36,848 bases of DNA from Trichosphaerium sp. ATCC 40318 (GCA_038496445.1 JALMLS010000049.1:1-36848), one strand, 5' to 3'; shown: positions 1-36,848, numbered from the stretch's first letter. Notes: a model not told the origin generated them from the letters alone. A program made the numbers and translations.

Positions 1-432
1 GGCTTGATAACCATCCATTGGGGCCTTCACAAGCGGTGTTAGGTAGGTAGTCTCAACGAAAAGCTTTCATCAAAAGACACAAGTGGTATTTTGGCTTAGT
101 GAAATCAACAGAATATGATTTGGCAAGGCTTGAACAAACTATTTCGTCGTACGTGGTTATATTATTGTACTATCCCAACCGAATTTCACTGTTCCTTGTT
201 ATAGTGAGTTCGTCATTACTTCGAAATCTAGCAGTTTTGGAGACACGGAATACACAACGGTCATAGTGTTGGTTGTTACATTTGTTGTTCTTGCCATGGT
301 AAGTTAATGTACATTCATCTATTGTGTTGATAGGTTGTAATTGTTATTCTTATCATCTTTATAGTACCTAAGTGTAGACACGCTATAGTACCTTATTCGT
401 TAAGAAGAGCACTCTTAAAATTACCTCTGTAA
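1..432 (+). CDS. 3' end of a spliced gene for a probable single-pass membrane protein (partial, unknown function)
   Basis: Manual splicing across a GTAAGT..ATAG intron (~299-333) gives ...SSFGDTEYTTVIVLVVTFVVLAM|VVIVILIIFIVPKCRHAIVPYSLRRALLKLPL*. This is a long hydrophobic segment plus a basic tail, ending at TAA 430-432. Confidence 0.45.
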
Positions 433-627
433 GCAAAAAATCATATCAACAATAAGAGCTGTGCTTGATGTTGCACCAATGAACATGGGAATAGTTGACT
501 GTTGTTAGTTGCCTGAAAATCAGTTTGTTACTCCATTGGTAGTTAAATTTTTTTTGGGCACGTGAAAGAAAACGGTAACATATTTTTCAATGCCTTTTTT
601 GGTTGGATGAAAATATTTGTTTTTTAT

Positions 628-1990
628 TTAGACAATGACAACTTTGTTAATTCTTTGTCTTCCAAGGTTTGTGGACATGCATCTCTTGTACGAACAAAAA
701 CCTAAACAGGTCAATATTAGGGTTGTTATCAAGAGGAAAAACACATACACTTGGTTTCTCAATATCCAAATTGTCAACAATTACTTTTTCCAAACCTACA
801 CAGTATTTAACTAACTACTAGTTTTGGTATTAAAAAATAATCAACGCTTTACCTGAATAGCGAGGGTCACATGCAAGAGTAACTTCTGAAACATCACCAA
901 GGTCACCTCCTGAAAAACAGTTACTATTGCAAGGCATATAGAAAATCATGAGACAGTGTTTATTCATGGTACGCACCAGTAAAGGTGAATGTCACACCTG
1001 ATCCCAAGTGCTCTGAAATTTGAACAGAAGGCTCTGTGTATTTTCCCTCACAAATAACAGAGTTTGGATCATGCCAACGCCCTTCAAATGCTGAACAAAC
1101 AGCACACGTGTCCGCTGAAGAGATAAAGTTATTTTTTTTGACTACACTCAGAAAAAAAATGGAAAAGGAACCGTACTTGCTGTTCCACATGTTTGAGGAT
1201 CATCTCCACATACAAACCATCTGATTCGTAAAAATACGAAGAGCCTCTTGTTTCTTGTAACCCAAGCGATTGTAACGTGGATAGATCATACTTACGATTG
1301 GCAACTGTTCAATAAAAAAAAACCGTTAAAGGGATTTAAACCATGAAGTTACTAGAGCTCTTCAAACGTACAAACAATATTAGAGCAATCTGGTGGAAAT
1401 GGATATTGAGATGGTGGGTTTGGTGCTATCGATGGTACTTGAACGCTAGGGCAAGCATCCTTGGTTCTCACTGTAATCTACAACAACAACGTGAGCTATA
1501 AAATCAAGCTTGCCTCCAGTAATAGCTTATAAGTTTCGTACAACTGGACAGAGGATGATGTTGTTAACATATGTAGTCTCGAATCCTTAACAAAAAAAGT
1601 GAATATTTAACAAGTTTATGAAATTAATGGTACTGTACCACTGTAATTGGGATCACATATAAGATGCAGTTCTGCATTTGATTCTACAGCAGCGTCTACA
1701 ATCTTTATTATTGGGCGTATTAATGATTGAGAATATGTACATCCAAAGGTAATAGAAATGCCGACATCATCTCCATTTCGGTATTCCTTTATCTCTGTTT
1801 CGGGTTCAGTATAGAGTCCTTCGCAGTACGTGTATTCTGCGATTGCTTCTTCCTTTGTCACTTGTAAGCAGAATTGGACTAAGTGCCTTACCACAGTATG
1901 TACAAATCAGCAGATGGATTGCCAGCAATATAGTACGTGTTGGTTATTAATGGACGCGAATAAAAGCTTGTTTCTGTTCAGAAAAGTTGA
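628..1990 (-). CDS. Protein with two tandem MRH (mannose-6-phosphate receptor homology / ATG27-like) domains; 5' end unresolved, possibly a truncated pseudogene
   Basis: The spliced second repeat reads KYDLSTLQSLGWFVCGDDPQTC..CAVC..CEGKYTEP..VTFTFTGGD..SEVTLACDPRYSG..VRTRDACP. The first repeat has the parallel CEGLYTEP..LHLICDPNYSG..VRTKDACP. The YDLS.L / VCG / C-AVC / GG / CDP / T..ACP pattern is typical of MRH repeats. Stop TAA at 628-630. No start codon or signal peptide was found. Confidence 0.55.
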
Positions 1991-2148
1991 AGTGTTTTAT
2001 TTATTTTGCCAGTTCAACTTGATTTTTTTTTTTGTGCCTACATGTTACAAGTTTGGTTGAAATATTTTTTTTTTCCTTTAATGGTATTTGGTGATAATGT
2101 ACAACTGTACAAGCGCCATTATTTAGCGCATATAGCGTGAATAAACAA

Positions 2149-5100
2149 TCACTCATAATAAGCGTCTGTTGAAGAATTTGTGACAAGCTTGTCAAACGTT
2201 GCGACCGCTGCAATAAATTCATAAGAAAAAAAACATAAAAAATCCCTTGAAGATCCAAGAAACGTACGTGGCGCCTCGGTGCGTAAACTTATTGCTAATT
2301 TATTGAGTGTGCTGTGTATATGTTTAAAATCGGGTCGTTTCTCTGGATCAGCGTCCCAACATTGTATCATGAGTTCCTTGAATCATTAACCATCAGCAAA
2401 TATACAAATCAAAAAATGATACATACCTTGAATGTAGGACAACATCCTTCCGGTATCTCTGGACGTAAATTCTCACGTACAACACGGAATGGAATTTCAT
2501 AAACCTCTAAACCAGGGTACGGTGAAGATCTTGCTACCTAAACATGCAATGTAAGAAAAAAACCGTTTTTAAAAGAATAATGTAAGAATAAACACTGAAT
2601 AACATTTACAATAAAAAAAAATCACGTGCCAACTCCCATAAAAAAATGCCAAAGGAGTAAGAATCAGATTTCATACTAAACTTCTTTTCTCTAATAGCTT
2701 CGGGTGCCATCCACTTTATAGGAGATGGTCCAGATGTGCGCACATAGTCTCCTAATAACCAGTGAGTCAGACACCAACATAAAAACAAGACATTACCTGT
2801 CATGACTGTAGCAAGTCCAAAATCGCAAACAATACCATGCCAGTCGTTGTTGACGAGAACCTAGCAAAAGAAACGATTACTTTCTAGAAGATCCATACTC
2901 CGTGTATCTACGTACGTTTCTACCGGCGATATCACGATGTACAACCTTCTCAAGATGAAGGTGAAGAACACCTGCTGCAGCATTGGCAGCAATCTGAACA
3001 AGCCTCTCCCACGCAATATCAGACTTATGTACAAGCAATAAATCCGAAACTGATCCTTTAGGATAGAATGGCGTCACTATAGCAAGCGGTTCATAACAGA
3101 TACCACACAGCCGAATAATATGCGGGTGGTTTCCAAGTTTGCTTCACGATAGTGTTAGATTTAAAGGTCGAAAAAAAACTTGTCCGTACTGCATCAAAGA
3201 TGACTCAAGTTTTAGCAATTCTATCGCGTCTGCAGACACGCCATGAAGTTTCTTTACAGCAACTACTACACCTCGCCAAGACCCTTTGTAAACTGAACCC
3301 TAGATCACCCAAAAAGTGAGATACAATACCACGTATGCGGTAACTTACAAAAGCGCCTGTTCCAAGCTTGGCAGACTCATCTACTGACAGTTCTGCCCAA
3401 TTTAGAGCTGGTAAAGGTGTTGCATCACCATCTACAGAGACTTGTAGACCACTAGAAGACGTTTGTCGACTGTGTGAACTCAAAGTTTCTATATCCGTCA
3501 ATTCAACAGTCACCAAGTAAGCCTGAAATACATGTTTTAGAATCACCAATCTCTTCTCTAGAATACGTACAGGGATTGCTTGTCGCGGATGAAATATGAT
3601 GTATTCATCATACATCGCTTTAGATGTGCTCCTTCCACCTGTATACACCGTCAGCATTAATGCAAGTGTACAGTTCGTACCTTCGATGAACACTGAATCA
3701 TAAGTATGCAACACGTTGCTGGATGATAGTGTGGTAACCTGGTCCAGCGGTACATGTAATCCAGTAGCCACTGTAAAAACGAGAAGAGATACAAAACTCC
3801 CTGAAGCCCATTTTTCAGACTTTAATGCTGCGATTGGCTTTGTTGCGAAATACATGCCAACAGGGGTCACTCTCTCTTGTTTCTTGTGGCGACGCACAGG
3901 TGCTTTTATGCCCTTCGTTATTATTTCTTGTCGTACTATATCACTATGTACAATTGGAGCATACCTACATGGCGTCAGACGTCGAGTCAACGAAATAGAA
4001 AATTCTCTAAAAAAAGTTAAATCCTTACAAAAGGTTAAAAGTTTGGTAGTCCTTCAGCTGTGCCAGCCTAGTAAGAAACAGTCGTCTTTGTTTACTATTA
4101 GTAATAGCATCTATACATACGATTGAAGCTTTTTGATCCGCAACAATACCTCCTAAAGTGAGTTAGCAACACATTGACGATTCTTTGCCTAAACTTCTAT
4201 TTGCCCACAAAAAAAAAAGGTAACTTACCTTCAATACTCTCTTGTATGCGTTTAAAATCGGCATGTGATGGATCAACAGGCTTACTACGATAATCCATCT
4301 CATCTAGAGAAAGAAGATAAGGACGTTGAATTATACAACGTATCTACACGAAATTTCGTGGATTTTGAGAAAATTCCGATATTTCTGAATTTGACCTCAT
4401 TTTTAAAAAAAGGAGGCGTTCGTACTTGGTAACTTAAACATGCGCTGTAATAAATTCATACGACCAGTATCATTGTCTTTTACCCATGATTGTGAAGTAT
4501 AGAAGTGTCTCATAAATGACAACAGTTGTCCATCCTCTGTAATGACCATGGAAGCGCCCTGTAGTCAAAAAATTGTCAACTTCAAAAGATGGCAGAATTA
4601 AAGAAAAAAAAATAAACTGATCATGTACGCAATCAAAGCAATCTTGTATCGTAGCTTGAGAGAGCTGTTTACAATAAACAATCAAGCATATGGATCCGTT
4701 TTCATTTCTGACGCGTTTTAGTAAATCTAGACCTGCTTTTGGAGCGAATACGAGGTTAACAAAGCCCTGAGAATAGAGTTACCAATTGAACAGCCATTTT
4801 TGCGTCAAAATAGAATAAACGAATTAATGCGTACCCGTTCTACTCGTAACATGTCTGTTATTACCACCTGTGTCCGTTTGTAAGATTATTTTTAAGTTTA
4901 TAGACAAACAGCTGCGATTTTCCTCTATCTTTCGGCGTTAGCGTACCTGCGCTTTGTGGTTCCTCATTTTGCGCATAGATTCAGCGGTTGTATTGCACAC
5001 ACAAACTTCCCATCCAATTTTCCTCAAGGCTTTCGTTGTTTTATCATGTCCACCGTTTCTGTACGATTGGTGCTAGAATTTTAGGTAAGTAACTGCTGGT

Positions 5101-5199
5101 AGGCGTTTACACCAATTTCAGCTTGCTTACTGTCCAAATAACACACGGCTTATCGTTATTGGCATCGTAGCTTCCTCTTTTTTCATTGTACTCTGTCAT
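2149..5199 (-). CDS. Multi-exon fusion: N-terminal CheY-like receiver (REC) domain + PARP-type ADP-ribosyltransferase-like domain + C-terminal tyrosine-kinase-like protein kinase
   Basis: Manual splicing gives REC: [55 protein letters not shown]-like: [50 protein letters not shown]. Kinase: [53 protein letters not shown] at 5199, TGA at 2149-2151. Confidence 0.8.
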
Positions 5200-5578
5200 C
5201 AACGGTCAGTTACTGTCATTGCCAACGGACAACTGCGTTGTTGTGCCCAATGGTATAATTGAATGAAATTGCTGAGTGGAGACGGAAAAAGCAAAAAAAG
5301 TCTTTAGCAGTAAAAGCGTCCTTTCTGGCGTCTCGTCGACTATGATTGTATTGGTAATGCGCTAGAGGTAGTTCAATCATTAGCAACAAGTCGGTTTACT
5401 AATTTGTTTGCAATACGCACGTGGGCACCGTTAAATGGTCCCAGCACACGTTTACAGCACAGAGCGCTTAGTTAGGCCTATGTAGGCGGCTGTCAGTGCG
5501 CCAGTCAAAACAGTTCTTTTTAGTGAGACGTTTACAGTTTGTTAAACGTCAAATAGTCTTAAAGAGCTTCTAACAAGT

Positions 5579-8500
5579 ATGCGTTTGCGGGATCTCATCA
5601 AGGCCGTCAGAGCTTGCAAAACTGCTGCGGAAGAGCGTGATTTGATTACAAAAGAGCTTGCGCAAATTAGGGGAGGTATTAGACAAGACAACCAACAAGA
5701 CCGCACTCGAAATGTCGCCAAACTACTCTATTTTCACATGCTCAGTTATCCTACGTCGTTTGGACAAATGGAATGCCTCAAATTGATCGTAAAACCGTCG
5801 TACGCAGACAAAAGGATCGGATATCTTGGTCTGATGGTTCTACTGGACGAAAACCAAGAAGTACTCATGCTCGTCACTAACTCACTAAAATCGTATCCTC
5901 TCATGATGTTTTTGACGCCTTTGGCGGTTATACGCTGATCAGCGAAAACTTTTGCTTAAAACACTTTTTGTCGCCATTTTGCGCGCCTAGGGAAACCATT
6001 GCGACGCTTTTATATTTTTAAACGCTATTTTCCTTCACTATCTAGCGACCTAACTCACGCAAACCAATACATTGTTGGTCTCGCTTTGTGTGCATTGGGA
6101 AACATTGCCTCTCCAAGTATTGCCAGAGACACTGCTCCTGAAATTGAAAAACTACTCAAACACACCAACCCTTACATCAGGAAAAAGGTACAGTCCCTTG
6201 TTATCCTGTGACACGCAAGGGATTTTTTTTAAATTAATTTATTCCCTCAGGCAGCACTATGTGCCCTACGTATTATAAGAAAGGCTCCTGATCTTACAGA
6301 GAACTTTATTTCGCGTATGAAGAGTCTTTTGAGCGAAAAAAATCACGGTACGCTAAAAACACGTAACTATGGGTTATAAGCTATTTAAAATAGCGTGTCA
6401 CGATTTTTTTGGGGTTTTTGGAACGCGTTGAAAGTTGAATTTATTTATTTTTTATTTGAAAATGTACCTCTTTTATCAACTCGTAATTTATCTCATTGAC
6501 TCTCTTAGGTGTATTGGTAACTGCATTGAGCCTTCTCATCGAATTATGTCGCATCAACGATGGAGAGTTTATCTCTAAGTTCAAAAAGGTAAGGTTTTTA
6601 AATTGGTCACTTGTATTTCTTTTTTTTGTTTTTATTTGATTGTCGTTAACCGCTTTTTTTTTTCTAGCTTGTCCCACAACTCGTTCGCATCCTTCGTCAT
6701 CTAACCCAGTCTGGATTTGCACCTGAATATGATGTGAATGGTGTTACTGATCCGTTCATACAAGTCAAAGTATTGCATTGTTTGCGTATTCTTGGTAAAG
6801 GTGATGCTGAAGCCAGCGAGCTCATGAACGATATTCTCGCTCAAGTTGCCACAAACACTGACAATATGCGTAATGTTGGTAACGCTATCCTTTATGAGTG
6901 TGTCAATACTATCATGTCCATTGAGTCCGAAAATGGCCTTCGTGTTTTGGCTGTGAATATCCTTGGTAGGTTCTTATCAAACAGGGATAACAACATCCGG
7001 TAAGTGCATAGATATAGCATTGTGAAACCTTTACTGACATTGTACTAGTTATGTTGCTCTCAATACACTATGCAAGGTCGTTTCTGTTGAGCCAAAGGCA
7101 GTACAGCGTCATCGTAATACAGTTGTTGATTGTTTGAAGGTATGTTCAAATGTCCTCTTTTTTTCTTCTTTTCTTTTCTTCAATTACAGTTGCTCACATT
7201 TAGACAGGATGATGATATATCTATTCGTAGACGTGCCTTAGAGCTCATTTACTCTCTTGTGAATACAAACAATGTCCGTGTGCTTGTACGGGAATTGTTA
7301 AATTTCTTGATGGTCGCAGATGTTGAATTCAGGGCGGACTTGACCGCTAAGCTCTGTTATGTTACAGAAAAATTTGCTCCAGCTAAACGTTGGCATGTTG
7401 ATACAATCCTTCGTGTTATGGCAGTTGTACGTCATTTTCCCGTGTGTGAACGTTGATGTACTGATTTTGTGTTTGTAGTCCGGAAATCATGTCCCAGATG
7501 AAGTCTGTTCTAACCTCATTGCGCTAATATCTTCAACACCTGAATTACAAGCTTATGCTGTTCACAAAATGTATCTCATTCTAACAAATGATATCACTCA
7601 GGTACACTTACGTTACATATTAATTTTACCGCATGTGGCTATTGTGATCATCTGGGAGTGTGTTCAGATGATCACTCTAGTTCAAAGCATTTGGGCTATC
7701 TGCATGCTATTTATTTATTATCTTGCCTCTATATGTATTTATTTTGTATTTTTGAATGGGTGTAGACAATCGCAGGGTACAGCAGTAACTATGCGACATC
7801 ATCCACACCACAATACATAAGCATGTTCGCACGGTCACCATCTGCATGTCAATCTTTTTTATTTTTACTCTTTTGCCTTTTTTTTCAAGTTCTTTGAAGT
7901 TGTTGCTTATGTGTTATTTAGCAATCCATGGTCCAAGTTGGTGTATGGTGTATTGGTGAATTTGGTGAATTGCTTTCACAAGTTGTAGAAGGCGATAATT
8001 CAGTCACTGTTACTGAGAAGGATGTTATTGACCTCTTGGCACGCATCCTCACTTTCCCAACAACCACACAAGTGACACGAACATACTCCCTCAATGCTCT
8101 ATCCAAACTCTCAATTAAATTTACTCAAGCTGTCACAGCACAAATCAGAGTACGGTCAACACTTCTATCCTAACATTCTTTGGTACTGACTGAAGCATAA
8201 AAGGGCATTTTGGAGAATCACAAGGCTGATTTTGATTTGGAATTACAAAGTCGTGCTTGTGAGTACCTCAAGATCTTGGGTGACTGGAACTCCTTTTCAC
8301 AGAAGATTTTCGAAAAGATTCCACCACGAGAATATGTACGCCCAGAACGCGAAGACTATGGTACATCATCAGAACCAACGACGTCCGAGCCGTCAACACC
8401 TGGTCGTGTTACTACTCTACCAACAACCGCTACAGCTACAGCAGTCGCACCTGCTGCACCAGAACCTGTTGCTGACGTGCCTGTACGTTTTGTTTAACCA

Positions 8501-9482
8501 AAAAAAAAAGCGTTCTTTGCTTGCTCACAATTTTACTTAGCTCATTGATTTCGGTATGGGTGGTGACTCTTCAAACGGTACTGCTGCTCCAGCTGGTAAT
8601 CCAAATGCTATTTTAGAAACTTTGTTTGGAAACACAGGAGCTCCTCCTCCTACTGGTATGTTTTTTTTTTCTTTCTTTTGTTGGAACTTGTTTCTTTATT
8701 TTTTGTGCTAACGTTTCCTCTCAAGGTAACGGTGTTGCACCTGTTGTTGGTGGAGCTGCTCCAACACCTGGACAGCCAGAAAGTAAACCATCTGTAATCG
8801 ATCAAATCATGTCCTTGCACGCCACACCTGCACCTGCTGTAGGCACACCTGGTATGATGCCTGGTATGCCTGTTGCAGGAGGTATGCCAGTTACAGGCGG
8901 TATGCCTGTCACGGGAGGCATGCCAGTTGCTGGCGGTATGCCAGTTGCAGGTATGCACCCAGGAATGGTAGCGGCACCAGCTCCTATTCAATTTGTTGCT
9001 TATGACAAGAATGGTACGTGACAGAGTAAATACGACTGAATGCTTTTTTTTTTTTGGTTCAAGAAGCCACGACTAATTTCTTAATCGTATAGGGATTGTA
9101 ATCAATTTTTCTGTTGTGAAACAACCAACACAGATGCACTTGACACTTGTGAATGCGACTTATACAAACTCTTCAGCAAACAGGATTACAGACTTTCAGT
9201 TACAAGCTGCTGTACCTACTTACCTCAAGATCAAGTTAGAACCTGCTTCTGGTACTGAATTGGCACCTGTTCACACTGGCAAGATTATGCAACAAATCAA
9301 AATTGTCAATTCTCAACATGGCGCTGTACGAATCAAACACGTGTTTTTTTTAACGGTTTTTTTTTTTACTAACTTTTTTTTTCAAACAGCAACCTGTGAT
9401 TATCATGATTCGATTGGCTTATAAATCTAATGGCGCTCCTGTAGAAGATAAGAATGTTGTAAACTTTCCTCCAGGCGTTTAA
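5579..9482 (+). CDS. AP1G1: AP-1 adaptor complex subunit gamma (gamma-adaptin), multi-exon
   Basis: Diagnostic N-terminus [20 protein letters not shown]; [10 protein letters not shown]; [27 protein letters not shown]; DPFIQVKVL; [22 protein letters not shown]; SIRRRALEL; [10 protein letters not shown]; hinge with clathrin-box-like LIDF (8541-8552); GAE ear domain [12 protein letters not shown]. Stop TAA at 9480-9482. Confidence 0.97.
8863..8955 (+). repeat. Coding 18-bp tandem repeat (GMPV[AT]G, about 5 copies) in the gamma-adaptin hinge
   Basis: ggtatgcctgttgcagga / ggtatgccagttacaggc / ggtatgcctgtcacggga / ggcatgccagttgctggc / ggtatgccagttgcaggt. Confidence 0.9.
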
Positions 9483-10729
9483 ATCCTGAACTGATATGAA
9501 TGGCTTTAAAACGAAATCAATCGCAACAATCTTGTTGAGTTGATGGAGTCATTAATTGAAAAAAAAAAACCAACAAAAAAAACAACCTGTAAAAAGTCTT
9601 CCCGGCAAATTTGGGTAAACTTGCTGCTTGGCATTGAAAAAACAAATAAAGTAAAATATAAATAACAAAGAAAGAGGTGTAAGAAATATTTCTTGACTAC
9701 ATTACAGCCTGATCATAAAAAGTGGCATCGGAAAAAAAAGAAGAGCAAATCTTAACTTTGGCCTTCTTGTTAAAATAGAATATTTACAAAAACAGAGATT
9801 GCTGCCAAGATGCCAGCGAATATGGCGTAGTGCTTAATCTTACTGTTTCTATTCTTCTTTTTCCTGTTTTTAGTAGATTGCCGTTGATTATGGCCTGGTG
9901 AACCAGGAAGCTTGTTAATCTCTAGATGTAGTTTGCGATGATGTCCAAATTTATAGACACCAATGTCCAGCAGGTCCTTGTCTGTAAGAAGTGCAAGTTG
10001 GCCACTAGTTGTGATCCCTATACTTTCATTAAACAAATGCAGCAGATTAAACCTAATACGTACTGGCTGTTGCGAAGTGTTGTTTGTATTCTGGTAGGCC
10101 TACAAAAGCAAGCCATTCATCAACTGATCTCAAGTTTATTGGATTCTTCTCACTATGGTTAAGCCATCGGCGCACGTGGTGTTTTTTCTTGTCTAGATGC
10201 AAAATTACTTAAAAAAAATTGCAAACACGTGATGTGATGAGCGAAGAATAAAGCCCCGAAAACAGGAAATTCGGTTTAACTTCGGCTTCATTTTAAATCC
10301 TTTTTTTTTTAATACCTGGTTTCGCGTCTTTCATCAATTCTCTTTGTAACGCCATGATGCGAGTTCTATCGCCAAGTTGCGTTATACCAATATACGTCAA
10401 ATCACCTTCAGTCAAGCTGATGAATACGTCTGAGAATACAATCCCATTTGTTGTAAAAACATCAACAATATGCTCTAGCCCAGCTGCATCAAGAGTTTCT
10501 TGTATCCATTCTTAAATCAAAATGTTAAAAAAGAAGTATCACGCACAATCATAAAATTAACGGTTCAAAAAACGTGATAAAAATGAGTATTCTTCAGTTG
10601 GTAACGTTTTTCTGTAGTTGTTTTTTTTACAAAAAGTGCTTAACGCCTTTTGGGAATTGTAGGAAACGCAACCACAATACGTGTTGGTTGTAAAAAACCG
10701 TTCAACTAATTTCTCCGGGTGATTACCTC

Positions 10730-11750
10730 CAGTAGTAAAATGGAAATGGGAATTTTTAAGTAATCCACCCTGTTTTCCTATGGGAAAAGTAAACGGAAAA
10801 ACTCTTCCTTAATTCCCATTGAATTTATATGAAATTCCATAAGTATTACCCATAGAATTCTTAGAGTATTACTTTTGGAATTGTGTATGTATTTTATATA
10901 GAATTCTCTATGTATTCTTTATAGCATTTTTTTAATGTATTTCAATAAAAATACTTTATAAATTACACAAAATATTATTCGATACTTTGGTTCAGATTTA
11001 GTGCAAAGTCATTTTATTTATTGATCATTACAAAATACAAACATCCTAAATAACACGTACAAGTTAAATACATCGTGTCTTCATAAACGAAAGAAGTAAT
11101 TTGATCGCATTTGGTTTTGAGAGCCTGAACAATAATTAATGCGTTTGTAAATGCTAAATTAAGAACGTGTAGGGTTTTTTGATAAATTAAGTGGAAATAA
11201 GCTTTAAAAACAACGTACTTGGAGTTAATGCTTTAAATACATTCTTTAATGGTGTAATAAAGCTGTTGCAATGCTTTAATCATCTTAAAACAGATAAGTA
11301 AGAGATATTTATGTTTAAGTGATTTTCCAAACCACCTAAAACGTGTTCTCCATTATTTTTTGGATTAACGCACTTTAACCTGTACCATTGGTTTTTGCAC
11401 CTTTAATAATAGCATGTGGATATTGTTTGCTAGAAAAACCTATGTACCTAAGGTGTTGATGGTTTTTTGCAAATATAAAACTAAACCCTAACCCTAACTT
11501 AATTTGTACTTTCATAAACCTCAACCCTAGCCCTAACCCTAACCCTAACTAAATTAGTACATTATTTGGTGGATTTTGTACAATAATTCTGAAAATTCTG
11601 TATTTAAGGGAATATTATGGTAATTCTATCAAAAATCCTGCCATAAAAAAAAAAAAAAATAAGAATTCTTCACAAATTACCTTAAAAATCCCTAAAACAA
11701 AGGAATTTAGTGGGATTTATATCCAAAATCCCATTTTCATTTTACCACTG
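10730..11750. mobile_element. Non-autonomous TIR DNA element (1021 bp), 2-bp TSD (TC), probably CMC/EnSpm-like
   Basis: Left end cagtagtaaaatggaaatgggaattt versus reverse complement of the right end cagtggtaaaatgaaaatgggatttt (23/26 identical). TC lies at 10728-10729 and 11751-11752. The interior is AT-rich with no ORF in the track. Confidence 0.88.
11481..11560 (+). repeat. Short interstitial telomere-like (CCCTAA)n tracts, in two duplicated blocks, inside the TIR element
   Basis: ctaaaccctaaccctaacttaatttgtac and aaccctagccctaaccctaaccctaactaaattagtac. Confidence 0.8.
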
Positions 11751-12592
11751 TCTGTCTTTTGTCCTGGGCACATCAAGAGGTTCTACAGCCTCAACGGGTA
11801 CTGTATTAGGCGTGTATGGCATTTGTTGGGTGTAAACTGGTTGAGGCGTCGCTGGATAAGGATTCCCTTGTTGTTGAGGTTGCGGAGCGTACTGACGTGG
11901 TGGGATAACTGGTGGAGCATTGTTGTACTGTTGGTATTGGTTGTTTGTAGTTTGTTCGTTGTTTGAGAATAATGGTGAATTCGGGTGAAGTACTGGTTTG
12001 CTCATTGTTTGTGAGGTAGTTATTCTGATATTGCAGTGATGGTACGTTTTTATTGTTGAGTTATTTTATTCAATATTGACTTAACATGAAACAAAACTGT
12101 CTTAATCGTAAAAACTATGCTGTGTGCATTCTAGACCTTCCTACAGAGATTTTAAGCCATATTTTACAGTACACAACTAAAGCACGATTTGCAGCCTGTC
12201 AAACATGCCATAGCCTTGCTTCTGTCATTCACGATATTATTGGATACGGTACAGTTTGTATTTCAAACGCCTCACAAGCAAAAGCAGTGTTAAAACATTC
12301 AAGTACTCTCCGGCACACAAGCATTAAAACCGAAGATGCTCTTTGGAAGGATGATATTGTCAAGTTATTTGCAGGAGTTCATACTATTAACCTTGCACAT
12401 TGTTATGAGATTACAGATGAAGGGATCAAAGCTCTTTCTGGTGTTCATACCGTCAATCTTTCGTGTTGCATAAGGATTACAGATGAAGGGATAAAAGCTC
12501 TTTCTGGTGTTCATACAATTAATCTTAGGTTGTGTAAACAGATTACAAATGAAGGGATCAAAGCTCTTTCTGGCGTTCATACCATCAATCTT

Positions 12593-14569
12593 CAGGTCTG
12601 AAAATTATCATGGTATAATACCATATTTTATGGTATAATCACCTTTTATGGTACAAGCTCAGTATAATCCATAATTATACCATATAATTATACCATAAAA
12701 TATGGTATAATACCATGTTTTTTGGACAAATGGTATAACAGCCATTATACCATGTTTATACCATATCTCAATTTATAGAATATAATTATACCATAAAACA
12801 TGGTACTATACCATGGTATTATACTGCATTTTAAAGTATATTATACCACACATTATACCATATAATTATACCATAAAACACAGTATTATACCATGGTATT
12901 ATACCACATTTTACAGTATATTATACCATGCATTATACCATATAATTATACCATAAAACACAGTATTATACCATGGTATTATACTGTATTTTACAGTATT
13001 GTATACCATGCATTATACCATATAATTATACCATAAAATGTGGTATTATACCGTGGTATTATACTGTATAAGTATAAGTTAGTCAAAGCTCACTTGGTCT
13101 GCACTTGATTTAATAGCATATGGACCTACGCAAACGCCATACCACACAATGCTTTGACAGTAGCTGTTATTGAACATAATTGGCATATAAATGTGTGAAA
13201 AACAGTTTTAAGAGAGAAATCTGGTAACGCGCCCCAATTACGGGCGTTTTAGGGATAAATTGGCCAACTTTCTCCGATTAATGGTATTTGAGGAAGAAAC
13301 CACTCTGCGTACCCCATGTTAGAACGCTACAGTGGTAGACACACCAAAAACGCGTTTAGCGCTCGAAAAATGCCCATTCGCAAAAAACCTCCAATTGGAG
13401 GTTTTTTTCTCCGGCTCTCATTTTTTTCTCCCCTCCATAGGCATTTTTACACTCAATCAACGCCATACAGCCTCATTTACCAAATCAGGAGCAAAATTAT
13501 TTATTTTTTTTTGACATTCTTGATATATGCCCCAATGTGTGTTAAACTGCGCAATTAGTGTTATAAGGCAAAGTTGTTTCAGAGCCTACCCATTTTTCGA
13601 GTTTTTTGGTTTTTTTTGGATTTTTTTGGATTTTTTTGGTTTTTTTCCTACTAAACGCCCGCATTTGCCAGAACAGATAGCATTTAGGCTCTGCACCCAT
13701 GCGTTGACCTTACGAGTGATATTGTAAACTAATTGGCTAAGCCAGGGCATAAAACTAAGTCTTGACCAGTTTATCGCCCGCACAACACAAGGTACGCTAG
13801 AAAGTAGTTGTTTTAAAGCTGTTTGCCATAGGTTTTACAGGCTTAATAGGTGATATAAAAAAAACAAAACGTGTTAGCCGCCCAACCAGGTACTATTCCG
13901 CTAGAACTCGTTTCCGATGAAGTTGGTAGCTATTTTCATTTCTTTGTTTTAGTCTTGGTTTGGCTTCACTGTGCAGGTCATTTGTTACTCTCAGTGCTGC
14001 CATCACAACAAAACAACAATTTTTGTATGACTATTTATTTTGTGTACAAGAAACCAAGCCGGCGCTAACTCTTCTTTTAGGTTTCATGCTATATCCATTC
14101 AATGCACTTACAGCAAGTACGATCTGTTCTTTTAAGGTTATTTGATCACTGCAAAAAAGGACATGGGCAAAACTAAAGGTCACGGATGTAAACAAAAAAA
14201 AGATGTATTAATAAATGTGTTTTTATTTTTAGAACAGTTTTTACACGGTATAATACACCTGGTTTTGTGGTATAATCTACCAAGTTTTAAGGTATAATAT
14301 ACCAGGCTTTATGGTATTATACTGTGTTTTATACCATGTTTTATGGTAGAATTATACCATATAATGCATTTTTTCAGGTGAAAAAATATGGTATAAATTC
14401 GCACTTTCTACTGTATATTTATGGTATAATTTGGCTGTTTCATGGTATAAATCCTTTGATTTATGGTATATTATACTGGAATTTGTGGTATAAAATTGGA
14501 ATCAATGGTATAATTATACCACAAATTCATGGTATCTACCATAAAAACAGCTTGAGAATTTTAGACCTG
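12593..14569. mobile_element. Non-autonomous TIR DNA element (1977 bp) with dense subterminal repeats, CACTA/EnSpm-like architecture
   Basis: Left end caggtctgaaaattatca; reverse complement of the right end caggtctaaaattctca. TT flanks both sides. Many ATTATACCA/TGGTATAAT motifs lie at ~12608-13070 and ~14245-14545. No transposase was recognised. Confidence 0.85.
12781..13070 (+). repeat. 80-bp tandem repeat, about 3.6 copies, in the left subterminal region of the TIR element
   Basis: Units beginning tataattataccataaaa start at 12781, 12861, 12941 and 13021. Confidence 0.92.
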
Positions 14570-14831
14570 TTCATATTGCATAAAGATTACAGATGAAGGG
14601 ATCAAAGCTCTTTCTGGCATTCATACCATTCACACTAACATTCACAATAGTACTTCAGTGCTATTGTAGGACTTTTGGAGGTACGTTACCTCTGAAAATC
14701 TATGTGAAATAAAATACATACTATGACTACATTTCATCTGAAAGGTCACGTGATATGTTCTATGTAAGGTTGAAATCAATCATAACTATGTACACGGTCC
14801 TTAAGACCATAATAAATAGTATACAACACTA

Positions 14832-15239
14832 GAAAAACAAACCAAATACGCAAACAAACCGAAAAAACTCAAATTACTCAACAAAGAACTCAAAAACCTC
14901 GAAAAACAGTTTGGGAAAAACATAGAATGGATTCTGGATGATAACGAGGAGGCAGATACCTTGGCCAAAGAGGGAACGTTACTAAACAAACCAAACATGC
15001 CAAAAAGAAGAATAGCTTTTAAATACACTATACAACCACAAAAACAAAATCATCAAAAGCAATGTCAGGAAATACATCAAAGAAGCCACCAATCGTGAAC
15101 ACAAAAGAGACATGGAACGGAAATACCCCTACCTAAACCAAATTAGCCACAAGATATCCAACCAAATAGTATACGATAAAATTCCACTTATGGACACAAT
15201 CGCGTGCTTCCAATTCAAACTAAGAAATAATAACCTTAG
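14832..15239 (+). mobile_element. 5'-truncated, frameshifted non-LTR retrotransposon (LINE), left part with the RNase H C-terminus
   Basis: Translates to ..WILDDNEEADTLAKEG (RNase H GNExADxLAK motif), then after a frameshift ..NVRKYIK..FQFKLRNNNL. It has the same A/C-rich sense-strand bias as the right part, and the frame continues across the LTR insertion site (NNL|SGR). The left boundary is approximate. Confidence 0.75.
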
Positions 15240-15322
15240 TGTAATGGTCAATAAAAGTAGTTTACCTACGTTATCACCTAACTAACGTCTCGTTATCTTT
15301 ACCACTATACATACCCGTTACA
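15240..15322 (+). repeat. 5' LTR (83 bp)
   Basis: tgtaatggtcaataaaag...atacccgttaca; identical to 21153-21235 except at position 6 (T versus C). Confidence 0.96.
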
Positions 15323-15323
15323 G

Positions 15324-15341
15324 TGGCGACTACGAGCAGGA
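15324..15341 (+). promoter_or_regulatory. Primer-binding site complementary to a tRNA 3' end
   Basis: TGGCGACTACGAGCAGGA lies 1 nt after the 5' LTR. Its complement ends ..CGTAGTC-G-CCA (G73 discriminator). The tRNA species cannot be determined by eye. Confidence 0.85.
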
Positions 15342-15391
15342 TTTTCACTTGAAAAAAAAAAAAAGAGATAAAAAGAAAAGAACAAGCAACG

Positions 15392-18300
15392 ATGGAAAAA
15401 GCGCACGATCACCTTCAATACATGCCATACACCAAGAAAGACGACGATGGCGAGTGGAACACCGATTGGAAAGGAAAGAAAAGTATTTCCGAATCGAAGA
15501 TTGGATACAACCAACGCGGACTGGAGTTCACGGGCAAGTTAATGGACCTCCCCTACTTTTTGGAGAAAATGAAAAGAGTTGCACACGACACCAAGCTAAG
15601 CGAAACCGCATACACCATTATGCTACAAAACAGCGTCACCAACATTCTCGCTGATGGACTCAACTCAGTCGAGAATACACTAGAAGCTTTCTTGGAGCAC
15701 ATCTGCAAATGCGCCTTTAGACCAAGCAAAATGAAGTTCTACAGACAAAAGTTTGCGGCGGACAGAATGAGCGGCGACGATACCGTCAATAAGTGGGTAC
15801 GCCGAGTGCACGCTTATGGGAAGATTTTGGGGAAAACCAACCTCGAAATGGCTACAAGATTCAAGGACGGCCTACCACCCAACATAGAGAACGCCCTACG
15901 CATGGAGACAGTACACAAGACAGCAGAAGAGCTTTCTAAGTACACGGCGATGGACTGGGCTGATCTAGCCTCAGAGTACGAAGCGGTGTCCAACAACGGC
16001 GAAGAAGACACTATTAACACGCTACAACGCCCTCAACACGACAACGACCAACAACAAGGCGGTAACGAATGGAGACCTCCACCACCGCAAAGAAACGCCG
16101 TACAAGCCTCATACGACGCACAGGCCCCTTTCGTACGCAATTACGGAAGACATAATGCAAAATACTCTAAAAAGGGACATTTAATATGGTTCGAACAGGG
16201 TACAGACGTTAAATGCGTCTACGACGACCAATCTGGCTTCCTTCGCCGCTATGCTCCTGATGAACGCAGTATATGCAGTTTCTGCCATCGACCAGGCCAC
16301 ATAGCGTCCAAATGCGGTACCAGACAAAACCAACAAGGAGGATATAATCCGTACCGTGGAAGAGGAAAATACCGAGCAAGAGGAAGAGGTAGAGGCAGAG
16401 GCAGGTACGCACCGTACAGAACTAGAGGCAGTAGACCAAGAGGTAGAGGCAGAGGTTACTGTAGAGGATACCAGGGCCACCACCGCCAAAATGACCAAGA
16501 CCAATACGACGGATATCAACCGGCGTACCCTCCTCCGCGTAATTACCAAGCCGACCCACCTGCTGTGCAACCGCCTAACGCCTACCCTCCTCCTGCTGAA
16601 GACCATAGTAAAGGAGACACTGTTGCTGTATTGACCAATAATAAACCAGAATTTGTTTACCCGAAGCCTCGTTCTATGACCAATGACGAAACTCCTAAGT
16701 TAGAATGCATGGTGATTAACCAGATCAAGAAAGACCGCAACAATACCTTCTCTGTGACCTACTGCGCTGAAGAATTCAACCAAATAGGTGACAGCGACCA
16801 ACCCAATAACACAGAGATCAGGTACAGTATCCTAAAGGCATCCAGCGTCATTAGAAATTATAAGTTCGAAACTGTATTCGACACAGGTGCTTCCGTTTCC
16901 CTTATTGACCTCAAGGTCGTGCGTCAGCTAGGGCAAATGAGCGAAATTATACGAGAGTACACCCGACCTCTGTACACAGCAGACAACAAGACCATCAAAG
17001 TTTACGGCAGTATAAACCTACCCATCAAAGTAGGAGGAATCACGATCATACATAAAATGTTAGTGATAAAAGACTTTAAGTTCGACATACTCCTCGGAAT
17101 GGACTACATGCAAAAGACCCAATGCAACATCAATCTGGCAGCGCATCGCATCACACCTAAAGGTGGCTTCCCTATACCACTACACACCATCAAGAGGATA
17201 TACAAGAGCGACAACCTTCATGTCTTCACGCCCAACAGAATATCTCTGCCGCCCCACGCACAGACAGAGTTCGAAGCTATAGTACCATACGCACACAACA
17301 GCATCAAAGGATACATCGAGGGACACAAGGAACTGATTACAGAGGGCGTCTATGTCATACATTGCAAGAGCAGACCTACAAAGAAAAGGGTAAAGGTCAT
17401 GATCTTGAACATGACCAACAGAAGAGTATGCCTACCTCGATCTTACGATATTGGCACCTTCAAACGGCCTGACCCAGGAGATACAGTACATTCTTTAGAA
17501 GACAACCAAGCCAAGGCGCTGGAAGAAATAAATGAGATGTTCAAACGGAAACGTACCGATGAGGAGATCATGGAAATATACAGACTCTTCAAACTGGGCG
17601 ACAAGAAGCTTACAGAGAAACAGAAGATGATGGTCGCAGTCCTCCACCTCGAATATAAAGAACACTTCAGCGAGAAACTCGTGCCTGGACCTACATTGAC
17701 AGGCGTCAAACACGCTATTAATACAGACGACACCAAAGAGCCTGTGGCGCTACCGTACCGATACATGACCCCTCTCAAAGCCAAGATTATCCGCAAAGAA
17801 GTAGAAAAGCTATTAGAACAAGGAATAATCCGAGAATCCGACTCACCTTGGTCGTCACAAGTAGTCCTGGTACAGAAGAAAGACGGCAAATGAAGGTTCT
17901 GTTTAGACTTCAGGGAGCTGAACAAGATCACCAAGAAAGTAGTACACCCCATACCAAGGATAAACGAAATGTTAGATGCCACCGCTTACGCTAAATTCTT
18001 CTCCACTTACAACCTAACAAATGGTTACTTCCAAGTCGAAAACAAGGAAGGAGATATCGAGAAAACAGCCTTCTCTACAATAGACGGACACTTTGAATTC
18101 GTAAGGATGCCGATGGGTCTGAAGAACGCGATGTCCACCTTTCAGAAGCTGATGAACCTTACCATGAGCAGCCTACTATGGAAGCTGTGCATGTGCTATG
18201 TGGACGATGTGATTATCTTCTCCAAGACCTTCACAGAACACCTAGTCAACACGAAATTAGTTCTAGACCGCATCAAGCAAAGAGGACTCAAACTAAAGGC

Positions 18301-20923
18301 AAGCAAATCCCACATATTCAACACCAGCATACAGTTCTTGGGACATAGAGTATCAGAAGAAGGAGTGCTACCTAAAACCGACAGCATCGAGGAGATCCGC
18401 CAGATGAGAGAACCAAACGGCCTAGAAGAACTAGAAAGATTCCTTAACATGACCAACCATTACCAACGCTTTATAAAAGACTACACACATGTCACTGAAC
18501 CACTTCAAAAGCTGCAAAGACAAGACATCGAGTGGAGCTGGGAACAACCACAGATAGAAGCGTTCAAGTTGTTAAAAGCTGCGTTCACTACACCACCAGT
18601 ACTTAAACACCCAGACTTCAACAAGAGTTTCGAGCTCCATGTAGACACGTCCAACTATGCGTGTGGAGCAGTCCTCAGCCAAAGGGATGAAAAAGGTAGA
18701 GAAAGACCAATCGCATACTTCTCCAAGGGCTTCAGCGAATCACAGAGGAAATACTGCACCACAGAAAGGGAGCTGCTAGGAATCAAATTAGCGATGGAAC
18801 ACTTCAAAAACTACCTAGCGTTCTCCAAGTTCAAACTGACCGTGTATACAGACCACAAGCCACTGACCATGCTTACAAAACTGAACAACGTACGATCGGT
18901 CATTGCGAGGATTATCTTAACGATCCAACAATTCGATTTCGAACTCATATACAAACCCAGCCGACTACACGTTGTACCCGATGCACTGTCACAAACACCT
19001 TTCGCTGCTGACCAAATCAATGCCATCAAGACCGGCAAAAGTGGCAGTGTCATCAAAGGAACTAACAAGAGTCATGTAGACTGGCACCAAGCGCAAACAA
19101 AAGATGCCACAACCGCTGTGTACATTAAGTATCTGACCACAGGACAAATAAACAGAGCCATACGCGAGACCCCACAATTTAAGAAGTCCATGTTCTACAC
19201 TCGAGTTAGAGAGCTTTGAGTAGATGAAAATCAGGTGCTATACAGACGTACAGAAGAGATAGACGGCAACACGACCTACCAAGTATATGTGCCGAACAAC
19301 ATAAGCCTAAAAAGAGAAATCTTCAAGCTGGGCCATGACGCACCGTTTGCCGGCCACTCAGGTTTTGAGAAGACCTACAACAAACTCAAACAACGTTTCT
19401 ACTGGCCAGGCATGTTCACAGAGACCAAGGAATGGTGCAAAAGCTGCATATCGTGCCAAAAGACCAAAACACCAAGGTTACAGAAGGCAGGCAGAATGGG
19501 TGGCCAATTCCACATTGGAGTTCCTTTCGGGCTCGTAACGATGGACATTGTGGGACCACTAAATAGAACGCCTAGAGGAAACACATACCTACTCGTCATC
19601 AACGACAACTTTACAAAATGGGTAGAAGCCTTCCCAATGCGCGACCAAGAAGCAGTAACGGTGGCCAGGCTTTTCGTAGACGAGTGGTGCTTCAGATACG
19701 GAATACCTAAAAAAGTATTAACAGACCAAGGCACTAATTTCACAGGAGAGCTCATGACACAAGTGTATGACATGCTCCATATAAACAAGAAACAGACCTC
19801 AGCGTACCACACACAAACCGACGGACAGACCGAGAGATTTAACCACACCCTAATAGAAATGATAAGACATTTTGTGAACAAGGACCAAGAAAACTGGGAC
19901 ATATGGGTCACGCCGTCCCTATTTGCCTACCGTACCGCTGTCCATTCCACCACCAAATATACACCGTACAGAATGCTCTTCGGTACCAGACCCACATTAC
20001 CATTAGATGAACTAGCAAAAGGAAGAGGCCTACTAGAAAACAAGTACAACATGGCTGACTGGGCTGAGACCTTAGCACATAGAATGAGAGCAGTCCACGA
20101 ACTAGCGAAAAAGAACATATTAGCCGAGAAAAGAAGACAAGCCAAATATTACAACAACAATAGAAGAGATGTAGAATACGAGCTAGGACAAAAGGTTTGG
20201 TTATACATACCTCACGTAAAAACAGGCGAAAAGAAGAAACTCACACAAAAATGGTATGGGCCATACGCAGTTCTACAACGAATTGGATACGTAAACTACC
20301 GCCTGGAAATCCCAAAACACAGTACAATCAATCCTGTGGTACACATAGAAAGATTGAAGCCGTTCGTCGATTCGTACCTCCGACCAACACAGGACATACA
20401 TTTGGAACATACACGTAACATATACACCGAGACAGCTGAGAGAGGACATCACATCAGAGAAACCAGCGAAGACGATAGCAGCGTATACATACCGGATGAA
20501 TCATCACAAAAAGGCACCAAAACCATGAGAGATGCCAGAGAAATCGCAAACAAATTAAAAGAAAAAGTATCCACTCCACAACCTATGGAAATAGAAGCAA
20601 CATACACAGAAGACATACACGTACGAAGGAGCCGACGTGGAACAAAAACAACCAGAGTAGAACGGCTAAAAGAGTTGCTAGAAAACACATACAACGCTAT
20701 GAAATCCTTACGACCATCCGAAGCAAAGAAAAATTTAATTGAATTGATGGGAAAAGGATCTAGATTTATACGAGATAGCGGTAAATGTAACGACCTAGAG
20801 AGCGAGATAAAGTACCAAGCAGGATGTGGACCAGAACAGCTAAGAGAATGGGTCAGAAAGATGCTGGAGAACTTCGAACAAGTATTTAAAGAAGAACATC
20901 TATTAGCGATACAGGAATACTGA
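15392..20923 (+). pseudogene. Single-frame gag-pol polyprotein with two premature TGA stops (17891-17893 and 19217-19219)
   Basis: The ORFs at 15392, 17969 and 19235 share one frame. Zinc knuckle CSFCHRPGHIASKC; RG-rich tract; protease FDTGAS; RT SPWSS..KKDG, MPMGLKNA, YVDD; RNase H DTS..GAVLSQ, EREL, YTDHKPL; integrase H..H..C..C, DIVG, TDQG, QTER; WYGPY motif. Confidence 0.93.
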
Positions 20924-21135
20924 AAGGATCAAATGACGAACACGTGTTTTCCAGAACATCTGGTTTTTTCACGTGTTCAGAAGAAACGACCAAAAACGAT
21001 AACAGCGGACCACAGAAAGAAGAAGCGACCGAAATAAAAATTAACGAGCGACCACAATAACAGCGACCACAAATACCGAACCCACCTAGAAATAACGAAA
21101 AGGACCAAATTGATAAGACGAGGACGTCTTCATCT

Positions 21136-21152
21136 AGGGTTGATGGGAGATG
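21136..21152 (+). promoter_or_regulatory. Polypurine tract
   Basis: Purine-rich agggttgatgggagatg immediately before the 3' LTR. Confidence 0.7.
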
Positions 21153-21235
21153 TGTAACGGTCAATAAAAGTAGTTTACCTACGTTATCACCTAACTAACG
21201 TCTCGTTATCTTTACCACTATACATACCCGTTACA
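21153..21235 (+). repeat. 3' LTR (83 bp)
   Basis: tgtaacgg...ccgttaca, with a perfect 8-bp terminal inverted repeat. Confidence 0.96.
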
Positions 21236-21239
21236 TTAG

Positions 21240-21915
21240 TGGGAGATACGCACTAAACAAAGCCAGGCCCACACAACACGACAGAATTCAACGAAAAATA
21301 CAAAGAACCTAGCTGCATACTCTGCGGACACCCAAAAGAGGATACCAATCATATAATAAACCACTGCAAAGCCACCAGTGATATCAGAACAGAAAATGCA
21401 AAAGAAATCAGTAAATTCATCAAGAAGAACCTACGTAAAACCAAAGCAAGAAAAAACAAAAAAGCAAAGAAAACTAAATACCCCAAAGAAACATACACAG
21501 GAGCGTACATAGCAAACGTTACCATAAACGCGTGCACAAATGCAGGATACGACCAAAAATACACCAAAGACAAACTCAAACAACTCCAACTCCTTATAGT
21601 CAACGGACACAAGCGCATCTACGATAAAAGAAACAACCTCTTCCATGAAAAATATAAAACCCTTACTAACACTAACACAGACTAGCGACGCAACCATACG
21701 AAGCTAGTGCGCGGTCCGAGCTGGGCAGGTATTCTACACAGTCTGGTTTACCTTGGTCGATGATCTTTCATGGGCTAACTTTATGTGAGTCCCCGAATAG
21801 GGGCCCTGGCTACAAGGGGAAGATGATGGGAATACAAACACGTTGTAAAACATACTTGTAAAGAACCGTCAATAAGAAACTTGACCGGAATAAAAGTAAA
21901 GTAAAGTAAAGTAAA
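21240..21915 (+). mobile_element. LINE right part: C-terminal zinc finger, 3' UTR and (GTAAA)n tail
   Basis: PSCILCGHPKEDTNHIINHC (CCHC, zf-RVT-like) and IYDKRN, with stop TAG at 21683-21685. A ~200-nt UTR follows, then AATAAA and four GTAAA repeats. Candidate TSD AACACTA at 14825-14831 and 21914-21920. Confidence 0.8.
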
Positions 21916-22548
21916 CACTACAACAACTCTTGACTACCTTACCCTCATTACACTATGGCATTAATATAGTGTTTCTGATATTGTTGTTTGGAATATTTGA
22001 CTATGTTTTACTGTAGTCGAGCACACTTCGTGTTACATTTATTTATAGTACAACACAAGCCTTAGCTTGGGAAACGTCCTCTCTACTCTCTACAAGTTTT
22101 GGTATGTGTATTCGTTGATTAGATATTCCTCCTTGCTCGTTCCATTACCCGTTTGAGCTTGATTGCATGATTTGCTTTTCTGTTGATTACTGTTTCTGAT
22201 ATTTATTGTAAAGGTTTGTCAACACTTTTCTTACAAGTAAATAATAAATAGGTCCAAGTTTATCGTTTTTTATCTTATTAGAGGTTGAGATTAGGACTCA
22301 CATTGACAGGTTATTAGTTTTGTATTGGTTCTTTGATGATTCTTAAAAAATTATGAAACTGTAGATAACTTCAAATGGCTAAGCCCATCATTTTACGGCA
22401 TTATGTTGTTCTAATTTAATGTTTTGGCGAAGAGGAATAAGGGATAGACAGCTGTAAATCTGATTCAGATAGAGATTGATTTTGACTGCCAATAATCTCT
22501 TTTTGGGGATCTTTTTCGTAAATCTCGATAGCAATGAACCACTTTTGA

Positions 22549-25500
22549 ATGGCTAGCGTAGAGATTGACTGGCTTCTTGTAGATGTACGCGTAATACTAA
22601 CCGATAAATACCGTCCATATTTATTATTATGCTTTTAGACGCCTAGTAGTGCGTCAATGGATGCCATAGCATCAAAAGAAGGGTACTATCAGGCAATTTA
22701 TTATTTTACCGCAAAAGTTTGAATATTGACCTTCAACACAGTTCGGGATCGGCTTCTTCAGGCGATAAGCCACAGGTATAGTGTATTTTACCTATTCTAC
22801 TATTTTATTTACATCTATCGATAAATAGTCTTCGAGTATTACGGGTAGTAGTACTGGACGTGGCACGTGCTTTTTTATTCTGTTTTTAGAAGGAAGTAAA
22901 TTATTTTGGGTATTGACAGTATTTTTTACTTAGTTGCCAAGTTATACGCATGGGGAGGGTACCAAGCTGGAGAGACTACTCAGGGGACATTAGTACCACG
23001 TTTATTATCTTTTACATCGAGTGTTAAGAAAGTTTTTTGCGGTTACTTTCACGCAGCAGCGATACTGGGTACAGAAAATCGTTTAGATCTTTTTTTATCA
23101 AATAAGGCCACGTGATGCCAACAGTCGTTTATGTTTTTTGATTATTATTATTAGATGACGACAGAGTTTTCTGTTGGGGACAAGGAAGGTATGGAAAGGT
23201 ATTCACGCAGTGATTAAACTGTACCTAATAATTCAGCTCGGTACAGGCGATGAAGTTGATAGACGTCAACCTTTTCATATCAGCAGATTGGATCATATTA
23301 AAATAAAAGGTGAATAAAACTACTCCTTATTATTATGATATTATATAACACTATTGAACAAGTAATTTCATGTGGGAAGGATCACACGATAGCATACTCT
23401 GATACTTCAAAAGAAGAGTTCACAGTATGGGCGTGGGGAAACAATAACAAATGTCAAATTGAGGCTAGATATCCCGATATTGTTTTGGCTCCTGAACGTA
23501 TTACAAATACTATTGGCGGTGTAAAGATTAGAGATATGGTTGCTGGTACAGTACACTCATGCGCTATAACAAGTAAGCCTATATTTTTCGTTGGATGTAC
23601 AGTGTTAGTGCAGAAAACATTTACTTTTTCTTAAAAGGAGATGATACTGTTTATGTATGGGGAGCAACTGAAAACTCCACAAAACGTGTCCAAGTAGCAA
23701 AGAATATAAAAGACGCTAGTTTCACTGATGAAGCATTGGTCCTTCTCAGCAGTGAGTACTAACAATACAGAACGAAAAAAAGTACTAACAAGTCATAGGA
23801 AAGGGTGAGGTTTTTTTGCTAAACTTGGGAACGCTAGGTACGTTGTCAGAGGAACTCTGACCTTTGTATGCCATCTAAACCCTTTTTTCTCTAGCAAAAG
23901 AATCCGCTGCTTTCAAGTTAGCTCAAGCGATTGGACTTGTAGCGTATAGACGTAATGTTGAGCATACTCCAGCTAACCGTGTAAAAATGTTTCATGTGTC
24001 TAAAGATATAAAAGAGAGATTTACTGCTATCAGTTCAGGAGCGCAGCATATTGTTGGTATTGCTGGTAAGCGGTTAATCACCTAAATAGATTCATTGTTA
24101 TTCTAACATAAGAAGGTGGAAAGGTTTATACATTCGGTCTTGGGTTCTACGGTAAGCCAAAAAAAGGAATGTTGGTAAGGAGGTTTTTATATTTTTTCAG
24201 GTTCACTTGGACATGGTGTCAAGGAAAACGCTGTTCCAGCACCAAAACATGTAAAAGGCTTGGTAGGAGAAACGGTTATCAAAATTGCATGTGGAGCGTA
24301 TCACACTGTAGCGTTGACTGGTAATCTCTATTTTTTTTTTTTTTTTTTTTTTTGATTCTAAAAGTTGATTTTTTAGCAACGGCTTGTGTATATACTTGGG
24401 GTTCCAATAAATACGGGTGTTTGGGTATGGGGGATACAAAAATACGGAGCTCACCTATGTTCGTTGAAGGACTTGAGGATAGGTACTCAAAACACCTTCA
24501 TACGATGTCGTTTTTAATGAATCTCTAGAGCTATCGATATAATAGCTGCTGGTGGATGTTGCTCGTTTGCTATTGACGATTGGAGACTCAATGAAATGTT
24601 AGGGTTTTCTGAGAGTAATAAAGATGCTATGCAATCTCAATTGAATAACTTGATCACGAACTCACCATACCAGCACATGTCTAGTTTTCTGGAGAGGTAA
24701 TTAAATACTTTCTTATTATTTTCTTAGTTCGGTACCCTAATTATTTTTTTTCTTGTAGAGCTGAGTCTATGCTTGAAAAAAAAAGTACTCGGTTATTATC
24801 CATCGTGGTGATTAATTAATTGCTTAGGCACTACCAATATTTTAACAAGACTTTTTTCGTCGTCAGCTCCATTCCAACTTTCGACGAGACAACCAGAATT
24901 CACAGTTTATTGTGGATACTTTGTTTCTTCTCTGACAATACACAATCCATCTAAGAGAAAGCGACAATTCTTTATTCAAGTTGACACATCTATGCCATGG
25001 ATACGAATACAACCAAGACAGGGGAATGTTGTCCCAGTAAGTTATAAGTCATGAAACACGAGTACTCCTTAATGATTGTTACAGCAAGCGACAGTTGAAG
25101 TTAAAATAAAAATACCAACAGATCGAAGTGTTAATACTATTGCAATGTTTACAGCTGAAGGCAATTTTGATAGACTCTTATTTTGGCTTAATTAAGGTGT
25201 ATTTAGGTGATTCTGACAGGTTTATTATCATTAAAACTCCATCAAAGTATGTTGTGACCGATAATCAATTTGGTATTTCAGAGCTTAAAAAAAGCGATTT
25301 CACTTCAATGGAAAGAGTCAGTTCTGGAGGTTCAGGTGCAATTCTTTACAAGGTACATGAAAAAATATCTTCAATCGATACTGACAGTTCCAAGGCGAAT
25401 TGGGGACCTGACTTGGTCGCTGTAAAAGTATGGAAACAGAGTCATGAAGATAATTTAGATGAATTTAGACGAGAAATCACTATTTTAAGGTGAGCAACCC

Positions 25501-26462
25501 ACACTAGCGCTATTCACTTTGTTACTAATTATGTCCTTAACAGTCAGGTTCAGCATCCAAATATAGTGCTGTTGATGGCGGCTGTAATCGAGCTTCCTGA
25601 ATTTGGGATAGTGATGGAATACATGGAAGGCGGTAGCCTGTACTCAAGAGTTCATCAAAATAAAGTAAGTTGTTTTGAAGTGAAGTGCCTTCTTAACGCC
25701 TTGCATTAGACTGAGCTTTCCGCAAAGGAAAAGATAAACATTCTATTAGATACAACGAAGGGTATGAATCACATACATAGGCGGGGTACGTGAGGATAGA
25801 TATTGTTATCCAAACAATCAAATGATAATTTTTGTTTAAAGGCTTCGTTCATGCTGATTTAAAGAGCCTCAACTTGCTTCTATCAAGAGATTGTACAATC
25901 ACAAAAATATGCGATTTTGGATTGAGCAATACTACAAGAAAACCAACAGATGGTATCATAGGATCAACACATTGGGTAACATAAAGGACACTCTAAGACT
26001 ACCCAAACATAATGCGTGTACTTAGATGGCACCTGAAGTGATAACAAACAGCGGAGTTTCTAAACAAAGTGATGTGTATAGGTACCTACCCTCAATACAT
26101 ATTTCTCTAATTGGAAATATCTCATCACGTGATAGTTTCGGTGTTGTCATGTGGGAAGTGGTAGTTGGCCAACCGATTTATCCGGGTAAGGGATACGGTT
26201 AAATTATTCTCACAAATCTACGAAGTGGAGAAAAGTGGATTGCTTGCTTATTGTGTTTATAGGTCTGACTCAATTTCAAATAAGAAGTCATGTTCTTGAA
26301 GGAAACAGGCCTGAGATACCACAAGATATAGATAAGTCTGTGGTCGATATTTTACAAGCGTGTTGGTCCAAACAACCAGATATGAGGCCGTCCTTTTCTG
26401 CTGTTTGGAAGCAACTACAACTTCTGCCCAAACTATCGCCCAGGCGATCCCATCTTGCCTAA
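22549..26462 (+). CDS. RCC1-repeat + PapD/MSP-like Ig domain + TKL-group protein kinase (non-RD), multi-exon
   Basis: RCC1 repeats: LYAWG, VFCGYFH, VFCWGQGRYGKLGTGD, ISCGKDHT, VWAWGNNNKCQI, IACGAYHT. Ig-like: LTIHNPS..WIRIQPRQGNVVP..VEVKI. Kinase: VAVK, EFRREI, HPNIV, VHADLKSLNLLL, DFG, HWMAPE, SDVYSFG, RPSF. The start is inferred from an in-frame first exon. Confidence 0.85.
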
Positions 26463-26699
26463 TAAACCGTAAATTATTACCTAACCAGTAACGTCTTATC
26501 CATCGTATTATTTGAAATGTCAGCAGTTTACCCATTTTACAGCGTGGAGTTTCGAGTTTTATTTCACTTTCTCAAAGGTCATTTGTTCCACTAAGTGATG
26601 AAACATATTTCTTACTGGGTTACAGCGGGTGTGGGCGAGAAACTACGCGTTGAAATACCAAAAATTACCAGTTTTCTCCGTCGGTTCAAAAAACGTGTT

Positions 26700-29600
26700 A
26701 TGCGAGCAGCTCTTGCTATTTTGGCGCTTATAAGCGCTTGTATTATTCCATTAGTTAGAAATCAGGACTGCGTTTATACAGGTATTTACGGTATGACTTT
26801 TGTTCTTAACAACGTATAAGCTAGCACTCCAAATGATGGTACTAGCAGTACGACAGCTCAACAAAAAGTAGAAGCGTGTATTGTAGACGACGATATTGTT
26901 TCAAACAAATGCGTGGAGCTCACTTTATCCCTTCCAAGCGTCAATGGAGTAATTGCGGGCATGTATGGGTACGTAACCATATTTATCGCTGTCTGCGCTT
27001 GTTTCGCACGTGATAGCCCAGATTAATGGTAGTACTAGGGAAACGGATAGGGTTTTTATAAAACGCTTAGGCAATACTGCTTCTGAATACAACGCCAATG
27101 ATAATGACATAACTACAAGAAATGACTTACGAAAGTACAGTGCTAGCAAAAAAAAAAACAAACAAAAAAAACCAACTTATCATGTTCAAGTTGTCAGAGG
27201 ATCGCATTAGTAGGAGACACCAAAGATAAATTTTCTTACCTTTGTATCATCAGCCAGAGTCTTTCATACTTTTGCAGTATAGATAGCATGCCTGGCGCAT
27301 TCGAACAAGCAGTACAGCATTTATATTCGAATTTCCGTTGATGCTGTTTTAGGATCAAAATAATGAAACTTGTACTGAGATACCTGGAGTAGTTCCTATG
27401 GAGTTAGTGGATTCGGTTCATCTCGATATTGCACTGAGTTCATTGCCTGAACAAACTAATCTTGTTCCGCCATTTATAGTTGCAGCTGGTAATAGGTTTT
27501 TTGTAAGTATCACGTGAGCGAATCAGTTATTAAACAAATAGCTTTAAAAAATTATTTATCTACATAGGAATACGATGGCATGTCTACGAATCCATATAAT
27601 CGAATACAAGCACCACCTTCGACTGATGGGTACCGTATGCTAATAAATTCAGATTCTGGTATGTCGTCGTTTTTTCTTGATGTATATTTAGACCTAAGTT
27701 TTAAAAATAGAAGCATGGGCGTGCTCGATGAGTGTAGGGGGCTTGTTTAGAGGAATCGATAATTTCACAAAGGTGTTTGATGACAGTCCTCCATGCCTCG
27801 ATATGGTTGTATGCGTTTATTGTATTACTAATCATAACTTCACGCTGACTTTGTGTTATTATTAGAGTTTAGATAATAGGCGTATCATTCTACTAGATCA
27901 AACCGGCACTGCATGTCACTAATCTTTAAAACCCTTTTCTAACTAACTGATACATACAATAGTTCAATACAATCACTTTAAGTGACAACAACGATGACAT
28001 CCGTATGGTGGGAGGTGCTAAACGCACATATGATAATATAGACGACCAGCACTTTTTCGTTAGTGTTGCAGAATGTCCTTTTATTGGTACTTAAAATATT
28101 ATTCTATCGCTTATTGGATTTTAGAAGCAACGTATGGATTTGTTGTACCAAGTCCACCAACCATACCAGCTATTCAAAATCCTATCGATGACTTTTTCAA
28201 TGTTACTACCAGAACCAGAATTCGGGGCTACACGCTTGAACTAGAACAAGCTAATGATTGGATTCTCAGTGTATTAATATTAGAACCAAATGCGAATACT
28301 TTAGGTAAGAATAACAAAGTAGTAAGATTTTCTTTAATAGCTTTTTTCTAAACATTGATTAGCTGGGGAATTGTGTTGCTTCTTAACATATAATAGTACT
28401 ATCCCTGGAATAATGGTAACAGAGTGTAGTGTCGAATGTGACGCACCTGTGCCCACTATGCCTCCTATGCCTGATATGCCTTCTATGCCTGCTATGCCAG
28501 CGAACAATATGGACGATGGGCTAAGCCAAGTAGTAGTAATACTAATTGGCATTATTGTTGTTATTGGTTTTATATTAGGTGTATGTGTTGTTATAGTGTT
28601 AGGATACTGGCTTAAACAAAAAAAGGTTTGATTCTCATTTCATGAATATCTGTTTAACGTTTTTGTTTAGAAGAAAAAGAATGGATCAACGAAATCACAC
28701 AATTTAAGTGGTACGTTGCTTTTTGTTTGGAGTAAAAAGATGGTTTGTATCATTCTAAGTGTATACCCTTAGCAACACATCACAAGTCAGAAACAAATTA
28801 CGGAGAGAGTAATATGGACACCCAGCCTATAAGTAAGTAATGATAAAAAAAATCCAGCTAATTTTATTAGATCCACGTGCAGACCGGTCTGAAGACAAAG
28901 GTTTGTTGCTTAAACGTTTTTTTTTCGAAAAATAATTGGATTGGTTAGGCGACTCAGTTTACGGTCCTGTCGAGATTCTAAGTAGTGGTAGGTTATTGCA
29001 TTATTGAAATATCGTTTAACATTAAACATAGATAGTCAAGGCTTGGAAAAAGCGTTACATAATAATATGGACCAGACATGGTTAATTGATTATGATGAAT
29101 TAAAACTTGGAAAAAGAATAGGAGCTGGAAGTTATGGAGTTGTGAGGAAAGGAACTTGGCGATTCAACACTGTTGCTATAAAATTTTGTTCAGATGTTGC
29201 TGCTACAGAAAGCTTTGTTGCAGAGGCCAAACTTATGGTTGAGTTGAGACCTCATAACAATGTCGTACAGGTATGGAGAAAATATTGTTTCTTTTTCTTT
29301 CTTTTTTCTTATTTTTTTAGGTGTTTGGTGTGAGTGTCAAAGATGATATGATTTACTTGCTAGTAATGGAATTCATGGCTGGTTTGTTTACTATTGCTTT
29401 ACTTGAGTTGATCGTTTTATGTAACCGTACTTTTTAATAGGTGGATCTTTGGACACTCTTCTTTTCTCAGATTCTTCAAAACTACCAATGAAACAAAAAG
29501 AAAAAATCATATTGGGTGTTGCAAAGGGTCTTCATCACTTACACAAGGAAGGCATCATACACAGGTAATGTTGATAATCACTAGACAATAAAATTAACAA

Positions 29601-30141
29601 TATGGTCCTATAGAGACCTGGCAGCGCGAAACGTGTTGCTAGACAAATCAAACACGCCAAAAATAAGCGATTTTGGTATGTCAAGACTTCTTGGCACTGA
29701 CGAGACAAACTATGCCAAAACAAAAAGCTCCATCGGTCCAATACGGTATATTATACTATATTAGAACACAAAAGACTGATATTAATAACGTTATAGATGG
29801 ATGGCACCAGAGAACATGAAAAAGAAATATTCTCCAAAATCAGATGTTTGGTCATTTGCTAGTTTCCTTGTACGACCCTTTTGTCACGTGCAACTTTGAG
29901 AGATATTGTTTGCTTACATTTGTGGCTATAGTTTGAAGTTTTTCATGAGACAGAGCCTTGGGCAGAGGTTGGAGACGATATGTTAAATTTGGCAGTTCGT
30001 ATCAGAGATAAAGGTGTTACACCTGCGGTCAATGAAGACTTGACACCCAAGAAATACATGGCTGTCATGGAGAAATGTTGGCAGATAGACCCAGATGAAA
30101 GGCCTTCAATGGAAGATGTTTGTAACTCTCTCACTGTCTAA
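26700..30141 (+). CDS. Receptor-type tyrosine kinase (signal peptide, unrecognised ectodomain, single TM, kinase domain), multi-exon
   Basis: Signal-like [19 protein letters not shown]; [30 protein letters not shown] followed by KQKK; kinase [49 protein letters not shown]. Stop TAA at 30139-30141. Confidence 0.88.
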
Positions 30142-30515
30142 TAATAATAAAAGATGTATTGTACAAAGATACTTGTTAAAATGTGTAACTCTGAAGATGC
30201 AGACGTTAATTTCGCAAAAAATTCTGATTTCGGTAATCTTAGCCGACGGTTAACCGTTATAAGTTTTTTTGAAACCAAGTTGAGACAGGCCACTACACCT
30301 CTAAAGAGGGGATGGAACTCATAAGATAGGTCTCACACGTAAATAGCTCATAATTCGGCATAATAAGATAGTGTATAGGTGCATCAAGTTAGCTTCCCTT
30401 GTATTGGCGCGTTTGGATGAGAACCCGGAAAAAAAAATCAAGTTAAAAGGCGAAGTAATATTCCTTGTTCCAGCCGGTGCACATTGAAATAAGTAGCCAT
30501 TACCCAAACCAACAT

Positions 30516-32009
30516 ATGATACACGACGCATCTCTAGCAGTATTCATCGCCTTATTGGCGTTAGGGTACTGCGGTACAACGCCAAACTGGACGCCAACTT
30601 ATGATATGCAAATGTCGACTATATTTATGCCTTGTAATGACTCTGGCTTCTTCGATGCCAAGTTTGCTGCTCAGTTCGGTATTGCTGATTTTGATTGGAG
30701 TAATGCGAAGCAGTTATGGGCTAACGCAAAACCAATGAACTGTGAGGAGCTACTGGTGGAACAAGTGAAACTTGTAAAGGCCGTTAATCCGAAAACAAAA
30801 GTTTTCGTGTACAGAAACCTTGTCAAAGGTAACGTCGGCTTAATTTCTTTTTTACTTGTCCTTTTTACTAACGCACGTGACCAGCGCTTCCTTGGTATAC
30901 GAATGTACGCACAAAGATAACAGACTCTGCTTACGCTGGGTGGTTTTTAAAGTTCTCTGGTAAAAATAATTATCACGTGCCTCAATGCGACAAAAACTAC
31001 GATCCTCCTCTTTGTACAGAGTTTTATCATGATCAAGATCAAACACCTCAACATCCTCACGGAGATGGTTCTTGTACCGACCCATGCGACTGTGGAGGCG
31101 TTCCATGTGGTGAATACCTTTGGGATCATCGTAATACGACATTAACGGATTATTTGATAAATCACGTGATTCTTGGCGAAACAGGCAAGTTCTGGGCTTT
31201 TTAGCCGTTGTTATTTGTTCCTAACGTTTTTAGGCCTTGGCAATCCTCAGATATCTGGATTTTATCTTGACGATGGTTGGACAGATTACCCTGCAAACAG
31301 ACAAGGATGGCAACCAAAGCAAGGATTCTGCGATCACTCCAAATACGGTATTGCATTTTATCGGATTATTCGTTTCTTTTTTTCTGACTTTTATAAATAA
31401 GGTGGGGCGACTGAAGAAGACTACTATTGTACTGCAGATATGGGTCTCACACAAACCGACACTACAGCGATTTATACAACTTGGAGAGCGAATATTGCCA
31501 AGGTACATGCTGCTATTGCTGGAAAAGGTGGATGGAGTTGGCAACAGTTTACTGGTTTTGCAACGCCTACTAAAGAAAAATGTGCGCTTACATTCAGAGC
31601 TGAATGTAACAAAGACTCTGAAGCATATACCAATGCTTTGTACTACAAGGTAAAACAACTTTTAGACTAAATAAGAAAACACTGACTTTTTTTTTTGTTT
31701 TAGTACACAATAGATGAGCATGTCTCTCCTCTTCCTCAGTTCAATGAAGACTTGGCAGGTTTCCTGCTGGTTAGAGGACCTTACGCATGGCTTGGATATG
31801 GTTGGAGCGGTTGTTCAAAAGGTAACGATCCTCCAGGAGCTGGAGGAAAACCATACTTGTTCCCAGATGAACTAAAAGTAGACTACGGAACACCAACGGA
31901 GGTTTGTCATGAAACATCAAGTAATAGTGGTGTATTTGTTCGTAAATGGACCAAAGCTACTATACAGTTCGATTGTAATACGTACACAGGTAGTATTACT
32001 ATGAACTAA
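30516..32009 (+). CDS. Secreted Cys-rich putative glycoside hydrolase (GHL15/GH168-like TIM barrel), multi-exon
   Basis: Signal peptide MIHDASLAVFIALLALGYCG; VKAVNPKTKVFVYRN; YLWDHRN; GFYLDD; LAGFLLVRGPYAWLGYGW; C-terminal DYGTP..GVFVRKWTKATIQFDC. The CDS is secure, but the family call comes from remembered motifs only. Confidence 0.6.
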
Positions 32010-32064
32010 TACAACTTGTACTTCACGACAATAAAGTTAGTCAATCACATTTTTTTTTTGTATT

Positions 32065-32580
32065 GCTATTGTTGGAGGCAAACTTGATTTTGTAGCTCAC
32101 GTTGTTGCTACATATTACAGTGAGGACCAAGTATGCTTTCCCTAGAGCTCAAGTGTCATCGATAGCACCAAATCCTCCATCCTATTGCTCTAGTATTGTC
32201 TGTAACAACAATAGCCACAGTTTCAGCAGTGTTTTTTGAAACTTTTTTTTATTGAACAGTCGCCAATCGTAAGCATGATCATCCACAATACAATCGCTTG
32301 GGTTACAAGAAACAAGAGTCAACATGATATTATTACAAATACAGATGGTTTGTATGTGGAGATGATCCTCAAACATGTGCCTACCCCCAAACTCTTAGTA
32401 TTCAGGTAAAGGTTTGATTATTGTTAATACCAAAACTAGTAGTTAAATGCTGTGTAGGTTTGAAAATCGTGTTGACAATTTGGATGTTGAGAAACCAAGC
32501 GTTTTCCTCTTGTAACCTTACTATTGAGTTTTTTAAGTTTCTGTTTGCACAAGAGATGCATATCGCACAAACCTTTGAAC
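32065..32580 (+). pseudogene. Decayed, internally deleted, inverted copy of part of the MRH-like gene (~660-1526)
   Basis: Matches the reverse complement of the first locus, e.g. cagatggtttgtatgtggagatgatcctcaaacatgtg and tattcaggtaaag..aataccaaaactagtagtta. Introns are retained and ~330 bp of the middle is missing. Confidence 0.85.
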
Positions 32581-33052
32581 ACAACGAACAACAAATAATA
32601 AAGATCTGATTTCACCGTTTAAAGTGTTAGAGTTCTTTCACTGTCAGTTTACTCTCTTCTATCTAACCAAAGAGAACTAACTATAGACGATGTTGGTGGA
32701 AGACAAAATATCTTGTGGCTTTAGCACAGCACCAAGTATTTGGTACAATTATAAAGAACATTTAGAAAATAAAAGAAAGGTTTTTGGAGAAAACAAACTT
32801 AAAAGGAGATTTTTGGGTGAGATGTGGGTGATTGCTCCTGCTTGCCATGTTGTTTAAGCTTTGTAGGTTGTTGCTGATTTATACAAGTCAACTGAAGTTT
32901 ATCAATATATATGTAACGGAGTAAAACACATGTACAACCATTAAAAATGTGTATTGTAAAAAATATTATTAACTTGATTGAAATGTTTAGATTTATTCTT
33001 CTATCTAAGACCTAAATTAATCTTTTAGAACCAAAATGATTCCCTCTACATT

Positions 33053-34995
33053 TTACCAAAAACCTTCATTGTTTTCACTTGATATAAAAAATGCGCCAGC
33101 CAGCTGAAGTGCTTCTATACCTTTGTCACTCACTTTTGTTCCTCCCAGTCTAATAATGTGAACACCTGCTAGGGCATTAACACATTCATCTGTAACACTT
33201 GTAAATCTCAGAGAAATTTCGTGGACGCCAACAAGTGCTTTTACACCTTCATCTGTAACTTTAGTGCCCTCTAAATCTATAGTGTGTACACCTGAAAGTG
33301 CTTTGACACCTTCATCTGTAACTTTAGTTTCCGTAAGATCAATCGTATGAACACCACTCAATGCTTTTATACCTTCATCTGTTATAAGGGAAGAATGGGC
33401 AAGTTTAATGGTATGAACTCCTGCAAGTGCTTTTAATGTTTCATCTGTAACTTCAGTGTACTCCAGGTCAATGAAATGGACTCCTGCAAGTGGTTTTACA
33501 CCTTCATCAGTCACTCTTGTAGAACGAAGGTATATTGTGTGAACACCAGCAAGTGCTTTTACACCATCATCTGTAACCTTAGTGCCACCGAGATAAATTG
33601 TGTGAACACCAGAAAGAGCTTTGAGACCTTTATCTGTGATATTAGATTCCCAAAGGTTGATTTTGTGCACGCCGGCCAGTGATATAACACCCTGTTCTGG
33701 AATATCACATGCTGGAAGGTGTATAGTATGAACACCTGCCAAAGCTTTCATTCCTTCAATTGTAAATTCCTGATTCATTCCAAGTCTGATTGTATGGACG
33801 CCCGCAAGTGCTTTCAAACCTTCATCTGTTATTGAAATTCCATCTAAACTAATTGTATGAACCCCTGCAAGTGCTTTGACACCTCTTTCTGTAACCATGG
33901 TATCATTAAGGCTAATTGTATGAACACCAGCAAGTGGTATCACACCTTCATCTGTAACTGTAGTTCTTTCCAGGTTAATTGTGTGAACCCCAGCAAGAGC
34001 TTTTACACCTTCATCTGTAAATTGATAACAAGACGTAAGATTAATCGTATGAACACCTGCCAGAACCATGAGCATCTTGTCTGTAACCGCTCCAGCCAAA
34101 TTGATCTTGTGAACTCCTTTAAGCGCTTTAATACCATCAATAGTACACCTGCAGTTGTCAAAATCTATTGTGTGAACACCAGCAAGCGCTTTCAGACCTT
34201 CATCTGTAACTTTCCTTGCTCTATCAAGGCTAATAGTATGAACACCAGCAAGCGCTTTGATTCCTTCATCTGTTACTCTAGTACGACCAACATCAATAGT
34301 GTGAATCCCAGAGAATACTTTTATTGAATTATCTGTTGCTTTGGTTTGTCTTAGGTTGATACTATGAGCACCTTTAAGCGCTTTTATACCTTCATCTGTA
34401 ATTCTTCGCACTCCTTGAAGGTTGATTGTATGAGCACCTTTAAGCGCTTTTAAACCTAACACGTGATAAGCTTTTCAAAAAACGTGATGTCATCGTTTTT
34501 GAATAAAATTAGAAAAACGTGATTGGAGATGGTTGTATTAAACTGATGAGTGTTTTCAGACAGGACAGTCCGCGTGTTTAAGTTTGAATGAGTACCTTTG
34601 TCTGTTATCAGAGTTCTCTTTAGGTTGATGGTGTGTACACCTGATAAGAACGATAATGCTTCGTCTGTTACATTGGTATACTTGAGATTGACACTACGAA
34701 CGCCTTTAAGCAGTTTGATGCCTTCACTTGGCACTGATTTGAGTACTTTTACATTGGTGTGTTGTAGAGCGCCCTTGTACTTTGCGAAAGCCTTGGCATC
34801 ATCTATCGTCTTCAACGTCGCGCTGTAGTACCCAATAACATCATGAACGATTGCGGCAAGTCTGTGACAACTCTGAGCGGCTGAATAACGTGCTTTGGTA
34901 GTAAAACAGAGAATGACGCCCAAAATCTCATTAGGCAGTGTAAGGAGGTTTGCGTTAACCTTTGTACGAGGATCGGACGTTATGTATTTATCCAT
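33053..34995 (-). CDS. F-box-like + long LRR array (more than 20 repeats of 21-22 aa); one intron at 34456-34595
   Basis: F-box-like LLTLPNEILGVILCF; repeat GVHTIxLxxTxVTDEGVKALA. The GT..AG intron joins the two ORFs in frame (TDKG|LKALK). Confidence 0.9.
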
Positions 34996-35570
34996 TGGGC
35001 TAAAATACGTGTGTTAAAACAGCGTTTTGTGACTTTATCCCAGTTCTCTTACCTCGGATGGCGTTTATTCTCAGCTCCTTTGTTATCTACCTCGGACTGA
35101 CTTCGCTTTGGATACATGGAAGCACGTTGGAGGTAGTTAGTATTTAAAAGCACGTGTTTTACTATCAGTTACCGTTTCTGTAAGCGAGGTAAAACGCACG
35201 TGTTCATTACGTTTTCATTTCGATTTTTCGTCATTGATTTTGAATCCGCTGCCATCGGTTGTTTTGCACGGGACCTTGACCTAGCGTAATTGCACTTGCA
35301 CTACTAACACATTTGTATCGTTCCAGGTTGAAGTTTTTTGGAGAAAAAATAGCTCCAATGCGATCTGATCAAGCGAACAGAATTGAAACACAATAGGAGG
35401 ACATAAAATATGGAATACCATCAAACATAATGTACTTAAAAATTGTCTAAAGGCTTGTGCTTCAAGTCGCTATTAACAATGATAATCCAATAACTAATTC
35501 ATATCAGATACAGTTTTATTTTAACAAAACAGACAAACATCCAAAAAGTAATGGCATGTGATGATGGCTT

Positions 35571-36848
35571 TTAGCATTGACTATTTCCTACTATAGTAAT
35601 GATAGTTGCAAGAGAGAAACCAGAGTCACCTGCTCCGTTTTGTTGACTGAATGGAGTTGCAACAATAGTTAAATCAACTTCATCATTTTGAGAGTCACAT
35701 ATTGGATTAGAATTCAAAGGCAACGTTACACTTGCAGGTAAATTCACGTTTCTATTGTCGTGTGTTAGTTAAGAAAAAACAAGGAATGTGAGACGCACAT
35801 TGACTGTGGTGACCCTACACCGCTTATGTCAAAAGTAACTGACCCAACAGGTCCAACTGTTGACGCTTCAATTGTTACAGTTGGTGTTTGAACATCAGTG
35901 ACATCAATAATGTTCCCATTAAACAACGCTTCTTTCAAAACAGTTGCTCCACTCAATATTCTTATGCTAGGAACTGTTGCGCAAGAATTATCACCAGAAA
36001 GTGGTGCTATAAATGCCTCTTCTGGCACAGAACCATCAGTTATCCTCTCAAGTATTGTATTCATTGTTATTTGACGGACTTGGTCAAGTTCAGCTAAAGA
36101 ACAATGTTAGAAGCGATAATCTCAGGTGTATTTTAAGACATAGCATATCCGCAGTTTGTTTAACATACCTTGTGTCAGACCAGGCTCATTGATACCAGGC
36201 ATGTTACCCAGAGAAGGAATATTCTCATACCAGAACCTATCACCATCTCTAAGACGTCGGAATTGGTCAAGAAGCACTTTGGATAAGGTTCGACCCATCG
36301 CTGATCCAATTTCTTTTTCTTCCGCCAAAAAAGCAAACCAAGGGTCCAAAGCAGTAAGCTTTTGATATACCTGTGTAATGTTATTAGGCAAGGTATGAAA
36401 GTACTCATGTATTACGTCTCTCGTATTGGCGGCCAAATCAGGTACATCAGAGAATTGTTCAAGCCATGACTCGAAACATTCTACATCGTCTACTGCAGAT
36501 AATGGTGTAGAATTGCAAAAATCATATAAGCTAGTTGTTCCTGGTTCCAGTGGATTCCAGCTGCTGTATACTGTTTCGAAATCAGCTATACCATTGTCAC
36601 GTGCACGGGCCATGAACAAAGACACAACGTCTATAAACTATTAGAAGAGATTTTGGGATGAAGTAAAACAGTAAAATTCGACACTTACCAACTCCAACAG
36701 AGGTTTGTGCAGGAATATTAAAGTTTCTCAAAATATCTGATACCATATGATCTATTTGTTCTATTGGTGTGTATATAATAGCACGAAGAACATTATCAAA
36801 GCTTCCAGCTGCGCAAGTCTATGAAAAGAACATAAGATAAAGAGAAAA
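35571..36848 (-). CDS. Animal-type haem peroxidase (peroxidase-cyclooxygenase superfamily), 3' part with an extra beta-rich C-terminal domain; runs off the window
   Basis: RARDNGIADF, LDPWFAFLAEE, MGRTLSKVLLDQFRRLRDGDRFWYEN. The last exon ends ..TIITIVGNSQC*, with the stop at 35571-35573. Confidence 0.88.

Follow-up and report, generated by a model that had tools for sequence, protein, structure and literature searches.

Phosphorylation and ADP-ribosylation of proteins are written mainly by protein kinases and PARP-type ADP-ribosyltransferases, which are normally separate proteins whose cross-talk is indirect. We know of no organism in which NAD+-dependent and ATP-dependent protein modification are wired together directly. 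A locus of Trichosphaerium sp. ATCC 40318 raises the question of whether one polypeptide can hold both. It lies in a stretch of 36,848 nucleotides (JALMLS010000049.1 of GCA_038496445.1, analysed as a whole and hereafter called the window), where a first-pass annotation had read a CheY-like receiver (REC), a PARP-catalytic-like domain and a tyrosine-kinase-like kinase in a single protein. The window has a GC content of 37% and short introns and is eukaryotic. The draft genome of the organism comprises 70.87 Mb at 37.69% GC with a mean intron of 75 bp, and its description mentions neither ADP-ribosylation nor the present gene (PMC10521059). An animal origin was considered but set aside, as the genome has receiver domains and agrees with the Trichosphaerium assembly. 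We find that this gene, referred to here as the fusion gene, is real, transcribed and conserved, and that it combines domains of known kinds in a new way. The finding concerns one species, and two of the three domains are recognized by weak homology.

Phase arithmetic and per-exon translation place the fusion gene on the minus strand, 5199..2149, in 17 exons with 2025 coding nucleotides, corresponding to 674 codons and a stop. The spliced frame runs from ATG 5199 to TGA 2149 without stops and in consistent phases, across introns of 42-122 nt. The features of the gene are as follows.

5200..5270, minus strand: 5' untranslated region (cDNA 5' end at 5270, a loose end in run X3)
5199..5131, 5072..4947, 4867..4835, 4766..4629, 4558..4426, 4303..4229, minus strand: coding span, exons 1-6 (phase arithmetic, translation, contig joints)
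4152..4029, 3964..3681, 3638..3571, 3522..3349, 3299..3190, 3141..2916, minus strand: coding span, exons 7-12 (same evidence)
2860..2797, 2751..2630, 2537..2427, 2376..2268, 2207..2149, minus strand: coding span, exons 13-17 (same evidence)
4484..5151, minus strand: putative receiver-like (CheY-like) domain, end of exon 1 to first half of exon 5 (52-sequence REC profile, collinear score)
3499..4283, minus strand: putative divergent PARP-type ADP-ribosyltransferase domain, exon 6 to start of exon 10 (profile A1, hhalign, collinear score)
3406..3498, minus strand: Ser/Thr-rich linker within exon 10 (exon 10 translation)
2296..3405, minus strand: protein kinase domain, tyrosine-kinase type, exons 10-16 (PF07714, solved matches)

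Joints at all 16 introns are present in the spliced contigs of three public runs, each from a different study (X1, X2 and X3; region 1900-5500). The contigs form an overlapping chain, in which X2 covers exons 1-4, X3 covers exons 4-9 as well as the 12-13 and 13-14 joints, and X1 covers exons 8-12 and 14-17; none of the contigs of the three runs carries all 17 exons by itself. This chain bears out the earlier assumption of one transcript. The first-pass annotation had also held that canonical GT-AG splicing keeps one frame from ATG 5199 to TGA 2149, and here the frame stands while the splicing is canonical in all introns except one. That exception is a GC-AG intron separating exons 14 and 15 (2629..2538, from a 2536/2629 joint with a 2-base ambiguity), and the protein reads ...WEL/VARSS... 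across the joint. A GT-AG alternative at 2625..2534 would keep the frame, but the contig joint differs from it. A single exon, exon 10, holds the last strand of the PARP-like domain (AYLVTVEL), the linker and the first part of the kinase glycine loop (GTGAF), so the junction between the PARP-like domain and the kinase is independent of any splice.

The loose end of X3 at 5270 is the reverse complement of the SMART template-switch oligo, which identifies X3 as cDNA and puts the transcript start about 71 nt upstream of the ATG. A short upstream open reading frame of six codons (MTVTDR; ATG 5219 to TGA 5199, minus strand) supplies the first AUG of the transcript. The TGA of this frame overlaps the main ATG (TGATG), an arrangement that suggests termination-reinitiation control of the main frame. 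A further X3 contig (window 2938-3636, plus strand) has three joints with plus-strand GT..AG ends, for introns 3167-3215, 3333-3405 and 3517-3561, which lie opposite exons 9-12 of the fusion gene and are without a long open frame. This contig looks like a spliced antisense transcript, and its continuation into sense exons probably stems from unstranded assembly.

The first exon of an adaptin gene (5579-5938, plus strand; Adaptin_N, 1.1e-22) lies in divergent orientation to the fusion gene, with about 310 bp between it and the cDNA start, and the two genes may have a promoter region in common. A Ty3/gypsy-type retrotransposon with protease, reverse transcriptase/RNase H and integrase occupies 15392-20923 of the plus strand in three long open frames. 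Other features of the window are listed below.

12086-12601, plus strand: F-box/LRR protein
33053-34462, minus strand: long LRR_6 (RNI-like) repeat protein
36122-36625, minus strand: animal-haem-peroxidase fragment

Judged by its motifs, the C-terminal domain is with certainty a protein kinase. The glycine loop, the beta-3 Lys, the HRD Asp, the Asn, DFG and APE are all present in the exon translations, and PF07714, with a curated cut-off of 23.1 bits, matches exon 12 (2.5e-16, 60.2 bits), exon 14 (1.1e-13, 51.5 bits) and exon 16 (4e-5, 23.5 bits). The kinase motifs quoted in the first-pass annotation are read in the translations as well, namely HRDIAGRN in exon 12 and PIKWMAPE in exon 14, and both are tyrosine-kinase signatures (HRDxAxRN and PxK/RWxAPE, respectively). 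A Tyr is present in the activation loop (GDYVRTSG). In the PDB, exons 12 and 14 have tyrosine kinases as their best solved relatives (EGFR, ErbB4, CSK, ITK, JAK, Syk and Met); all 60 of the 60 matches listed for exon 12 belong to this class, as do those listed for exon 14. With these signatures and matches, the domain is assigned to the tyrosine-kinase type and not, as first proposed, to the tyrosine-kinase-like (TKL) kinases. The nearest kinase paralogue in the same genome is 38% identical.

The two N-terminal domains show weak but significant homology to receivers and to PARPs. When Pfam was run per exon up to an E of 10, the expected PF07714 matches appeared in exons 12, 14 and 16, while those anticipated for PF00644 and PF00072 did not; the locus is also absent from the whole-genome scan with PF00072 and from the 91 exon matches of the whole-genome scan with PF00644. 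The similarity emerged from two profiles searched against the 1178 stop-free six-frame pieces of the window. Profile A1, made from seven PARP domains of the same genome and used without filtering, put the piece 3208-4053(-) at the top of the 1178 (11.6 bits, E 0.01; next piece 3.6 bits), with an alignment that covers profile positions 59-159 of 166. The REC profile, made from 52 receivers, likewise gave its highest rank among the 1178 to the exon 2 piece (11.6 bits, E 0.015, profile 17-46), placed exon 4 fifth (profile 56-86) and aligned exon 3 at 45-52. Exon 5 gave no alignment to the last receiver strand of the REC profile, and exons 6, 7 and 10 had no significant PARP score individually. 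The earlier placement of a CheY-like domain at about 5150-4490 holds as to the kind of domain, by weak collinear profile similarity; exon 5 ends at 4426 (donor GTACGA in the contig joints) and not near 4490.

Collinear exon sums give 16.4 bits for the receiver-like region, where 3000 shuffles reached at most 6.6, and 14.5 bits for the PARP-like region, where they reached at most 8.2; the residue-shuffle null used for both domains ignores secondary-structure periodicity. In a natural-sequence control, the 5177 six-frame pieces of 16 other loci in this genome reached at most 5.7 bits with the PARP profile and 5.8 bits with the REC profile, versus 11.6 here. Comparison of the PARP-like region with PARP by hhalign yielded P 0.004, and P 0.002 with the paralogue added. 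By contrast with these profile results, the PARP-like region found no relative among 1.84 billion representative proteins and no match among PDB sequences, in the ESM Atlas or in metagenome and viral contigs; since the metagenome and viral contig searches were empty, there is no sign of a giant-virus origin. An AlphaFold2 single-sequence model of 3349-3963(-), a stretch that includes two translated introns, had a pLDDT of 30, too low for the model to inform on the fold.

These results bear on whether the 390 N-terminal residues could be a lineage-specific sequence unrelated to receivers or PARPs, with a resemblance due to chance or convergence, in which case the tyrosine-kinase-type kinase would be the only recognizable domain. 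No curated model, database or structure matches them, and the supporting scores of about 11-16 bits come from profiles built from few sequences, but a fortuitous resemblance would have to account for two independent profiles that each put the predicted exons at the head of 1178 pieces, correctly ordered and at the profile positions expected, for scores that none of the 3000 shuffles and none of the 5177 natural pieces of the same genome approach, and for aligned columns that coincide with known functional motifs. We consider an unrelated N-terminus improbable. A PARP-type fold is, on the profile evidence, strongly favoured, and a receiver-like fold is likely.

A paralogue of this N-terminal region is found on contig C138 (about 13,936-16,030, plus strand), with collinear counterparts of exons 1-10 in the same exon order and with one intron position shared. 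VIVIDMLRGRQ is the counterpart of exon 3 and YDEYAIFHPYQAIP that of exon 9. Pfam, run per exon on its N-terminal domains, gave no match. There is no kinase beside the C138 paralogue within 3.4 kb, and a stop follows shortly after the PARP-like domain. Because C138 carries the receiver-like and PARP-like pair without a kinase, the pair appears to form a module of its own. The module shows no sequence relation to 16 sampled COR-A (Roco) loci, ten of which were covered up to 2 kb after COR.

A second copy of the whole gene (C117:156217-159498) is 98.4% identical, with differences mostly in introns, and on this comparison it represents either a haplotig or a duplication of very recent date. All nine exon differences between the two copies are synonymous, while 49 differing columns fall in 1286 non-exon nucleotides. 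Among the variants of the runs, five of the six in exons are synonymous; the exception, at 3396, changes Ala to Ser among the first residues of the kinase span, immediately past the linker. Pooled over copies and runs, 14 of 15 exon differences are synonymous, and the coding sequence shows the imprint of purifying selection.

We then consider what the receiver-like domain may do. The ITDM motif named in the first-pass annotation is read in exon 3 as VVITDM, whose Asp would end beta-3; VVITD is aligned to lltD of the profile, the phospho-acceptor strand. Neither this protein nor the C138 paralogue has the other hallmarks of receivers, namely an acidic pair after beta-1, a Thr/Ser in beta-4 and a Lys in beta-5. 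The residues found instead in the fusion gene are Thr-His after beta-1 (CVIWT/HQS), Tyr/Cys in beta-4 (LIVYCK) and Thr/Glu in beta-5 (MVITED), the beta-1 and beta-5 positions being placed by eye and not by profile. If the domain were a working receiver, as the earlier proposal of a His-Asp phosphorelay input implied, the VVITDM Asp would be phosphorylated by a histidine-kinase phosphorelay and would then switch on the ADP-ribosyltransferase and the kinase. This Asp is indeed aligned with the phospho-acceptor of the REC profile and is conserved in the paralogue (VIVIDM), and the genome has clear PF00072 receiver proteins (16 exon matches). However, Thr-His stands where the Mg-binding acidic pair is expected, with the paralogue also lacking the acid, and the substitutions in beta-4 and beta-5 bring the missing hallmarks to four of five in both paralogues. 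With the beta-3 Asp as the only one of five hallmark residues kept, phosphorelay input is unlikely, and we give a working receiver very little credence. Pseudo-receivers are derivatives of receiver domains, and the receiver-like domain of the fusion gene is probably one of them.

The alignment to PARP keeps the motif register along the domain: GMYFA falls on GlYF, KSEKW on kSndY, YDSV on fdSV and DEYIIF..Q..P on dElVVYd..Qv.p. Candidate residues of an NAD site are the His of IVHSD, the Tyr of GMYFA, the Ser and Trp of KSEKW and the Glu of YDEYIIF. The Tyr and the Glu (DEYIIF) lie within aligned columns, and the His just before the alignment, where it is placed by spacing only. The PARP-catalytic-like reading of the first pass is supported by a collinear profile similarity that is weak yet statistically real, with candidates for the His, Tyr and Glu. 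The domain has diverged far more than the genome's other PARP domains. In sequence it is nearer to the mono-ART-like PARPs of that genome, and the score dropped when the profile was broadened with PARP1-3-type proteins and 21 exon fragments. The expanded ANK-PARP family (LMVHGTS..GYYGQGIYFT), tried as a closer relative, proved no closer.

The same genome holds a large expanded PARP-like family with the exon motif LMVHGTS..AGFGTVS.LDGGYYGQGIYFT and a Lys-rich tail. Its members lie on contigs C310, C294, C270, C328, C280, C64, C94, C250 and others, and ankyrin repeats precede the copy on C310. This family appears to account for many of the 91 PF00644 matches in the genome.

The PARP-like domain of the fusion gene could be catalytically dead and bind only NAD+, ADP-ribose or a protein partner, serving as a sensor or scaffold for the kinase. 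HSD replaces HGS/T at the His motif, the domain is much the most divergent in comparison with the other PARP domains of the genome, and the C138 paralogue has Phe for the triad Tyr (GTFLA); in the fusion copy, on the other hand, candidates for the His, the Tyr, the Ser-x-x-aromatic motif and the Glu are all in place, and the coding sequence is under purifying selection. A dead enzyme is in our view rather unlikely.

Altogether, we lean towards an expressed and selectively maintained three-domain signalling enzyme, composed of a pseudo-receiver, a PARP-type domain and a tyrosine-kinase-type domain. Its product would be a soluble protein of 674 residues. The N-terminal CheY-fold domain, which no longer has the metal-binding acidic pair, Thr/Ser or Lys, would most likely serve as a docking, dimerization or allosteric module and not as a phospho-acceptor. 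The PARP-type domain, with its candidate His-Tyr-Glu residues, probably binds NAD+ and may transfer ADP-ribose, and the tyrosine-kinase-type domain, catalytically complete by its motifs and with an activation-loop Tyr, is predicted to be active. The receiver-like and PARP-like pair would be a lineage-specific two-domain module, and since this pair exists without a kinase on C138, the fusion gene presumably arose by joining the module to a tyrosine-kinase-type domain. A bolder version assigns regulation between the domains: one polypeptide would ADP-ribosylate and tyrosine-phosphorylate its targets, or modify itself by one chemistry to control the other, with a receiver-derived switch that gates both. 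We hold such a dual writer to be improbable.

If it were true, it would couple NAD+-dependent to ATP-dependent protein modification directly. As a natural fusion, the gene would offer a simple system in which to study the mutual control of ADP-ribosylation and tyrosine phosphorylation. It also adds to the signs of large-scale shuffling of PARP-like domains with signalling modules in Trichosphaerium sp., where the PARP profile has 91 exon matches genome-wide. Finally, the case shows how much of the domain content of intron-rich protists with sparse sampling is missed by standard annotation; two of the three domains here escape Pfam when it is run per exon.

The combination of a receiver-like, a PARP-like and a tyrosine-kinase-type domain was not found in the literature or databases, in agreement with the first-pass annotation, which knew of no characterized protein with such an architecture; two surveys of eukaryotic PARP architectures give no kinase or receiver partner (PMC2964712, PMC4245714). 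On the kinase side, the nearest comparison is with the metazoan-type tyrosine kinases of amoebozoans, described for Acanthamoeba castellanii, where 'unique domain combinations' are reported (PMC4053784), and for Physarum polycephalum (PMC4758236). These are likewise soluble and carry the tyrosine-kinase signature motifs, whereas their reported partners are SAM domains and transmembrane segments, and a PARP or receiver partner is mentioned in neither report. With the receivers of PF00072, the fusion gene would share the (beta/alpha)5 pattern and the Asp that ends beta-3, with helices 1-3 and strands 2-4 collinear with the REC profile; unlike them, it is without the acidic pair, the Thr/Ser and the Lys, and it has an insert of about 15 residues after the Asp. 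With the H-Y-E ADP-ribosyltransferases of PF00644, it has in common the order and spacing of the motifs H-x-S/T, G-x-Y-F, S-x-x-aromatic, y-D-S-V and E-Y-I/V-I/V-F/Y...Q..P.YL. It differs from them in scoring below every curated threshold and in the Ser that replaces Gly after the His, and, in contrast to PF00644 proteins, its PARP-like domain is joined to a kinase and a receiver-like domain.
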